This document shows positions 1-64,000 of a stretch of 64,000 nt of DNA, piece by piece (within the stretch, counting starts at the first letter, position 1; each line of letters starts with the position of its first letter). The notes beneath the pieces were generated by a model that saw only the letters and a program-made list of their open reading frames with translations, made no database searches and had not been told where the DNA came from. The stretch lies in the IMG/VR virus record IMGVR_UViG_3300043394_000609; one strand, written 5' to 3'. The position numbers were made by a program, and so were the translations under genes. The DNA is from a virus (lineage: Duplodnaviria > Caudoviricetes).

Positions 1-1706
1 TCACAATATGGTAAATCATCATATGTATAGCCAGGTTTGTTTGATGTTTTCCATGCTAGGTTTTCAATTGAAAACATATATTTGGTTGCTTGTCCATTAA
101 TTATGTTTGTTGAATCCTTGAATGCTTGTTCGCCCATTAAACCACTTGAAACTGGCCCAATATTTAAATTCCATGGCGTTGACATTACACTATCATTTAT
201 TTTTCTGATAGTACCAGTTCTTTTCATTGTGTCAGAATAATTCATGTGTGAACGATCTTTAGTCCACACTCTACAATATTCCGTACCATCTTCTTGCCCT
301 GTAGTTTTATTAATGTATTTCACCGCCGAACCTCTTGACATAGTGAAATCACCATCTTTAAAGAAACGACTTGTTTGGTCAATAACATTAGCGACATGTG
401 AACGTCCTTCACCACCACTAGGTAATGTTTCTAATATTTCTTGTGTTTTACTTAAAATTGAACCATCTCTAAATGTTTGTGATTTAGAAAATGATTGAAC
501 AAAAGTAGAACTTTCCGATTTGTCATATTCAAGATTGTGTATACCTAATTTGTTTTGAGATTTACTACTAATCCAAGTTAGTTTACCACCAATTTGACCA
601 CCTTCGGTAATGTTTTTTTCATTACGGAATAAATTAGTTGACGCTTCGTCAAACATAATTGATAAATAATATGGGCTTCTAACTGGGCGATCATTGAAGT
701 CTGACATGGCAAATTTTACATCTTCACCTCTGTCATCTCCGATATATGCACCACCAGTAGGTGCTTCCATACCTAAAATGTTTTTAACACCTTGTGCTGC
801 TCTATCAATAAAGTTAAAAATCTTACTACTATTTTGTGATCTAGCAGTTGTTGTATAGTTTGGTGCGTATTTTGAAAATGATAAATTATGATATAACGCA
901 CTTTTTTGCCCGTCGCTCAAATATTCAATCATTAAATCAGATGGTTTTGTTGACCCTTTTGGCCTTCTATCAATACCAAATAATGATCCAATAGCACCAG
1001 TAACATCCTGCCATAGTTTACCACCTTCTGTTTTAGCTTCTGGCCTTGGATTAATTGGGTTTGCTGGATTACTTAAATAATCACCAGGTATTTCTGACCA
1101 TGGAAACTCAACACCAGCAACTGTTTGAACAAAATCAACACCTTTTCCTAATAAAGATTTGGCAACGGTGATTTTATAATTCTTTTCAACTAATGGCTCT
1201 CTACCAGTCATTATGTTAATTGCTGTTGATGTATTACCACCTAAAGCATCCATTAACCTAACACGACCAACAGTCGCAGCATACATGTTTTGTTTTATTC
1301 TAGCTTGAAGTGGACCTTCTGGATCATTCTTAATATAATCAGCAGAAAATTTAAATAATTCAGATTCATTATCAAAATTACTTGAACCTAAAATACCAAT
1401 TAAACCATGGTCTTGTCCGGTTCTAAAATATGGGTATAACCCTAATCTATTTTTAGTTAAGGTACTTAATTGTTCTACTACTTGTGATTCATTTGGAGAA
1501 AACGCATTATATGTTTTCCAATACTTTAAATCAACTGGTCTATTAGTAATAACATCACCAGGATCAACGTTTGGAAAATCAGACAACGTGCTGACAGAGT
1601 ATTCGGTTGAAGTCTGTGTTTGTGGACCATTAGGTTGATTTAGCGTCTTACCTAATAGAAAATCTCTGAATTTTTTTGTTGAATCAAAATCTACGTAACT
1701 TGGCAT
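1..1706 (-). CDS. Partial ORF running off the window start; probable tail/baseplate structural protein
   Basis: ATG at 1706 (MPSYVDFDSTKKFRDFLLGK...). Appears open toward the window edge, though I did not check every codon. Absent from the ORF track, which fits truncation. Lies downstream of the tape-measure-like gene and is preceded by the TATTTATA motif (1720-1727). Confidence 0.6.
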   Translation of the reverse strand, partial: MPSYVDFDSTKKFRDFLLGKTLNQPNGPQTQTSTEYSVSTLSDFPNVDPGDVITNRPVDLKYWKTYNAFSPNESQVVEQLSTLTKNRLGLYPYFRTGQDHGLIGILGSSNFDNESELFKFSADYIKNDPEGPLQARIKQNMYAATVGRVRLMDALGGNTSTAINIMTGREPLVEKNYKITVAKSLLGKGVDFVQTVAGVEFPWSEIPGDYLSNPANPINPRPEAKTEGGKLWQDVTGAIGSLFGIDRRPKGSTKPSDLMIEYLSDGQKSALYHNLSFSKYAPNYTTTARSQNSSKIFNFIDRAAQGVKNILGMEAPTGGAYIGDDRGEDVKFAMSDFNDRPVRSPYYLSIMFDEASTNLFRNEKNITEGGQIGGKLTWISSKSQNKLGIHNLEYDKSESSTFVQSFSKSQTFRDGSILSKTQEILETLPSGGEGRSHVANVIDQTSRFFKDGDFTMSRGSAVKYINKTTGQEDGTEYCRVWTKDRSHMNYSDTMKRTGTIRKINDSVMSTPWNLNIGPVSSGLMGEQAFKDSTNIINGQATKYMFSIENLAWKTSNKPGYTYDDLPYC

Positions 1707-1744
1707 CTATGTTTTATATTATAAATAGAGAATTTATTGTTTTA

Positions 1745-3727
1745 TTACGCAACATAGTTCTTCATACCTTTACTTAGACTAGATGCTAAATCGGATCTTA
1801 ACTGTGGGTTTTTATTAATTTCATTTACAAACATTTGTGCCAATTCAGTACTATTACTATTTAAATCTACTTTAATGTCTACTTGACTAGTCAACTTATC
1901 TTTAACAAAATTTACAGCGTCACTACCTGCTTTTTTACCTGCATCAATTATTTTTTCAACTGGTTCTTTAACACCTGAGCTTTGATAAAAATCATTTACC
2001 TTTTCAGTTCCTTTTTCAATGAAATTTATAACTTTACCATATACGGGATTAACCATATTACTCATAACGTCATTTATTTTATTGTTAATGTCTTCTGGTG
2101 TCAATTTATCTAAATCTGCATTTTGTTCTATAAGTTGTTCTTTAACAGCCTTAAAAACACCATTACTATCGATACCGCTTTTCGCCATATTACCAACCAT
2201 AAGTAAAATAGCATTAATAGAATTTAATGTTTGCGTAGCAACAGTATATTGTTCTCTAATAACTTCATCTGTTGTTTTACTAGCTAATTCTTGTTGTGAT
2301 TTTGCAATAATAGCTAATTGTGTTGAATTTAATGAAGATGCAGCAATAAATGACTGATTAATTTTTAACTGTTCTTGTAATTTCTTAGGCAATTCAAACC
2401 CAATAACACCTTCTTTCATTGAAGCTAAATTTGATACAAATTCTTTTTGATCATCATCTAAACTAAAAATATCAATTTCGCTTAATGCTTGCATTTTAAC
2501 TTGACCTTTAATAGCTGAACTTGTCAATTGTTCCATTGAAACCCCTAATGCTTCAGACATGGCTTTAGCACGTCTTAAATTTGCACCAGTAACTTCAAAT
2601 CTACCTTGTTCAGCGTTATACGTCGCTAAAGAACGTGCGGCCCCCAATATACTTGTCTGTAATGATTCAACATTATTTGTTGCATCGTACATTAATTTAA
2701 TTGGATCATTTAAATCACCAAACGCACCACCAATAACTTGTAAGTTTGCCGCCAAATCAATTGCGCCTTCCGGGTCATATAATTTTTTTGCAACATTAAA
2801 AGTTTCTTTCATGTCAAAATTCAATGCTTGAGCTTGTCTAACCATGTTAGATAAACCTTCAACACCATTTTTAAACCCGAAATTATTTAATTCTTTTAAA
2901 TTTTCTGTGATATTTTTTGTTGTTGCTCTTGCTGATAAACCTTGTGCAATTGATTGTTTACCTGCTTTTTCCATTAATCCAGAAGCGTCAGATAAACTAA
3001 TACCAACATCTCTAAATCTTTCAGTACTTTCTAATAAAAATTTTGCCGTTTCACCATATGCTGCACTTATTTTTAAAGCATTTAAAACAGACTCTCCTTG
3101 GTATACCGAGAACTTTTGACTATTAGACACCATTACTTGAGTAGCATCCTTAATATCGTCAAAATTAATCCCTAATCTTTGTGCGTCAGGTACAATTGAA
3201 TTAATCGATTTTTGAAAACCCTCAGCATATTCACCTACCATACCACCTTTTTGTGTTATTGATAGTAACAATTCCCCTTCTCTTTTGTAAGCGTCGGCAA
3301 CAACGTCTACTGCAACACCAGCAGCGCCACTTAATAATGATTTAATTTGAGCAAATACATTAACACCATTATCAATAACACTATTAAATGCGTTTTTAAT
3401 ATCACCAATCTGAACAATTGATCTATTGTAGTTTAATTGATCATATGCTGGTGCAAATGCGGCACCAACAGCACCTTTAGCAACTGTTTTAACCATATTA
3501 CCCACACTACTAGCACTATTACTTAATGTACTTATAGCACTATTTGATTGTTGTGTGGTTGAAGCAACAGTAGCACCTAATTGTGATCCTTGATTAGCAA
3601 GTTCAGCCGCTCTTGATGATGGATAACCACCTCTGATTAAATCTGCTTTAAATTGACCAGAATTATTAGAATAACCACCACGTGCAAATTTTTCAAGAAC
3701 TTGTTTAATTATTTCGTTATCTCCCAT
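1745..3727 (-). CDS. Probable tape measure / tail-associated helical protein
   Basis: 660 aa, Ala/Gln/Ser/Lys-rich and helical-looking; sits directly after the tube and chaperone genes. Confidence 0.6.
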   Translation of the reverse strand: MGDNEIIKQVLEKFARGGYSNNSGQFKADLIRGGYPSSRAAELANQGSQLGATVASTTQQSNSAISTLSNSASSVGNMVKTVAKGAVGAAFAPAYDQLNYNRSIVQIGDIKNAFNSVIDNGVNVFAQIKSLLSGAAGVAVDVVADAYKREGELLLSITQKGGMVGEYAEGFQKSINSIVPDAQRLGINFDDIKDATQVMVSNSQKFSVYQGESVLNALKISAAYGETAKFLLESTERFRDVGISLSDASGLMEKAGKQSIAQGLSARATTKNITENLKELNNFGFKNGVEGLSNMVRQAQALNFDMKETFNVAKKLYDPEGAIDLAANLQVIGGAFGDLNDPIKLMYDATNNVESLQTSILGAARSLATYNAEQGRFEVTGANLRRAKAMSEALGVSMEQLTSSAIKGQVKMQALSEIDIFSLDDDQKEFVSNLASMKEGVIGFELPKKLQEQLKINQSFIAASSLNSTQLAIIAKSQQELASKTTDEVIREQYTVATQTLNSINAILLMVGNMAKSGIDSNGVFKAVKEQLIEQNADLDKLTPEDINNKINDVMSNMVNPVYGKVINFIEKGTEKVNDFYQSSGVKEPVEKIIDAGKKAGSDAVNFVKDKLTSQVDIKVDLNSNSTELAQMFVNEINKNPQLRSDLASSLSKGMKNYVA

Positions 3728-3744
3728 GTTATATAAATATGAAA

Positions 3745-3858
3745 TTAACTATTTGCATCAAGATACAAGTTAACATAATTGCCCCTTTCATGTATGGGCA
3801 TAATTAATAAATCAGAATAGGTAAAACCTTTACCAATTAAAAATGCAATCTCATTCAT
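3745..3858 (-). CDS. Tail/baseplate-hub assembly chaperone C-terminal segment (T4 gp51-like or frameshift extension)
   Basis: MNEIAFLIGKGFTYSDLLIMPIHERGNY resembles the 'MPxxERxxY' chaperone segment. The open frame extends upstream to overlap the end of 3869..4612 in the +1 frame. Confidence 0.55.
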   Translation of the reverse strand: MNEIAFLIGKGFTYSDLLIMPIHERGNYVNLYLDANS

Positions 3859-3868
3859 TTGATTTTTC

Positions 3869-4612
3869 TTATAAACCGAAGAAGGGACGAAAAAACTCAA
3901 CCCCGAAGTCCAATCTAACTCGGACATTGTCTCCTGACGGGGCTGTAACTGTGAATAGTAAATCTAAATTTGGTTTATTTTCTGCAACGAATTTTTTAAA
4001 ATCTTGTGAATCTTTAATTGGCATAGTTTGAATAAATTGATACACCCCCATTTGATCACTATTACCATCAACGGATTTAATCATCATTTCCAACCTTTTT
4101 GTGTTTAAAGGTGCGATTTGATTACCGGTGATTGATGTTCTAATTTTTTCTAATTCTTTTTCTTGTTTTGGTGTAAGAAATTTGAATGTAATTGTTTTTT
4201 TAGATTGAGGTAAGAAATATTCAAATTCACCAGATGCATTTGGGATTAAAGTAAAATCTTTAATACTAATTGAAGATAAATCAATTGTTGCTTCAAATTC
4301 TTTACCGGTAACTGGGTCAGTTAATTCAACATTATATTCGGTACCAAATGCGGTATTTCGTAAAAAGATTAAAACTGCTTGTCTATCTTCATCAGCTAGT
4401 TCATCAATTGAAATGTCTTTATCTAAAATCTTTCTTTTTAAAAGTTCTTCAACAACTAAGTCATTTTGAACTAAATTTGGTGATGTTAATATATTTTCAT
4501 CAGCAGCATTTAGGTACCCAACCTTAAGTGATTTTTTCTTGTTTTCATAATGCACTCCTTGAGATGGTAGTTGTACCACATCATATGCAATATTGGGATT
4601 GATATTTTCCAT
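3869..4612 (-). CDS. Baseplate hub / tail assembly chaperone (T4 gp26-like)
   Basis: N-terminal LPSQG..Y, 'DENIL', 'DRQAVLIFLR...FG..Y' and C-terminal 'FF.P' pattern; located between tube and tape measure. Confidence 0.65.
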   Translation of the reverse strand: MENINPNIAYDVVQLPSQGVHYENKKKSLKVGYLNAADENILTSPNLVQNDLVVEELLKRKILDKDISIDELADEDRQAVLIFLRNTAFGTEYNVELTDPVTGKEFEATIDLSSISIKDFTLIPNASGEFEYFLPQSKKTITFKFLTPKQEKELEKIRTSITGNQIAPLNTKRLEMMIKSVDGNSDQMGVYQFIQTMPIKDSQDFKKFVAENKPNLDLLFTVTAPSGDNVRVRLDFGVEFFRPFFGL

Positions 4613-4703
4613 ATTTTTATTTTAATTAAATCTTATTGTTTTTAATATATACTATTTTTTTAGATTTATCAATCATTTCCCTTGAAGTTGGAATATAAAC
4701 AAA

Positions 4704-4738
4704 AAAATCCGTAACCAAATAAATGATTTACGGATTTT
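4704..4738 (-). terminator. Intrinsic terminator after tail tube gene
   Basis: AAAATCCGTAA / TTACGGATTTT inverted repeat with a T run on the minus strand. Confidence 0.65.
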
Positions 4739-4763
4739 AAATAATATATTATGTTTCAGTATG

Positions 4764-5252
4764 TTAGTAAACGTTGATACATCTATCCATTCTAAGACCA
4801 GCATCGATTGTTGCAATTTCGTCTTGAGAGTAGTTCAAATCGCCAAAATTTAAACTTGTTAAAAAACAACCTTGAAGTATCCATTTTTCAACAACAACAC
4901 CAGTTGGGTCTAACATTTCTAGTTCAACATCTTTTTTATACCCAGCGGCGTAGCCCATTCTACCTGTAACTGATTCAGCATGTAAACGGAACCATTCCAT
5001 TAAAGCTTGAGATGCCGAAGGCCCGATAGGATCCTTGAAAGTAACTTTAATCTCTTCCCAAGTAAATCTACCAGCAACGTAAGTTGATGTATTCAAGAAA
5101 GGTATTTCAGTTGAATTGATTTTTGCACTAGGACGTGATGTTGAAGTAACATACCACTCATTAATACCTAAAGATGATGGGAATCTTAAGATAAATCTAT
5201 TTTTTCTTTTCGGTTCAAAAGGAACCGGCATTTTCATTAGTAAATCTGCCAT
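4764..5252 (-). CDS. Tail tube protein (T4 gp19-like)
   Basis: 162 aa with EPKRKNRF, GRFTWEEIKVTF and VEKWILQGCF...FGDLNY patterns; follows the sheath gene. Confidence 0.9.
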   Translation of the reverse strand: MADLLMKMPVPFEPKRKNRFILRFPSSLGINEWYVTSTSRPSAKINSTEIPFLNTSTYVAGRFTWEEIKVTFKDPIGPSASQALMEWFRLHAESVTGRMGYAAGYKKDVELEMLDPTGVVVEKWILQGCFLTSLNFGDLNYSQDEIATIDAGLRMDRCINVY

Positions 5253-5368
5253 TAGTTATTATTATTTGTTTTTTGTTTATTTCTTTTCTTATAAATATAT
5301 CAATACTTCAAAATAATTTTTTTTTACCTAAAATTTGACTTTGTCATTTTTTTTATGTAGCTTTTTGC

Positions 5369-5546
5369 ATAACTCATATAAATAATAAAAATAACTAATA
5401 AATAATAATTATATTATAATAAAAAATAACTATATAACTTATAATATATATAACTAATTAATATATAATATATATAAATATAATTAATAATATATAATAA
5501 TATTTTATAATAACTAATTAATAATTAATAAATTATAAAGATAAAA
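5369..5546. repeat. Extremely AT-rich non-coding tract with direct ATAACT repeats (candidate origin)
   Basis: Almost only A/T. ATAACT at 5369, 5391, 5426, 5434, 5450 and 5510; ATAACTAAT at 5391, 5450 and 5510. Confidence 0.6.
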
Positions 5547-5579
5547 ATAATGGGGAGAGCTTTCGCTCTACCCCATTAT
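5547..5579 (-). terminator. Intrinsic terminator after tail sheath gene
   Basis: Minus strand reads ATAATGGGGTAGAGC-GAAA-GCTCTCCCCATTAT followed by a T run. Confidence 0.8.
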
Positions 5580-5598
5580 AGTAAAATCTAGGTTTTTC

Positions 5599-8454
5599 TT
5601 AGATATTTTCAAAAGAAGCACCTGTTGGTGTGATAATGAATTCAACATCAATGAACTCTAAAGCTCTAGTTGGTTTGATATAAATCTTACCTCTTAAAGT
5701 GTTAGCATCAATATCTTCCGGATCATTAGAAACACTTACACGGAAATCGTATAAACCTCTTTCTTTTTTGATTGATTCTAAAATTGGGTTAACCAATCTT
5801 AAGAATTCATTTCTTACTTGATCATCGTTTTGTTCAAACATCAATCTTACCGCAACTGCAGAGATTAACTTTCTAGCTCTTAATAACAATCTTCTTACGT
5901 TGATTCTATCTAAAGCAGATTCTCTAATTTGTAATGTTTTATTACCCCAGATAATTGTTCCGGTATCAGAGAATGTCGCGATTGGGTTGATTCTGTTTTT
6001 GTATAGTTCATCTCTATCATCTAACGTTAATTTCTTAGCCGCTTTGATTGAGTTTACTAAACCTCTAGAATAACCAGCTACTGCGAACCATGGGTAAGAT
6101 ACATTATCAGTCAATGCAATGTTTTTCAATACTTCCCCTGTTGGTGGAATGTATAATTGTGTTGCATTATCTGTGTCTCTTACTTGGATCCAAGGCCAGT
6201 ATGTCGCAGAATAGTTAGAATCTAATCCTAAATCATCTAATGCGGTAACTGTCTCATCTGTTGTTGTGAAGTTAGGCGCATCAATGATGTATAATGAATC
6301 CGCTCTATCATTTTCGATAATTTCGATTGTTTTAGTAACTAAGGCACTATGGTCGTTCCAGTTAATACCTGGTGTAGCAAATAAGTTAATATCAACTGCT
6401 TCAGGATTAGAGAATGTTTCAACACCTTTTAAGAATGCATAATGATCTGAGTTAGCAACTGTGTCACTGAATACCCCACCATTATCAGCATGGTTTCTAG
6501 TATATGTTAATTTTCCAAAGATATATGCATCACCTAATGTTTTAACATTTCTATAGATGTCCCAACCATCAAATCCACCAAATACTGGCATTGTAAATTT
6601 ACGGTAAGCCGAAGTGTCTAATTTACCTTTATTTGAACCTTCAAGATCATATGCTGTAGTTTTGTATAAAACCTCATTGTTTGTCCCCAAAATTGATGCT
6701 GCATTAGATGATAAGTGGAATCCATAAGTCGCAGACCCTGCATCAGCTCCTTTATAAACTAACATATCATTATCATATTTGAAATGTGCGTCAGTTGAGA
6801 AACCTAAAGTTGTTCTTTTTACTTTATCACCATTAGTGATTTGAGCAGTACCATCAGCGTCATAATATAAAACATCACCTGCATCATAATATTTTGTTTT
6901 AAATGTAACACCACCAATATTATCTTTAGTTGTAAATCCTTTAAAACCAGCAGGAACTGCATCAACTGGGTGATCTTCAGAAAGAACTAACATGATATAT
7001 TTCGATCTTAATTCATACTCACCATCTGATGTACCAATTTTTCTACCAATGTAACCTGGCATATCTGGATTCATAGAACATCTAGTGTATTTTTCAAGCA
7101 CAACTTGATTAGCGTCAGTATCATTAAAGTCACGAACTAACACATTAAATTCGCCAGTGTCTAAATCAATATCTTGAATTGTTACTTTAACTTCGTAGTT
7201 TGCTGAATTACCATCAGAAACTGTTAAGATTTGGAATAAGTCAGAAACTTTACCACCTCTTACTTCAGAAACAACGATAGAAGAACCAGGAGTGTCCCAT
7301 TCTTTTACAAAATTATCACCTTCAGCATTTACATATGTGTCAACACTAAGACCTCTAATAATTCCTTGTTCGAATAAATTAGAAACTAAATTAGGATAAA
7401 CCTCATGAACATAAACCGGATATTCTGTTTTATCTTTGTCGAATACGTCTTCACCAATAACTTTGTTAATATATTTTGAAGATGCTTTATCTAATGAAAC
7501 TGTAAAATCTCTTACGTCATTATCAACATCAGTTACACTTAAAGTGAATTCTGCTAATGGGCTTTTTGAAATATTTGCGCCACTAATACTAATTGCACTA
7601 TTTCCAGTTACTCTATGTGTTAATTCCTCAGAAATGTAAGAACCACGTGATCTTAATAAACAAACAACTGCGTCAGCATATTCTGTGTTTAATGATGCAT
7701 CATATGTAAATTTAGTTACATTGAAACCAGTAAAACCAGTTGATGCTTCATATTCGAATAAATAAGAATAAACAGCATCAATTGTTGAATCGTCCCCTGG
7801 CGTTGCTTCATGATAAAATGTGTTATACCAATCTTTGTTATTGTTGTCACCAATAGGTGATGTTAATTTACTTGATAAACTTAAACCACTAGTTTCAGTT
7901 GAATCAACTAAACCAATAGTAAACCATTCACCATTTGAATAAGCACCAGATGAATTAGTTCCACTTAAAAGATATTCAGTGATTGTTGTACCTTCAGTAG
8001 ATGTTTTTCCAGATAATTCAGCATATATTGTGCTATTATCAATCTGATCTAATGTTCCAACTTGCATTGTGATACCTGTTGTAGTACTATATGATGTAGT
8101 ATCTACTGTTACCCCACCTAATGTTTTAATACCGTAAGTAGTATCTGGTTTGTAACCAGTTAAACCTAATACACGAGTTACAAATAATTGATTTGATTCT
8201 TGTAAATATGATTTTGCTACATAAGGTAATTGATATTTTGGTAAACCTAAGCCGTCTTTTGCAGGCGAAGGAGACCCAAAATAAGTTTTAAATTCGTCAA
8301 AGTTTGAAATAAGTATTGGTTCGAAAGCTGGACCTTTTAAAGTCTCACCCACTAATCCCAATGTAGTTACCCCAACACTTTGAGCTACGAATGTTAGATC
8401 CTTCTCTGATGTGTAGACACCTGGAGATACGAATACTCTGTTTGAATTTGCCAT
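5599..8454 (-). CDS. Contractile tail sheath protein (T4 gp18-like)
   Basis: N-terminal SPGVYTSEKDLT; C-terminal YWPW, PWFAVAGYSRG, RINPI, WGNKTL, DRINVRRL and IKPTRALEFI motifs. Confidence 0.95.
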   Translation of the reverse strand: MANSNRVFVSPGVYTSEKDLTFVAQSVGVTTLGLVGETLKGPAFEPILISNFDEFKTYFGSPSPAKDGLGLPKYQLPYVAKSYLQESNQLFVTRVLGLTGYKPDTTYGIKTLGGVTVDTTSYSTTTGITMQVGTLDQIDNSTIYAELSGKTSTEGTTITEYLLSGTNSSGAYSNGEWFTIGLVDSTETSGLSLSSKLTSPIGDNNNKDWYNTFYHEATPGDDSTIDAVYSYLFEYEASTGFTGFNVTKFTYDASLNTEYADAVVCLLRSRGSYISEELTHRVTGNSAISISGANISKSPLAEFTLSVTDVDNDVRDFTVSLDKASSKYINKVIGEDVFDKDKTEYPVYVHEVYPNLVSNLFEQGIIRGLSVDTYVNAEGDNFVKEWDTPGSSIVVSEVRGGKVSDLFQILTVSDGNSANYEVKVTIQDIDLDTGEFNVLVRDFNDTDANQVVLEKYTRCSMNPDMPGYIGRKIGTSDGEYELRSKYIMLVLSEDHPVDAVPAGFKGFTTKDNIGGVTFKTKYYDAGDVLYYDADGTAQITNGDKVKRTTLGFSTDAHFKYDNDMLVYKGADAGSATYGFHLSSNAASILGTNNEVLYKTTAYDLEGSNKGKLDTSAYRKFTMPVFGGFDGWDIYRNVKTLGDAYIFGKLTYTRNHADNGGVFSDTVANSDHYAFLKGVETFSNPEAVDINLFATPGINWNDHSALVTKTIEIIENDRADSLYIIDAPNFTTTDETVTALDDLGLDSNYSATYWPWIQVRDTDNATQLYIPPTGEVLKNIALTDNVSYPWFAVAGYSRGLVNSIKAAKKLTLDDRDELYKNRINPIATFSDTGTIIWGNKTLQIRESALDRINVRRLLLRARKLISAVAVRLMFEQNDDQVRNEFLRLVNPILESIKKERGLYDFRVSVSNDPEDIDANTLRGKIYIKPTRALEFIDVEFIITPTGASFENI

Positions 8455-8568
8455 TGATAATTTTTTGGTTAAAATATTTTTATTCTTATCAAATAAATAT
8501 CTTTGTTTTTAGCAAAGATTTCGCAAATTTTATGTATTTAGGTTGTATTTGTTGTTTTAGTCTTTTTT

Positions 8569-9804
8569 TTAGTATAAATAAGTGACCCCAATTCTAGATC
8601 CTACAATTGGTGTGTAGTTTAATATTATAGTTGATTGACCTGTAATGTCAAATCCAGAACCCTCTTCTTCAACTAAACCATTAATATCTAAACTGACAAC
8701 ACTACTAATTGCACTTAAAACCGTGAATTCTAATGTTGACCCATCATATTCAAAATATTCTGTTGCCACTTGTATTGGTTTACCATAACTGTCAATGATA
8801 ACACTATTTCTACCTTTGTAATATGTGACAACAATTACACTACCCTCAATTGGTGGACTGACAAAAGAAATTTTAGAAGTACCTGCAATATGGAAAAAAT
8901 CAACATCCCTTTCTTGCATCAAACCATTTATAGTTACACTAAATAAAATACCGATACTTTCACCAACACTAAACATAGTTTGTAAACCATCGGCCGGAAA
9001 TGAGACTATAGTTAGGTCAATTGTTTTATTAACATATTTTTTTTGATAATTCGTATTTTTTGCAAATTCTGTCATTAAAAACATTCTGCTGATTGCTGGT
9101 TTTACTTCGAATTCATCTTGGTCAATTAAAAACCCTAACATCGTAAATTGATAGTTTTGTAGATAATATCTACGACCATCTATTTGATCAATCGGTGAAT
9201 TATCTTCAACTTTTTCAAGAATAATTGGAATATAGTGACCTTTAACAGTAGTATACGCCTGTCTAGAAGCAAACTTTCTTAAAACAATTTGATTCAATTT
9301 ATTTAAATCTCTGAATTTAGTACAAACAATAGTTACCTCATATGTAATATCAACCGGTATTGGTTGTGGTATTTTATAAATGTCTGCACCCATTTGTGTT
9401 CCGTTCCATGTAGCAACAGAAGCGTAATGAAAATTTTGTCTTTCCGGTATTGTTCTAATAATTGACGGGTTAGATCCTGGCTGTACATCTGGTCGTCTAA
9501 TAATACCAATTAATGGTACCTTCATGTTACCATCGTCATCGGAAAACTCCCAAGTGTTAGTTATTTGTGACCATCTTTGAATCGTCATGATTTTTGGTAT
9601 AACTGGAATTTTAGTCCCACCAGAAATTACTTGAAAATTTGTTTTTACAAAATCTAGCATACCCGAATCTAAATCGTCATGTAACACAGAATCAGGTAAA
9701 TATGAATCAGATTTTGTAATCCTATCTAATAGTTCCTGTCTTCTTTCTGTAAGTTCTTTACCTTTGTAGACTTGTATGTTATTTTTTCTTTTTGGTACTG
9801 CCAT
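8569..9804 (-). CDS. Tail completion/terminator-like protein with two C-terminal beta-rich repeats
   Basis: Position between the neck-like gene and sheath; 'PQPIPVDITYEV' resembles gp15-type proteins; two roughly 60-aa 'DG..T.F...INGL...F....I.....P..GS.I.VTY' repeats. Confidence 0.55.
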   Translation of the reverse strand: MAVPKRKNNIQVYKGKELTERRQELLDRITKSDSYLPDSVLHDDLDSGMLDFVKTNFQVISGGTKIPVIPKIMTIQRWSQITNTWEFSDDDGNMKVPLIGIIRRPDVQPGSNPSIIRTIPERQNFHYASVATWNGTQMGADIYKIPQPIPVDITYEVTIVCTKFRDLNKLNQIVLRKFASRQAYTTVKGHYIPIILEKVEDNSPIDQIDGRRYYLQNYQFTMLGFLIDQDEFEVKPAISRMFLMTEFAKNTNYQKKYVNKTIDLTIVSFPADGLQTMFSVGESIGILFSVTINGLMQERDVDFFHIAGTSKISFVSPPIEGSVIVVTYYKGRNSVIIDSYGKPIQVATEYFEYDGSTLEFTVLSAISSVVSLDINGLVEEEGSGFDITGQSTIILNYTPIVGSRIGVTYLY

Positions 9805-9805
9805 G

Positions 9806-10318
9806 TTATACTCCTCTAAATTCTTGTTCTTGAGCTATTGCACAAGTTATTGTTCTATAATATGGTTTATACCCAAATAAATTGTGTTTATTATCTGATG
9901 TTACTTTACCGTCATTTGTAACAGTATAATATCTCATTTTACTTTCCGTTTCTGGGTAACCAATAAAGTCACCATATTTTATGTCAATATTTAATTCTTC
10001 AAGATGTTTTATGTAAATTGAAAGAATTAAATTACCTGGCTCATTGAATCTTAATAACCCAGATTTATATGAATTATTTTTAGGTTCTTCAATCTTAACT
10101 AACGCGTTAATTTCAACTGGTGGGAAGTATTTAATTTCATCAATACCAACCTCACCATAAACATCATCTTTATCGGTTTTTTGTCTATCAACTCGGTACA
10201 ATACCAATTTCATGTTTAAATCACCATGAAGGTACTCTTGGCCAATCTGTATTTGCAAATCAAAGTCTTCTTGACCAAAAAATTTGCTTAATCTCGTTAT
10301 AGGTAGTTTGTTATCCAT
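9806..10318 (-). CDS. Head closure/neck protein (gp14-like)
   Basis: 170 aa with 'DDVYGE' and 'IKYGDFI' patterns; adjacent to the tail completion and sheath genes. Confidence 0.5.
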   Translation of the reverse strand: MDNKLPITRLSKFFGQEDFDLQIQIGQEYLHGDLNMKLVLYRVDRQKTDKDDVYGEVGIDEIKYFPPVEINALVKIEEPKNNSYKSGLLRFNEPGNLILSIYIKHLEELNIDIKYGDFIGYPETESKMRYYTVTNDGKVTSDNKHNLFGYKPYYRTITCAIAQEQEFRGV

Positions 10319-10368
10319 ACAGTAATAAATAGTTTATATTGTGTTTGGAAATAGTTATATTAAGAATT

Positions 10369-12120
10369 ATGGAAACAAAAATACCAGAAGTTGTTGCTAG
10401 AGAAATTTTAGTGTCTTATGACGGGTCAAATAATCAGATATTAGACTGGAAAAGAAAGATGGTAGAATCAAAGTATTTTAGTCTTTCTAGAACACAAGCC
10501 GACTACATTATTAAACACGAGAAGATAGTTCCAAAAATAGCAAGGAAGTATGTTAAAATCGTGTCAAACTTTGGTGAAAAATTAAGAGAAGACAAGCTAT
10601 TGGCCAAAATACCAGAAAAACTATGGTTTGAAAAATTATTGTGCGAATCTGACAAAGCTTACCACATTTGGGGTCGAATTAGTGATTCGGATAATTTACA
10701 TGCTTTTTGGATTCCTAAAGCCGCAATTATACAAGAAGAAAAAAAATTAAATAGAGTCGTTGATTATAGCCCTTATGATTCTAGACCACCAATGGAACAT
10801 CAGAAAGAAGCGGTTGAAAAATTATTAGCAAACAATAAATTTATTTTAGCTGATGACATGGGTCTTGGTAAAACAACTGCAGCTGTTATTGGTGCACTAG
10901 AAAGTGGTGCAAAAAAAATATTGATCGTTTGTCCGGCCTCACTTAAACTTAACTGGGAGCGCGAGATAAGAAATTATACTGACCGTCGAACATTAGTTGT
11001 TGAAGGTAGGAAGTGGGGGTCGACTTTTGACTTCTACATTATCAATTATGACATTCTAAAAAATTTCCACACAACAGATAATAGCGAAGATAGTGAAGCA
11101 TACAAATTAATCATGAATGAAGGATTTGATTTAGCAATTGTCGATGAGGCGCATTATATTGCAAATGCCACCGCACAAAGAACAAAGCTTTTAAATGACA
11201 TATTAAGTATGATTCCTAAGGTTTGGTTGTTAACGGGCACACCAATGACATCTAGACCAATCAACTATTTTAATTTACTTAGTATTGTTGATTCACCATT
11301 AGCACTTAACTGGCAAAGTTATGTTAGAAGATATTGTGCTGGTTATCAATTTACTGTTAAAGGAAGAAAGATATGGAATACTAGTGGTTCATCTAATTTA
11401 GATGAGCTTAGAGAGAGAACTAAAAATTTAGTTCTTCGTAGAATGAAAAATGACATTTTAGATTTACCAGAGAAAATTATTGCCCCGGTTTATTTAGAAT
11501 TGAAGAATACGTACTATGACGAAGAATTGGAAGAATTTATGCGTATCTCAAAAGAAAATAAAACTAAAGAAAACATCTCTGTCACATTAAATCGTTTAAT
11601 GAGAATTAGACAACTTATTGCCGTGGAAAAAGTACCGTATACTTGTGAATTAATTGATAAATTTATTGAACAAGGTAAAAAAGTAATTGTTTTAACTAAT
11701 TTCACCATGTCATTAGATATGATTCATGAAAAGTATAAGAAAAACTCGGTTACTTTAGATGGTAGAATGCACAAGGATAAAAGACAGGAAAATGTTGATA
11801 GATTTCAAACTGACGATAAAGTAAAGGTTTTTATTGGTAATATCAAAGCAGCAGGTGTTGGGATAACATTAACTGCAGCTGAAGTGGTTATTATGAATGA
11901 CCTTTCTTTTGTTCCTTCTGATCACGCACAGGGTGAAGATAGAGCATACCGTTATGGGCAAAAGAACAGTGTGTTGGTTTATTACCCAATTTTCGATAAT
12001 ACAATTGAAAGACAAGTATACAACATTTTACAGAAAAAAAAGAAAGATATCGATCAAGTTATGGGGGACGGAGAATATAGTGATACTTTCGCATCAGAAC
12101 TTCTTAAGAATTTAGTATAG
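10369..12120 (+). CDS. SNF2/SWI2-family (HARP-like) helicase
   Basis: LADDMGLGKT, DEAH, LTGTP, LRRMK, GVGITLT and QGEDRAYRYGQ motifs; ATG at 10369 is the likely start. Confidence 0.92.
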   Translation: METKIPEVVAREILVSYDGSNNQILDWKRKMVESKYFSLSRTQADYIIKHEKIVPKIARKYVKIVSNFGEKLREDKLLAKIPEKLWFEKLLCESDKAYHIWGRISDSDNLHAFWIPKAAIIQEEKKLNRVVDYSPYDSRPPMEHQKEAVEKLLANNKFILADDMGLGKTTAAVIGALESGAKKILIVCPASLKLNWEREIRNYTDRRTLVVEGRKWGSTFDFYIINYDILKNFHTTDNSEDSEAYKLIMNEGFDLAIVDEAHYIANATAQRTKLLNDILSMIPKVWLLTGTPMTSRPINYFNLLSIVDSPLALNWQSYVRRYCAGYQFTVKGRKIWNTSGSSNLDELRERTKNLVLRRMKNDILDLPEKIIAPVYLELKNTYYDEELEEFMRISKENKTKENISVTLNRLMRIRQLIAVEKVPYTCELIDKFIEQGKKVIVLTNFTMSLDMIHEKYKKNSVTLDGRMHKDKRQENVDRFQTDDKVKVFIGNIKAAGVGITLTAAEVVIMNDLSFVPSDHAQGEDRAYRYGQKNSVLVYYPIFDNTIERQVYNILQKKKKDIDQVMGDGEYSDTFASELLKNLV

Positions 12121-12161
12121 TTTTATTTGTGTTCTGGTATTTATTATAAAAGATTTAATCG

Positions 12162-13277
12162 ATGAGCACAATTATTAACGGAACTGAAAGAGAAAAATTA
12201 TATACCCAAATTTTGCATTTGTTGGGAATGCCAGTTAGAGGCGTTGAATTGACAGAAGAGCAAATGGATACGTTTTTAGAGCTTTCTATTAACGAATATG
12301 ATCAAATGGTCAACGATTGGTTAATTGAGTCACAGTGGTCTTCTTTAGTGGGTCTAGATATGGACACTCAATCTATAGCTAATGCATTCACAACAAGAAA
12401 CATGAATTTTGAAGATCAATTTACATATTCATATTCTAAAATTGTTGGGTTACAAGCTAATGGTCCTTGGGTTCTTAAAAAAGATTATATTGAATTAGTT
12501 TCTGCTCAACAAGTATATGAAATACCAGCTGGTCGTGAAATCAATGAATTATTATGGTTTAGCCGCGCAGAATTAAGTGACTCTATTGTCGACCCATTTT
12601 TAGGTGGGTTTGGTGGTCTAGGTGGTGTTGGATTCGGTGGTGTCGGTGGATTCGCACAAGTAGGTGCTTCTGGTTCTTACTTTATGCTACCAGCATTTGA
12701 TCTTTTAATGAGAATGCAAGATAGAAATTTAAAAAACCGTTTAATTGGTGGTGATCTAACATATAGAATTACCGCTGGACCTGAAGGTAAAAAATATGTT
12801 CACTTATACAATGTACCGGGTGGTAAATTTGACTTTGGATCCATATCACAAAACAATCAAAAAGTTTGGTATTGGTATTATGACACATTCGATAGAGATT
12901 CTTGTTTGCAAGCAAATAAAGATGTTGTTAAATTACCATCAGATGTAACGACAGATGCATTAGTTTGGTCTGATTTAAATAGACCAGCACAAAACTGGGT
13001 AAGAAAATATCTTACAACATACTGTAAAGAAACTTTGGGTAGAATATATGGTAAATTTTCTGGTGATCTTAAAGTACCAGATAGTGATGTAAAATTAGAT
13101 TACACAACATTATTAACAGAAGCAAAAGACGAAAGATTAAAACTTAATGAAGAATTAACTCAAAGATTAGAACGTCTTCGTCCTGATAAAATGTTAGAAA
13201 GAAAAGGAACTGAAGCAGAGAATTTGAACAAGGCCCTGAAATACAGAGCCATGCCAAATCCATTTAACGTTATATAA
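12162..13277 (+). CDS. Neck / head-tail adaptor protein (T4 gp13-like)
   Basis: 'LG.P...VELTEEQ' N-terminus and 'WVRKY.....KE.LGRIYGKFSG' C-terminus; preceded by the late motif. Confidence 0.75.
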   Translation: MSTIINGTEREKLYTQILHLLGMPVRGVELTEEQMDTFLELSINEYDQMVNDWLIESQWSSLVGLDMDTQSIANAFTTRNMNFEDQFTYSYSKIVGLQANGPWVLKKDYIELVSAQQVYEIPAGREINELLWFSRAELSDSIVDPFLGGFGGLGGVGFGGVGGFAQVGASGSYFMLPAFDLLMRMQDRNLKNRLIGGDLTYRITAGPEGKKYVHLYNVPGGKFDFGSISQNNQKVWYWYYDTFDRDSCLQANKDVVKLPSDVTTDALVWSDLNRPAQNWVRKYLTTYCKETLGRIYGKFSGDLKVPDSDVKLDYTTLLTEAKDERLKLNEELTQRLERLRPDKMLERKGTEAENLNKALKYRAMPNPFNVI

Positions 13278-16170
13278 TTGCTGCGTGTAAAGCATAATCA
13301 TTACCATTAGTTTCAATAATTTCTTCATCTGAATTATTTCTAACACTATCGGCTTGAAACTTTACAACTTTTCTATTGTAATCAACCCATTTTTGGTCAA
13401 CATGTTCAATGCTATTTTCAAGATACATAAAGAATGGGTCTCGTTCAACGCGATTCCAAAATAACACTTCACTATCAGAAAGTGTCATAACTTCTTCTAA
13501 ATTATCTTGACCATCTGCTTTTAATGGAAACCCATTTACTAACTCACATTGTTTTCTAGTAAACGAAACTCGGTCTTCTGGATTCTCAATTAAAATTTCA
13601 TTTCTAATTTCTGGTTTAAAAACAACCAAAAGAGGTTCAACTCTTTTATTGAAATTATTAATGTAACGAGCAACATTATAATCCCCTTTTAAATCTGGGT
13701 TATCCATAATGTCTTTCTCCGGAATCATGTAACAGTTAATCTGAATATAATTTGGCGGAACATCCTTACCGTATTTTTCCTTAAATTCTTCCTGGAATTT
13801 TTTAGTTGGCTTAGAAACCCGTTGTACGTCACCATCTGTTTTCTTAACCCCATTATTAATATAATAGATGGTTTCACCAAGACCTGCTTTATGATTGTTC
13901 TGTAGAACCAATTCCATATGTGCTTGTCTAGCCATAGATGCACCAGATTTTGTTGTTTTAGTTATGTATTTTCTATAATCTTCCGCACTTTGTTTAACTC
14001 TTGATTTATTAGCCATCTTAGCTAATGGTATTTGTTTTTCATAAATCAAGGTAAGTGTCTTATAATATAGATTCAAAAATTCAACACCATCACCATCTAA
14101 AAGATATTTTAATCCTTCATCTAAGAACTCAACAACATATTGTTGTAGCTTTTTAGACTTAATGGTATTACCGGTAAGTTTAATTTTTTCTTTACCTTTC
14201 TTAACTAATTTAATGATATAGTTTTTTCTAGACACATTAATACATGATGGTGCGGTATAGTCAATATCTAACCCCATTTCCCCACGCATAAAAATATCAT
14301 TAAATTCAGCAGTATCTGCTGATATTCCACGATACTCTTTACCTTCTTCAACTAACTCATTAAATCCTTTACCAATATAAACAGTTTCATCAATATTGTC
14401 AGGTGTTTCAAAGTTAACCCCATCCGTATCCATTACAAGTGGTTTATAACCTTTTTCAATATAAAACATAATCATCATGCGTAAACATTGTCTCCCAACA
14501 CAGGTGATTGTTTCACCTTTATTCATATCTCCCCAAGGAAATACATGTGGTGCTGATAATGAACCAAAGTACGCGTTAATAAAGATTTTAATTGGTAACT
14601 GTTTACGGTCGTACATTTCAGCTAAAACCGGATCTTTGTCTTTATATTCTGATGCTAAGTTTTTATACATAATACGAACATTACGGAAATATTTCAACAT
14701 AGATTTCTGCACCCCCATAACATCACATTCTGGAAACACATCATAAACTAATTGGATCGATGGATAAAGCGAAGAGTAGTCAAACTTAACAATGTTCTTT
14801 GAATAACCAACATTTAATAATCTAGATAATCCACCGGTAATTGCTCGCTTTTCGTCTTTTAATGGAATTGCCAAATCATGATCATAGCTCCACGCTAACA
14901 TCAGAATTTTCCATAATGACGCAGTACCCATTGTGGCAATCCTTTCATATGTTGTTGGTATTACTTTAGATAAAAGAAACGTTGATTGACTAAATGAATC
15001 ATCTACAACCATTGTTTCATACAAGTCATCGTCAAGATATTGTTCCACAATTCTTTTACCACCCCATTTTTCAAATTTACCTGGGAATTTATCCATTAAA
15101 CCATCAGTACCTGGATCACCTACTTTCTTATATCCACCTGTTTTTGGGTTAATATAATAGTCTTCATTTTCTAAATAAATTTTAGAAATCTTACCACCAT
15201 CAACATAAACACGATTAGGTTTTTCTTTTTCCAAATATGTGGTGATGTATTTCAATCCCCATGATTTAATTTCAGAATTAATTGCTTGTGCTCTTCTTAC
15301 AGCATGCGCGATGTCGATAATACTAAACCCCCATAAAACAAACTGAGTATATGGTTCAACTTCATTCGCCAATTTCAAAACGCCTTCTTTTGTTTTGATA
15401 CCTTCCGGTGTGAAAATCTGAGTTAATTCTCTAATATCCATCCCCAAAATTTGCGCGCGTCTAAAAATAAATGGTAAATCGAACGCAGCAGAGTTATAAC
15501 CACTAATTATTGTTGGTTTTAGTTCCCTGATTATTTCGAAAAATTCTTCAATACATTTCTTTTCACCATCTTCACCAAACGCACTAATCGTTCTGTTTAA
15601 ACCACGATTATCTTTAACTCCGATCAAAATTATATTACATTTATCGGCTTCTAATCCAGTGGTTTCAATATCGAAAACCATTCTATGTACACCAGAATAA
15701 TCTTCAATTCCTTTAAATAGACGTTTTTTCTTTTGAATTAGATACTGTTCGACAGGTGATAAAATTTGGAATTGACTTTTATATTTTTCATCCCATGGGT
15801 TAATTCCCCCTTTTTTGAAAAAGTTAATCAATTCGTGATAACCTTTAATGCTTTTAACCATATGGGTTAATCCAGCTTCAAGTCTTTCATTACCTTCGGT
15901 TTTAAGTTTGGTGCTTAGAATACCAAACTCCCCCATCATTTTTTTCTGCATGGTTTTACTACCACCGTAAAAATTAAAACTTGATAAATCACCTACCCAA
16001 AGAAATGGGACAAAGGTGTCTTCTTCATAATACTTCCCCTTTTCAGGGTCTTGCATTATCTTGTAGATTACATTTTTTCGATAATCATATTCGATACCGA
16101 CAATGTACTTTTCGGGGTCAGACCCGTTCAAGAAATCTTCGATGACTTCTTGTGAGATAAATTCTGCCAT
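13270..16170 (-). CDS. polB: Family B DNA polymerase with 3'-5' exonuclease
   Basis: Exonuclease motifs FDIETTG and GYNSAAFDLP; polymerase motifs FDYSSLYPS, KIFINAYFG, DTDG and KNY. Confidence 0.95.
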   Translation of the reverse strand: MAEFISQEVIEDFLNGSDPEKYIVGIEYDYRKNVIYKIMQDPEKGKYYEEDTFVPFLWVGDLSSFNFYGGSKTMQKKMMGEFGILSTKLKTEGNERLEAGLTHMVKSIKGYHELINFFKKGGINPWDEKYKSQFQILSPVEQYLIQKKKRLFKGIEDYSGVHRMVFDIETTGLEADKCNIILIGVKDNRGLNRTISAFGEDGEKKCIEEFFEIIRELKPTIISGYNSAAFDLPFIFRRAQILGMDIRELTQIFTPEGIKTKEGVLKLANEVEPYTQFVLWGFSIIDIAHAVRRAQAINSEIKSWGLKYITTYLEKEKPNRVYVDGGKISKIYLENEDYYINPKTGGYKKVGDPGTDGLMDKFPGKFEKWGGKRIVEQYLDDDLYETMVVDDSFSQSTFLLSKVIPTTYERIATMGTASLWKILMLAWSYDHDLAIPLKDEKRAITGGLSRLLNVGYSKNIVKFDYSSLYPSIQLVYDVFPECDVMGVQKSMLKYFRNVRIMYKNLASEYKDKDPVLAEMYDRKQLPIKIFINAYFGSLSAPHVFPWGDMNKGETITCVGRQCLRMMIMFYIEKGYKPLVMDTDGVNFETPDNIDETVYIGKGFNELVEEGKEYRGISADTAEFNDIFMRGEMGLDIDYTAPSCINVSRKNYIIKLVKKGKEKIKLTGNTIKSKKLQQYVVEFLDEGLKYLLDGDGVEFLNLYYKTLTLIYEKQIPLAKMANKSRVKQSAEDYRKYITKTTKSGASMARQAHMELVLQNNHKAGLGETIYYINNGVKKTDGDVQRVSKPTKKFQEEFKEKYGKDVPPNYIQINCYMIPEKDIMDNPDLKGDYNVARYINNFNKRVEPLLVVFKPEIRNEILIENPEDRVSFTRKQCELVNGFPLKADGQDNLEEVMTLSDSEVLFWNRVERDPFFMYLENSIEHVDQKWVDYNRKVVKFQADSVRNNSDEEIIETNGNDYALHAAII

Positions 16171-16198
16171 AATGTATGTTTTAATTTGACATATTAAC

Positions 16199-16215
16199 TT
16201 ACGGACTATCCGTAA
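16199..16215 (-). promoter_or_regulatory. Hairpin in the polB 5' leader (candidate translational operator)
   Basis: Perfect 7-bp stem TTACGGA-TAG-TCCGTAA about 30 nt upstream of the ATG. Confidence 0.4.
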
Positions 16216-16230
16216 TTCGTCTTTCGCGGG

Positions 16231-16261
16231 TAAAGGTATTCATTTTTATTAATATTACAAA
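16231..16261 (-). promoter_or_regulatory. Bacteroidota-type promoter for polB
   Basis: TTTG-N19-TACCTTTA on the minus strand (consensus TTTG-N19-21-TAnnTTTG, one mismatch). Confidence 0.5.
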
Positions 16262-16268
16262 ATAAAAA

Positions 16269-16290
16269 AAGGGAATGTTTCCATTCCCTT
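16269..16290 (-). terminator. Intrinsic terminator
   Basis: AAGGGAATG-GAAA-CATTCCCTT followed by a T run; ends the fibre cluster. Confidence 0.8.
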
Positions 16291-16317
16291 AATTTTCAAT
16301 TTTTTAAATAAACTTAA

Positions 16318-16686
16318 TTATATTACATTAATAAATAATTTTTCTCTTATCGGTAATATTAATTTGTTTGATGGTGTTGAATTGATGTCCATAAATTGGA
16401 TAATAATTTTACCCTCATATTTACCTATTTTTTTTGTATTATCTTCATTAAAACGGTACGTTATATAATATTCATCAGTTGTTTGATTATATTTTTTAGT
16501 CCTTGTTGTTAACATACAAGTACCATTTAATATTTCAGGTTCACCCGTTTTAACGTCTAACATTTCGAATGTTATATCGGCATTACCCAATAGATCATTA
16601 AAGGATGACTTGTCGTTTTTACCGTCATCCACCATCCTCATTTTTAAAATAGGGTCCGTTGCACCTTGTCTGATGAAAAATTCCAT
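16318..16686 (-). CDS. BppU-N-like baseplate/fibre adaptor domain protein
   Basis: 'FFIRQGAT.P.L', 'Y.F...T...G.YEG' and 'LP....L.I.V' pattern typical of BppU N-terminal-like domains. Confidence 0.55.
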   Translation of the reverse strand: MEFFIRQGATDPILKMRMVDDGKNDKSSFNDLLGNADITFEMLDVKTGEPEILNGTCMLTTRTKKYNQTTDEYYITYRFNEDNTKKIGKYEGKIIIQFMDINSTPSNKLILPIREKLFINVI

Positions 16687-16928
16687 TACTTAATTGTTAA
16701 AATAAATTGGTTACCTGATTTAATCGGTGCTGTTTCACCTTCTTTCAATTCACTAGACATATAAAAGAATTGTTCTTTTACAATTTCGTGTGGAAATTTA
16801 ATTTCTTCTTTAACCGCACTCTTAATGTTTTCAATTGTTAACGGTTCGTCAACATTGAATGTCTTACGGTATCTTTTTATTTTTTCTTCGTTCTTAACGA
16901 TTAAAACTTCTAAATTAAATGATTTCAT
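16686..16928 (-). CDS. Small protein with ubiquitin-like (beta-grasp) sequence pattern, no C-terminal GG
   Basis: [24 protein letters not shown]...LKEGET aligns by eye with ubiquitin [24 protein letters not shown]...LEDGRT. Confidence 0.5.
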   Translation of the reverse strand: [80 protein letters not shown]

Positions 16929-16964
16929 ATTCTATATTTTATATTTTTTTTTATTTCTTAATTA

Positions 16965-19046
16965 TTAATCGTCCCACCATATGTAATCGTTTATCATTGT
17001 TTCACCATCGTAATCATCCATTGTAACAGATGTTATTGTTTCATCACTAACTAAGAAAAACTCTTTTGTTCCTTGACCTTGGAATATAACCACGAATCTA
17101 TCTTTTGCTGAATATATATCACTCCAATTATTGTATTGTGTGGTGTAAGTATTTAATAATGTTCCTGTAAAATCATATAAATTTATAGTGTAAACTCCAC
17201 CATCTGATTCGTTATAAACCATCATAAACTTATCTTTACCGACTGATATGTGATTATAATAATATTCAGGAATTGTAATTTCCGAACTAATTCCACTATT
17301 TGTTAAAACTCTACAAGCTCCACCACCTTCAGACCATAAAACCATATTACTTGGGTCTAAGAATGTAGATGAGAAATAATCATTAGGGGTGTTAGTGTTG
17401 TCATAATAAGTTGTCGATGTAAATCCAGTACTTCCACTATAAACATAATGTGCTTGGTTAGTGGTGGACGAATCAGTATAACGTAAATACAATATATCAC
17501 CAACAGTATTTGCATTGTATTGATAATTTGAATATAATATTGGCTCTAAACTATCAAGAATTGTTCCATCGACATCAATTAGATTAAAGAACATATCAAT
17601 CCCGCTGTTTGTACTGTAAAATGCTAAAACTCTATCACCCATTGAGTAAATATTGATATCTGTTACACCTGAAACTGATTCGTTAAAATTCGTAATAGTT
17701 ACACCGCTAGTTGTGATTGTTAATAAACCCAAAGTATTACCCGTTGTTTCACAAAATGTCTTAAATGTGTTGCCAAGATAACCATTTGACGATACCGCTC
17801 TATTTGTGCCATTTGTTACAGAATAAGTAGTAAACCCAGTTTGATTATTCAACATATAAACATAATCGAAGTAATCGCATACCGGACCAAAATTAACGTA
17901 ACCAACTTCATTATATAAAGAAATAACCACACTACCATCTACGTTATCATCTGGCCAATAACTTTCGTCACCAAATAAGTTAATACCATCATAATTAGAA
18001 CCCCTAACGTGAGTTGTTTCAGTTAAAGTTCCTGTTGTACCATTGTAATGGATTATTTTATAATCAACAGCGGTATTGTCCCAATGGTAATAAACCGCAC
18101 ACATTCTATCTGTTCCAAGAAAACGACCTTCTTGACTGGCATATGTGTCTCCTGTAAGTGATATTGTCTCTAATATTTCACCATCGGTGTTATAAATTTC
18201 TAAACTTGTGTGAACATCATCAACTTGGTCTTTAGTCTCAACTGCTATAAAATCAATAAATGGGGTTATTAAATGGTTAATTTGTGTACCATCCGTCCAA
18301 GTTTTGAATGGAATAACCGTACCATCAGGTTTCATAATATATGATGCACCATCACCATTATATACCCACGACCCATTTTCATATTTTCTAACAATAAAAG
18401 AACCGTCACCCATTACCGAATTATAATCCCATTCAATGTCGATATAGTGTGTTTCTGGGTTCCAAGTGTAAGTATATAAATCAACTCCGTTAAAATATTT
18501 TAAGATACCATTATTGGCATCTTCAAATGTAATCCATTTACCTTCTAAACTATTAAAGTCATAACTATTTGTTGTCCCACTATATTGACCAACGATGGCG
18601 TTTGATGCGTCTGTGAATATTACAAGATTTTCATCACTATTGTTTTGACCTGCAAAATGATAACCATATCCTGAATCGGTTAATGGATAAAGGTTGTAAT
18701 TATTCCAATAAGTTGAATCAACACCTAAATCAATAACTTCAGCGGTGAAATCGGTAAAGTTTAATGTTGCTGCACCATAGTTACTCGAAGTGGTCATTCT
18801 ATTTGAATGAACGAATAATTGTGTTTCAACTACTGGTTCGTCAACCGTTAACGTATACGTGTAATCATACTCAGCCAAATAGATGTTATAAACACCATAT
18901 GGATGTGTTGTAATGTTATTAAAAGGGATTGTTTTAGTTCCAAGGTTTACCGTGGTACCTGATGTTGTCCCCGTATATGGTACAAACGTTACTGTTGCCG
19001 TCTTACCACTTAAGTTCTCACTTGTTATTCTTGCTCCTATTGCCAT
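16965..19046 (-). CDS. Large beta-rich virion/fibre-associated protein
   Basis: 693 aa, rich in T/Y/N/G/D; preceded by the late motif; within the fibre cluster. Confidence 0.5.
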   Translation of the reverse strand: MAIGARITSENLSGKTATVTFVPYTGTTSGTTVNLGTKTIPFNNITTHPYGVYNIYLAEYDYTYTLTVDEPVVETQLFVHSNRMTTSSNYGAATLNFTDFTAEVIDLGVDSTYWNNYNLYPLTDSGYGYHFAGQNNSDENLVIFTDASNAIVGQYSGTTNSYDFNSLEGKWITFEDANNGILKYFNGVDLYTYTWNPETHYIDIEWDYNSVMGDGSFIVRKYENGSWVYNGDGASYIMKPDGTVIPFKTWTDGTQINHLITPFIDFIAVETKDQVDDVHTSLEIYNTDGEILETISLTGDTYASQEGRFLGTDRMCAVYYHWDNTAVDYKIIHYNGTTGTLTETTHVRGSNYDGINLFGDESYWPDDNVDGSVVISLYNEVGYVNFGPVCDYFDYVYMLNNQTGFTTYSVTNGTNRAVSSNGYLGNTFKTFCETTGNTLGLLTITTSGVTITNFNESVSGVTDINIYSMGDRVLAFYSTNSGIDMFFNLIDVDGTILDSLEPILYSNYQYNANTVGDILYLRYTDSSTTNQAHYVYSGSTGFTSTTYYDNTNTPNDYFSSTFLDPSNMVLWSEGGGACRVLTNSGISSEITIPEYYYNHISVGKDKFMMVYNESDGGVYTINLYDFTGTLLNTYTTQYNNWSDIYSAKDRFVVIFQGQGTKEFFLVSDETITSVTMDDYDGETMINDYIWWDD

Positions 19047-19115
19047 TGTTTAATATTTTGTCTATTATAAATACTTTATTTTATTGTATCTTTTATTATT
19101 TGTTATTTTTTATTT

Positions 19116-22100
19116 TTAAGAACCAATTTGTAATGTTATTAAACCTGAGTTAATACCAGAACCCCAACTATATGTGTATGTTCCGGGAGTTAATCCCATA
19201 CTTGATAGTGTTTTATTTGCAAATGTGGACGTGTTATTTAATTGGTTACCTGAAACATAACCAACAGGCACAACAATCGATTTGTCGGTGACAGTCCCAG
19301 GGAGTATACCAACATAATTACCTGATGTTGATGTTGGACTACCACCTATAGTACCAAAACTGGTTGGGTACGAATTGAAAGTCACATCGTACTTTGTAGT
19401 TGCCGTTGGTGATAATGAACCCATTCCCCATAACCCTAAACTTCCATTATAACCGGCAGTATTATTGGTGTTACCTTTATCTGTTAAAGATGTTGTGTTA
19501 ATTGTTCCTGAACCTGTCCAAATAACATCGGATCCCGATTCAACAATTGTCATAGTAAAAATAGATGACGGTGTTGGTGTCGGTGTGGCAGTACTAGTAG
19601 GCGTAGCTGTAGGTGTTGCCGTTGGTTGGGCAAATATCGCTTGTAACGTTGCTGTGCTACCTGTAACATATACTACCGTGAAAGATGTCGCTGCCGCAGG
19701 TAAATTAATACCGGTTCCTGACCAATATAAGAAATTACCACTACTATCATCTACACTAATTGTGTATTGTTGATTTTTAGTTACCCCATATGTGGTATTT
19801 GTTGTAAACGTCTCACCATCAAAAACAATATATGGAGTTCCAGACGGTACTAAAATATCTAACACCGCACCTTCAGGTATTGGGGTCGGAGTTGGGGTAA
19901 TTGTTGTCGTTGGTGTAGGAGTTGGTGTAACGCAACTAATATTTACGGACTTTGCAATTATATTACTCGGATTATTCAAATCTCTTACGGCTGCCCAATA
20001 CGTTCCGTCTGCATCTGTTTGAGTACCAACATTATTCCAAGAATTTGCAACGGTATACCATAGCCCCGCATTTAATGCCTCGTTTTCACTTCCAAATACA
20101 TTTGCGGTATACTCCCATTGACCGCTTCCACCTGAGAAGTTGGTTATATTAGTACCTTGTGGGCCACATTCTGCTGTAAATGTAAAATCTAATGGTGACT
20201 GTGTTGATGTTGGGGTAATTGTTGGTGTATATGTTGGCGTGATCGTTGGTGTTGGCGTTTGGGTAGGACAAATCCAAGTACTTACTGAATTGTTGTAATT
20301 CTGTGAAACATCTGAAGATGAAATTGCTCCGTCCCATATTTCTAATCTGCCGAATTTTAATGCTGAATATGTACCATCACCCAAATTGGTACTATCTTCA
20401 GCGCCTATTGCATAATATAAACCAAGGTCGTGGTTATACGGTGTGTCTCTTGTTACATTTACAGAACCAGCACTTTGACCATTTACATATGCGGTTAAAG
20501 TTGTTCCACTCTGTATAAAACCAATGTAATACCAATTATTAAGTGGTGTTGATATTGATGATGTTATAGTATCACCATAAGGCCAAACACTAAATCTCAA
20601 CGACCCACTAACCATTTCAATTTGTGTGTCGTGCCAACTTGTGTTCAAATCGTTAACACCTTGTTCACTTAATATTACACCATTATCTGTTAAATAAACC
20701 CAAAGGAATACAGATGTGTCCGCAGAATCATAAAATGAATCGATTGAACTATTTGTTATGATGTATTGGTTAATACCATTTAATGTTATATACGATGTAC
20801 ACCCATCATTTTGATATGACGGTCCACCAACTATATTTCCGGTTGTACCAGATAAAAGATCCTGAATTGTTGTACCCGTTCCGCTATATTGACTTGAATT
20901 ATTTACATTCAAATCAACAATTTTGTTATATGGTATCATTGTTGGAGTCGGAGTGGGTGTTGGGGTACTTGTAGATGTAGGTGTTGGGGTTGGTGTTTCC
21001 GTTGGGGTTAGTGTTGGTGTTTCAGTTGGCGTTGGTGTTGGTGTTACCTCATTAATAGTTGTATTATATATGTATTCAAAACCGATAGGAATTGAATAAT
21101 TGATATAATTCAGTACTTTAACAACACTAGGTCCCATAAATCCGGCTAATGATATTGCTGGGTATATATCTACCTCACTATATGCGATACCACCACTACC
21201 ACTTAATGGGTTAGCACCAATATTATTCCACTCACCATTATTCACTCTGTAATAGAATTGGGTTCCACAATCAATTAAAACGTCAATTACATCCCCTACA
21301 TTACCAAAAGTTGGGTAACCATCAGATATCATTTGCCCACCATAATAAAGTTCACCTAAATTGGTAAATCCAATACTATTTTGGTCACTTCCTAATGCAT
21401 TTTCAAAATCTGTGTCAATATTACCAAACCCAATCAAATAATTCGGGTCGGAAGGTTCCAAATCAGTATCAATAATTAAACTAAACATTAGTTTTTCCCC
21501 TGACGTGATTAACCTCTTGCCAAATCCTGTATAAACCCCGGGAGCGTACCAATTGGATATCGTCCCTTGGTCAATAACCCCTTCATAACTCTCAAAATAA
21601 TCGGGGTATATGAATAATAATTGACTCTTATTTACTGATGACCACCAAGACTGATTGTTGTTTTCAGGTCTCAGTATCGAATATGTTAAATCATTATTTG
21701 GTATTAACGTATAACTTAAATCTGTATTTGGTATTAATGTATAGTTAACGTCATTAATTGGTATTTCAATTGGGTTTAAATCGTTGTCAGGTAATAACAT
21801 GTAATTCAACCCCCCATCAGGTACCAATTTGAATAACAGATCATTTTCAGGAATTAAGTCATATGTTAAATCATTTAATGGAATTAAAGTATATGTTAAA
21901 TCATTATTTGGAATTAAAATATCTAATAAATCATTATTTGGTATTATAACATAAATTAAATCATTTTCAGGTATAGATGTTACTTCAGTTGGTGTTAACG
22001 TAGGTGTAGGCGTTGGCGTTACAGTTTCAGTTAACGTAGGTGTTAATGTAAATGTTAGTGTTGGTGTTACGGTAGGCGTTACAGTTTGAGTTAATGTTGG

Positions 22101-22211
22101 TGTCGATGTTACTGTTACAGTAGGCGTCAATGTTGGTATTCCGCTTAACTTTAATTTGTAAATTTTACCAATTGGCCTAAATTTATTTGAAAATGAATTT
22201 ATAAATCCCAT
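19116..22211 (-). CDS. Multidomain adhesion/fibre protein: Pro-Thr linkers, IPxND repeats, SPRY-like and LamG-like domains
   Basis: Five TP-rich linkers; 'GDVIDV..D....YYRVN' (SPRY-like); 'NNWYYIG.......AYVNG' (LamG/ConA-like). Confidence 0.65.
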   Translation of the reverse strand: MGFINSFSNKFRPIGKIYKLKLSGIPTLTPTVTVTSTPTLTQTVTPTVTPTLTFTLTPTLTETVTPTPTPTLTPTEVTSIPENDLIYVIIPNNDLLDILIPNNDLTYTLIPLNDLTYDLIPENDLLFKLVPDGGLNYMLLPDNDLNPIEIPINDVNYTLIPNTDLSYTLIPNNDLTYSILRPENNNQSWWSSVNKSQLLFIYPDYFESYEGVIDQGTISNWYAPGVYTGFGKRLITSGEKLMFSLIIDTDLEPSDPNYLIGFGNIDTDFENALGSDQNSIGFTNLGELYYGGQMISDGYPTFGNVGDVIDVLIDCGTQFYYRVNNGEWNNIGANPLSGSGGIAYSEVDIYPAISLAGFMGPSVVKVLNYINYSIPIGFEYIYNTTINEVTPTPTPTETPTLTPTETPTPTPTSTSTPTPTPTPTMIPYNKIVDLNVNNSSQYSGTGTTIQDLLSGTTGNIVGGPSYQNDGCTSYITLNGINQYIITNSSIDSFYDSADTSVFLWVYLTDNGVILSEQGVNDLNTSWHDTQIEMVSGSLRFSVWPYGDTITSSISTPLNNWYYIGFIQSGTTLTAYVNGQSAGSVNVTRDTPYNHDLGLYYAIGAEDSTNLGDGTYSALKFGRLEIWDGAISSSDVSQNYNNSVSTWICPTQTPTPTITPTYTPTITPTSTQSPLDFTFTAECGPQGTNITNFSGGSGQWEYTANVFGSENEALNAGLWYTVANSWNNVGTQTDADGTYWAAVRDLNNPSNIIAKSVNISCVTPTPTPTTTITPTPTPIPEGAVLDILVPSGTPYIVFDGETFTTNTTYGVTKNQQYTISVDDSSGNFLYWSGTGINLPAAATSFTVVYVTGSTATLQAIFAQPTATPTATPTSTATPTPTPSSIFTMTIVESGSDVIWTGSGTINTTSLTDKGNTNNTAGYNGSLGLWGMGSLSPTATTKYDVTFNSYPTSFGTIGGSPTSTSGNYVGILPGTVTDKSIVVPVGYVSGNQLNNTSTFANKTLSSMGLTPGTYTYSWGSGINSGLITLQIGS
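21675..21974 (-). repeat. Ten tandem 30-bp (10-aa) coding repeats IPxNDLxYxL
   Basis: IPENDLIYVI / IPNNDLLDIL / IPNNDLTYTL / IPLNDLTYDL ... IPNNDLTYSI. Confidence 0.9.
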
Positions 22212-22214
22212 GTG

Positions 22215-23252
22215 TTATCCAAATGTTGAGTATTGACCCAATAAAGTCCAGGATCCATTTAATCTTATTAAATTTATACCAAAAATATCTATTTTATTTT
22301 CAGACCCAATAGGTAATTCACCATTTGCCCAATTCACTAGTTGTGTATCGCCGTTAATTTTTATTTCTGTTGGGATATATGCAACATTACCTTGATTTAA
22401 TATAATTGTAATCCCTAATCCCTTATTATTGTCTGTTGGAACATTAATAAAATTAACTATAAAATCACTAGTCATTCCACTATGGTAAAAAATACTACCA
22501 TCCGTAAAATCATGTTCAACAGTATCTGTTGCTCCCTCAATATATAATATATCTTCAATCGTTGATCTTAAACTAAGATTACCATCTAATTTAGTACTTC
22601 CGCTAAATTCAAATTGAAAATTTTGAGAAACGGTTTCAGTATTAAACCCAATTTGTTTTGAACCACTAATCATAATTTGTGGATGTCTCCAATTATTTTG
22701 TGCGAATAAATATAGATTTGACGGGTGGTTTAACCCACCAATAGTTCCAACATATAAATCATTACCCGCATTTACAACATAACCATCATTTTCTCTACCA
22801 ATATAATTTCCAGTATATGTTGATGAGTTTATACCGAGATCAACATAATGAACAGTATCTGTTCCATTATCTGCGGTAACAACAATATCCGTACTTGCTC
22901 TATTTCCGGAATTATTATTCTTTACATTTATTTGTGTGTATTGTGGATGATTACCTTGAAAATAACCAATATTAAAACTACCGCTATTTTCAACATGTAA
23001 AGCTTCTGGGTTAGTTTGAAAAAATGATCCAGTACCAACAAGTAAAGAATTAAAATATCCTGAACCACTTACTGTTAAATCACCATATATCCACTGACTA
23101 CCAGTAAAATGATGTGACCCACTATCGACTAATGTTTGTCTTAAAGTACTTAAACTTGATTTTAAAGTAACCCCATTATCAACTAAAGGTACTACCGCAT
23201 TTAAACTTGGTGCTATCGAACTGGATAGCGCAGATATTTTTTTACTTGCCAT
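22215..23252 (-). CDS. Tail fibre-like protein
   Basis: N-terminal KKISAL motif, 'GDLTVSGS' fibre-type segment and a beta-rich C-terminal domain; late motif 3 nt upstream. Confidence 0.6.
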   Translation of the reverse strand: MASKKISALSSSIAPSLNAVVPLVDNGVTLKSSLSTLRQTLVDSGSHHFTGSQWIYGDLTVSGSGYFNSLLVGTGSFFQTNPEALHVENSGSFNIGYFQGNHPQYTQINVKNNNSGNRASTDIVVTADNGTDTVHYVDLGINSSTYTGNYIGRENDGYVVNAGNDLYVGTIGGLNHPSNLYLFAQNNWRHPQIMISGSKQIGFNTETVSQNFQFEFSGSTKLDGNLSLRSTIEDILYIEGATDTVEHDFTDGSIFYHSGMTSDFIVNFINVPTDNNKGLGITIILNQGNVAYIPTEIKINGDTQLVNWANGELPIGSENKIDIFGINLIRLNGSWTLLGQYSTFG

Positions 23253-23265
23253 TTTTATAAATAGT

Positions 23266-24735
23266 TTAATAAATTATGATGTCGCCATTTTCGGCTTTTA
23301 TATATTCCCCATCTTCAGTTAAAAGACCGTTAAGGATAAAAATATCCAATTCGTCTAAACATTGTTCCCCACAAATTTCAAAATCGTATGTTTCTAATCT
23401 TGTTAAAAAATTGTGTTTAACCATAACCATATTAAATGGTTCTTCATAATATTTGATTGATTTAATGTTAAACTCACAAATACCAGCATGATAATCATTC
23501 ATTAAACCAGTACCACCGCCCCACGATTGTATAAAAGGTTGTGTGCCTCTTGATGATGGTATTACTTCTTCCCAATTTTTTAATTTGTAAATCAAATGTC
23601 CATTTAGATATATCTTTAAATCACCTAAACGGAAATATTCTTCATTTTCCCAATTTTTATTTAATTTTTCGGTGTAATCGTATGTTTCGGTTTCTCCAGA
23701 TAATATAACATTAAATGAATTGGTAATTAAATAGCCAGATGTTATCTGGGTTGATGTTACAGCGCTAACTGACAAATCAGTATATTCAATTGCATGAGGC
23801 CCTTGAATTAAATCATTTTTACCCCCTTTATTATCAATACCACAATTATCATAATAATTGTAACGATCAAATACAATGGTAACATTAAAGTCTTTAGTAT
23901 CACCAGTGGTACAAAGTATTTCTGTTTGACCAGTTTCTCTATAATATGTCTCAGTATACCCACTTGTAGAATCACATGCTCCGGAATATCTAATTGCCGT
24001 CCATTCGATTCTACCATCTTCGGTAAAACCAAATGACAAGTTATTATCGGCATAATCTTCGGGGTCATCATCTCCCCTAACCCCGTAATAATAAAATTTA
24101 CCCCCTGATGACCAAGGTAATGATTCTCGACTAAAAATAAAATCTAATGTCCATCCCTTCTCGGTTCTCCTTCTAATAATTTCTTTTGAATTATCGTCAC
24201 CAAATCCAGTATCGGTTTTATAAGCCCAAGGCTTATTATTTAGACTATTTGCTTGTGAACAATATATTAAATCAGGATTTAATTTCTCTTTACAATCAAT
24301 AACATTATTAGTAAACCCAGTAAAATCATTATTTATTTCTTCATTAAATGAACATATTTCAAAATAATGTACTTCATCTGTTATACCAGTATATGTAAAA
24401 ACATTATTATTTAATATTATATTTTCAAACCCAGATTCAAACGCATCAATAAACCCATTATAATCGACAATATATGTTAAACCAGAAAAAATATATTCCG
24501 AATCATTATCTGTATTATCTATCTCACATAAGCTTATTGTTGATCTTTCAGACGTAAAATTTAATAAATCCCCATTAATTGTTAATCCAGTGTAATTTAA
24601 TTCACTAGATAAATCTAATAAATTGGTGTCATAATCCCCTTCCGTTTTAGCTATTTCAAAGTCATAAAACTCAGAATTATCTAATTTAAGATCCAATTTA
24701 CTACCGTAAAACTTTAAAATATTTTGGTTTGCCAT
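23266..24735 (-). CDS. Virion structural protein (LamG-like), C-terminal LLTEDG motif
   Basis: Likely start at ATG 24735 (MANQNILK), 5 nt after the late motif; ends LLTEDGEYIKAENGDIIIY. Confidence 0.5.
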   Translation of the reverse strand: MANQNILKFYGSKLDLKLDNSEFYDFEIAKTEGDYDTNLLDLSSELNYTGLTINGDLLNFTSERSTISLCEIDNTDNDSEYIFSGLTYIVDYNGFIDAFESGFENIILNNNVFTYTGITDEVHYFEICSFNEEINNDFTGFTNNVIDCKEKLNPDLIYCSQANSLNNKPWAYKTDTGFGDDNSKEIIRRRTEKGWTLDFIFSRESLPWSSGGKFYYYGVRGDDDPEDYADNNLSFGFTEDGRIEWTAIRYSGACDSTSGYTETYYRETGQTEILCTTGDTKDFNVTIVFDRYNYYDNCGIDNKGGKNDLIQGPHAIEYTDLSVSAVTSTQITSGYLITNSFNVILSGETETYDYTEKLNKNWENEEYFRLGDLKIYLNGHLIYKLKNWEEVIPSSRGTQPFIQSWGGGTGLMNDYHAGICEFNIKSIKYYEEPFNMVMVKHNFLTRLETYDFEICGEQCLDELDIFILNGLLTEDGEYIKAENGDIIIY

Positions 24736-24740
24736 CGTTA

Positions 24741-24773
24741 TATAAATATCTTTCATAAGATTTGATATTTATA
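24741..24773. promoter_or_regulatory. Back-to-back divergent TATTTATA late motifs
   Basis: TATTTATA on the minus strand at 24741-24748 and on the plus strand at 24766-24773, each facing its own gene. Confidence 0.7.
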
Positions 24774-24789
24774 TAAAAAGTGTATTTCT

Positions 24790-25527
24790 ATGAATAATTT
24801 TATAAAACAGGTAATTGAAGAGAAATTTGCGTCAAAAGCACAACAAAGATTCTTTTATGCTAAAGCAAATGAAAAGGGCGCGCCTAAGAAAGAAAAGAAA
24901 AAATGGTCTAAATGGGCTAATGAATTTTCAGATAAAACTGATTATAAAAAAATTCCAGACAAAGTGGAAGAGGCTGATCTTGAAGAGATTGTAGACGAAA
25001 AAGGTAATATTAAACGAGGTGATACCCCAGTGGACGTAAATACCGAGTTTACTACATCTAAAAAAGATTCTGATGCAGCTGCCGCTGGTGGACATGGTGC
25101 TATGGGGTCAATCCCTGGTACAAGTACCGCGCAAAAAACATTAAGATATTGGGCTGAATCTGATAATTCTAATCTTTTAGGTGCAGAAACAATGGAAAAA
25201 GACATGACCTATACTCAAGCGTTAAATCATTTTACTAAAAAATTAGGGTTATCTAAAGAAGAAGCTGTTGAAAAATTAAAACAATTAGGTTACATTCCTG
25301 GTCAAGAAGAAATTGTTCGTTTAGTTGAAAACCCTAAACAATATATGTCTGATTATATTGAAAGTGTTTTAGTTAAAAAATCAACTGATGAAGATGTTAT
25401 TTCAAAAGACAATGAAACAACAGAAATAAACCCATTAGTGTTAAAACAAATTGAATCATTACTTAAAAGTGCAAAAACAAATAATATTCCATTAGAAAAA
25501 ATCATTAATAAATTAAAAAGTGAATAG
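24790..25527 (+). CDS. Hypothetical, probable head-internal protein
   Basis: MNNFIKQVIEE leader followed by the basic segment FASKAQQRFFYA; late motif upstream. Confidence 0.55.
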   Translation: MNNFIKQVIEEKFASKAQQRFFYAKANEKGAPKKEKKKWSKWANEFSDKTDYKKIPDKVEEADLEEIVDEKGNIKRGDTPVDVNTEFTTSKKDSDAAAAGGHGAMGSIPGTSTAQKTLRYWAESDNSNLLGAETMEKDMTYTQALNHFTKKLGLSKEEAVEKLKQLGYIPGQEEIVRLVENPKQYMSDYIESVLVKKSTDEDVISKDNETTEINPLVLKQIESLLKSAKTNNIPLEKIINKLKSE

Positions 25528-26017
25528 TCAATTAAAAGATAACGTATATGATGTACCAGCAGATGTTATTCAAAAGATATCTGTTACTGTCGCGAATTTA
25601 AAACAAAATGATGTTCATGGTATTCAACGTGCAAAAAACATACTTAAAACCAAAAAAGTCACATATGGTCAATTAAAAAGAATCATTCACGATTTAAAAA
25701 CAATTGATAAGGTAAATGACAAAATCAGGTATGATCTTTATGGTGGTGAATTAATGGAGAAATGGGCTAATACTTTTTTAGATGGGGAGAGAACCCAATT
25801 AAACAATAAAAAGACCGCAAGTAAAAATATAAACAATTTAACCGGGATGAATAATTTTAGAAAAAACCAATTCATCAAGAAGCATGAAAAAAAGGAGACA
25901 ACTAAAAATCCGGTTAACATGTTAAAACATAATTCAGAAAAAACATCTGTTTCAGCTATTTCATCCGTTGGGTTATTTGAAGAAGTTGAAAGAATGAAAA
26001 AAATCATTAATTATTAA
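25520..26017 (+). CDS. Hypothetical basic protein with C-terminal EEVERMKKII motif
   Basis: GTG start overlapping the upstream gene; C-terminus resembles the scaffold C-terminus. Confidence 0.6.
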   Translation: MNSQLKDNVYDVPADVIQKISVTVANLKQNDVHGIQRAKNILKTKKVTYGQLKRIIHDLKTIDKVNDKIRYDLYGGELMEKWANTFLDGERTQLNNKKTASKNINNLTGMNNFRKNQFIKKHEKKETTKNPVNMLKHNSEKTSVSAISSVGLFEEVERMKKIINY

Positions 26018-26018
26018 T

Positions 26019-26678
26019 ATGGCAACACAGTTAGAAATTATCGCAGAAAAATTGAGACAAGAACATATCTCAAAAAATACCTATGTAGATAAAAAAGAAT
26101 ATAGTATGACGCATAAAAATGCGTTATCCAATGGTGATGAAAAAGGTAAAGGTGAAAGTGGTTCAATGATTGGTTCTAGTGTTGATATACAGAATAGAAT
26201 TAATAGTTTATCTAGAAACACATATAATGAATCAAACGGATACGGTATCACCAATAAAAACGCAATAGCAGATGGTGACGAAAAAGGTAAAGGTGAAAAC
26301 GGTATTAATGTCGGTTCAATAACAGATATTAAAGAAAGAAATACGTTAATCGGTAGAAACGCTTATAATTCATTAAATGGTTATAATTCTAATAATGAAA
26401 ATGCATTATCAAGCGGAGACGAAAAAGGTAAAGGTGAAAAAAATGGTCAAGTTGGGTCATTAAGTGATATCTTAAATCGTACTGATAGCGTTGCTAGAAA
26501 CACATATAATGAATCAAATGGATATGGGCTTACTCACGCAAATGCAATGTCTGATGGTGATTTAAAAGGTAAAGGTGAAAATAATGGCCAAGTTGGGTCT
26601 TCTGCGGATATTCTATTAAGAACAGAAGTTATCGCCAGAAACAAATATAATGGATCAAAAGGATATCCAGATTTTTAA
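26019..26678 (+). CDS. Repeat protein with four 47-aa units (GDEKGKGE core)
   Basis: AAAAGGTAAAGGTGAAA recurs at 26141, 26282, 26423 and 26564 (141-bp period). Confidence 0.8.
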   Translation: MATQLEIIAEKLRQEHISKNTYVDKKEYSMTHKNALSNGDEKGKGESGSMIGSSVDIQNRINSLSRNTYNESNGYGITNKNAIADGDEKGKGENGINVGSITDIKERNTLIGRNAYNSLNGYNSNNENALSSGDEKGKGEKNGQVGSLSDILNRTDSVARNTYNESNGYGLTHANAMSDGDLKGKGENNGQVGSSADILLRTEVIARNKYNGSKGYPDF

Positions 26679-26679
26679 T

Positions 26680-27666
26680 ATGACATTAGATAATATCTTA
26701 AATAATATAATTGAAGAACAGGTAACCCCTGGTAATGAAAAAGCATTAGCACTTAAAACAAGTAAGTCTAAGCCTTTAGTGGACGCAATTGTTAATAGAC
26801 ACCCAATTACATTTTATTATAGTGGACCAAGAAAACCAAAGAAAGATAGTGTAAAAGCCGGTTACCGAATTAAAGCTGAAGCTGTTGCGTTAGGGTTAAA
26901 TAAAAAAGGTAATTTGGTTATTCGTGCATTCATTGATGACCCATCTAAATCGAAAAGAGGTACACCAGGCCAAGTTGGTATGGATAAATCTAATTTTGGT
27001 TGGAGAACGTTTTTAGTTACTAGAATGAGTGGTGTTCAAGTATTAACAACAGAAACATTTGATACCCCAAGAGCAAAATATAAAACGGGAAATGATGACT
27101 CAATGTCGGTAACGTATGTTGTGACAGATTTTAATAAAAAACCTGAAGAACCAAAAAAGAAAATAGTTACAAAGCCAGCTAAAATTTCTAAACCAGCACC
27201 AATAAAACCAGAACCAGTTAGTGTTAAACCGTCAAAAACACCACAAAAGCCTCAAGTCACAAAACAAACTAGAGATTTCGATCAAGAGATCACTAATGTA
27301 CAAAATGATTTAGCCACTGTTGTTGCAGACATGAAAACTAATAATGAAAAATACCAAAGTCTAAAAAATGATCCGGTACAAGCAAAACAATATCTAGATA
27401 TTTTAAAAGATTTAACTGCTAAAAAGAAAGATTTAGAAAAAAAATCAGATGAATTGGTGGATCAAATGAGTCAGGCTACAATATCTGTTGATAATGTCAA
27501 AGCACAAAAATTCATGAGCGCAAATGCTGCAAGACAGAAAGAACCGGAAACAACATTACCGGAAATACCAAAAAACGAAAAACCAGGTAAAACACCGGAA
27601 GACGAATCAGAAAATTTAAATGAAGGTTTTTTAAAACGAATTAAACAACTAATGACTAGAATATAA
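26680..27666 (+). CDS. WYL-domain protein with Pro/Lys linker and coiled coil
   Basis: 'AI..R..I.F.Y', 'R....ALG......L.IRAF' and 'WRTFLVTRM' WYL pattern; likely start at ATG 26680. Confidence 0.65.
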   Translation: MTLDNILNNIIEEQVTPGNEKALALKTSKSKPLVDAIVNRHPITFYYSGPRKPKKDSVKAGYRIKAEAVALGLNKKGNLVIRAFIDDPSKSKRGTPGQVGMDKSNFGWRTFLVTRMSGVQVLTTETFDTPRAKYKTGNDDSMSVTYVVTDFNKKPEEPKKKIVTKPAKISKPAPIKPEPVSVKPSKTPQKPQVTKQTRDFDQEITNVQNDLATVVADMKTNNEKYQSLKNDPVQAKQYLDILKDLTAKKKDLEKKSDELVDQMSQATISVDNVKAQKFMSANAARQKEPETTLPEIPKNEKPGKTPEDESENLNEGFLKRIKQLMTRI

Positions 27667-27713
27667 GCCTTGTGCTTTATTTTATGAAAATATTAAAATA
27701 TATTAAATCTATT

Positions 27714-28292
27714 ATGGAAAAAGTAGGAATGTCATCAAGCGATCTAATGCAAAAATTAGTTAATGCTAAAAAAGTAATGAATAAAGTAGATTCAGGTAAT
27801 TACGAAACTGGTAATATAAATGAAAACATTTTAAGAAGTGCTCCAGAAGATCTGGACCCACAATCTTTTGACGCATCAGCTTCTAGTAGACGACCAGTTA
27901 ACAACAACGCTTCCGTTGATCGTATTAATCAGACAAAATTACCGGATGCAATTAAAAAAGCAATGATTGAGAATCCAATTGCTCAAATGCCTCAAATTTC
28001 ATTAAGTGAAGGTTTGGATATGGATTTTGTGAAAGGGGCTAAAAGATTAATGGAACAAGAAGGTGTTTCAACTAAATCTCAACCACAACAAAGGTCAAAT
28101 CAGTCTAACGGTAACGTAGACATGAATTCATTAGCCATTCTTATTGAGAATACGGTTAGAAAAGTGATGGACGAAAAGTTAAACCAAATTCTAACAGCAC
28201 AAACAACATCATCTATTAACGAAAATTTAGTTTTAAAAGTTGGTGATTCTATCTTTAAAGGTAAAATTACAGGAGTTAATAAAGCAAAATAA
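27714..28292 (+). CDS. Hypothetical protein
   Basis: Open ORF with likely ATG at 27714; no recognised motif. Confidence 0.6.
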   Translation: MEKVGMSSSDLMQKLVNAKKVMNKVDSGNYETGNINENILRSAPEDLDPQSFDASASSRRPVNNNASVDRINQTKLPDAIKKAMIENPIAQMPQISLSEGLDMDFVKGAKRLMEQEGVSTKSQPQQRSNQSNGNVDMNSLAILIENTVRKVMDEKLNQILTAQTTSSINENLVLKVGDSIFKGKITGVNKAK

Positions 28293-28340
28293 TTTCCTTT
28301 TTAAAATTTTAGTCTTATATTAGTTTTATAAACTTTTATA

Positions 28341-29561
28341 ATGTCTAAAATAAGAATATTAGCTATCCCGTCGGATAACCACGGTGTTGGGAAGTATAGA
28401 ATACTTGACCCATATAAATTTATCGGTAATAACTTTTCAGATGAGGTCCATACAGATATTGTATTCGACTTAGAAGATAAAGATGAAGTCTTTAACAATT
28501 ATGATATTGTTGTGTTTCATAGCTTTATCCATAAAGCACCCGCAGAAAGAAATCTAGAAAGAATCAAATGGTTAAAATCCAAAGGTATTAAAACCATAAT
28601 GGATATTGATGATTTCTGGTCTGTTGATCAGAGACACCCAATGTATAACCAAATTAAAGCAAGTAAAACACCAGAGAATAAAGTTGAATTTATGCGTAAT
28701 GTGGATTACGTTACATGTACAACCCCGTACTTTGCGGATATCATTAAACAACGTCTAGGGTTAAAAAATGTACATGTTTTCCCAAATGCTATTGATGAAA
28801 ATGAAACTCAGTTTAAACCAAACCCAATAAAATCTGATCTTGTTAGATTTGGTTGGTTAGGCGGTTCTTCACACTTCCATGATTTGGATTTAATGACGTC
28901 TGGTATTGCTTCAACACTTAACCAATATAAAGACAAAACTCAATTTGTTTTATGTGGTTTTGACTTAAGAGGTACAGTAACAGAAACAAACAGACAAACT
29001 GGTGAAACTAGAAAACGCCCAATTAGACCTGAAGAAACTGTGTGGTCTCAATATGAAAAAATATTTACAAACAATTATAAATCAGTGAGTTCTGAATATA
29101 CTAAAGAACTTTTAGCATATAAACAAGATATGGTCCTTGATTTAAATCAACCATACGTACGAAGATGGACTGAAGAAATTAATAGATATGCTAGTAATTA
29201 CAATTATTTTGATGTATCTTTGGCACCGTTAGTTGATACATTTTTCAATGGGTGTAAATCTCAATTGAAAATTATTGAAGCTGGATTTCATAAAAAAGCA
29301 ATTATTGCGAGTGAAACTAGCCCATATAATATCGATTTAATTAGCGCGGTGGACCAAGGTACTTTTAATTCTAACGGTAACTCCTTATTAGTTGGTACTA
29401 AAAAGAATCATAAAGATTGGGCTAAACACATGAAACGTCTAATTGACAATCCTAATATGATTGAAGATTTAGGTAATCGTTTATATGAAAGCGTTAAAGA
29501 CAAATATTCTTTAAAGAATGTTTCTACTGACAGAGTACAATTTTTTAAAACAATTTTATAA
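28341..29561 (+). CDS. Glycosyltransferase (GT-B, GT4-like)
   Basis: 'GVGKYR', 'MDIDD', 'GWLGGSSH' and 'SLAPL....FN..KS.LK.IEAG' patterns. Confidence 0.85.
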   Translation: MSKIRILAIPSDNHGVGKYRILDPYKFIGNNFSDEVHTDIVFDLEDKDEVFNNYDIVVFHSFIHKAPAERNLERIKWLKSKGIKTIMDIDDFWSVDQRHPMYNQIKASKTPENKVEFMRNVDYVTCTTPYFADIIKQRLGLKNVHVFPNAIDENETQFKPNPIKSDLVRFGWLGGSSHFHDLDLMTSGIASTLNQYKDKTQFVLCGFDLRGTVTETNRQTGETRKRPIRPEETVWSQYEKIFTNNYKSVSSEYTKELLAYKQDMVLDLNQPYVRRWTEEINRYASNYNYFDVSLAPLVDTFFNGCKSQLKIIEAGFHKKAIIASETSPYNIDLISAVDQGTFNSNGNSLLVGTKKNHKDWAKHMKRLIDNPNMIEDLGNRLYESVKDKYSLKNVSTDRVQFFKTIL

Positions 29562-29577
29562 CAAAAAAACAAAAATT

Positions 29578-29808
29578 ATGCATTACTTAGTTACAATTGG
29601 TTACGAAACCGAACAAATGGACAGAGAAGGAAACGCACGTCTTAAAAAGGTGAAATACATCATCGAGGCTGAAACTGTTGAAGAAGCAACAATTGTTGCC
29701 GCAAAATATCGCGCAGGTGATATGAGAACTAGTGAAAGTATCGCCATTTCAAAAATGCCGATCGAGTGTATCATTGATAAACAGAATACCCCAGAATATT
29801 ACAAGTAA
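29578..29808 (+). CDS. DUF4494-like small protein
   Basis: 'Y.....G...KK...Y..EA.T..EA' resembles the Bacteroidota DUF4494 family; likely start at ATG 29578. Confidence 0.5.
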   Translation: MHYLVTIGYETEQMDREGNARLKKVKYIIEAETVEEATIVAAKYRAGDMRTSESIAISKMPIECIIDKQNTPEYYK

Positions 29809-29814
29809 CAATTA

Positions 29815-30423
29815 ATGATCTCTAAGGAAAAGATAGAAAAAAATAAAACTAAATTTTTTGAAACAAACGAGAGATACCAAATATTCACTAATGAATTGAT
29901 TGAGTTTCTGGGGGAAGAATATTTTCTTGCCCCGGCATCTCCTTCACTAGATTTGTACGGTGCTTATCCTGGTGGCCTTTTAGATCACACATTAAAAGTT
30001 TGTAAATATTCTTTGAACGTTAACGAAACCTTACCAGAATGTATCAGGTTAGAAAACAGTAAAATTTTAAAAACTGTTTTTTTATCACAGATTGGTAAGG
30101 TTTTTTTATTTAAGTTTAATGAAAGTGAATGGCACAGAACCAACCTGGGGAAAATATACGCATATCGTGATGAAGATATGGTGGCATTAAGAGTTGGTGA
30201 AAGAAGTGCATATTACGCAATGAAATACGGTTGTAAATTAGATGAAGAAGAATACCAAGCAATTATCAATGTCGATAAAGATTCAGAAGATAAAATGGCA
30301 AAATGGCATTCGTCTATTTTAGGACAAATAATAAAACATGGTTTTGAATTAGCATTAATTGATGAAAAATATGGAAAGAAGCGAAAAACTACAACAGTTA
30401 CTACAACAACTGAAAACATTTGA
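29815..30423 (+). CDS. HD-superfamily-like protein with a degenerate HD motif
   Basis: APAS....GAYPGGLLDHTL.V is typical, but FLSQIGK stands where LLHDIGK is expected. Confidence 0.65.
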   Translation: MISKEKIEKNKTKFFETNERYQIFTNELIEFLGEEYFLAPASPSLDLYGAYPGGLLDHTLKVCKYSLNVNETLPECIRLENSKILKTVFLSQIGKVFLFKFNESEWHRTNLGKIYAYRDEDMVALRVGERSAYYAMKYGCKLDEEEYQAIINVDKDSEDKMAKWHSSILGQIIKHGFELALIDEKYGKKRKTTTVTTTTENI

Positions 30424-30988
30424 TACTCTTTTATCACAAACTGACGGTGATGAAATAAGTGAAGATTTAACCCTTAAAATAAACTCAACATTAGAAGAAC
30501 TTAATTACGAAATCGTAAGTGCTCAAAGCGATGAAATACAAAGTTTAAAAGTTAAATTTATTAATAAGTCAAAAAACATTGATCCCGCATTTGCATATGA
30601 AGGTGATAGTGGATTTGACTTAAGAGCTGACTTAGATTCATCCGTCACAATAAAACCATTTGAAAGATTTTTAGTTCCAACTGGATTGTTTTTTGAATTA
30701 CAAAAGGGTACTGAAATCCAAGTTAGACCTAGAAGTGGTTTAGCAATTAAACACGGTATTACGGTATTAAATTCACCGGGGACTGTAGATAGTCATTATC
30801 GTGGAGAAGTGAAAGTGCCATTAATAAATTTAGGTAACGAACCTTTTACAATTGAACCAGGTGATAGAATTGCACAAGCTGTTGTTATGCCGGTATTTGG
30901 TGAAGGTAAAATTAAATTAATTCAAACCGAATCATTAAATGAAACAGTGAGAGGTGAAGGTGGGTTTAATTCTAGTGGGGTTAAATAA
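30371..30988 (+). CDS. dut: Trimeric dUTPase with N-terminal helical extension
   Basis: All five motifs present: SGFDL, RPRSG, GTVDSHYRGE, RIAQ and RGEGGFNSSG. Confidence 0.95.
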   Translation: MERSEKLQQLLQQLKTFDTLLSQTDGDEISEDLTLKINSTLEELNYEIVSAQSDEIQSLKVKFINKSKNIDPAFAYEGDSGFDLRADLDSSVTIKPFERFLVPTGLFFELQKGTEIQVRPRSGLAIKHGITVLNSPGTVDSHYRGEVKVPLINLGNEPFTIEPGDRIAQAVVMPVFGEGKIKLIQTESLNETVRGEGGFNSSGVK

Positions 30989-31020
30989 ATAAAAAATAAA
31001 ATAAATTAAAAGACAATATT

Positions 31021-31758
31021 TTGGCTACATCAAAACCTAAATCAAGAAGAGAATCTAGTAATAACACACCATTACCAGAAGAACGTAAAATACCACATAA
31101 ACAAAGAATTCGTGAGTTGATCAAAAAACCTAAAGAAAAATTCTTAACGACGAATCAAGAGACTTATTGGAATATATTAGGAAATAATCAAATCACATTA
31201 TGTTTTGGCCCGGCAGGTGTTGGTAAATCATATATTGCAATGAAAAGAGCGGTAGATTTATTACATGATGACTCCAACAAATATGAGAAAATCATTATTG
31301 TTAGACCAGCAGTAGAAGCCGAAGAAAAACTTGGATCATTACCCGGTGGTTTAGAAGAAAAATTAGACCCATATATCTACCCTTCTTATTATCTTTTAAA
31401 TAAGATAATCGGTAAAGATGCTAGAGAAAAATTAAAAGACGAAGGATATATTGAAGTTGCGGCATTGGCTTACATGAGAGGGTGGAATGTTGACAACACA
31501 ATTTTAGTATTTGAGGAAGCACAAAATGCCACACCAGCGCAAATTAAGTTATTACTTACGCGTATTGGTTATAACTCAAAATTCTTTATTTCAGGTGATT
31601 TAGAACAATCAGATAAGTTTAAAGACAAAACCAAATCTGGTCTGTATGACGCCAAGAAACGTCTAAGCGATGTAAGAGGGATTGGTATATTTGAATTTGG
31701 AAATGAAGACATTGTTAGAAACCCTATTATTTCTGAAATATTGACTAGATACGAATAG
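31021..31758 (+). CDS. phoH: PhoH-family ATPase
   Basis: GPAGVGKS, RPAVE..E.LG.LPG, YMRG, EEAQN, LLTRIG, GDLEQSD and DIVRNP; TTG start. Confidence 0.95.
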   Translation: MATSKPKSRRESSNNTPLPEERKIPHKQRIRELIKKPKEKFLTTNQETYWNILGNNQITLCFGPAGVGKSYIAMKRAVDLLHDDSNKYEKIIIVRPAVEAEEKLGSLPGGLEEKLDPYIYPSYYLLNKIIGKDAREKLKDEGYIEVAALAYMRGWNVDNTILVFEEAQNATPAQIKLLLTRIGYNSKFFISGDLEQSDKFKDKTKSGLYDAKKRLSDVRGIGIFEFGNEDIVRNPIISEILTRYE

Positions 31759-31800
31759 AATTACTTTACTTTAATCGATTAAAGCCCTATCTTTTGAATT

Positions 31801-32385
31801 ATGAACATATATATTTCAATCGATGGGGTTTTACGTAATTTTGTAAATCGATTTCATTATCACTATGAACAAGCATATATTGATGTTGAAGAAAGTGAAA
31901 GTGATTTTGAATATAAAGTTATTGAACCAATAACAAACTTAAATATTGATGACCATTTTGTTTTCCAATCTAAGGATGAACAAGACTACTTCAGGTACAT
32001 CGAATACCCAATGGAACTATACGGACATTCTCCGGTAAGTTATAGTGGTGTTAATAATGAATTAAATAAATTCATTTTTGAAAATAAAGACCATACTATC
32101 ACATTAGTTGGTGTTGACGAATTAGGTAAATCGATACCTTCAACTTTCTTCTTCTTATCTAGGAACGCATTTATTTGTAACAACGTTAAATTTATTTTAA
32201 CTGAAGACTTAGAAAAAGTATGGGATAATGTTGACGTTTGGATATCTGATTCTAAGCACATCATGGAATCTACCCCGGAAGGTAAGAAGCACATTCTTTT
32301 TGAAACACCTTACAATCAATTCTTTACTAGTGAAAATAAAATAACTAAATTAAATGAAATCAATCTAAATGGCGAAAATATTTAA
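31801..32385 (+). CDS. 5'(3')-deoxyribonucleotidase-like HAD protein, nucleophile Asp replaced
   Basis: ISIDGVLRN in place of IDxDGVL; C-terminal 'LF..PYN' typical of the NT5C-like family. Confidence 0.6.
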   Translation: MNIYISIDGVLRNFVNRFHYHYEQAYIDVEESESDFEYKVIEPITNLNIDDHFVFQSKDEQDYFRYIEYPMELYGHSPVSYSGVNNELNKFIFENKDHTITLVGVDELGKSIPSTFFFLSRNAFICNNVKFILTEDLEKVWDNVDVWISDSKHIMESTPEGKKHILFETPYNQFFTSENKITKLNEINLNGENI

Positions 32386-32650
32386 CGAATCATACTATGT
32401 GGATCTTGATTCAATTGTCGATGTGTGTAATATGAATTTAAACACCAAAGATGAAGATGGGAATGATGTTTTAGAACTTAATGTTTTTAAATACGAACTA
32501 ATAAAAATGATGTTAGAAAGAGTCATTAATGATTATGATGATTCTGAAGAAGATGATGATATTTTTTCTAAAGATATGTCAGCATCTAAATCATTTAACT
32601 TGGCGTTTAATACGTTAGTTCAATACGAAATAATAAAAGAAATTAAATAA
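32369..32650 (+). CDS. Hypothetical acidic protein
   Basis: Open ORF overlapping the upstream gene within the operon. Confidence 0.6.
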   Translation: MAKIFNESYYVDLDSIVDVCNMNLNTKDEDGNDVLELNVFKYELIKMMLERVINDYDDSEEDDDIFSKDMSASKSFNLAFNTLVQYEIIKEIK

Positions 32651-32654
32651 TATA

Positions 32655-33743
32655 ATGAGCGAAAAATTAAAGAACATTGAAAAATTACAAGACGCGTTAT
32701 CTAGAATCGAATCTAATGAAAACGTGATCTACTTTTTGTGTTATGACACAAAAGGGAATGCTAGAGCGGCGGTTAAACATATCTATGATATGGCTCTTAC
32801 ATTAAAAGAAAACGGTATGAATGCCAAAATTCTTGTTGAAAGCAAGACATATGGTGGTGTTGATGCTTGGTTAGATGAAAAATATAATGTATTACCTGTT
32901 GTTTCAATTAAAGATGATCAAATTGAAATGAAAATCGATGATGTCTTAGTTGTACCAGAAAACTATTCTAACGTACTAGAACAATTAGCGACGGTAAGAT
33001 GTGTTAAGGTTATGTTGGTACAACAAAAAGAATATATGTTTGAAACATTATCTATTGGATCAAGATGGAGCGACTTTGGTTTTGACAAAGCAATCACAAC
33101 GACTGAAACTGCTAAAAAATATATTGCAGAATATTTTCCAGAATCATTGGTTTATATCATCCCACCAATCATTGAAGATAACTTCACGAAAATTGATGGG
33201 CCAGCAAAACCATTTATTGCTATTAGTTCTAGAGACAGGGTTAAACATAGAAAATTAATTTCGGAATTTTACTTAAAATACCCACAATTAAGATGGATTA
33301 CTTTTAAAGATATGATTCAAATGTCACAATCTGATTTTGCGGATGCGTTAAAAGAATGTTTTGTTTCTGTTTGGATGGATGATGAAAGTACATTTGGTAC
33401 ATTCCCTTTAGAATCTATGAAATGTGATGTGCCAGTTGTTGGTAAAATCCCAACGACAGAACCTGATTGGTTATCTGATAATGGTATGTGGACATATGAT
33501 GAAAACAAATTAGTTGAATTGTTAGGAACATTTTGTTTAGCTTGGCTAGAAGGTGCTGAATTAGATGCGGACGTGAAAGATAAAATGCGTAATACTTTAT
33601 TACCATATCAAACAGATATCACAAAAAACAATATTATTAATGTGTTTAATTCATTCAATTTTAAAAGAAAAGAATCAATTGTTTCTGCACTAGAGAAATT
33701 TAATAAACCATTAGAAGAAGAAATTAAAACAACAGAAGAATAA
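32655..33743 (+). CDS. Glycosyltransferase (GT-B)
   Basis: 'DVLVVPE' and 'ESTFGTFPLESMKC..PVVG' (E-x7-E-like GT-B signature). Confidence 0.75.
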   Translation: MSEKLKNIEKLQDALSRIESNENVIYFLCYDTKGNARAAVKHIYDMALTLKENGMNAKILVESKTYGGVDAWLDEKYNVLPVVSIKDDQIEMKIDDVLVVPENYSNVLEQLATVRCVKVMLVQQKEYMFETLSIGSRWSDFGFDKAITTTETAKKYIAEYFPESLVYIIPPIIEDNFTKIDGPAKPFIAISSRDRVKHRKLISEFYLKYPQLRWITFKDMIQMSQSDFADALKECFVSVWMDDESTFGTFPLESMKCDVPVVGKIPTTEPDWLSDNGMWTYDENKLVELLGTFCLAWLEGAELDADVKDKMRNTLLPYQTDITKNNIINVFNSFNFKRKESIVSALEKFNKPLEEEIKTTEE

Positions 33744-34528
33744 TGAAAAATATAACAGTAATATTACCAGTACATAAATTAGACGACGATTATAAATTAA
33801 TGATCGAAAATGCAATTTCATCCGTTAAGGAATTCCATAATGATGTGAAATTATTAATTGTGGCACCAAACAAATTGAAAAAACAATTTGACGATATGGA
33901 ATTTGGTCAAAAATTGGAGATTAAGTTTGAGTACCACAATACAGATTCTAACTTCTGTAACCAAATTAATGTTGGTTTAGAAAAAGTTGATACTGAATGG
34001 TTCTCAATTTTAGAAGTTGATGACGAATATAAACCAACATGGGTTAAACATATGACTCAATATATTGAAAACAACAAAGATGTTGATGTGTTTTTACCAA
34101 TTGTTAAAGATATCGACAATCAAGGTGCGTTTGCTAGTTTCACAAATGAATCAGTTTGGGCATACGGGTTTACAGATAAACAAGGTTTACTAGATAATGA
34201 AACACTTTTAGAGTATCAAAATTACCAAATTAGCGGTGGGTTATATAGAACTAAAACAATTAAAGAAAACGGTGGTTTAAAAGATAATATTAAATTGACG
34301 TTTGGTTATGAGTTTTTATTACGTTTAACACACAATGCGGTTAAAATTATGGCGATTCCTAGAATTGGTTATATTCACGTAAATTTTAGAGAAGATTCTC
34401 TTTTCTGGTCATACAAAAATGATGACAAAAATAAACTTTCGGAAAATGAAGTTAAATTTTGGATGGAGACAGCTAAGAAAGAATTTTTCTACACTAATAA
34501 GAGAGATATTGTAGTAACCGATAATTAA
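33743..34528 (+). CDS. Glycosyltransferase family 2 (GT-A)
   Basis: N-terminal ITVILPVH, 'AISSV', 'N.GL....TEW...LEVDD' and 'YEFLLRL'. Confidence 0.8.
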   Translation: MKNITVILPVHKLDDDYKLMIENAISSVKEFHNDVKLLIVAPNKLKKQFDDMEFGQKLEIKFEYHNTDSNFCNQINVGLEKVDTEWFSILEVDDEYKPTWVKHMTQYIENNKDVDVFLPIVKDIDNQGAFASFTNESVWAYGFTDKQGLLDNETLLEYQNYQISGGLYRTKTIKENGGLKDNIKLTFGYEFLLRLTHNAVKIMAIPRIGYIHVNFREDSLFWSYKNDDKNKLSENEVKFWMETAKKEFFYTNKRDIVVTDN

Positions 34529-35226
34529 TGCCAAGAAAACGTACCCAAAAAGTTTATTTTGGGGAAGATCAAGAAAAGGCGGTAGTCAGATACCTAGAAA
34601 GTACTGATGATGCAGAAAAAAACAAGATATTCAATGAGTATTTAAGAGATCCCCTAGTTATAATGGTTGAAAGTATCATTAGACGTTATAAGTTATATAG
34701 AAAAGATTTTGAGTTTGAAGATTTACATACTGACACAATGTCTTTTCTAATAACAAAAATTAGCAAGTTCGATCACACAAAAAATCACAAAGCGTATTCT
34801 TACTTTGGTACCATCTGTAAAAATTACTTAATGGGGGCCATTCAAAAGGACCATAAGGAACAAAACAGAAGTGTATCATATGAAGACATATCTGAAGATT
34901 TAGAATCTAGAGCGGATCTATCATATACTATAGATGAATACCATGTTGATTATGGTCAGATAATTCAAAAGTTAAGTACACGTTTAGAAGAGTTTGTTGA
35001 AAATGAAGATTTAACAGACAACGAAAAAAAATTAGGTTACGCACTATTAGAGATCTTTGGTAATTTTGACCACATATTCCAAATTGGTGATGGTAATAAA
35101 TTTAACAAAAATTTGATCTTATTATCATTACGTGAAATGACTTCATTATCAACCAAAGAGATTAGAATATCATTAAAGAAATATAAAAATCTTTACGATG
35201 GTATATTGGTTGGATTTTTAGAGTAA
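34528..35226 (+). CDS. Phage sigma-factor-like protein (T4 gp55-like late sigma)
   Basis: Region-2-like segment 'KISKFDHTKNHKAYSYFGTICKNYL' resembles gp55-family 'F...K....AFSYF..I..N'. Confidence 0.7.
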   Translation: MPRKRTQKVYFGEDQEKAVVRYLESTDDAEKNKIFNEYLRDPLVIMVESIIRRYKLYRKDFEFEDLHTDTMSFLITKISKFDHTKNHKAYSYFGTICKNYLMGAIQKDHKEQNRSVSYEDISEDLESRADLSYTIDEYHVDYGQIIQKLSTRLEEFVENEDLTDNEKKLGYALLEIFGNFDHIFQIGDGNKFNKNLILLSLREMTSLSTKEIRISLKKYKNLYDGILVGFLE

Positions 35227-35240
35227 GTCTATTTATTAGT

Positions 35241-35615
35241 ATGAGAACACCTAGGAAAAATATAGCGCTAGATACCGAATCGGCATTGGCGCTAATGCAA
35301 GAAATCTACAATGATATTGTGGAACAGAAGAATACTGCAACCTTAATCATGAAAAAGATGCTTTCATTTATGAAAGAATCTGAGGATATGTCAGTAATAG
35401 GACCCGTAATTAAGGAACAACAAAAGATCCTTAATGAATGTACAGAAAAGAAAATTTCATTAGTGAAAATCCAAAACACTTTAATTCAAAAAGGCGCTTC
35501 GGATGGTAATAAATTTAGCCCAGGTAAAATGACATTAACCGATGAAGATAGAGATCTTTTAGATAAACTAGTTGGTGGTGTCGATGATAATAAAGGGGAA
35601 AAATATTCACTATAA
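35241..35615 (+). CDS. Hypothetical helical late protein
   Basis: Late motif 3 nt upstream of the ATG; coiled-coil-like sequence. Confidence 0.6.
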   Translation: MRTPRKNIALDTESALALMQEIYNDIVEQKNTATLIMKKMLSFMKESEDMSVIGPVIKEQQKILNECTEKKISLVKIQNTLIQKGASDGNKFSPGKMTLTDEDRDLLDKLVGGVDDNKGEKYSL

Positions 35616-37534
35616 TGAGCACTTTAAGAGAGAAAGAAGATAAAGTCAAAAGTAAGTTTAATTCAATTAAAGATAATGTAATTGAGAAAAAAGACACTTA
35701 CGAAAAAAAGTTTACCAAAGGTAAAGACAAAGTAGCTAAGTTTAATGATAAATTAAAAGAGCTAGATAGTTCTATGGATGACGTCCAAAAGCAACTAGGT
35801 ACAACTTTAGATGGCTACGCTTCTGATCTTAAAAACAAATTGCCAAACCCAAGCAACATGTTTGAGAAATTGGCAACCAACTTAAAAGATATCTTACCAC
35901 CAAGTAAAGATGGTAAAGAAAGTGTTTTAAGAAAACATACTAGAACCGCAATCCACAAAACGACGGATCAAATCAAACCAATTGTTATTTCACATATACA
36001 AGATTTATTTTTCACTGGTGACATTGATACATCGTGTGGTGCGGATACATTACTTAAAAATGACACATTTACAATTAAACCAAGTGAATTTGATTTTTTA
36101 AATGTTTTAAAAACAGATCCACAAAGTGGGCTCGGTAAAATACTATACGAAAATACCGTGGTTGATGAAAAGATTAAAATGAACCGTGGGTTCTATGATG
36201 CGTTTTCATCTGAATTCACTTTTACTGGATTAGATGAAACACAATTATTCAAATTAAATTGGAATAGTGCTCAACAACATTATACAATTAGTGGTTTACA
36301 AGGAAATGGTACAGTAACTGTTGATGGTTTCATTAAGTCATATTTTGAATCAATTGAAATGCCAAAAATAGCGGACATAATGAAAAATACGTTTGCTAAT
36401 ATTGTTCCTGTTGGTGGTATTAATTCAACAAATGGGTCTTATGACGGTAATTTAAATATTCTTAATAGAGTTGTTGAAAGCATAATGGGTGACTGTGGGA
36501 CTCCAGCACCAAATTTAAATCAAAATGCAGTTAATCAATTTAATGAAAATGATATTGATCCATTGATATTTTTTGATTTTGATGGTTTGGAAGGGATTTA
36601 TTTAGATGATGATAAATTCAGATTTGATAAAGTAATGAAATTTTCTGATTGTAATAATTACATGATGCCGGTAGATCAAACTATTGTTGAAGATTTTGCT
36701 TTCTTATCAAGCACAAAAACAAACATTACGGATTTATATGATAGTGCAATTGCTAAAATAGCTAAAGACGCCGCAAATAAAAATGGGTCGATTCCGTTTC
36801 CACAATTTGCCGCTAATTTAGATTTCAATTCATTATTAGGGTTACCTAAAGCATTATTAGCATCGATCTTTTCACCTAAGATTTTTTTCCCATTTGTTGT
36901 GTTATGGAAAATGTTTAAATCCGGTTCAGTCAACTTGGTTTTAAGTATTAAAACATTAATGAGAAATATTGCGAAAACTTTAGTTAAAATTTTAAAAGAA
37001 ATATTCAATTTCTTCATGACAACTTTTTGGATATTAGTTAAACCAGAAATCGCAAAAATACTAAAAGATTTGGTTACTAAAATCATGAAGAAATCTAAAC
37101 AAAAATATGTTAAAATAGTTAAGATATTAATTGATCTTTTAACGGCATTAATACCATTTATTGGTATTGGATGTTGTGATGAACTCTATGATGCCATAAT
37201 TGCGTTATTTAATCAGTTAAATGTTGGGTTTCAAGGTAAAATACCTGGTTTGTTATTATTAATGGCAGATAAGTTACCAGGTTTTAGTGAAACAAGAGCA
37301 GATATTGAAATTGACCAAGAATTAAGAAGCCGAGGTATTAATACGGGAGATCAATTTGGTCAACCATCAAATGTAAAGGATTTCTTTAGTGGTATTGTTT
37401 CTGGACATAGTAAGGAATTCTTTGCAAATACAAAAATAAACATCGCGATGAAACCATCGGTAATACCAGTTGCACCATTAGGTGGGTCTGGGGTACTATC
37501 GCCGGCTAATCAAGGTGTTGGTATTATACAATAA
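35615..37534 (+). CDS. Large hypothetical protein with hydrophobic helices (probable virion/baseplate)
   Basis: 639 aa; coiled-coil N-terminus and hydrophobic amphipathic region around aa 405-555; upstream of the spike gene. Confidence 0.5.
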   Translation: MSTLREKEDKVKSKFNSIKDNVIEKKDTYEKKFTKGKDKVAKFNDKLKELDSSMDDVQKQLGTTLDGYASDLKNKLPNPSNMFEKLATNLKDILPPSKDGKESVLRKHTRTAIHKTTDQIKPIVISHIQDLFFTGDIDTSCGADTLLKNDTFTIKPSEFDFLNVLKTDPQSGLGKILYENTVVDEKIKMNRGFYDAFSSEFTFTGLDETQLFKLNWNSAQQHYTISGLQGNGTVTVDGFIKSYFESIEMPKIADIMKNTFANIVPVGGINSTNGSYDGNLNILNRVVESIMGDCGTPAPNLNQNAVNQFNENDIDPLIFFDFDGLEGIYLDDDKFRFDKVMKFSDCNNYMMPVDQTIVEDFAFLSSTKTNITDLYDSAIAKIAKDAANKNGSIPFPQFAANLDFNSLLGLPKALLASIFSPKIFFPFVVLWKMFKSGSVNLVLSIKTLMRNIAKTLVKILKEIFNFFMTTFWILVKPEIAKILKDLVTKIMKKSKQKYVKIVKILIDLLTALIPFIGIGCCDELYDAIIALFNQLNVGFQGKIPGLLLLMADKLPGFSETRADIEIDQELRSRGINTGDQFGQPSNVKDFFSGIVSGHSKEFFANTKINIAMKPSVIPVAPLGGSGVLSPANQGVGIIQ

Positions 37535-37536
37535 CA

Positions 37537-37734
37537 ATGGAGAAAGAAGAAATTATTGATTTATCAAATAATCCACAAGACGCGTCAAATAAAAAACTTA
37601 TTGATGCTAGGGATACTTTAATTGAGGAGTTTAATAACACCAAAGATATTATCATTAATCTAACCAGACATTTAGATGGTGTTGAATCATTATATAATAA
37701 AATCAATAACGAAATAGAAAAAAGAGTTAAATAA
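37537..37734 (+). CDS. Small coiled-coil protein
   Basis: 65 aa; its stop overlaps the start of the spike gene. Confidence 0.6.
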   Translation: MEKEEIIDLSNNPQDASNKKLIDARDTLIEEFNNTKDIIINLTRHLDGVESLYNKINNEIEKRVK

Positions 37735-39215
37735 TGCAAATAATTAGTATTGGGGTTGTTGTTGATATAAATGATCCAAGAGGTTTTGGTAGAATTAGAG
37801 CTAGGGACATTACGGAAACCGATAGTGCAAGAGCCGATGCAATTGCTAATTGGGAAAAATGGTCTAAAAATGACCCATTTGTTTATACCCCATTCTTACC
37901 TAACCATATTAACATTATACCACAGGTACAACAATCGGTAAAACTAATTCGTTATGATAATGAAAAGGACCTTCAAAACCAAGAATATGTTCCTGGACCA
38001 TATACTACGCCACATGATTTCTTGGGACAAGATCAGGAATCACAGTTAACTGAAACAACTTTTGGTGCTAGATCTAAAAAAACACCAGCAATCAAATCAT
38101 TTGGAACAAATCAGAAAGTTTATGATGATAATTACATAAGATCAGAATCGGTAGCAACATTACCAAAGTTAAATGATATCGCATTAAGTGGTAACTATGG
38201 ATCGGATTTAATTTTAACAGAACAGGGATTACAATTAAGAGCTGGTAAATTTATTGACAAATTCACCAATAATCCAAAATTAAAAGAAGATTTAAAACAC
38301 TACCCAACGTTATCTAAAAAACAAGCTAAAGTTTCTTTGAAGAAATTCCCAGAAACATTGAAACTTGATTATAAAGAAATTGAAGATTCTGTTATTGTTC
38401 GCGGCGATATCATGCACGTTTTCGAATATGACGTAGACGATATTACAAACCCACAAACATTAACATTTAAAATAACAAAGATCAATAGACCAGAAGGTGA
38501 TAATTATAAAACCGATATTTTTAACGTTAACACTGAAATATCAGATACGGTATCGACTGTTATTTATGAAACACCAATTACATTGTCTAGTGATAATAAA
38601 ATAAAAGAAGCGTATATTTTAATCAGGGATGCTATTTCAACACTAGATCGTGAAAAAATGAGTACATTTAGTAAGACATTACCGGATGTTGAATCTCACC
38701 CATTTTATTTTAGACCATCAAAAAATATTAGGTCATATAACGAATCGTCATCATTCTTACAAAATATCAATTATTTAGATAGAACAAATGGTTATGGTTT
38801 GGTTTTTTCTAAAAACTCATTAGAACCTGAAGTTAAACCTGAAATTAGAAAGGTGCCATATCTTAAAAAATTAAGTGATGTTGACCAAACATTTGCTGCT
38901 GTTACGTCTGATTTCATATTCAACATATCAACACAAGAACCTGGAATTGACGGTAAAAAAGTAAATTTCACGGCACTTGACAAATACGAATTTACACAAG
39001 AAGATTACATAATGAGAATTTTACCAAATACTTTCTCATCAGTACGTGGTGAAAAATTAATTGATTTATTAGAATTAATGGCTGCAATGCTATTAAATCA
39101 CACCCATGGTATTGCAACACCACCAAATTACTGGGAAGCTAGTAAAACAAGGATTGAGAAGTTAATTAATTCGGCTAGAACTGAAATGTTAAACAGGTCG
39201 GTCAGAATCAATTAA
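37734..39215 (+). CDS. Baseplate central spike / gp5-like OB-fold protein
   Basis: N-terminal GVVVDINDPRGFGRIR (gp5/VgrG OB-fold pattern) and C-terminal HTH (HxH metal-binding tip motif). Confidence 0.7.
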   Translation: MQIISIGVVVDINDPRGFGRIRARDITETDSARADAIANWEKWSKNDPFVYTPFLPNHINIIPQVQQSVKLIRYDNEKDLQNQEYVPGPYTTPHDFLGQDQESQLTETTFGARSKKTPAIKSFGTNQKVYDDNYIRSESVATLPKLNDIALSGNYGSDLILTEQGLQLRAGKFIDKFTNNPKLKEDLKHYPTLSKKQAKVSLKKFPETLKLDYKEIEDSVIVRGDIMHVFEYDVDDITNPQTLTFKITKINRPEGDNYKTDIFNVNTEISDTVSTVIYETPITLSSDNKIKEAYILIRDAISTLDREKMSTFSKTLPDVESHPFYFRPSKNIRSYNESSSFLQNINYLDRTNGYGLVFSKNSLEPEVKPEIRKVPYLKKLSDVDQTFAAVTSDFIFNISTQEPGIDGKKVNFTALDKYEFTQEDYIMRILPNTFSSVRGEKLIDLLELMAAMLLNHTHGIATPPNYWEASKTRIEKLINSARTEMLNRSVRIN

Positions 39216-39238
39216 TATGATATTTATTAAATAAAAAG

Positions 39239-40609
39239 ATGTCATATTTCCGTTCATATTTTGAGAAGAACAATACAATTTTAAAACAGTCTCAGGTTAA
39301 TACAGCAAAAAACCCTAATACTGAATTAATTTATGGTTCAACATTTTCTAAATTCATTTTTAAAGTTGACTTTAGTGATTTAAAATCAAAGGTTGATAAT
39401 GGTGATTTAATTGTTGATTCCAACACTAAACATTACTTAAAGATGACCAACACCATATTTGGTGATGAATCATTAAAAAGACAAAAAAACGGTAAAGGTC
39501 GAGATAGAACCTCATCATTCGATCTTATTGTGTTTAAAGTTACCGAATTTTGGGACGAGGGAGTTGGTTACGATTATGAAGATGAGGTTTATGATTTCAC
39601 TAGTGGTAATAATACATTTAACGAAAGACCTTCTAACTGGTTTAATCGAACTACATTAGATGCTTGGGCTAGTTCTGGTATTTATAGCAATTCACCAATT
39701 ATATTAGACACTGTTCATTTTGATAATGGTAATGAAGACTTAGTTGCAGATATAACAGATTATGTTAATTCAATTTTATCCGGAGCAACTAATCATGGTT
39801 TAGGGATTGCGTTTGCCCCTTTATATGAAAATATAACAAGTGAGGTCGATCAATCGGTTGCGTTTTTCACAAAATACACACAAACATTTTTCGAACCTTT
39901 TGTTGAATCAGTTTTTGATGATACAATTCTTGATAATAGACAAAATTTCACAGCTGAAATGGGACAATCATTATATCTATACGTAACCAAAGGTTCAAAC
40001 TTTTACGATTTAGACGAACTACCAACAGTTGATATCACAGATTCATCTGGAAACCTTATTGGCGATTTAAATGACATTACAGCGACTAAAATACGTAAAG
40101 GGGTATACTCGGTTAATTTTGGATTAACAGGGGCTGTATGTGACGGAAAACGCTTCTATTATGATAAATGGAAAGGATTATCATTAAATAATATAACAAT
40201 ACCGGATGTTACTCAGAAATTTGTTCCAAAACCATATACTAGCAATTTCACTATTGGTGAAAACGTAAAAGAATTAGATAGATATGCAATTCAATTTTTT
40301 GGTGTTAAATTAAATGAAAAAATTAAACGAGGTGAAGCTAGAAAAATTGTGGTTTCTTTTAGATCAATTAATAACCCAAGAACAGAATTATTTGAAGAGG
40401 TATATTATAGAATCTACATTAAAGAAGGTTTGACTAACGTAAATGTATTTGATTGGACTAAATTAGATGTGACAAATGAAAACTCATTTATGCTTAATAC
40501 AGAATACTTAATCCCTAGAGAATATTTTATTGAGATTAAAGGGAAATCTCACGGTGAAGAAATATTCTATAATGACGTAATAAAATTTGAAATATTGTCT
40601 GAAAAATAA
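39239..40609 (+). CDS. Virion structural protein (DNRLRE-like beta domain)
   Basis: 'WDEGVG', 'DITDYV......N.GL.I' and 'FF.K.T....P' patterns; late motif upstream. Confidence 0.5.
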   Translation: MSYFRSYFEKNNTILKQSQVNTAKNPNTELIYGSTFSKFIFKVDFSDLKSKVDNGDLIVDSNTKHYLKMTNTIFGDESLKRQKNGKGRDRTSSFDLIVFKVTEFWDEGVGYDYEDEVYDFTSGNNTFNERPSNWFNRTTLDAWASSGIYSNSPIILDTVHFDNGNEDLVADITDYVNSILSGATNHGLGIAFAPLYENITSEVDQSVAFFTKYTQTFFEPFVESVFDDTILDNRQNFTAEMGQSLYLYVTKGSNFYDLDELPTVDITDSSGNLIGDLNDITATKIRKGVYSVNFGLTGAVCDGKRFYYDKWKGLSLNNITIPDVTQKFVPKPYTSNFTIGENVKELDRYAIQFFGVKLNEKIKRGEARKIVVSFRSINNPRTELFEEVYYRIYIKEGLTNVNVFDWTKLDVTNENSFMLNTEYLIPREYFIEIKGKSHGEEIFYNDVIKFEILSEK

Positions 40610-40623
40610 TTATATTTATTAAT

Positions 40624-41148
40624 ATGAAACTAGAAGAAATTATAAAAAAAGGTCTAAGACAAATTGTTTTAGAAAATGAAAAAACAGAAAACTACATGTT
40701 TTTTAGTAATTTAAAACAAATACATAGACAATGTGAAATGTTATTAAAAATGGACCCTAATAAATTAGATTCTATTATTAAAAATGGTCATGATTGGGCA
40801 GATGATCATGTATCTGAAGCAAAAAATAATATGGACCAAGTATTTGATTTCTTCATGAACGAAACTAAGCCAGATGTTAATATGGTACAAAGTAATGATT
40901 TAAACGAATCATCAGCATCAGCTAAACAAGCAGCTATCGCAATTAACATGAAAAAAAAGGGTATAACCCCCAAAGATTCAAAAGAAGAAATTGACGAAAG
41001 TAAAAATTGCCCTACCGACCCAGCAAAATGGGCAGCATCTAAAGCTAAAGCTAAAAGAAAATTTGACGTCTACCCTTCCGCTTACGCAAATGGGTTCGCG
41101 GCAAAAGATTATAAAGCTAAAGGTGGTGGTTGGAAAAAATGTAAATAA
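40624..41148 (+). CDS. Basic protein with DUF5872-like C-terminal module
   Basis: KAKAKRKFDVYPSAYANG....YKAKGGGW; N-terminal 'IVLE' leader; late motif upstream. Confidence 0.6.
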   Translation: MKLEEIIKKGLRQIVLENEKTENYMFFSNLKQIHRQCEMLLKMDPNKLDSIIKNGHDWADDHVSEAKNNMDQVFDFFMNETKPDVNMVQSNDLNESSASAKQAAIAINMKKKGITPKDSKEEIDESKNCPTDPAKWAASKAKAKRKFDVYPSAYANGFAAKDYKAKGGGWKKCK

Positions 41149-41149
41149 C

Positions 41150-42016
41150 ATGAAAATTATAATATCAAAAGAAGATAAAAAATATATTGAAGAGTCTATT
41201 AAATCTGGTGAAGTTTTAAAAGAAGATCTTAGAAGATGGTTTAAAGAAAAGTGGGTAGATGTTTCTAAGAAAGTAGATGGTAAACATCCACCATGTGGTA
41301 GAAAAGATGCCGATGGTAAATCATATCCAAAATGTCGACCATCTAAAAAAGTTTCAAAAGAAACGCCTAAAATATCTTCTTCCTATGATAAGAAAGAAAA
41401 AAAATCAATGACTTCTCAAAAAAGAAGAGCAGAAAAAAAAGAACCTAAATCAGGTAAAGGTAACAAACCAACAATGACTTACTTTGATGAAAATAAAATC
41501 AATGACACTAAAATAGTTTGTAAAAATTGTAATTGGTCTTGGAAATTATCTGATGGTGGAAATGACCCTTATATCTGCCATAAATGTGGACATAATAACG
41601 AAACTATGAAAGAATCAACTAAAAAAACAATTATTATATCTGAATCTCAATTTGATAGATTATTCAAATATAACGAAGAAACCCCGGTAATGGTTTATGA
41701 AGATGAGTTTGGTTCAGTTCAAATGACTAATTATGTTGTTGACAATGTACTTAATGAAGCTGAATATCAAGGTCGTAAAGTTCAACTTGGTAAAATTATG
41801 CAAGGTGACATTAAGAAATTTAAAGTTTATGTTAAAAACGATAAAGGTAAAGTTGTTAAAGTAAACTTTGGTTTTGGTGGTAAATCAGCCAAAGGTAAAC
41901 GAATGGTGATTAAAAAAAATAACCCGGCTAGACGTAAATCATTTAGAGCACGTATGAACTGTGATAATCCCGGCCCAAGATGGAAACCTAGATATTGGGC
42001 GTGTAAAACTTGGTAA
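41150..42016 (+). CDS. Basic Cys-rich multimodule protein (LRRWFKEKWVD module, Zn ribbon, RRKSFRAR..C module)
   Basis: Likely start at ATG 41150; CKNC...CHKC Zn ribbon; C-terminal RRKSFRARMNC...RYWAC..W. Confidence 0.65.
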   Translation: MKIIISKEDKKYIEESIKSGEVLKEDLRRWFKEKWVDVSKKVDGKHPPCGRKDADGKSYPKCRPSKKVSKETPKISSSYDKKEKKSMTSQKRRAEKKEPKSGKGNKPTMTYFDENKINDTKIVCKNCNWSWKLSDGGNDPYICHKCGHNNETMKESTKKTIIISESQFDRLFKYNEETPVMVYEDEFGSVQMTNYVVDNVLNEAEYQGRKVQLGKIMQGDIKKFKVYVKNDKGKVVKVNFGFGGKSAKGKRMVIKKNNPARRKSFRARMNCDNPGPRWKPRYWACKTW

Positions 42017-42017
42017 T

Positions 42018-42491
42018 ATGAAATTTTTAGATATACTACTAGAACGTTATGAAGATGATTATGGATATAGAGATGAATCTTTAGATAACAGAGATCGTAA
42101 GTTCGTTTGTTATACATCTGGTGAATACACTATTGTAAATGATCCGACAACAAATACCATTTATGGGGTCAGAACAGAAAATATTGATAGTGACTATGAA
42201 TATGGTGCTTATGAATGGGAATCTGAAGAAGATTATGATAGAGATGATGAGGGTTATTCTTCAATAACAACGAACCATTTTAAAGAATTCAACGATACTG
42301 AATTAGATCCGGAAGGCATTGCATTTTTTGTTGAAGATTCTTTAGAAGATTGTACTGACGATCTGGATAAATTTGAAAATGGAAACAATGACATTGTTAG
42401 ATTAACAAAAGAAAACAAAAAAGCATTTTATGAATTTTTTCATGATGAAATACATGATTATATAGATTCATCAAATCAGAAAAATGGTTAG
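42018..42491 (+). CDS. Hypothetical acidic protein
   Basis: Likely start at ATG 42018 (MKFLDILLE); very D/E/Y-rich. Confidence 0.55.
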   Translation: MKFLDILLERYEDDYGYRDESLDNRDRKFVCYTSGEYTIVNDPTTNTIYGVRTENIDSDYEYGAYEWESEEDYDRDDEGYSSITTNHFKEFNDTELDPEGIAFFVEDSLEDCTDDLDKFENGNNDIVRLTKENKKAFYEFFHDEIHDYIDSSNQKNG

Positions 42492-42799
42492 ATAAATTTT
42501 TGTTTAACCCAATACTCAACACGGAAGTTACAATACCTATTAAGGTTTTTAGCTTCCTTTTTTTCTATCATCTTACTAACTTGCATTAAATGATCTCTAT
42601 TTTTAATGTCTATTCCAACAATATATCCAGTGCCATCTTTTATATATGTTGTTTCTCGAATATATTTACCACTATCGTCTAATTTAAGGTAACTAATGAT
42701 CTCATTTTGTCTTGGTTTACACTCAATCCCCCTATCGTCCATTAGTCTTAATAGAACGTCTAAACGTAATTTTTCATATATGATTTCTTTTTCTGCCAT
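42488..42799 (-). CDS. Small protein with an N-terminal SAP/HeH-like motif
   Basis: YEKLRLDVLLRLMDDRGI......EII..L; has its own host-type promoter. Confidence 0.5.
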   Translation of the reverse strand: MAEKEIIYEKLRLDVLLRLMDDRGIECKPRQNEIISYLKLDDSGKYIRETTYIKDGTGYIVGIDIKNRDHLMQVSKMIEKKEAKNLNRYCNFRVEYWVKQKFI

Positions 42800-42803
42800 G
42801 TTG

Positions 42804-42834
42804 CAAATATAATTATTTTTTTATTTTATACAAA
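42804..42834 (-). promoter_or_regulatory. Bacteroidota-type sigma promoter
   Basis: Exact TTTG-N19-TATATTTG on the minus strand, 4 nt before ATG 42799. Confidence 0.7.
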
Positions 42835-42841
42835 AACAAAA

Positions 42842-42863
42842 AACCCCAGATTTCTCTGGGGTT
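42842..42863 (-). terminator. Intrinsic terminator after major capsid gene
   Basis: AACCCCAGA-GAAA-TCTGGGGTT followed by a T run. Confidence 0.85.
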
Positions 42864-42885
42864 CTTTTATTACCGATAATTAAGA

Positions 42886-44604
42886 TTATCTTAATGTATC
42901 CAAACCAAATGTAGTAAGACCTTTTACAGTGATAGTTGCGAAGTAACGGTTGTTTACCATTTTCTTTGCGTATCTTGTCATGATACCTTTGATTGGAGTC
43001 ATGTTGAAAGGGTTATACATTGTTGGAGTCAATTGTAAAGGTACATATGGTGCGTAGATATAACCAGCGTCCAATAATGATTTACCTTTGTGTCCAATTA
43101 ACACTTTTCCAGCTGGGAAGTAAGGATCACGATATACTTGATATCTTCCAGCAAGTGTACCAATTTTCTCGATACCCATGTTGTATGAATCTTGTTCAGC
43201 ACCAGCGTTAGATACGTGGAAGTACTCTAAGTCATCGAATACTGCAGAAACTTCTGAAGAAACAACGATCCAGTTAGCACCACCTCTTAATGTAGTTTTG
43301 TGGATTTGTGCAGACAATTGGTTGATTTTAGTAACCAATGTTTGGTTCCAGTCTTTTTGAGTATACCCAACGAATGAAGCACCTTGATTACCATATTTCC
43401 ACTCATTGTAATCCCATTTAAGATTCCAAGCAGCACCTTTACGTAAGTCACGTAAAATCTCACGGTCAATCTCTGCAGCAACTTGCTCAGATAATAAAGC
43501 TGTTAATTCAGCTTCAGCATCGATGTTGTGGAATGCAGAAACGTCTTGAGCTAATTCAGGAGACCAGCTAGCTCTTAATTTTCTTTCAGTTACAGAAACA
43601 GTAACAGAAGCTAAGTCGAAAGAAACCTCACCGATTTCGTCTTCAAACTCTAAATCTTCGTATACTCTGTAAGTTACTGCTAAATCGTCAGCTGTAAAAC
43701 CAGTTGGGATTTCGAAATCAGCAAATCCAGAAGTTGAAGAGTAAGATTGCATATCTACACGTAAGTATAAAACACCATCTTCATCACAGATATCTGTGTA
43801 TTTACCACCTGGTCCTGTAGCAGGGAAAGTAGTAGTAGCTTTAGCTCCGTATTCAACAATACCTTTACCGTATTTTTGAGTTACGATTGTAAAGTCACGT
43901 GCAATACCAGCGTAAGAAACTGCTAAAGAAGCTAAGAACTCTTCAGTATCCATTTCATTACCGTTTGGTCCGATTAATTTACCTTGACCATTTTTAGTGA
44001 AACCAGATACTTTCAAGATTACTTCTGAAATATCATCATCACCATTTGAATAAGTTACTGTTTCAACAGAACCATTCGAGAATGCAACGAATGCTGCACC
44101 AGCTTTAGTAACTCCACTGTAAGCACCTTTTGAGTAATCAAAGATACCTTGGTCAGCAGCGTCAGAACCTTCGTAGAATCTGTCATAAAGACTTCTTCCG
44201 TCAAATCCGTTGTTAGTTGTGTCTCCGTTTGGTGAACCGTAAGGAGTGTAGTGATTACCACTGTTTCTATCTTGGATTTTAGGTATGAAGTAGAACAATT
44301 TACCGATAGGTAAGTTCATTGCTTGTACAGATACGATGTCGTTAGCTAATAATTTAGAGAAAACACGACGGATGATTGGGAAAACAACAGTCTCGAAAGA
44401 ACCAGATGCATCAGCTACTGCTGCTTCATTGATTAAGTAAGACGCTTGGTTTTCATACAATTGCGCGATGTTATCTTTTTGGTGACCGTCAAGGTTTTCT
44501 AAGAAACCTAAGTCATCCCATTTTTTGATGGTATCTTCTTTGATAACTCTAAGGTGTTTTAACCCGATGTTACCTACCATACCTGATTCTAATAATGCTC
44601 CCAT
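42886..44604 (-). CDS. Major capsid protein (T4 gp23-like)
   Basis: VSVQAM..P.G..F, RKLRASWSPELAQD, DAEAEL...LS....AEIDRE, YAPYVPL and GIMTRY motifs. Confidence 0.97.
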   Translation of the reverse strand: MGALLESGMVGNIGLKHLRVIKEDTIKKWDDLGFLENLDGHQKDNIAQLYENQASYLINEAAVADASGSFETVVFPIIRRVFSKLLANDIVSVQAMNLPIGKLFYFIPKIQDRNSGNHYTPYGSPNGDTTNNGFDGRSLYDRFYEGSDAADQGIFDYSKGAYSGVTKAGAAFVAFSNGSVETVTYSNGDDDISEVILKVSGFTKNGQGKLIGPNGNEMDTEEFLASLAVSYAGIARDFTIVTQKYGKGIVEYGAKATTTFPATGPGGKYTDICDEDGVLYLRVDMQSYSSTSGFADFEIPTGFTADDLAVTYRVYEDLEFEDEIGEVSFDLASVTVSVTERKLRASWSPELAQDVSAFHNIDAEAELTALLSEQVAAEIDREILRDLRKGAAWNLKWDYNEWKYGNQGASFVGYTQKDWNQTLVTKINQLSAQIHKTTLRGGANWIVVSSEVSAVFDDLEYFHVSNAGAEQDSYNMGIEKIGTLAGRYQVYRDPYFPAGKVLIGHKGKSLLDAGYIYAPYVPLQLTPTMYNPFNMTPIKGIMTRYAKKMVNNRYFATITVKGLTTFGLDTLR

Positions 44605-44640
44605 TTTTGAATATTTGTTTTTTGGTTTTTGTTTTATTTA

Positions 44641-45807
44641 TTATTTCATTTTTTTCATCAATTCTTTCATTCTTGAAAATTGAGGTGCTTCGTAAACTTT
44701 TGATTCAGATAACACTTCGCTAGAAGAACTAGATGGAGTTGATGCAATTTTGTTCGCTACAGATTCTGTGACTGGATTTTTAGTGTCTAAATCTGTTTTG
44801 ATTGTATTGTAAAGATTTTTTGATTCTGTTATTGTAGTAATATTGTCGAATCTTTTTAAGATATTCAATTTCTCAGCTTTAGTAGTTGAATGTTCAGTGA
44901 ACAATCTAGTAGCATATGCCAAGTTAGCATTGAATACAGCAACTTCATTAAGTTTATCTTTAAATAAAACTAATGCTTTTTTATATTCCGCATTTTGTTT
45001 CTTTAATTTAGATACTTCTTCATTAATTGCTTCGTTTTTTCCGTTGCTTCCTGCTTTGAATTGTGTTCCACCGTTTCCTTTTTTGTGGAAAGCGAATGTA
45101 CGAGCAGATTCACCCATTTCTTCTTCTGAAGGCTCGTCAGACATTTCGTCTTCGTCTTCTTCGTCTAAGTCAATTTCGTAAACCTCTTCATCACTTACTT
45201 CATCGTCAGCTGCTGGGAATTCTTCTTCAGATAAATCAGCCCCAAAATCTTCATCAGATTCTTCTGCATCATCACCTAATTTAATGATGTAGTCATCATC
45301 CTCATCTTTAAGTTCGATGTTGTTTCCGTCTTTTTTAACTACGATACCATCTTCGTCAGACATTGCTTTAAATACTTTCAACACCTCTTCATCAGAAGCA
45401 TCAGTCATATCTAACATATCGTCATCAGAATCCATGTCATCTTCGTCATCCATTGACGCGAAATCATCGTCCATTGCTGGTTCTTCATCTTCAGCTTCGC
45501 CTTCAGCGTCTTCTTCAGATTCGTCACCATCGATGTCTTTGAATGGTTCATCATTTATCGAGGTCTCGTCATCGTTTTCTTCTGCATCTGCTTCATCAGC
45601 ATCAGCGTCAGACATACCGTCTTCTTCCTCTTCGCCAGGGATTGGTTGTTCAGCAACCTCTTCCTCTTCTTCCATACTTTCTTTAAGCAAGTCATTTAGT
45701 TCTTGTTTCATTGTTGAAGCAAGTATACCTTTTGCATTTTGCTTTACTGCTTCCTCAAGGGTTTGTACTTGAAGTAACGCTTGTTCTAAAATGGATTTTT
45801 CGCTCAT
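44641..45807 (-). CDS. Prohead core/scaffold protein (T4 gp22-like)
   Basis: Highly acidic, lies between protease and capsid genes, has many (I/L/V)xE sites and ends FSRMKELMKKMK. Confidence 0.8.
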   Translation of the reverse strand: MSEKSILEQALLQVQTLEEAVKQNAKGILASTMKQELNDLLKESMEEEEEVAEQPIPGEEEEDGMSDADADEADAEENDDETSINDEPFKDIDGDESEEDAEGEAEDEEPAMDDDFASMDDEDDMDSDDDMLDMTDASDEEVLKVFKAMSDEDGIVVKKDGNNIELKDEDDDYIIKLGDDAEESDEDFGADLSEEEFPAADDEVSDEEVYEIDLDEEDEDEMSDEPSEEEMGESARTFAFHKKGNGGTQFKAGSNGKNEAINEEVSKLKKQNAEYKKALVLFKDKLNEVAVFNANLAYATRLFTEHSTTKAEKLNILKRFDNITTITESKNLYNTIKTDLDTKNPVTESVANKIASTPSSSSSEVLSESKVYEAPQFSRMKELMKKMK

Positions 45808-45898
45808 TTAATTATTTGATTTACTATATAAATATGTGCATTATTTAAAAAAACCTAGTTTTTGATATTATAAAAGCTAAATAATTTTATTTTTTTAA

Positions 45899-46582
45899 TT
45901 ATTTTGAAAGGAATGAGTCAAATTTACCCATTAATCTTTTCATTTTATCTTCCATAACTGGCTTTTCTTCAATGTGTTCGTTGTATTTGTCCTTGTCATT
46001 AAGGTCTTGGAATACATATGCTCCAGGAGTTGATGGTGAAGAAACTAAATCAAAACAAACTAATTCAAAATCATCTTGTACGATGTTTTGACCCCTAACT
46101 TGTTTTAATGATCCTACCCCTCTAGATGATATTCCTAATGTAACACCATTCATGATTAACATAGCGGCTTGATCACCTTTGCAACTAACAATACCCATTT
46201 TTCTCCAACCTGGTGAAGTAAGTATTTTTAGTTTACCCATTAAGGTTTTACCTTCCCACCATGTTTCGGTGATTACGTGAGATACACGATCTAAATCTAT
46301 AAGTGATGATGATGGGTGGTTTAATTCATTTAAAGCCGACCCTTTTTTAATTACTTCTTGATACTTTTGATCTTCCCTCTTTAAAAGAGATTCAGGATAG
46401 ATTCTACCGTTTTTATTTGGTGTATCATATTTTTGTAAGACAGCGTAAAGAATAAGATCCTCAGATGAATCTATATTCTTCATTTCGCTAATAATGTGTT
46501 GGTTATCTGATGGGGAGATATGACCAGCGTCATATTCAATTAATATCCCTTTTCCAGTTTCGTTAGGTCCCAGTATTTTCAT
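45899..46582 (-). CDS. Prohead protease (T4 gp21-like)
   Basis: NKNGRIYP, ELNHP, VSH, LGISSRG.GS and DLVSSPSTPGA motifs. Confidence 0.95.
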   Translation of the reverse strand: MKILGPNETGKGILIEYDAGHISPSDNQHIISEMKNIDSSEDLILYAVLQKYDTPNKNGRIYPESLLKREDQKYQEVIKKGSALNELNHPSSSLIDLDRVSHVITETWWEGKTLMGKLKILTSPGWRKMGIVSCKGDQAAMLIMNGVTLGISSRGVGSLKQVRGQNIVQDDFELVCFDLVSSPSTPGAYVFQDLNDKDKYNEHIEEKPVMEDKMKRLMGKFDSFLSK

Positions 46583-46622
46583 TTATAACTTTTGTATTCA
46601 TATAAATACTGGGACTTTTAAA

Positions 46623-47051
46623 TCAAATCTTAGTTTTGTTAAAATTAAATAAGGATTTATCAATTAAACATGAATCAATTGTGTTATTTACTGTGTTTTT
46701 CAATAAAGTTTTAACTTCATTTGATTTAACATCAAAAAATTTATCGACAAATAATGTTATCTCTAAATTCATAAACGATCTTTTATTCATTTTAATCCCT
46801 TTAGTTCTAATATCTAAATCAACAATTGTTTCTTTTTTAAAAAAACCTTGCAAATCGTGGTTTCTAAGGTGGTCTTTAATTTTTTTTCTTGTCTTCGAAA
46901 TTACTTTTTCAAAATCAATATCTTCTTCTTGGGGTTCAACCCATGCATTCATTTTAATGTATACGGTTTTAAGATTTTTAAAATCTACGGTACCATAACC
47001 TACCTTAACTTCTTTGTGATTTCCTAAAGGGATGTATTTTCCACTTTTCAT
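46623..47051 (-). CDS. Hypothetical protein
   Basis: Open ORF in the head cluster; no recognised motif. Confidence 0.6.
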   Translation of the reverse strand: MKSGKYIPLGNHKEVKVGYGTVDFKNLKTVYIKMNAWVEPQEEDIDFEKVISKTRKKIKDHLRNHDLQGFFKKETIVDLDIRTKGIKMNKRSFMNLEITLFVDKFFDVKSNEVKTLLKNTVNNTIDSCLIDKSLFNFNKTKI

Positions 47052-47148
47052 TAATTAATTTCATTATTACTAAATTTATGGTGTAATCTAATATAATGAA
47101 AAAACCTGGTAATACCAAAATTTATATGAGTTATTTGGGTAAAAAAAA

Positions 47149-47168
47149 GGTCTAGATTATTCTAGACC
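47149..47168 (-). terminator. Intrinsic terminator overlapping the stop of 47157..47897
   Basis: GGTCTAGA-ATAA-TCTAGACC followed by T8 on the minus strand. Confidence 0.7.
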
Positions 47169-47897
47169 GTTTTCTAATTGCTTTAAACGATAATAATTAA
47201 ACTTCGTTGGATTCATGTCATCCATTTCCCTTTTAACATCGTTTAGTTTAGTTTTAAATTCATCATCTGTTGATTCTGATAATAACCCGTCAACTTTGTT
47301 ATTTAAACTTTCTTTTAAGTTTTTCATTTGACCAATGATATCATCATCGGTTAATGATATAATGCTTTTTAGTTCTTCTTTTTGTTCTTCATTTAATGTA
47401 TTATTATAAAGTACATTAAAATTGTTTGCCAATACCGCATGTAATAAACTTTCATTTACCGCAAAGTTTTCAGTGCCTCTTTCTTCAACTTGTTTTTTTG
47501 TTGTTAAATGTTCAACTAGTTTTTTCTTAGCAATAACCTTCTTATCGATGTTGTTTAAGTTATCTTCTTCCAATAACTGATCGATTGAATCATATAATTC
47601 ATTCTCATCAATCTGAGTGTCATAAACAGACATGTTTACTACTTCACAAAAACTTTTTACTTTACTTGCTTTTTCTTTTAAAATGTTACCAATTTCTTCA
47701 ACATATAATTTGGCAACTTCTTTATCATCGAAATATTTGTTTTCAATTTCTTCATAGAATACAAACATCTCCTTAAAGTCTTTATTCTTTTTAACTACCT
47801 TTAGTAGGTTTCTTGTATTTTGTTTAAATGTCCCTTGCTCGTAAGCTTCGGTTAATTTCTTTAATAGTTTAGATTTAATCTTCCCAAAATTGTTCAT
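47157..47897 (-). CDS. Hypothetical head-morphogenesis protein
   Basis: Helical and charged; directly downstream of the portal gene. Confidence 0.6.
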   Translation of the reverse strand: MNNFGKIKSKLLKKLTEAYEQGTFKQNTRNLLKVVKKNKDFKEMFVFYEEIENKYFDDKEVAKLYVEEIGNILKEKASKVKSFCEVVNMSVYDTQIDENELYDSIDQLLEEDNLNNIDKKVIAKKKLVEHLTTKKQVEERGTENFAVNESLLHAVLANNFNVLYNNTLNEEQKEELKSIISLTDDDIIGQMKNLKESLNNKVDGLLSESTDDEFKTKLNDVKREMDDMNPTKFNYYRLKQLENGLE

Positions 47898-47900
47898 TTG

Positions 47901-49730
47901 TTAATCGTTTAATATATCGTTCAGTTTATTTTCTATTTCATAAATATTCTGTTGTGCTTTTTCTAGATTAAATAAATCACCTAAATTTTCGCTTTCACCT
48001 AACATTCCTAATAGTTTGCTTTTTTTAGTCTCACTTAATGGTTCTGCTTCACCACCACCTGCCGGCGGTTCTGGTGCGCTAATTGGTGGTGCTCCACCAC
48101 CCATATCCATGTCTGCGCCTTCTTCACCACCTACGGCACCCGCAGCGGCCGCTTCAATTTTTGCACGTTCATCTTCTGATATACCGTATTTAGCATCGAC
48201 TTCATCAAATACCCCAGATCTTCTAATAATAGTGTTTGTTGTTGTTAATTCAGCCCCCATTGCTCTTTCAAGACGTTGTTGTTGTAAATCTAACAAAACT
48301 TCATTATCACTAAATCCAAGAATGTTTTTCTTAGCCCAAGTATGCGATACTGGTAAGATACCAATTTGAGATTGATCCGAAGTGGCATCTTTATACAATG
48401 TGATTTTCTCTTTCCATTGTTCAATTCTTAATAAATCAGATTGTGCAGATGGATTAGTTAAACCTAATGTAAAATTATTTAATTCATCTTCTAATCCAAG
48501 CATATAAAGATGCACTAATGCTATCTTATTTAATTCTTGAATTAATGATTTTTGTATTCTATTAATTGTTCTAGCAAAACGGATATCCATTAATGCTAAA
48601 TTTTTACCATCACCAACAACTTCTTCAAATCCTAAGAATGCTTTTGGTATACGAAGTGCCGCTAATAGTTTCTTTTGGATGTATTCGATATCTGTAATCT
48701 CACCTAAATTTTGTGCACCAGGTAATGTTTCAATTGGACTAGCTGCACTTTGATCACGAACTGGTATGAAATAATCTTGATCAACAGCCATTTGGTTATA
48801 TCTCATGTCCACTTGACCATTTCTCTGATCTACCACTTGATCACGTTTAAATTTATTTGCTACACGTTGCACATATGGTTCAATGTCTTTATCGTCCATA
48901 TTACCAACGAAAATTTTAAATACACGTCTTTCAGGTGCTCTAGATGTTCTATAAATTAACATAGCATCTTCAGCCAATAAAAGTTGTTTCCAGATTCTTC
49001 TTATCTTATCCAACATAGAAGTACCGTATGGTAATTTTCTATCGTCACCTAATAATCTAAAGTGACCAATTTCCCATGCTTGAAATTCCATATCTTTGTT
49101 CTTCCAAGTAAAACGTAATTCTTTTGTTGGCATCTTCATTACATTATCACCTTGGTTAGGTGATTTTGATTGTGCCCCTTCCCATCGTTCGATTTCAATG
49201 TTTGGTAATTGATGACAGCCAATAACACCTTTCTCTGGATCAATTTTTAAATAAACAAAGTTATCACCATACTTACACATGTTTCTTGCCCACATTTGTA
49301 AATTGGTGTTGATATCCAATTGATTTTCGAATAGATCAATTAATATGTTTTTAACTCTTGTTGATTCTGAATAGATGTTTAGAATATGTCCCTTTTCAGA
49401 CATAGTTGTTGATTCTTCACCATAAATGTCTAATGCCGCAGAAATCTCCGGTGTAAATTCCATGGATTCATAATCATAGTATGCTGATAATCTATTTGGT
49501 TCATAATATACCGATTGGTTATATAATGAATTGTCTAGTTTTGCCCATTTATCAAATAGGAACTGACTTTGTTGCGCTTGTAATTTGGTTTTTTCGAATT
49601 CAACAGGATCGTCAGTTCTTAATAATTCTTCTCTAGAAAAATTAAATGAAGGTGGGGCCTGTTGTCCTCTGTTTTGAAACCCAAATATTTGCGTTAACTT
49701 CTGAAATACTGTTAAGTCTTGATTTGCCAT
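47901..49730 (-). CDS. Portal protein (T4 gp20-like)
   Basis: EDAMLIYRTSRAPERRVF..FVGN, DYFIP.R, IETLPG.QNL..I.DIEY...KL..AL..P and RF.R.I.R motifs. Confidence 0.95.
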   Translation of the reverse strand: MANQDLTVFQKLTQIFGFQNRGQQAPPSFNFSREELLRTDDPVEFEKTKLQAQQSQFLFDKWAKLDNSLYNQSVYYEPNRLSAYYDYESMEFTPEISAALDIYGEESTTMSEKGHILNIYSESTRVKNILIDLFENQLDINTNLQMWARNMCKYGDNFVYLKIDPEKGVIGCHQLPNIEIERWEGAQSKSPNQGDNVMKMPTKELRFTWKNKDMEFQAWEIGHFRLLGDDRKLPYGTSMLDKIRRIWKQLLLAEDAMLIYRTSRAPERRVFKIFVGNMDDKDIEPYVQRVANKFKRDQVVDQRNGQVDMRYNQMAVDQDYFIPVRDQSAASPIETLPGAQNLGEITDIEYIQKKLLAALRIPKAFLGFEEVVGDGKNLALMDIRFARTINRIQKSLIQELNKIALVHLYMLGLEDELNNFTLGLTNPSAQSDLLRIEQWKEKITLYKDATSDQSQIGILPVSHTWAKKNILGFSDNEVLLDLQQQRLERAMGAELTTTNTIIRRSGVFDEVDAKYGISEDERAKIEAAAAGAVGGEEGADMDMGGGAPPISAPEPPAGGGEAEPLSETKKSKLLGMLGESENLGDLFNLEKAQQNIYEIENKLNDILND

Positions 49731-49778
49731 ATGATATAAATACTTTCTTTATTAATCTAATTAAAAATAACGGTTAAA

Positions 49779-51557
49779 TCAACCTTTTTTTGTTTTGCCA
49801 TTAAATAGCCAAGAGTATTGTCCATATTGTTCTCTACTCGCTTGGTTAGTTGGTCTTGAATACGGCATACTATCCATAGCCATACCACCAATAGCATCAA
49901 AACTGGTACCATATGAATAAAACTCTTTACCTGCTTCATATGTTCTCTCAGACATCACCCAAGATTCCAACATGGCTTTATTTGCCGAATCATTTCTTTG
50001 TAATTGCGTGAACGATATATCACCAGCATATATTGCAATAGCCATTGCCATAATTAAATCATCATGTTGACCTTTCATGTGATTTGGTCTACCGTTGATG
50101 TAAACAAATGTGTTTAATTCATTTAATAATCTACTTGACCTAACAACAAAACCATGTCTTAATTCTTCTTCAAATGCTGAAACAATTTGTGTACGTTTAT
50201 TATTAAAATTAATCCCCGGTATTTTTTCGTTTATTTTTGAGTTATATTCCCAGATGTTTTGTGTGTTGATACCATCATAGAACATACTCTTATATCCCAT
50301 TTCTTGTAATTTTCTTGATGTTGCAACACCCATACCACCCGTAATATCAATTACAATAAAACATTTGTATAATGTGCCCCATTTATATGCTATTGACGCT
50401 AAATCATCCGGCGGTATTTTACCGAGATATTCTAATACCTGACATTTCTCGTCAAAGTTGATAATGATGATAGATGAAAAATCTTCACTATCCCCCCTAC
50501 TAACATCGACCCCCATAATATAACGACAACCTTCTTTTGGTTCATCCCACATCCAAAGTGTACCTTGCATGTATTTTTCTTTGGGGTGTTTTATCATGGT
50601 TTTTGATATTCGTTCCATTGTTTCCCCAGGAATAACACTATCCCCGGATCCCAAGAAGTCACATTCAAGCTCTTGCGCAATCTTACGTTTGTCATACTTG
50701 AATTTCTTCGCCATTGATTCAAACCAACTAGAATATGGTGTATATCCATCTGCAATTAATTCTTCGTATTTTTCAATATCAAAATCTCGTAGTATTACTT
50801 CACTATCGTTATATTGTTCTCGATTTAACATATAATGGACAATATCCGGCACTTTAATCCAACATAAGTCTTTTGTGTAACGTGGATCTTTAAACCATCT
50901 TAAATCCGTTATATGAAAGTCATTGATTCCTCTTTGTGCTTGTTCATAAACACCATAATAAATTGGGTCATATCCATTTGGTGTTGAAATCAAAATAATT
51001 TTACCCCCGGTTGATAGGGATGCCATAGACGCTGCCCAGAAATCTTCACCGGCCTCAATATATGCGGCCTCGTCAAATACAAGTATGGTTGGTGTATAAC
51101 CACGCAAGGCATCGGCAGATGTTGCAACGGCTTTAACTTCACATCCATTATTTAGTCTAAAACGACTTTCAGAGTTTTTATCAGGTGAGAAACCAACATT
51201 AATCCATTCAGGCCATTGTTCTAAAAAGTGTCTTACTTTATTTGCCATCTCAATCGCAGTATCACGTTTATTGGCAATAATCAAAACTCTTTCTGGTTCG
51301 GTGTCTTTTGCTGTTTGTAATTTTTTTGATATCCAGGCCGCCGTTACTGTAGAAACCCCAGCCTGTCTATATTTTCTAGTGATATTCTCATTGTAATTCT
51401 CGTAATCTTGAATTAATTGTTCTTGATCCGGGAATAACACTAATGGTACATATTTTTTTTGTGTGTTGTCATATGTTGTTAGATAAGTCCTCAATGCATA
51501 TGGTGCATCTTTGATAATCTTAGCATATTCCTTTAATTGTTCTATTTTACTATTCAT
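49779..51557 (-). CDS. terL: Terminase large subunit (T4 gp17-like)
   Basis: RQAGVST, FDEAA, ISTPNG, QELEC.F.GS, GVDVSRG and HDDLIMA; likely start at ATG 51557. Confidence 0.95.
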   Translation of the reverse strand: MNSKIEQLKEYAKIIKDAPYALRTYLTTYDNTQKKYVPLVLFPDQEQLIQDYENYNENITRKYRQAGVSTVTAAWISKKLQTAKDTEPERVLIIANKRDTAIEMANKVRHFLEQWPEWINVGFSPDKNSESRFRLNNGCEVKAVATSADALRGYTPTILVFDEAAYIEAGEDFWAASMASLSTGGKIILISTPNGYDPIYYGVYEQAQRGINDFHITDLRWFKDPRYTKDLCWIKVPDIVHYMLNREQYNDSEVILRDFDIEKYEELIADGYTPYSSWFESMAKKFKYDKRKIAQELECDFLGSGDSVIPGETMERISKTMIKHPKEKYMQGTLWMWDEPKEGCRYIMGVDVSRGDSEDFSSIIIINFDEKCQVLEYLGKIPPDDLASIAYKWGTLYKCFIVIDITGGMGVATSRKLQEMGYKSMFYDGINTQNIWEYNSKINEKIPGINFNNKRTQIVSAFEEELRHGFVVRSSRLLNELNTFVYINGRPNHMKGQHDDLIMAMAIAIYAGDISFTQLQRNDSANKAMLESWVMSERTYEAGKEFYSYGTSFDAIGGMAMDSMPYSRPTNQASREQYGQYSWLFNGKTKKG

Positions 51558-51573
51558 AAGTCTTAAAGATAAA

Positions 51574-51597
51574 AAAGGTGTCGAATTCGACACCTTT
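51574..51597 (-). terminator. Perfect 24-bp palindrome / terminator just upstream of terL
   Basis: AAAGGTGTCGAATTCGACACCTTT with a T run on the minus strand. Confidence 0.7.
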
Positions 51598-51604
51598 AAG
51601 TTTA

Positions 51605-52927
51605 TTAGTCATCATCATTTGACCTTCCGATGCCGAGGCTACTTAGAAAGTCATCAAGACCATCCTCGTCCTCATTTTCGGCAGTTGTATTTAAGTCCTC
51701 ATCAAATTTATTCATTGCCTCTTCATAATCGTAATCATTCAACATTTGATTAATCCCTTGACTTAATTCGGCCATTAATCGTTTACCTGTTGAGCTACCG
51801 CTTAAAAGTTCTTTCATAAACACTAAAAATTCTTTTGGTGGTTTACTAACAATATGTTGGAAAAAAATTAATTGTAATTCTTTTTTGTTTTCGTCTGTTA
51901 ACACCTCTTCAGGTAAACTTTCTCTAACTATGTCCCATATTGCAGGACCTAATCGTAAATCCCATAATTCTTTATCAACCTTATCTTCAGCATCAATTAC
52001 ACGTTGTGCCATATCTCTATCTTTAGGTAAACCATGTAATCCTGCTACGACTTCTTTTGTTCCCTTAATTAATTCATGAACTAAAATTGGAAAGTTAATT
52101 GCGGTCGCGTATACTTTAGGTGGATTGGAATTTAAATCAACTCTCTCTTTACCCCCAGCACTTGCTTGTCCACCACCAGCACCGCCAATCAAAGATGATA
52201 AATTTCTGTTACTAATTTGCCATAAATTAGAATTTGATATTGACATTAAAATACCGTATAGATTAATTAATTCATCAGATCCGGTAATTTCGGATAGTTC
52301 TTGATCTACTAAATGAAACATATAGTGACCTCTTTCTGACGATCCAGCCATCATGGCGTTTATTAAACGTCTTTTTGCTCGTTCTAAATTAAACGATTCC
52401 AAATCATTAAAAAGTTCTTTTTCTATTTCAACTTCTTCTTCAGTTTCTGGACCTTCATTAGGTGAAGTTGAACTAAAACCACTATTATCTGGCATATCAA
52501 TTTTAGCTTCATATTCGATATCACCTTCTTGTATACCAAATTCTTTCATCACTAATTGAAGAGCTAACCTAGCTAATTCTTCTCTATGTGCACCTTCAAT
52601 TTGATTTACTTTAATTGCCGCTCTTTGCATTAATTTGTTTAACTCAAATCCTCGTTGATCTTCACCACGTCCAACAGACCCACCAGTATAACGTTGTACA
52701 TTGCTAACAATGTTTTTATAACTTTTAGAGGCTAAAAATTCTTCAAAGTTAGTATGTGGTTCTTCAGTGTCTTTAGGGAAGTTCACTTTTTTCATGGCAG
52801 TATTCCTGTTTGCAAGATCTGTTTGTACATCTTGGTGTGGTCTACTATCATCTGTATCAAATTTCATTGGCATCTCAGTAAGATTTTTCTTTATAGCCAA
52901 TAATATGTCTTTTTTTTGTAATTTCAT
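51605..52927 (-). CDS. Hypothetical head-cluster protein
   Basis: 440 aa; N-terminal leader ending 'LTE'; 'VHELIKG..E' is HExxK, not HExxH. Confidence 0.6.
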   Translation of the reverse strand: MKLQKKDILLAIKKNLTEMPMKFDTDDSRPHQDVQTDLANRNTAMKKVNFPKDTEEPHTNFEEFLASKSYKNIVSNVQRYTGGSVGRGEDQRGFELNKLMQRAAIKVNQIEGAHREELARLALQLVMKEFGIQEGDIEYEAKIDMPDNSGFSSTSPNEGPETEEEVEIEKELFNDLESFNLERAKRRLINAMMAGSSERGHYMFHLVDQELSEITGSDELINLYGILMSISNSNLWQISNRNLSSLIGGAGGGQASAGGKERVDLNSNPPKVYATAINFPILVHELIKGTKEVVAGLHGLPKDRDMAQRVIDAEDKVDKELWDLRLGPAIWDIVRESLPEEVLTDENKKELQLIFFQHIVSKPPKEFLVFMKELLSGSSTGKRLMAELSQGINQMLNDYDYEEAMNKFDEDLNTTAENEDEDGLDDFLSSLGIGRSNDDD

Positions 52928-52935
52928 ATGTTTGG

Positions 52936-53604
52936 TTATTCAGCTGCCATTTTAATTTTATTTGTTGGTTTTAAAGATACTACTTTAGAATCTTTAGCTT
53001 TTGGTTTTGGGTTAACTAATGGTTGTTGTCCAGGTGTTTTATCTGGGTTTCTAAATGGACTCTTTCTTGGGTTTTCACTTGGTTCTTTCTCTCTAGTCGG
53101 TCTTTCTCTTGTTGGAGTTTCTCTCCTTGTTGGTGCTTCAGATGGTTGTCCCGCATCCGTAATAGCATCGTAAGTCATAAATTCTGGAATACCATTATGC
53201 CCTTTTTTCGCTTTAGCTGGCATTGGAACCATTGATTCATTTTCAGCTAATTTTGTTTTAATAGCTTCCATAACATCACCTTTAGTTGCCACCGCATGAT
53301 AATTCTTTTCAATTACGGTTTTAACCCATTCATTAATACTAGCAACATCTTTAACGTCATCGATTGCTAATTCATCCTCTTCAATTTCTTCTTCTTCTTC
53401 TTCATATGTTTCAATTGTTTTCTTAGCTTTTTTTGCTGCATCTAAATCAGCTGCGTATGTTGGGCTAGTTTTTGAAATCATAACACTTTCTTCATTAAGA
53501 ATTTTGGCGGCTAATTTATTTAATTGTGTATCATTAAATTTAACCAATGTTTTTTCAGAAAAACCTTCTTTGATTAATCTTTCTACTATTTCGTTTCTTT
53601 TCAT
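52936..53604 (-). CDS. Hypothetical protein, probable prohead core component
   Basis: LNE/INE sites, acidic stretch and a Pro/Arg-rich C-terminus with PTRE repeats. Confidence 0.55.
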   Translation of the reverse strand: MKRNEIVERLIKEGFSEKTLVKFNDTQLNKLAAKILNEESVMISKTSPTYAADLDAAKKAKKTIETYEEEEEEIEEDELAIDDVKDVASINEWVKTVIEKNYHAVATKGDVMEAIKTKLAENESMVPMPAKAKKGHNGIPEFMTYDAITDAGQPSEAPTRRETPTRERPTREKEPSENPRKSPFRNPDKTPGQQPLVNPKPKAKDSKVVSLKPTNKIKMAAE

Positions 53605-53605
53605 T

Positions 53606-54007
53606 TTATTTTAATTTGTATGTTATTTCTTCGTTTATTAATCTAGCGCCTTTAGTTGCTAATTTTTCAGTGACACTTTCTAATGTTTCTCCAAAATGAA
53701 AAGAAACCCTTACAGGTCTCTCTTCGGATTCTATATCAAATGCTTCCCATCCTAACGCAACAATTCCATCTACAGCATCTATCACTCCAAAGTAATCTGA
53801 ATTTTGAACCAATTCAAATTTTAATTCAGTGTTTTTTAATAGACCAACTAAATCAATATCTTCAATTTCTGGTGGAACCGATCTACCGGCAGAAGGGATT
53901 ATAAACCATTCTTCAACTAATGCTTCTGAATCCTTACCAAAGATAAATTCATATTGGTTTTGACCCTTATAGTCTTGACCCAGTTCATTAATATAAAGTA
54001 GGTACAT
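53606..54007 (-). CDS. Hypothetical protein
   Basis: Open ORF whose start overlaps the upstream stop. Confidence 0.6.
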   Translation of the reverse strand: MYLLYINELGQDYKGQNQYEFIFGKDSEALVEEWFIIPSAGRSVPPEIEDIDLVGLLKNTELKFELVQNSDYFGVIDAVDGIVALGWEAFDIESEERPVRVSFHFGETLESVTEKLATKGARLINEEITYKLK

Positions 54008-55020
54008 TATTCAAAATATTTACTTAATGTTGTTTTGATTGATTCATTAATACCATCCAATTCAGGGGTGATATCAATTTCTTCTTCCTCTTCATCTTCA
54101 TCGTCAATAAACGAGTCGAATTCTGGTTCGTCTTCTGAAGCGAATTCCTGATCATATTCGTTTAGTTCAGTTTCTTCTTCCTCTTCACCAAATTTAGAAT
54201 TAATTAATTCTTCCAATTTAGACATTCTTTCTGCTAAATCATCTTCTGGAGCCAATTCTTCTGGTGTTTCATCGTCAGCTGGCATTTCATTACCTTCTTC
54301 TTCATCACGTTCAAATTTCTTAGCGATTTCTTCAATATCATCAAAATCCAATTTATCTAAATCAACTGCAGAAATGATCATATTAAGAACATACTTAATA
54401 TCATCACTTTCCATACGATCTTGTTGATCTCTAAGTTCTTGACCTAATTTACCTGAGTATTTTTGTACTTCGGCCATATAACTTGATCTTTTACCACCTT
54501 CATCGGAATCAGAGCTTAATTCATCATCTGTTGATATTGGTGCACTATCATCTGAAGGTAAACTATCATCTGAAGGTAATTCGCTATCTGCTGCCGGAGC
54601 TTCTGGAGCTACAGGAGCTGGTGCTGGCATTGAATCTAATTCTGGTGCTACTGGAGCAGCTTCACCTTTAGGCTTATTTTGTTTTAAAACATATTTGGTT
54701 GCATCTTCATTAAGCTCTTGGCCACTTAAAAGGTCCATTCTTTTTAATGCTTCTGAATAAGAATTAAATTTGTTTTTGTTTTTCATGAACATACCACCGA
54801 TATAATCAAGAGTACTTTCATTTAAACCTTTCTTCACATAGTAACCGTCTTTTTCTTTTACGATACCATATACACCGTTAGTACTTTCTTTAACTAATTC
54901 GGCTTTAATGCCATTATTGTTGTTTGTTTTCTTTTCATTAAAGTATGTAAGTTCTAGGATACGGTTTAATTTTTCATTACCGCCTAACTTCTCACTACCT
55001 AAAGGTTTTAATTCTCCCAT
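54007..55020 (-). CDS. Acidic probable prohead core protein
   Basis: Very acidic C-terminal half, LNE/INE sites and the late motif at 55055-55062. Confidence 0.55.
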   Translation of the reverse strand: MGELKPLGSEKLGGNEKLNRILELTYFNEKKTNNNNGIKAELVKESTNGVYGIVKEKDGYYVKKGLNESTLDYIGGMFMKNKNKFNSYSEALKRMDLLSGQELNEDATKYVLKQNKPKGEAAPVAPELDSMPAPAPVAPEAPAADSELPSDDSLPSDDSAPISTDDELSSDSDEGGKRSSYMAEVQKYSGKLGQELRDQQDRMESDDIKYVLNMIISAVDLDKLDFDDIEEIAKKFERDEEEGNEMPADDETPEELAPEDDLAERMSKLEELINSKFGEEEEETELNEYDQEFASEDEPEFDSFIDDEDEEEEEIDITPELDGINESIKTTLSKYFE

Positions 55021-55093
55021 TGTTTTTAAATTAAAAATAAGCTTATTCTTATAGTATAAATACCGAATAAATGTAAAAAAATACAGTTATTAA

Positions 55094-55888
55094 TTATCTC
55101 AGAGATAATTTTTTATCGGTAATAGTGTTTTTCAGGTCCATTAATTTTTTAATATAACCATTTCGTCTCAATAATTTGAAGGTTAAATTCTCATAAGAGT
55201 ACTCCCCACCTTTTTCAAGACCACTTTGTCTAAATTTTTTTATTTTATCTTTTAGATCGTTTATTTGTTTTATTGTGTCGTCACTTTTACTTTCTTTCTC
55301 AATTAAAGAATCTATTTGTTTAGCAAAATATTCACCTTTTTCTAGGATTTTAGCTTCGTCAATATCTTCTTTATCTGGTGATGGGTTTACAACCCATTCA
55401 TTATGTAATACAGAATAAACACCAGAAGACACATGTGGTTCGTCGATATCTTGAACATAAAGTTCAACTTCAAAACCTTTTATGGTTACGTCATGTGTAT
55501 TGTTCCATAATTGTTTTTTACCGTCAAAGAAATCTTTAATGATTTTTTTAAATGCCGTTGAATCTATTTTTTTAGATGTTAATAGTTCATCCATATCAAC
55601 TAGTATATGTAAATCTACATCAGAATACTCTGACCAGTTATAATTAGATAATGACCCTGTTAATACCAAATCATGCACGAATACATCTAAATCCAAATAT
55701 TCAATAAACTCATCCGCAATTTCAGTTAGTTTATCTCTTATTTCTTTCTTCATTAGATACCCCTCATCAATTTTATCGAATATATCCAGACATAAAGTAT
55801 CCTTAGTCTTAAACGTATTCACAATTTTCTTGTCTTCTTTTGGATCAGACAATTCCATTAATTCATCGATTAGAGTCGTTGATTTCAT
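55094..55888 (-). CDS. DNA polymerase beta-superfamily nucleotidyltransferase
   Basis: hGS...DhD signature LTGSLSNYNWSEYSDVDLH; third acidic residue likely in VELY. Confidence 0.85.
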   Translation of the reverse strand: MKSTTLIDELMELSDPKEDKKIVNTFKTKDTLCLDIFDKIDEGYLMKKEIRDKLTEIADEFIEYLDLDVFVHDLVLTGSLSNYNWSEYSDVDLHILVDMDELLTSKKIDSTAFKKIIKDFFDGKKQLWNNTHDVTIKGFEVELYVQDIDEPHVSSGVYSVLHNEWVVNPSPDKEDIDEAKILEKGEYFAKQIDSLIEKESKSDDTIKQINDLKDKIKKFRQSGLEKGGEYSYENLTFKLLRRNGYIKKLMDLKNTITDKKLSLR

Positions 55889-56133
55889 TAATTTAGTTTT
55901 TTATGTACGTATTTTGTTTTAATGTGGGCGTTAAAGAATGCTCCCTGTGATTCACTCATTCTGAACTTAGTAAACAATTCCCACGGCACTCCCACATATT
56001 CATAAATACCACCATAATTAAATGTGATAACTAATATTGATGTTTCGGTGTTAAAACTAGCACCTTTAATGTTTGAAGACACAATATCAACGGATATAAC
56101 GCTTCCTTCTATTTTTTCTGATGTTATTGCCAT
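55888..56133 (-). CDS. KTSC-domain protein
   Basis: SSNI........L.I.F..G..YEY..VP......F..SES.G.FFN..IK..Y pattern. Confidence 0.9.
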   Translation of the reverse strand: MAITSEKIEGSVISVDIVSSNIKGASFNTETSILVITFNYGGIYEYVGVPWELFTKFRMSESQGAFFNAHIKTKYVHKKLN

Positions 56134-56181
56134 ATTCTAATATAGATCTTTTTATGAATTTTATAAATATTTCTAATAAAT

Positions 56182-56212
56182 TTTGTTCATGTTATTATTA
56201 TTTGTACGTTTG
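56182..56212 (+). promoter_or_regulatory. Bacteroidota-type sigma promoter for clpC
   Basis: Exact TTTG-N19-TACGTTTG. Confidence 0.7.
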
Positions 56213-56229
56213 TAAAAAAATAATAAGAT

Positions 56230-58242
56230 ATGTCAATACTAAACTATGAACCAGAGGAAGGCCCAAAAGCTAACCCTAGAAGTAAAAAACCAATGTCGAA
56301 CACACCTATTTTAGATAATTTCTCTAGGGATTTAATCAAAATGGCACAAGATGGTAAAATAGATCCAGTTGTAGGTAGAGACGTTGAAGTAAAAAGAATT
56401 GCTCAAATTTTATCTAGAAAGAAGAAAAACAATGCAGTTATTGTTGGAGATGCCGGTGTTGGTAAATCTGCTCTAGTTGAAAAGTTAGCTTTGATGATAA
56501 CAAATGGTGATTGTCCATCTAATTTATTAGATAAACGAATTGTTTCATTAGATTTAACTTCATTAGTTGCTGGAACCAAATATCGCGGACAATTCGAAGA
56601 AAGGATTAAAGCAATTCTACAAGAAGTTGAAGACAACCCAGATGTGATCATTTTTATTGATGAATTACATACAATGGTTGGTGCAGGTAATTCAAGCGGA
56701 TCTATGGATGCGGCTAACATTTTAAAACCAGCATTGGCTCGTGGTGAAATCCAATGTATTGGAGCAACAACGTTTGATGAGTTTAAGAAACATATCGAAA
56801 AAGATGCAGCATTGGTTAGACGTTTTCAAAAAATTATTTTGAAAGAACCAACTCAAGAAGAAACAATTGAAATATTAGAAAACCTATTACCATCATATCA
56901 AGAGTTTCATAGGGTTTCATATGAACCTGAAGTTGTTGAAACCGTTGTTAGATTATCTGGTAGATATATGACAGATAAACAATTCCCAGATAAAGCAATT
57001 GATGTTCTTGACGAATTAGGGTCTGAAAAACGCGTTATTATTAAGGTTCCGGAAGTAATTGAAAAATTAAAAGCCGAAATTTCTGAAATTAGAGAGCGTA
57101 AAATTCAAGTTGTTAAAACACAACAATATGAACAAGCAGCAACCCTAAGAGATGAAGAAAAGAAAGCGGAATTGAAGTTGGAAAAAGAGAAAGAGAAATG
57201 GTTAGATAACCAAAAAACAAACCTTATTCCAGTAACTGTTGATGATGTTTATGATATGGTATCATCAATTGTTGGTGTGCCGATTTCTAAAATGGACGCT
57301 AAAGAAGTAAATAATTTACTTACATTAGAAGAAAGTTTGGGTAAAAAAGTTATTGGTCAAGAAAATGCTATTTCAATCATTTCTAAAGCAATTAGAAGAA
57401 ATCGTGTTGGTATTAAAGATAGCAATAAACCAATTGGTTCATTTATCTTTTTAGGTTCTACTGGTGTTGGTAAAACATTTTTAGCTAGAACATTAGCTGA
57501 ACAAATTTTCGGGAATAAAGACAATGTAATCCGAGTTGACATGAGTGAATTCATGGAAAAACACGCAGTATCTAGATTAATTGGATCACCTCCGGGTTAT
57601 GTTGGTTATGAAGAAGGCGGTCAATTAACTGAAAAAGTTAAGAATAACCCATTTTCTGTTATTTTATTTGATGAAATAGAAAAAGCACATAAAGACGTAT
57701 TCAATCTATTACTTCAAATTTTAGATGAGGGACATTTAACAGATTCATTCGGTAGAAAAGTTAATTTTACAAATACATTGATTATTTTAACATCTAACGT
57801 TGGTGCTAAAAAAGTAAGTGAATTTGGTGGTGGTGTTGGTTTCAGCACAAATAGTTCAACTGAACAACAATATGAGGTTAAAAAGACAATGATACAAAAA
57901 TCATTGAAACAACAATTTAACCCAGAATTTTTAAATAGAATTGATGATGTGATTTTATTTAACACACTTCAAGAAGATTCATTGATGAAAATTGTTAAAT
58001 TAGAAGTTGATAAATTGGTGGTTAGATTAAAAGAAAAAAAGTTCGACATCACATTTGACGAAACTGTTTTGAAAGAGATAATTTCTAGAAATAAAGAAGA
58101 ACAATATGGTGCTAGACCAATAAAACGTATCATACAATCGTTATGTGAAGATTACTTAAGTGACGAGATATTAAGAGGTACAATTGTTGAGAACAAACCA
58201 GTTATAATTGAATTTAAAGACGAATTAGTGGTTAAATCATAA
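56230..58242 (+). CDS. clpC: ClpC-type AAA+ ATPase lacking the N-terminal Clp-repeat domain
   Basis: Two AAA modules (GDAGVGKS/IDELH and GSTGVGKT/FDEIEKAH), UVR-type middle domain (YEQAATLRD) and ClpP-docking loop VGF. Confidence 0.9.
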   Translation: MSILNYEPEEGPKANPRSKKPMSNTPILDNFSRDLIKMAQDGKIDPVVGRDVEVKRIAQILSRKKKNNAVIVGDAGVGKSALVEKLALMITNGDCPSNLLDKRIVSLDLTSLVAGTKYRGQFEERIKAILQEVEDNPDVIIFIDELHTMVGAGNSSGSMDAANILKPALARGEIQCIGATTFDEFKKHIEKDAALVRRFQKIILKEPTQEETIEILENLLPSYQEFHRVSYEPEVVETVVRLSGRYMTDKQFPDKAIDVLDELGSEKRVIIKVPEVIEKLKAEISEIRERKIQVVKTQQYEQAATLRDEEKKAELKLEKEKEKWLDNQKTNLIPVTVDDVYDMVSSIVGVPISKMDAKEVNNLLTLEESLGKKVIGQENAISIISKAIRRNRVGIKDSNKPIGSFIFLGSTGVGKTFLARTLAEQIFGNKDNVIRVDMSEFMEKHAVSRLIGSPPGYVGYEEGGQLTEKVKNNPFSVILFDEIEKAHKDVFNLLLQILDEGHLTDSFGRKVNFTNTLIILTSNVGAKKVSEFGGGVGFSTNSSTEQQYEVKKTMIQKSLKQQFNPEFLNRIDDVILFNTLQEDSLMKIVKLEVDKLVVRLKEKKFDITFDETVLKEIISRNKEEQYGARPIKRIIQSLCEDYLSDEILRGTIVENKPVIIEFKDELVVKS

Positions 58243-58300
58243 TTTTTCCCTGAAATTAGTATCAATATTTGGGTTTTTCTTAAAAACACATATATTTATA

Positions 58301-58405
58301 TGTTACAGGTTCTCTTTGTCGTTAACCTTTTCGTTTTTTTAAAAAGTAAGTGGGGTTGAACCTGCTGAAAAGACCTTAAACCCCGACATCTAGTTGGGGT
58401 TTTTT
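58301..58405 (+). ncRNA. Candidate structured small RNA (H-type pseudoknot) with its own late motif and terminator
   Basis: TATTTATA at 58293-58300; stems CAGGTTC/GAACCTG and CTTTTC/GAAAAG; terminator 58378-58405; no ORF. Confidence 0.5.
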
Positions 58406-58413
58406 ATTTAATA

Positions 58414-58445
58414 TTTGGTTTTATGTGTTTTTTTGTTTAAATTTG
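58414..58445 (+). promoter_or_regulatory. Bacteroidota-type sigma promoter for the lipoprotein gene
   Basis: Exact TTTG-N20-TAAATTTG, 4 nt before ATG 58450. Confidence 0.7.
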
Positions 58446-58449
58446 CACT

Positions 58450-58617
58450 ATGAAAAAATATACATTTATTTTGGCTGTTGGTGTTATGTTAACATTGGCG
58501 GCATGTGGTAAAGGATCGACCACAAACGAAGAAAAAGATTCTACTGCAGTAGATAGTTCAGCAGTTAAAGTTGATAGCACAGCCGCACCAGCAGTTGATT
58601 CAACTCAAACAAAATAA
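58450..58617 (+). CDS. 55-aa lipoprotein (not in the ORF track)
   Basis: MKKYTFILAVGVMLTLAACGKGSTTNEEKDSTAVDSSAVKVDSTAAPAVDSTQTK; lipobox LAAC; flanked by its own promoter and terminator. Confidence 0.85.
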   Translation: MKKYTFILAVGVMLTLAACGKGSTTNEEKDSTAVDSSAVKVDSTAAPAVDSTQTK

Positions 58618-58623
58618 GAAATC

Positions 58624-58650
58624 GACCGGTTTATTCCGGTCTTTTTTTTT
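58624..58650 (+). terminator. Intrinsic terminator after lipoprotein gene
   Basis: GACCGG-TTTATT-CCGGTC followed by a run of at least 9 T. Confidence 0.8.
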
Positions 58651-58717
58651 TATTTAAATATTTTTTATATCTTTACCCCGAATATGACAATAGTTATTAA
58701 TATTAAAACATATTAAC

Positions 58718-59143
58718 ATGAATACAGAAAAAGACTGGGTTGGTGATTTAATATTGTTACGTGGGCTTCCAGGTAGTGGTAAATCAACAATTGGCGATAT
58801 AATGCTTTTTACGGGGCAAAACAATCAAGATGTTTTATCAGCAGATAATTTCTTCATTGATAGAGACGGTAATTATCTTTTTGATGCTACAAGATTAAAA
58901 GAAGCACATAATGATTGTCAACAAAAATGTGCTGAACGTATGAAGATGCAATTTTCAAAAATTGTTATTGCAAATACCTTTACTCAAGAATGGGAAATGG
59001 AAAAATATTTTGAAATGGCTGACAGGTACCGTTACCGTGTTCATTCATTAATAGTTGAAAATAGACATGGTAGTCAAAATATCCATGACGTTCCTGAAGA
59101 TAAACTGGAACAAATGAAAAATAGATTTGAAGTGAAACTTTAA
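58718..59143 (+). CDS. P-loop polynucleotide kinase-like protein (AAA_33 / N4BP2-like)
   Basis: RGLPGSGKST, SAD.FF, NTF...WE and H.VP....M..RFE; adjacent to the RNA ligase gene. Confidence 0.8.
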   Translation: MNTEKDWVGDLILLRGLPGSGKSTIGDIMLFTGQNNQDVLSADNFFIDRDGNYLFDATRLKEAHNDCQQKCAERMKMQFSKIVIANTFTQEWEMEKYFEMADRYRYRVHSLIVENRHGSQNIHDVPEDKLEQMKNRFEVKL

Positions 59144-59154
59144 ATAATAACATA

Positions 59155-60180
59155 ATGTTACATAAACTAGAAGAATACCATGATCAAGGATTGGTTTTCA
59201 AACAAACACACCCAACACTAGATTTAACTATTTGGAACTATACACCTATGGTTCAATATGAAAGATTATGGGACGATATTACAATACAATGTCGTGGGTT
59301 AGTAACAAATTCAGAAGGTAAAATAATTGCAAGACCATTTAAAAAATTCTTTAATTACGAAGAACATAAACCAGAAGATATTCCAAACGAAAACTATGCT
59401 GTTTATGAAAAAATGGATGGTTCATTAGGGATTCTATTTTATTATGCTGACCAATGGATAATGGCAACTCGTGGGTCATTTACCTCACCACAAGCAATAA
59501 AAGGTGCGGAATTATTATCAAAATATGATGGTTTATCAGATTTATTCAAATCGTACACTTATTTGTTTGAAATTATATACCCTGAAAATAGAATTGTTGT
59601 TGATTATAATGGGGAAGAAAAATTAGTTTTAATTGGTGCAATCGAAACAAACACAGGAATTGAAGATGATATCACGATCTATTCTCATTATGGTTTTGAT
59701 GTTGTGACATTATATAAAACATGGGGAGAAACTTATGATTTACTTAAAAAAGAAATCCCTAATGATAAAGAAGGTTATGTTATTGCTTTTAAGAATGGGT
59801 TTAGAATGAAGATTAAGGGTACTGAATATATTCGTTTACATCAAATATTAACAGAAACCTCAAGTCGCGATATTTGGGAATGTCTTAAAAATAACAAGTC
59901 ATTAGATGAGATTTTAGATGAGGTTCCAGATGAGTTCTATACTTGGGTTAAAGAAACGGTAAATGAGTTACAAACACAATTTGATTCAATTAAATTAGAA
60001 GTTGAAAATGAATTTAAAGAATTGATAAATAAAAAAGAATATGCTGATAAAATAAAAGACAATAAAAATCGACATTTCTTATTTAAAAGATTAGATTCGT
60101 ATTCACAACAACTCGATGATATGATCTGGGATTCAATTTATCCGCCGTACACAAAACCTTTCACTAATATTGAAAAATAG
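59155..60180 (+). CDS. T4 Rnl1-like RNA ligase
   Basis: CRGL, ARPF.KFFN, EKMDGS, ATRGSF, FEII.P.NRIVV.Y, EGYV and KIKG.EY motifs. Confidence 0.92.
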   Translation: MLHKLEEYHDQGLVFKQTHPTLDLTIWNYTPMVQYERLWDDITIQCRGLVTNSEGKIIARPFKKFFNYEEHKPEDIPNENYAVYEKMDGSLGILFYYADQWIMATRGSFTSPQAIKGAELLSKYDGLSDLFKSYTYLFEIIYPENRIVVDYNGEEKLVLIGAIETNTGIEDDITIYSHYGFDVVTLYKTWGETYDLLKKEIPNDKEGYVIAFKNGFRMKIKGTEYIRLHQILTETSSRDIWECLKNNKSLDEILDEVPDEFYTWVKETVNELQTQFDSIKLEVENEFKELINKKEYADKIKDNKNRHFLFKRLDSYSQQLDDMIWDSIYPPYTKPFTNIEK

Positions 60181-60186
60181 CTAGTT

Positions 60187-60546
60187 ATGACAAAAACAAG
60201 AAAAAGTAAAGCAAAAGAAATTGAAGTGTTTAAAACACTTGAAATTATTGGTGAATATTCAAACTCAACTAGTTTTTATTCAGAAAATAAAGAATTGGTT
60301 TTTGATTCGGTTGTTGAATTATACCATGAATTGTTTTCTACAGGAAAAGAAGAATTGAAACTTGAAGTTTTGGTTAGTTTAGAAGAAGAATCGAGAAAAT
60401 TAAGTTGGACCACTGAATTTATTTATGACAAGAATAGCGCCAATGTATTAATCGATGACATTATCCCATTTTATGAAAGTATTGAAAAATATGAAAAATG
60501 TAATGAGGTATTAAAATTGCATGATGACTTTACAAAATTAAAATAA
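60187..60546 (+). CDS. Hypothetical protein with C-terminal UVR-like motif
   Basis: C-terminal 'FYESIEKYEKCNEVLKL' resembles the UVR (UvrB/C) 'E.YE.AA.L' hairpin. Confidence 0.5.
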   Translation: MTKTRKSKAKEIEVFKTLEIIGEYSNSTSFYSENKELVFDSVVELYHELFSTGKEELKLEVLVSLEEESRKLSWTTEFIYDKNSANVLIDDIIPFYESIEKYEKCNEVLKLHDDFTKLK

Positions 60547-60609
60547 ATAACTATAATTGTGTTAACGGATAGTAGAGAATTCGTTTAGTTATTTCTTGCC
60601 AAAGAAAAG

Positions 60610-60636
60610 AACCCTCAATAGCTTTTATTGGGGGTT
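60610..60636. terminator. Terminator hairpin between convergent genes
   Basis: AACCCTCAATA-GCTTT-TATTGGGGGTT. Confidence 0.7.
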
Positions 60637-60641
60637 TTGTT

Positions 60642-62009
60642 TTACAACATCATTCTAGAACCAATTAAGAAGTTATTTAAAACTGGGGCTCCTGGTGTGG
60701 TATTTACATTAAGTTTATAATTTAAACTTAATCCAAATCTTCTTGTTATTTTATAATCTATACTTGTCCCAACCAAAAAACCGAATTGTCTACCAACATT
60801 TGTTGTTCCGGTAAATGTGTTATAACCCAATGGAGAAAACATACCAAAAAGTTGTGGTGACAATGTTATCTTTTTACTATATTGAAATGGTTTTGTCCAA
60901 AACGCAACAGTTGATGTTGATAAACTAACATCATACATTTGTTCTGTTCCTTTAATCAATAAAGTGATAACCCCAACATTATAACCAAATGTTCCAAATT
61001 TTGGGTGTGGTTTTATCCAAGTATAACCAATTAACCCCATCCATGTTCCATTAAGGTATGCTGAAGTCAAAGAGTAACTATTAATCGATTCTAACCTTCC
61101 TTTATCATCCATATTCATCTTTGTGATACCCCCTGATAACGCAAACTGATTAAATGTTGACCATATCATTGAATTTAAACTATAAGAAACGTCACCCATT
61201 AAAGAAGACTTTGAAATACCTAATGACATAATAGCATTATATTGTCCTGGGGCACTTTCAGTTGTTGTTAAATCTGAGGCGATTAACATTGGGTTTGATG
61301 GCCCAGTTTTTTTCTTTTCGTCTTTTTTCTTCTCTTCCTTTTTTTCTTCTTTTTTCTCTTCTTTTTTCTCTTCTTTTGATTCTGATTTTTTTTCTTCAGA
61401 TTTACTTTCTGATTTAGATTCTGATTTAGATTCTGATGAACTACTTTCTGATGAGCTACTTTCTGATTTAGATTCCGATGAACTATTAGACGAACCACTA
61501 GAAGATGAACTACTAGAAGACGATGTATTTGAAGACGATGTTGTTGGGGTAGGACTACTAGTCGCACTACTAGCCGCCCCAGAAGCGGCCCCTGATGCAG
61601 AACTACTGGCTGCCGATGATGCTGCCGAGGATGCTGCACTACTAGCGGCAGATGATGCTGCATTAGCTGCGGTAGTTGCGGCCGCACTTGCAGCCGCAGC
61701 AGTTGCTTGTGTTACGGTTGTTTGAATTGTTTGTTGAACCACAGCGCTTTGGCATGGTAATGATGAATATGTTGCGTAGGTTGTTTGTAACCATACCTGT
61801 AATTGTCCAGTTTGAACTTCAGATGGGGTAAACGATCTAATTTCACCATAAAAAGAAACAATAGCATTGCCATTAATATATGTTGTTTTTGCTATTTTTA
61901 CTTCCCCAGTACACTTATCTATGAATGTTTGTGTAAATGTTTGTGCGTTTACTTTATTTGATAATAATCCAACAAAAAAAATGATTAAACAAACAACTAT
62001 TTTTTTCAT
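60642..62009 (-). CDS. Secreted protein: signal peptide, Ala/Ser and EEKK low-complexity linker, C-terminal beta-barrel-like domain
   Basis: MKKIVVCLIIFFVGLLSNKVNA signal peptide; C-terminal ~220 aa of alternating amphipathic strands rich in G and aromatic residues. Confidence 0.65.
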   Translation of the reverse strand: MKKIVVCLIIFFVGLLSNKVNAQTFTQTFIDKCTGEVKIAKTTYINGNAIVSFYGEIRSFTPSEVQTGQLQVWLQTTYATYSSLPCQSAVVQQTIQTTVTQATAAAASAAATTAANAASSAASSAASSAASSAASSSASGAASGAASSATSSPTPTTSSSNTSSSSSSSSSGSSNSSSESKSESSSSESSSSESKSESKSESKSEEKKSESKEEKKEEKKEEKKEEKKKDEKKKTGPSNPMLIASDLTTTESAPGQYNAIMSLGISKSSLMGDVSYSLNSMIWSTFNQFALSGGITKMNMDDKGRLESINSYSLTSAYLNGTWMGLIGYTWIKPHPKFGTFGYNVGVITLLIKGTEQMYDVSLSTSTVAFWTKPFQYSKKITLSPQLFGMFSPLGYNTFTGTTNVGRQFGFLVGTSIDYKITRRFGLSLNYKLNVNTTPGAPVLNNFLIGSRMML

Positions 62010-62015
62010 CTAAAA

Positions 62016-62735
62016 TTATTTTGTAAAAATACCTTTTTTAACCATTCTATCTAAAATCCTAGCACATGCGATATCTAAAGCTTTTTTTGTTGCAATTGAA
62101 ATTGTTGATTGATTAAATTTAATTGGGTCCGCAGTTGCATCAGACAATAATGTTAATTGTCTATTAGTTATTGCTTCGCCTAATCCACTGGCACCAAATA
62201 ATACCCCAGTTTCAGCATCTGTAAATCTGACTTGTAAACCAATACGTGTGACCATATTGTCTTTAATACCATCTTTAAGATTAATTGTTTCATCTTCTGA
62301 AACTGAATAGTCATAACATTCAACGGTTACGAAATATTTTGCCAAATTAATTTTACCACGACCATCTAACTTATTTTCTGAAATTCCGGCCTGAGATGCT
62401 TGAAATTGTTTCACCATACGGTTTTTAATTTCAGTTGATGATTCAGTAAATTTAAATCTATTTAAATTCTCCAAATATTCCATGGTAATGTTAGCAACAC
62501 CTAGTCCAACTCTTTTTTCTTTAAGTTCTGGATATGCTTCATACATTTCATCACTTATTCCCGCTTTTAATATTTGAATCGGGATTTGTGGTCCCTCATA
62601 ATCTAAAAATTGGGATATGTCAATTTTAGTTTCAAATGATGCTTTATATTGTTCGGTTTTAGTTGAACCAATTGTTTGTGCCATAGTGGTTAAAGAACCG
62701 AATATTAAAATGGCGATGGATAATATTTTCTTCAT
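62016..62735 (-). CDS. CsgG/TolB-N-like exported protein
   Basis: Signal peptide; 'G.GVANI..E.L...NRF', 'AKYFVT.....Y' and 'GLQVRFTDAETG' patterns of the CsgG-like fold. Confidence 0.65.
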   Translation of the reverse strand: MKKILSIAILIFGSLTTMAQTIGSTKTEQYKASFETKIDISQFLDYEGPQIPIQILKAGISDEMYEAYPELKEKRVGLGVANITMEYLENLNRFKFTESSTEIKNRMVKQFQASQAGISENKLDGRGKINLAKYFVTVECYDYSVSEDETINLKDGIKDNMVTRIGLQVRFTDAETGVLFGASGLGEAITNRQLTLLSDATADPIKFNQSTISIATKKALDIACARILDRMVKKGIFTK

Positions 62736-62738
62736 TGT

Positions 62739-62969
62739 TTAATTAGTTTTTTCTGGTTCTTCATACCAGATATTATCTGGGTTGTTTTTATATAACCCAT
62801 CTATTTTCCACATGATCTCGTTTGAGATATGTCTTTCTCTTTCTTCATTAGTAAAATGTGTGTAAATCATAAACAAATCAAACGTAAATGCTAATGATAC
62901 CCAAACACATACAAAATAAAGGTATCCAACCAATACCTTTTCTCCGATTTTTTTTAATAATTCTTTCAT
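62739..62969 (-). CDS. Small single-pass membrane protein
   Basis: One hydrophobic segment; late motif at 62982-62989. Confidence 0.6.
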   Translation of the reverse strand: MKELLKKIGEKVLVGYLYFVCVWVSLAFTFDLFMIYTHFTNEERERHISNEIMWKIDGLYKNNPDNIWYEEPEKTN

Positions 62970-63009
62970 AATGTATTTTATTATAAATACATGTTAAGGG
63001 TATAAAAAA

Positions 63010-63029
63010 AGGGAGAATTAAATCTCCCT
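63010..63029 (-). terminator. Intrinsic terminator
   Basis: AGGGAGA-TTTAAT-TCTCCCT followed by a T run on the minus strand. Confidence 0.7.
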
Positions 63030-63034
63030 ATTTC

Positions 63035-63283
63035 TTAACCTTCAGTTTCTTCAGTCTTTTTGTGTGTGAATTTGTCTAAAGTGTCAGCACCCATTCCAAT
63101 TGCAGTAATTACCATAACGGCATTTACTAGATCTGGTGACGGGGCAAAATCAGCATGTGAAAATGAATTTAAAACCATTGTTACACATAAAAATAAAGCA
63201 CCCATGAATGCGATTACCGGTTTTACCGATATAGATCCTCTTTCATCTTTGAAGATCTCAATAATCCATTGTTTAAACGTCAT
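63035..63283 (-). CDS. Small two-TM membrane protein (holin-like)
   Basis: 82 aa with two hydrophobic helices and a charged C-terminus. Confidence 0.55.
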   Translation of the reverse strand: MTFKQWIIEIFKDERGSISVKPVIAFMGALFLCVTMVLNSFSHADFAPSPDLVNAVMVITAIGMGADTLDKFTHKKTEETEG

Positions 63284-63312
63284 AATAGTAGAGAATTAGT
63301 TTAGTTTATTTT

Positions 63313-63909
63313 TTAACCTTCCATGTTTATTTCTGCAGATTCATCTTTGATTTTACCACATTTTAAACATTCTTCTTCGCCGTCACCGTCCAAGTCACCC
63401 CAAACGTGTTCGCATTGTCTATGTGCAAAGTATTCATCAATTTTACCATCACCGTCAAAATCTAAACCGTCCATTACGCCGTCACCGTCCTCATCAATTT
63501 CAACACCTACCTTAGCTTGGACAGGTACTTGGACATCTTGTCCAACTTCTGATGTTTCTGTCAATACTAATGGCGTCGTTGACATCGGTACAATTGGATT
63601 GTTAGGACCATCATTTGTGTTACTCAACGATACACCATCTTCTTCATCCATTTTCTGAACTAACATTTTATCCTTATCGGTATCACTAAACCAATAGTCA
63701 ATAATTTTACCATAAGAACCAATGAATGCACCTAATAATAAAAGTAGAAGTTCTTTCCATTCTCCTTCTATTGTAGATTTATTTAGAATCGCTCCAAATA
63801 TTCCCATTATAATGATCATAAAACCACCTAATACGATGGCGGTAATAAACCATCTACGCTTCATCATATTACCTAACAATTCTTTAAATCCGCCTGCTTC
63901 TTCTTTCAT
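63313..63909 (-). CDS. Two-TM membrane protein with DxDGDG loops and a Cys/His metal-binding tail
   Basis: Two TM helices; DEDGDG, DFDGDG and DLDGDG; CEHVW...CLKC. Confidence 0.65.
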   Translation of the reverse strand: MKEEAGGFKELLGNMMKRRWFITAIVLGGFMIIIMGIFGAILNKSTIEGEWKELLLLLLGAFIGSYGKIIDYWFSDTDKDKMLVQKMDEEDGVSLSNTNDGPNNPIVPMSTTPLVLTETSEVGQDVQVPVQAKVGVEIDEDGDGVMDGLDFDGDGKIDEYFAHRQCEHVWGDLDGDGEEECLKCGKIKDESAEINMEG

Positions 63910-63937
63910 TTTAATATTTTAGTTTAACATTAATTTA

Positions 63938-64000
63938 TTACCACTGAGCTGGCTTTTCTTTAAATTCGTCACCATCTTTTTTAGGTTTTGGTGCTGGAGC
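63938..64000 (-). CDS. 3' end of a gene entering from beyond the window
   Basis: Reads APAPKPKKDGDEFKEKPAQW* on the minus strand. Confidence 0.5.
   Translation of the reverse strand, partial: APAPKPKKDGDEFKEKPAQW

Follow-up and report, generated by a model that had tools for sequence, protein, structure and literature searches.

Gene content of the locus

In this study, we analyzed a stretch of viral DNA of 64,000 nucleotides (hereafter the window) and examined a small gene in it, Ubl80, together with its neighbours and its relatives in other phages. The window encodes a tail sheath, a tail tube and a baseplate hub elsewhere, so the phage is contractile-tailed, with structural and replication genes interleaved. 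Its family-B DNA polymerase (PolB) shares only 24-27% identity with the enzymes of Salinibacter and Nostoc phages, and a search of 50,697 phage records gave no match for the region, for Ubl80 or for the 693-aa protein encoded next to it; thus, no cultured relative could be recognized. The source is an uncultured jumbo, myovirus-like phage. The features of the locus are listed below.

13270-16170: family-B DNA polymerase gene, located after the terminator and recognized by Pfam- and PHROG-type matches
16269..16290, minus strand: intrinsic-terminator-like hairpin with a 9-bp stem and a T run, 28 nt past the 122-aa ORF
16318..16686, minus strand: 122-aa ORF, which is the final gene in the transcription unit and whose start overlaps the Ubl80 stop (TAATG)
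16686..16928, minus strand: Ubl80 (P0001), an 80-aa stand-alone protein of predicted beta-grasp fold, with an ATG start
16965-19046, minus strand: ORF of the whole 693-aa protein
16965..18849, minus strand: variable, propeller-rich part of the 693-aa protein (residues ~66-693), as judged from AlphaFold2 (AF2), Foldseek, VIA and the mosaic borders
18850..19046, minus strand: conserved N-terminal anchor of the 693-aa protein (~65 aa), as judged from the identity between loci L002 and L003 and from alignment columns
19116..22211, minus strand: 1031-aa virion protein of the same operon, also mosaic (PF13385, 2.8e-9; PHROG 8510, 'virion structural protein')

A preliminary description of this DNA had reported an 80-aa ORF whose stop overlaps the start of the next gene, and ORF calling and translation confirmed both on the minus strand. 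Ubl80 lies downstream of the 693-aa ORF, from which it is separated by a gap of 36 nt. The gene for the 1031-aa LamG-containing protein precedes the 693-aa gene on the same strand, as do ORFs of 345 and 496 aa. Together the genes make up a late, structural operon, which the terminator-like hairpin after the 122-aa gene closes ahead of the polB leader. Between this terminator and the start of polB, the leader holds a perfect 7-bp hairpin (TTACGGA/TCCGTAA) at 16199-16215. We also observed that the PolB gene alone is inverted in six contigs (L007, L013, L014, L016, L017 and L019; for example L013:10602-13502). The flanking 122-aa and 371-aa genes keep their order and orientation in these contigs, which points to a single-gene inversion of an essential replication gene.

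The neighbouring genes turned out to differ from what had been proposed. First, the gene upstream of Ubl80 had been described as fibre-like, but its product does not look like a plain tail fibre and appears to combine a conserved anchor with large beta-propellers. Alignment columns 1-66 of the 693-aa protein were nearly invariant, and the remainder was variable. Its AF2 model was all-beta with a moderate mean pLDDT (64.7), reaching 80-90 over residues 230-510, and a Foldseek search with this model returned only tandem beta-propeller proteins (E down to 1.6e-11). When residues 170-552 were compared by VIA, 8- and 9-bladed propellers were matched (Z ~14), with the blade number uncertain because the rmsd values were high. 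Receptor-binding tail proteins are usually built from a conserved anchor and a variable distal module, and the 693-aa protein can thus be regarded as a candidate receptor-binding tail protein. Second, the 122-aa ORF had been taken for a BppU-like adaptor, a proposal for which sequence searches found no corresponding Pfam, PHROG or PDB match; no Pfam match appeared at E up to 5 in 10 homologues, and these searches gave no other significant match either.

The 1031-aa protein contains (TP)n linkers, 10-residue repeats and a LamG/ConA-like domain. Approximately eleven tandem repeats of the form I-P-x-N-D-L-x-Y-x-L, with a period of 30 nt, occupy positions 21686-21968 (residues ~80-180). They are flanked by long (TP)n linkers, and more TP linkers are found between the LamG domain and the other domains. 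The repeats self-align in many registers in related loci, so their copy number probably varies. In the 693-aa protein, residues 610-646 weakly matched the T9SS type A sorting domain (TIGR04183, E 0.0054, below the cut-off); this match and the TP linkers are a faint hint of a Bacteroidota host, and not evidence of one.

Analysis of the distribution of Ubl80 revealed approximately 40 relatives, every one on uncultured phage contigs (up to 322 kb), which spanned 36-99% identity and 80-82 aa in length. IMG/VR provided 29 loci, on contigs up to 322 kb. In a large protein collection, 12 clusters (at 90% identity) matched Ubl80 at 78-100%, each of exactly 80 aa, and a filter-free search of 1.84 billion representatives added further relatives down to ~38% identity (80-84 aa). 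Both Ubl80 and the 693-aa gene were single-copy in each genome. No relative of Ubl80 was found among 185,579 prokaryote species genomes (GTDB, one genome per species), which therefore offered no clue to the host. Searches of PHROGs, PADLOC and NCBIfam returned nothing for Ubl80. In the ESM Atlas it fell into its own phage cluster, and the other leads were weak, namely Rad60-SLD and ubiquitin clusters (0.83-0.84). Relatives of the sequence P0015 were not found in viral contigs.

A second, weak match to the Ubl80 profile was observed in three related phage records (G001:261558-261716 and the equivalent sites in G003 and G004; L031-L033), ~11.6 kb from the real gene. It scored 14 bits (E 0.005-0.012), contained one internal stop and is probably a chance match. 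With regard to the gene itself, dN/dS was 0.03-0.14 in comparisons inside one cassette type (the types are described below), and between the window and locus L001 dN was 0.005 and dS 0.177. Ubl80 is a genuine, strongly constrained gene.

Predicted fold and C-terminus of Ubl80

The AF2 model of Ubl80, which was based on a 20-sequence alignment, reached a pLDDT of 88.9 and a pTM of 0.75. Its topology is b1-b2-a1-b3-b4-b5, with strands at residues 2-12, 15-26, 49-56, 59-61 and 73-79 and a helix at residues 32-43. Such a mixed sheet of four to five strands that grasps a single helix is what defines the beta-grasp fold. When the model was searched against the PDB with Foldseek, the best 50 rows were all ubiquitin-type chains (ubiquitin, NEDD8 and engineered variants), with a probability of 1.0, E-values of 1.6e-3 and worse, TM scores of 0.5-0.6 and an rmsd of ~4 A. 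In the Foldseek-independent VIA comparison, nearly all of the best 50 matches were recognizable beta-grasp or ubiquitin-like (Ubl) domains. The F0 domain of kindlin was the best of them (Z 8.9), DWNN reached 7.4, and further neighbours included superantigen C-domains, Fubi, MoaD, UBX, FERM F1, PB1 and TtuB. The beta-grasp fold suggested in the preliminary description was thus upheld by AF2, Foldseek and VIA, and the family alignment and the low dN/dS within types add to the basis of the annotation. What the model solidly predicts is a generic beta-grasp of the Ubl type whose first hairpin is long, and not ubiquitin specifically.

The best structural match of all was a protein of 92 aa from an uncultured Caudovirales phage (BFVD A0A6J5RHD6), with a TM score of 0.85 and an rmsd of 1.7 over 84 columns at a sequence identity of only 13%. 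As this protein is the closest in shape to Ubl80, a wider phage family with exactly this shape may exist.

The relationship to ubiquitin in sequence is less clear than the fold. The preliminary description had aligned Ubl80 with ubiquitin by eye, and a phmmer search of PDB sequences recovered the same blocks and ranked ubiquitin first; however, the similarity to mono-ubiquitin was not significant (E only 0.2-0.8), and poly-ubiquitin reached lower E-values because its scores sum over the repeats. The two proteins share ~30% identity over 45 residues, which span strand 2, helix 1 and strands 3-4. When the family profile of Ubl80 was searched against the PDB, the ubiquitin match was lost. The Pfam ubiquitin family (PF00240) did not match Ubl80 itself and was touched by 5 of 20 relatives (best E 0.0077), and an hhalign comparison of the Ubl80 family with a poly-Ubl repeat alignment gave a probability of 34%. 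Homology to the ubiquitin family is possible but unproven. Since ubiquitin was lost from the profile search, we claim only the fold, and not membership of the ubiquitin family. What Ubl80 shares with ubiquitin and the eukaryotic Ubl domains is the fold and the register of secondary structure; it differs from ubiquitin in its long first hairpin, in a TM score of only 0.5-0.6 and in having no LRGG tail.

It had also been noticed that the ORF stops ahead of the RGG tail, and this was found to hold for the family as a whole. All members end in Lys right after strand 5 (typically TIK, and also KIK, LVK, IIK and TFK), and a C-terminal Gly occurs in none of them; Ubl80 itself stops at the equivalent of ubiquitin residues 72-74. 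Ubl80 does not have the flexible tail, ending in Gly or Gly-Gly, by which conjugatable and sulfur-carrier Ubls are recognized. Furthermore, a search of four related phage records, one of which is 310 kb long and 93% complete, detected neither a ThiF-type E1 (PF00899) nor a Prok-JAB (PF14464), and the positive controls worked. Because Ubl80 lacks both a C-terminal Gly and a tail, and neither an E1 nor a JAB was found for the phage among these records, we infer that it is neither activated nor conjugated. We also considered conjugation after processing and ruled it out, with no Gly near the end, no E1 and no JAB.

The variable part of the 693-aa protein and Ubl80 form one exchangeable cassette

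The 693-aa gene was followed by Ubl80 in 24 of the 29 IMG/VR loci, and the remaining five contigs end just upstream of Ubl80. When the proteins of the window were compared with all loci by tblastn, the order 693-aa gene, Ubl80, 122-aa gene, PolB was observed nearly everywhere. PolB and the 122-aa protein were ~75% identical to those of the window in each locus. The 693-aa protein and Ubl80 showed identities of 84% and 98%, respectively, in L001 and L002, and of ~47% and 55% elsewhere. Pairwise identity matrices for 11 genomes revealed a strong correlation between Ubl80 and the 693-aa protein (r = 0.90), and none between Ubl80 and either the 122-aa protein (r = -0.04) or PolB (r = -0.05). The latter two were correlated with each other (r = 0.57), and the 122-aa gene tracks the phage backbone, represented by PolB, rather than the cassette. 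Three cassette types (A, B and C) could be distinguished, and the two genes agreed in type in all 22 classifiable loci.

The borders of the exchanged segment were visible at the DNA level. Between the window and L001, a block of 88% identity begins at 19116 and ends at 16685, so that it takes in precisely the two genes, and identity is 73% beyond it; in the comparison of the window with L002, the Ubl80 stop marks a drop from 0.96 to 0.74. The backbones of L002 and L003 are nearly identical (PolB 96%, 122-aa gene 96%), but their cassettes differ. Their DNA is 92-98% identical in the first ~200 nt of the 693-aa gene, then ~55-60%, stays at ~0.7 through Ubl80 and returns to 0.92-0.97 from the Ubl80 stop or the first codons of the 122-aa gene. 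Thus, one recombination border lies within the 693-aa gene, ~200 nt from its start, and the other coincides exactly with the stop codon of Ubl80. The N-terminal anchor of the 693-aa protein is part of the phage backbone and lies outside the cassette. At synonymous sites, the divergence of the window from L001 was 0.18 in Ubl80 and 0.42 in the 693-aa gene, as against 1.59 in the 122-aa gene. Ubl80 and the variable part of the 693-aa protein constitute a single exchangeable two-gene cassette.

The pair also stays together where its surroundings change. In L001, L011 and L039, Ubl80 is separated from the 122-aa gene by one or two extra structural genes, and an insertion between the 693-aa gene and Ubl80 was found at none of the loci compared. 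In the distant locus L040, on a 322-kb contig, the pair is intact at 33% and 36% identity, the 122-aa gene and PolB are absent, and the gene downstream of the pair is unrelated and on the other strand. The junction of Ubl80 with the 122-aa gene is in itself an insertion hot-spot (L001:10318-10932, L011:1375-2100 and L039:8333-12203), and the inserts resemble the 345-aa and 1031-aa structural proteins of the Ubl80 operon.

Within type A, Ubl80 was 97-99% identical, compared with 84-87% for the 693-aa protein. Between types, the C-terminal half of Ubl80 was more similar than its N-terminal half (0.64-0.81 and 0.48-0.68, respectively). The 693-aa proteins of all types carry a conserved acidic-aromatic C-terminal tail, N-D-[YWF]-[IVF]-[YW]. 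A length-unrestricted search of the 1.84 billion representatives revealed no fusion of a propeller with a Ubl, and the long matches in it were only repeat proteins with repeat-summed scores (poly-Ubl, MucBP-like and Listeria-Bacteroides repeats). This search also brought up two chimeric relatives: in P0019 (73 aa), the first ~42 residues match the start of the 122-aa protein and the remainder the C-terminal half of Ubl80, whereas in P0021 (84 aa) this half is preceded by an unrelated N-terminus. The junction is at F-E-[IM]-[IV]-K-E in each, and these sequences could be real recombinants or chimeras of metagenome assembly.

The linkage of the two genes might have another cause. Ubl80 could have a function unrelated to the 693-aa protein, as a regulator, a host-takeover factor or an anti-defence factor, and be linked to it only since the N-terminal anchor and the 122-aa gene are the nearest conserved sequences that recombination can use. 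The cassette borders do coincide with these conserved flanks, and independent exchanges are few (three clear types and about three outliers), which is in line with such a passive association; the linkage could partly reflect where flanking homology permits crossovers, and not function. However, the pair is kept in L040 despite a wholly different downstream flank, and in L001, L011 and L039 despite the genes inserted downstream. Moreover, the two genes diverge by parallel degrees within types as well as between them, not a single one of the 22 loci is mismatched in cassette type, and Ubl80 is under strong constraint. We therefore consider it unlikely that Ubl80 is a mere passenger.

Proposed role of Ubl80 and comparison with known systems

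Because a co-exchange pattern of this kind is the signature of a host-range module and its cognate helper, we read Ubl80 as a partner of the 693-aa protein: it is probably the cognate, non-covalent assembly or accessory partner of the variable propeller part. The second option of the preliminary description, in which Ubl80 serves the neighbouring tail protein as a beta-grasp chaperone or is one of its structural subunits, is supported by the co-inheritance and the co-exchange with the 693-aa variable part. According to this model, the two genes would be a host-range cassette that moves between phage backbones as one recombining unit. Ubl80 would bind the propeller protein through an exposed face of its sheet and help it to fold or oligomerize, or to attach in late tail assembly; alternatively, it might be retained as a small accessory subunit. 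A chaperone and a retained subunit appear about equally likely to us. It may be speculated that the acidic-aromatic tail of the 693-aa protein serves as a strand-addition ligand of Ubl80. Ubl80 itself is unlikely to be a receptor-contacting surface or adhesin, since it is more conserved than its 693-aa partner. We know of no fibre chaperone with a beta-grasp fold.

On the other hand, Ubl80 might be directed against host defence. As a non-conjugatable Ubl, it could act as a decoy that binds the E1/E2 enzymes (or the DUB) of host Bil or CBASS systems, or it could mask a tail protein, so that Ubl conjugation to tail proteins is blocked during assembly. The preliminary description was right about the background of this idea: in Bil, a two-domain Ubl with a terminal Gly becomes conjugated to the central tail fibre, a tail-tip protein, the C-terminal Gly is obligatory, and the mutation G163L abolishes defence (doi 10.1101/2023.09.04.556158). 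Ubl80 has a ubiquitin-like fold and a weakly ubiquitin-like sequence, its gene shares an operon with those of tail proteins, and the four related phage records hold no E1 or JAB of the phage's own, all of which would suit a decoy. However, it has no tail with which to occupy the E1 adenylation site, and it is a single domain of 80 aa whereas BilA is a two-domain, Gly-terminated Ubl. It was matched by none of the PADLOC defence models and has no relatives in the 185,579 prokaryote species genomes. Besides, it co-varies with the type of the receptor-binding protein, and not with the phage backbone or anything related to the host. Our analysis lends the decoy no positive support, and such a decoy or shield appears very unlikely to us. 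The shielding variant, in which Ubl80 sits on the phage's own tail protein and hinders its modification, would be a special case of the pairing and overlaps with the partner reading that we prefer. In its most specific form, Ubl80 would be a ubiquitin mimic on its own receptor-binding protein that pre-empts or shields it from Bil-like conjugation or titrates host E1/E2, and we regard this as highly improbable.

Finally, a role as a covalent modifier of a virion protein, or as a sulfur carrier of the ThiS, MoaD or lambda gpI type, is suggested by the fold only (MoaD and TtuB are among the structural neighbours) and appears largely refuted and scarcely credible, given the C-terminal Lys (typically in TIK) that directly ends strand 5 with no Gly, the lack of a ThiF-type E1 or Prok-JAB in the four related phage records (one of 310 kb and 93% complete) and the lack of a Pfam match to the ThiS, MoaD or lambda tail-I families.

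Host-range cassettes that pair a receptor-binding protein with a dedicated helper play a central part in the host switching of phages and in the engineering of their tropism, and to our knowledge every known helper belongs to one of a few families, such as Tfa and gp38. If our reading is true, the combination of a ubiquitin-fold helper with a receptor-binding protein built of beta-propellers would represent a novel solution, and Ubl80 would be a second, independent Ubl recruited to tail assembly after lambda gpI, without conjugation chemistry. Although the jumbo phages in question are uncultured, the 693-aa protein and Ubl80 form a simple two-gene unit that is amenable to heterologous expression. 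A more general implication is that a Ubl beside tail genes should not by default be read as tied to Ubl-based defence. If the mimic reading were true instead, Ubl80 would be the first phage counter-defence built from a Ubl against bacterial ubiquitin-like immunity.

Known systems invite comparison. BilA shares with Ubl80 the ubiquitin fold and a functional tie to the phage protein of the tail tip or host recognition, a tie that for Ubl80 is proposed from the cassette. BilA is bacterial, has two Ubl domains and an obligatory Gly, and works with an E1, an E2 and a DUB, whereas Ubl80 is encoded by the phage, has one domain and no Gly, and has no such enzymes present with it.

Lambda gpI (TAPI) is a precedent for a beta-grasp Ubl in a tail-assembly setting. 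Its Ubl domain is encoded in the tail-assembly cluster beside the host-specificity protein, and TAPI is thought to act in assembly and to be absent from the mature tail (PMC1779556). In TAPI, a conserved Gly ends the Ubl domain and is followed by a Gly-rich linker and a C-terminal domain, and the protein is paired with the JAB/NlpC peptidase gpK (PMC1779556). By comparison, Ubl80 is a single domain that has no Gly, no JAB found in the related phage records and no Pfam match, and it therefore does not group with TAPI. TAPI occurs in siphoviruses, and Ubl80 in a jumbo myovirus-like phage.

The pairs of host-range protein and helper that are exchanged together in other phages are gp37/gp38 of T4, Stf/Tfa of lambda, S/U of Mu and H/G of P2. 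Ubl80 has no sequence relation to the Tfa and gp38 families and is predicted to be a beta-grasp domain, and the 693-aa protein is rich in predicted beta-propellers, unlike the trimeric fibres that are the classical partners. What the 693-aa/Ubl80 pair has in common with these fibre/chaperone cassettes is their organization: a small gene directly follows the host-range gene, the large protein has a conserved N-terminal anchor, and its distal, variable part is exchanged together with the small gene among phages that are otherwise similar.

Follow-up and report, generated by a model that had tools for sequence, protein, structure and literature searches.

A predicted non-coding RNA gene downstream of clpC in giant freshwater phages and its candidate small RNA partner

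Tree and colleagues are said to have identified, in 2014, AgvB and AsxR as prophage-encoded anti-sRNAs of enterohaemorrhagic E. coli; these RNAs sponge host core-genome sRNAs in an Hfq-dependent manner in Enterobacteria. The c4 antisense RNA of phages P1 and P7 (RF01695) employs two short segments that pair around the ribosome-binding site of its target, is processed from that target's own transcript (icd-ant) and blocks the translation of a real ORF. The sRNAs of the DapZ/MicL type are 3′-UTR-type sRNAs with an internal promoter, and ToxI-like RNAs consist of tandem pseudoknot repeats of ~36 nt directly upstream of a toxin gene. To our knowledge, hardly any sRNAs are known from phages of the Bacteroidota, a lineage that is without Hfq and whose ribosomes ignore Shine-Dalgarno sequences. 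Phages that encode the ribosomal protein bS21 have been described from freshwater, with genomes of up to ~330 kb, predicted Bacteroidetes hosts and Clp/chaperone genes, in a paper that mentions no small or non-coding RNAs (PMC9723584, Chen et al. 2022).

In the current study, a 64-kb stretch of DNA (hereafter termed the window), an AT-rich giant-phage contig of ~31% GC, was analysed with regard to an element located directly after clpC, which is designated here the post-clpC RNA (Table 1). The element resembles AgvB and AsxR in that it is phage-encoded, possesses its own promoter and terminator and is predicted to base-pair with an sRNA instead of an mRNA, while it differs from these RNAs, with which it has no homology, in that both partners are phage-encoded, the predicted host belongs to the Bacteroidota and the partner, termed E1, carries a Shine-Dalgarno sequence. 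With c4 it shares the (predicted) pairing of two short segments around the ribosome-binding site of the target; in contrast to c4, it is a separate gene that lies, where measured, ~24 kb from a non-coding partner, and the C4 model yielded no match in positions 57900–58800 (Rfam, E up to 10). As in RNAs of the DapZ/MicL type, the post-clpC RNA directly follows a protein gene, with which it would share a terminator, and a promoter of its own is located just upstream, yet here the promoter lies past the stop codon and the RNA stays intact in loci with a further gene between it and clpC. The phages concerned are of the same kind as those encoding bS21: four relatives carrying the post-clpC RNA encode this protein and on this ground fall within or close to the freshwater Bacteroidetes bS21 phages (PMC9723584), whereas the 64-kb window is without a bS21 gene.

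Table 1. Coordinates of the post-clpC RNA, its parts and the neighbouring genes and boxes (positions of the window)
Feature	Position	Strand	Basis or detail
Weak nucleotidyltransferase match (NTP_transf_2)	55094-55888	-	
KTSC-domain protein, divergent from clpC	55888-56133	-	Pfam PF13619, E = 1.9e-17
Host-type TAnnTTTG box of clpC, TACGTTTG	56205-56212	+	
clpC, ClpC-type AAA+ gene	56230-58242	+	
Promoter-type ('late' class) box of the post-clpC RNA, TATTTATA	58293-58300	+	core TATTTAT in 54/54 relatives
Post-clpC RNA gene (predicted), ~100 nt	58302-58405	+	covariance model R1: 111 bits, E = 3e-19
P1, small 5′ hairpin; outer helix AGGU/ACCU (58307-58310/58325-58328), inner C-G	58307-58328	+	RNAalifold consensus
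Block 2, E1-complementary, inside P1	58312-58322	+	pairs with UCGRCAAAGGG of E1
Block 1, E1-complementary, P1 3′ strand and U-rich linker	58326-58336	+	exact complement of AAACGAAAAGG
P2, 5-bp hairpin (58350-58354/58361-58365)	58350-58365	+	covariation
Conserved single-stranded linker, AAAGACCU core	58367-58377	+	columns invariant or almost so
Intrinsic terminator: 10-bp stem, 5-nt loop, U tract	58378-58405	+	terminator scan
Promoter-like box of the lipoprotein gene, TAAATTTG	58438-58445	+	TAnnTTTG match
Mini-lipoprotein ORF, 55 aa	58450-58617	+	
AAA_33 P-loop kinase	58718-59143	+	
Rnl1-type RNA ligase	59155-60180	+	

Using ClpC as bait, 80 IMG/VR loci were retrieved whose ClpC shares 74–83% amino-acid identity with that of the window, and the element was found in every one of these loci that includes the region, at 72–87% nucleotide identity. 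A covariance model derived from the alignment detected homologues of the post-clpC RNA in 97 IMG/VR phage loci, the weakest of which score 73 bits and have a higher GC content, and model R1 found a single copy in the window. In the alignment of 54 non-redundant relatives that was employed for identity and covariation, mean pairwise nucleotide identity reaches 87% in the RNA body and 93% in the terminator, compared to 61% in the DNA before the promoter region and 63% in the spacer after the terminator. On the + strand no ORF of at least 30 aa was found between positions 58243 and 58449. The length of the RNA varies from 96 to 107 nt among relatives, an ATG at the position where the window has one (58300) occurs in only 8 of the 54 sequences, with a frame that differs relative to the conserved core, and an ATG-started closed ORF is absent altogether from 25 of 62 distinct sequences; this variable length, rarely kept ATG and unconserved frame argue that the post-clpC RNA is non-coding. 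The possibility that the 19-aa ORF starting at 58300 represents a small peptide was rejected on account of the same distribution and frame of its ATG.

No family of Rfam 15 reached its gathering threshold in positions 57900–58800 (E up to 10), the best scores being 15–24 bits against thresholds of 40–117, with E values of at least 0.04 and all driven by the terminator; the remark of an earlier, sequence-only reading of the window (the first-pass annotation), which did not recognise the element as a known family, agrees with this Rfam search. ARAGORN detected no tRNA or tmRNA genes in the whole window, and a DNA search of the phage collection with positions 57900–58800 returned no match. Among the listed matches to an 18-nt pattern were 80 bacterial loci, none of which contains the post-clpC RNA according to the covariance model, and these are chance matches. 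Taken as a whole, the predicted unit amounts to far more than chance. Based on its identity relative to both flanks, its 97 homologues, its single copy in the window and its lack of a conserved frame, we conclude that the post-clpC RNA is a real, selected and free-standing predicted non-coding gene in a large giant-phage family from freshwater. The RNA family is new, being without an Rfam entry and undescribed within the published literature that is searchable, and represents at least a new Rfam family and a marker of this phage clade; across this widespread clade the RNA is ~90% identical, whereas ClpC shows only the amino-acid identity given above.

Wherever upstream sequence is available at a locus in which the RNA was found, clpC precedes it (37 of 37 loci), at a distance of 41–89 nt if the two are adjacent and of ~720 nt where a gene is inserted. 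Among the loci baited with ClpC, a sub-clade (L022 and L067) has a convergent gene of ~265 aa inserted after clpC and before the RNA (L022:4987-5784; L067:2655-3446), with the box, the RNA and the terminator all intact. The mini-lipoprotein gene begins 31–55 nt past the terminator in most loci and is followed by the kinase and RNA ligase genes, the last two being missing in the most distant relatives. In five members (L114, L123, L156, L155 and L101) clpC and the RNA are kept and no lipoprotein homologue was seen; in three of these five distant members a convergent gene abuts the terminator. As separate observations, RNA-repair-like genes (NTP_transf_2, AAA_33 kinase and Rnl1 ligase) are located on both sides of the RNA, and KTSC-like ORFs of 80–81 aa precede clpC by a few hundred bases in most relatives inspected.

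The 8-mer TATTTATA, present at 58293–58300 where the first-pass annotation had placed a late motif, has 18 copies in the window against 14.9 expected, which is no over-representation, and its TATTTAT core is also located upstream of the RNA in the most divergent members. The window contains 38 copies of TATTTAT, 25 of them intergenic, and ~20 sit 4–38 nt upstream of a gene on the same strand; the copy at 58293 is an outlier, as the next ORF is 150 nt away. Several of the TATTTAT boxes in the window lie only 4–6 nt from a start codon. The terminator that had been noted at 58378–58402, together with its T run, was recovered by the terminator scan; 99.8% of its alignment cells are paired, and G.U to A-U as well as A-U to G-C changes were seen. 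Given an invariant TATTTAT box, a conserved terminator and no conserved frame, the post-clpC RNA is a predicted sRNA, and the independent small RNA gene proposed in the first-pass annotation is borne out to the extent that a TATTTAT-type box in all relatives and its own terminator would indicate one. Since the terminator scan revealed no terminator between the clpC stop codon (58242) and the RNA terminator, the latter probably ends clpC transcripts too, and the host-type box of clpC makes read-through into the RNA element likely. The claim that the next gene has its own promoter agrees with the TAnnTTTG match upstream of the lipoprotein gene. This box lies 4 nt before the ATG and is conserved, at ~7 nt in most relatives (alignment A1 columns 225-240); a box so near to the start codon implies a leaderless or nearly leaderless message.

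Contigs from four freshwater metatranscriptome runs match clpC identically, and one contig (58369–58584) begins within the RNA, crosses the terminator and reaches the lipoprotein gene, with no contig over 58255–58368. As such contigs cannot reveal an RNA of ~100 nt, its start or its end, they constitute evidence in neither direction, and it is from the sequence that we infer the transcription of the post-clpC RNA and its timing.

Consensus folding and covariation support a fold composed of P1, P2 and the terminator. In P1, 98.8% of cells are paired, a distant clade exhibits one compensatory U-A to A-U change, and the apical loop UUUGYC is invariant; in the window an inner U-A pair of this hairpin is replaced by a U-U mismatch. 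All five pairs of P2 change on both sides with 98.9% of cells paired, a covariation that was reached by none of 500 shuffles. The hexaloop GUUGAA of P2 (58355–58360) is invariant, and its stem is 7–8 bp long in distant members. An all-against-all column scan identified no covarying partner of the AAAGACCU linker and, with respect to an extra helix or pseudoknot, retrieved only the phylogenetic signal of one divergent clade and the extension of P2. Single-sequence folds gave z = -2.4 for the + strand and -2.9 for the - strand, values that are not informative about the strand, and no tandem or direct repeats were found in the RNA.

The 5′ region of the post-clpC RNA is nearly invariant, and a column scan revealed no intramolecular partner that explains this invariance. 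In two relatives, G001 (324 kb) and G002 (~269 kb), the 10-mer complementary to 58326–58335 occurs once besides the antisense strand of the RNA itself, on the opposite strand and 23.9 kb (G001) or 24.4 kb (G002) downstream of the RNA. This site belongs to E1, a unit of roughly 150 nt with a TATTTATA box at its head and a covarying 5′ hairpin. The complement of block 1, AAACGAAAAGG, is located just 5′ of the Shine-Dalgarno sequence of E1 and overlaps it, thereby running into a perfect AAGGAGGUG, and the complement of block 2 follows 8–15 nt further on, where it makes up the 5′ side of a strong hairpin. The Shine-Dalgarno sequence of E1 is not followed by a conserved ORF, and the box, the hairpin, a terminator in several genomes and this lack of a conserved ORF make E1 a predicted non-coding sRNA as well.

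Loci of E1 were gathered by means of a two-block pattern demanding most of both blocks, and 18 of these were matched to post-clpC RNA loci on the same contig. Block 1 pairs in all 18 same-contig pairs, a single A-to-G change giving rise to a U.G wobble, while block 2 pairs over 10–12 bp, its variable position being U-A in 13 pairs, U.G in three, C-G in two and C.A in none. The two-sided covariation between the RNA and E1 is thin, resting on one position and two C-G cases, because both blocks are nearly invariant. Predicted duplexes range from -29 to -36 kcal/mol (z = -3.2 to -5.1 versus shuffled E1). In block 2 of the window the last base is U and not A, which leaves 10 of 11 pairs, and the RNA of the window is predicted to pair with E1 of other genomes at -25 to -31 kcal/mol. 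E1 was not found within the 64-kb window, nor in the records of G004, G005 and G007, which are 14–38% complete; look-ups by exact protein matches for sequence past the 64 kb yielded no more than a contig of 8.7 kb. E1 is presumed to lie outside the window in this genome, for which the partner of the RNA is extrapolated from relatives.

On balance we lean towards the post-clpC RNA being a trans-acting sRNA that serves as a two-part antisense partner of E1 around its Shine-Dalgarno sequence. The observed basis for this reading consists of the conservation of the gene, its fold, its linkage to clpC and the complementarity to E1 in the 18 same-contig pairs; pairing with E1 in vivo, its direction and its consequence are what we infer from these. 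Transcription of the post-clpC RNA would start from the TATTTAT-type ('late') box and stop at the intrinsic terminator of the gene, with the 3′ half (P2, the conserved linker and the terminator) acting as a stable structural or handling module and the 5′ domain (the weak P1 and the U-rich linker) as a two-part antisense seed. Both seed blocks would pair with E1 on either side of AAGGAGGUG, partly covering the Shine-Dalgarno sequence. Such pairing would probably begin between the single-stranded linker of the RNA and the single-stranded stretch 5′ of the E1 Shine-Dalgarno sequence, and would proceed by opening P1 and, in E1, the 5′ arm of the hairpin; this hairpin is strong and its 5′ arm is what block 2 targets, so that strand invasion would be needed for access. 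One RNA may thereby neutralise or remodel its counterpart in the fashion of an anti-sRNA or sponge. In this sense the suggestion of a decoy in the first-pass annotation holds loosely, the post-clpC RNA being a putative antisense partner of a decoy-like Shine-Dalgarno RNA. Pairing with E1 leaves both the invariant GUUGAA loop and the AAAGACCU linker unexplained. If the pairing is real, it would constitute an RNA-against-RNA control circuit that is wholly virus-encoded and may offer a handle on the reprogramming of translation by bS21-encoding phages.

Other readings of the element were weighed against the same evidence. That the RNA acts mainly on host or other phage mRNAs, with E1 as a seed competitor, a sponge or an incidental match, is in our estimation rather unlikely. 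A conserved 5′ seed followed by a hairpin and a terminator fits a generic base-pairing sRNA, a U-rich seed would suit the A-rich translation start regions typical of Bacteroidia, and the 3′ hairpin arm of E1 resembles the seed of the post-clpC RNA. However, a k-mer target scan of the window produced 9-10-mers at chance level only (a match at 62934 on the - strand falls within the gene of a small membrane protein), RNAduplex, applied to every translation start region of the window, returned spurious long AT-rich duplexes that are uninformative, E1 is the only other 10-mer match in G001 and G002 (~269–324 kb), and a two-block search of 401 sampled Bacteroidia genomes found no two-part site. A protein-binding or scaffold RNA, with the UUUGYC and GUUGAA loops and the twice-occurring ACCUU as recognition sites and possibly linked to ClpC, appears improbable. 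It would account for loops that are invariant though the stem of P2 varies freely, for a conserved linker that has no RNA partner and for the strict linkage to clpC in 37 of 37 loci, but there is no candidate protein, no known protein-binding RNA motif matches, and the two-block complementarity to E1 would be left unexplained. The constant position of the RNA past clpC when the two are adjacent, with no intervening terminator, and the read-through that the host-type box of clpC makes likely would likewise be expected of a conserved 3′ UTR with a terminator that stabilises or processes clpC mRNA. Such a cis element is very improbable in view of the invariant TATTTAT box directly upstream of the RNA and of the L022 and L067 loci, which keep box, RNA and terminator despite the intervening convergent gene.

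A role of the terminator in a leader, riboswitch or attenuator of the mini-lipoprotein gene is suggested by the short distance of this gene from the terminator in most loci and by the one metatranscriptome contig that runs through the terminator into it. Synteny contradicts it: the five distant members without a lipoprotein homologue keep the RNA, which rules out a leader or riboswitch for a gene that is not constant downstream, and a conserved TAnnTTTG-type box belongs to the lipoprotein gene itself. The terminator/antiterminator switch that the first-pass annotation had considered does rely on a GGGGTT/AACCCC pairing that is possible in the window, but its antiterminator arm, the 5′ arm of P2, varies in many of the 54 relatives against a CCCC partner that never changes, so that the pairing is not maintained, and this reading is scarcely tenable. 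The same annotation had drawn an H-type pseudoknot on a first stem (58306-12/58358-64) and a loop pairing (58327-32/58367-72). Both complements, of 7 nt and 6 nt, are present and perfect in the window, yet the stem has standard pairs in 75% of cells, is not above shuffled controls, shows no covariation, is used by neither the minimum-free-energy nor the consensus fold and overlaps the covarying P2, with which it is mutually exclusive. Of the loop pairing, four invariant pairs are left, for which covariation cannot test the helix, and in 6 of 54 sequences one of these four is lost with no compensating change; a sixth pair exists in this window only, owing to an extra A. A pseudoknot RNA is hence hardly credible, and the first-pass fold is wrong in key elements: the collection of homologues and check of covariation that it had proposed sustain the conservation and P1, P2 and the terminator, and leave stem 1 and the pseudoknot unsupported.

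Two further classes named in the first-pass annotation were considered and rejected. A type III (ToxI-like) antitoxin is at odds with the absence of tandem or direct repeats and with an unsupported pseudoknot, and the downstream gene encodes a lipoprotein that some members lack. A packaging RNA of the phi29 type has neither an Rfam match nor a supporting context, the neighbours in this giant phage being clpC and RNA-repair genes.

Returning to the pairing of the post-clpC RNA with E1, the Shine-Dalgarno sequence of the partner raises the possibility of a link to the ribosome. Published work on Bacteroidia indicates that bS21 conceals the anti-Shine-Dalgarno tail of their 30S subunits, which is put to use only in the absence of bS21 (PMC7797042, PMC9976891), and that Shine-Dalgarno pairing serves essentially just rpsU autoregulation (PMC7797042, PMC9976891, PMC13000453). 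Such sequestration makes a phage non-coding RNA with a perfect Shine-Dalgarno sequence conspicuous. The RNA and E1 might form a two-RNA device acting on host ribosomes, in which E1 captures or marks bS21-free subunits or competes with the rpsU leader and the post-clpC RNA switches E1 off or on late, although we regard this as unlikely. The rpsU leaders of five potential host genomes (Flavobacteriaceae/Pedobacter) carry a strong Shine-Dalgarno sequence and only a ~6 bp match to block 1; together with the absence of a two-block site from the Bacteroidia genomes searched, this makes a ribosome-directed role speculation.

Some minor features of the two RNAs and of the window may be mentioned. In G001 and G002, E1 (L313:1330-1400, L314:1330-1400) adjoins the 3′ end of an apparent tRNA gene on the opposite strand. 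In a divergent phage, E1 (L511) has a duplicated AACGAAAA, and the post-clpC RNA on the same contig (L123:1646-1750) contains an extra U-rich/CGUU segment with which pairing is possible, a hint that both partners may have lengthened the duplex in concert. In other genomes, an AUAAGU segment in the RNA is often accompanied by ACUUAU in E1. Elsewhere in the window, the 9-mer AAAAGGTAA is present at 26141, 26282, 26423 and 26564, with an exact spacing of 141 nt inside the ORF 26019-26678, which suggests that the predicted protein contains a 47-aa tandem repeat.
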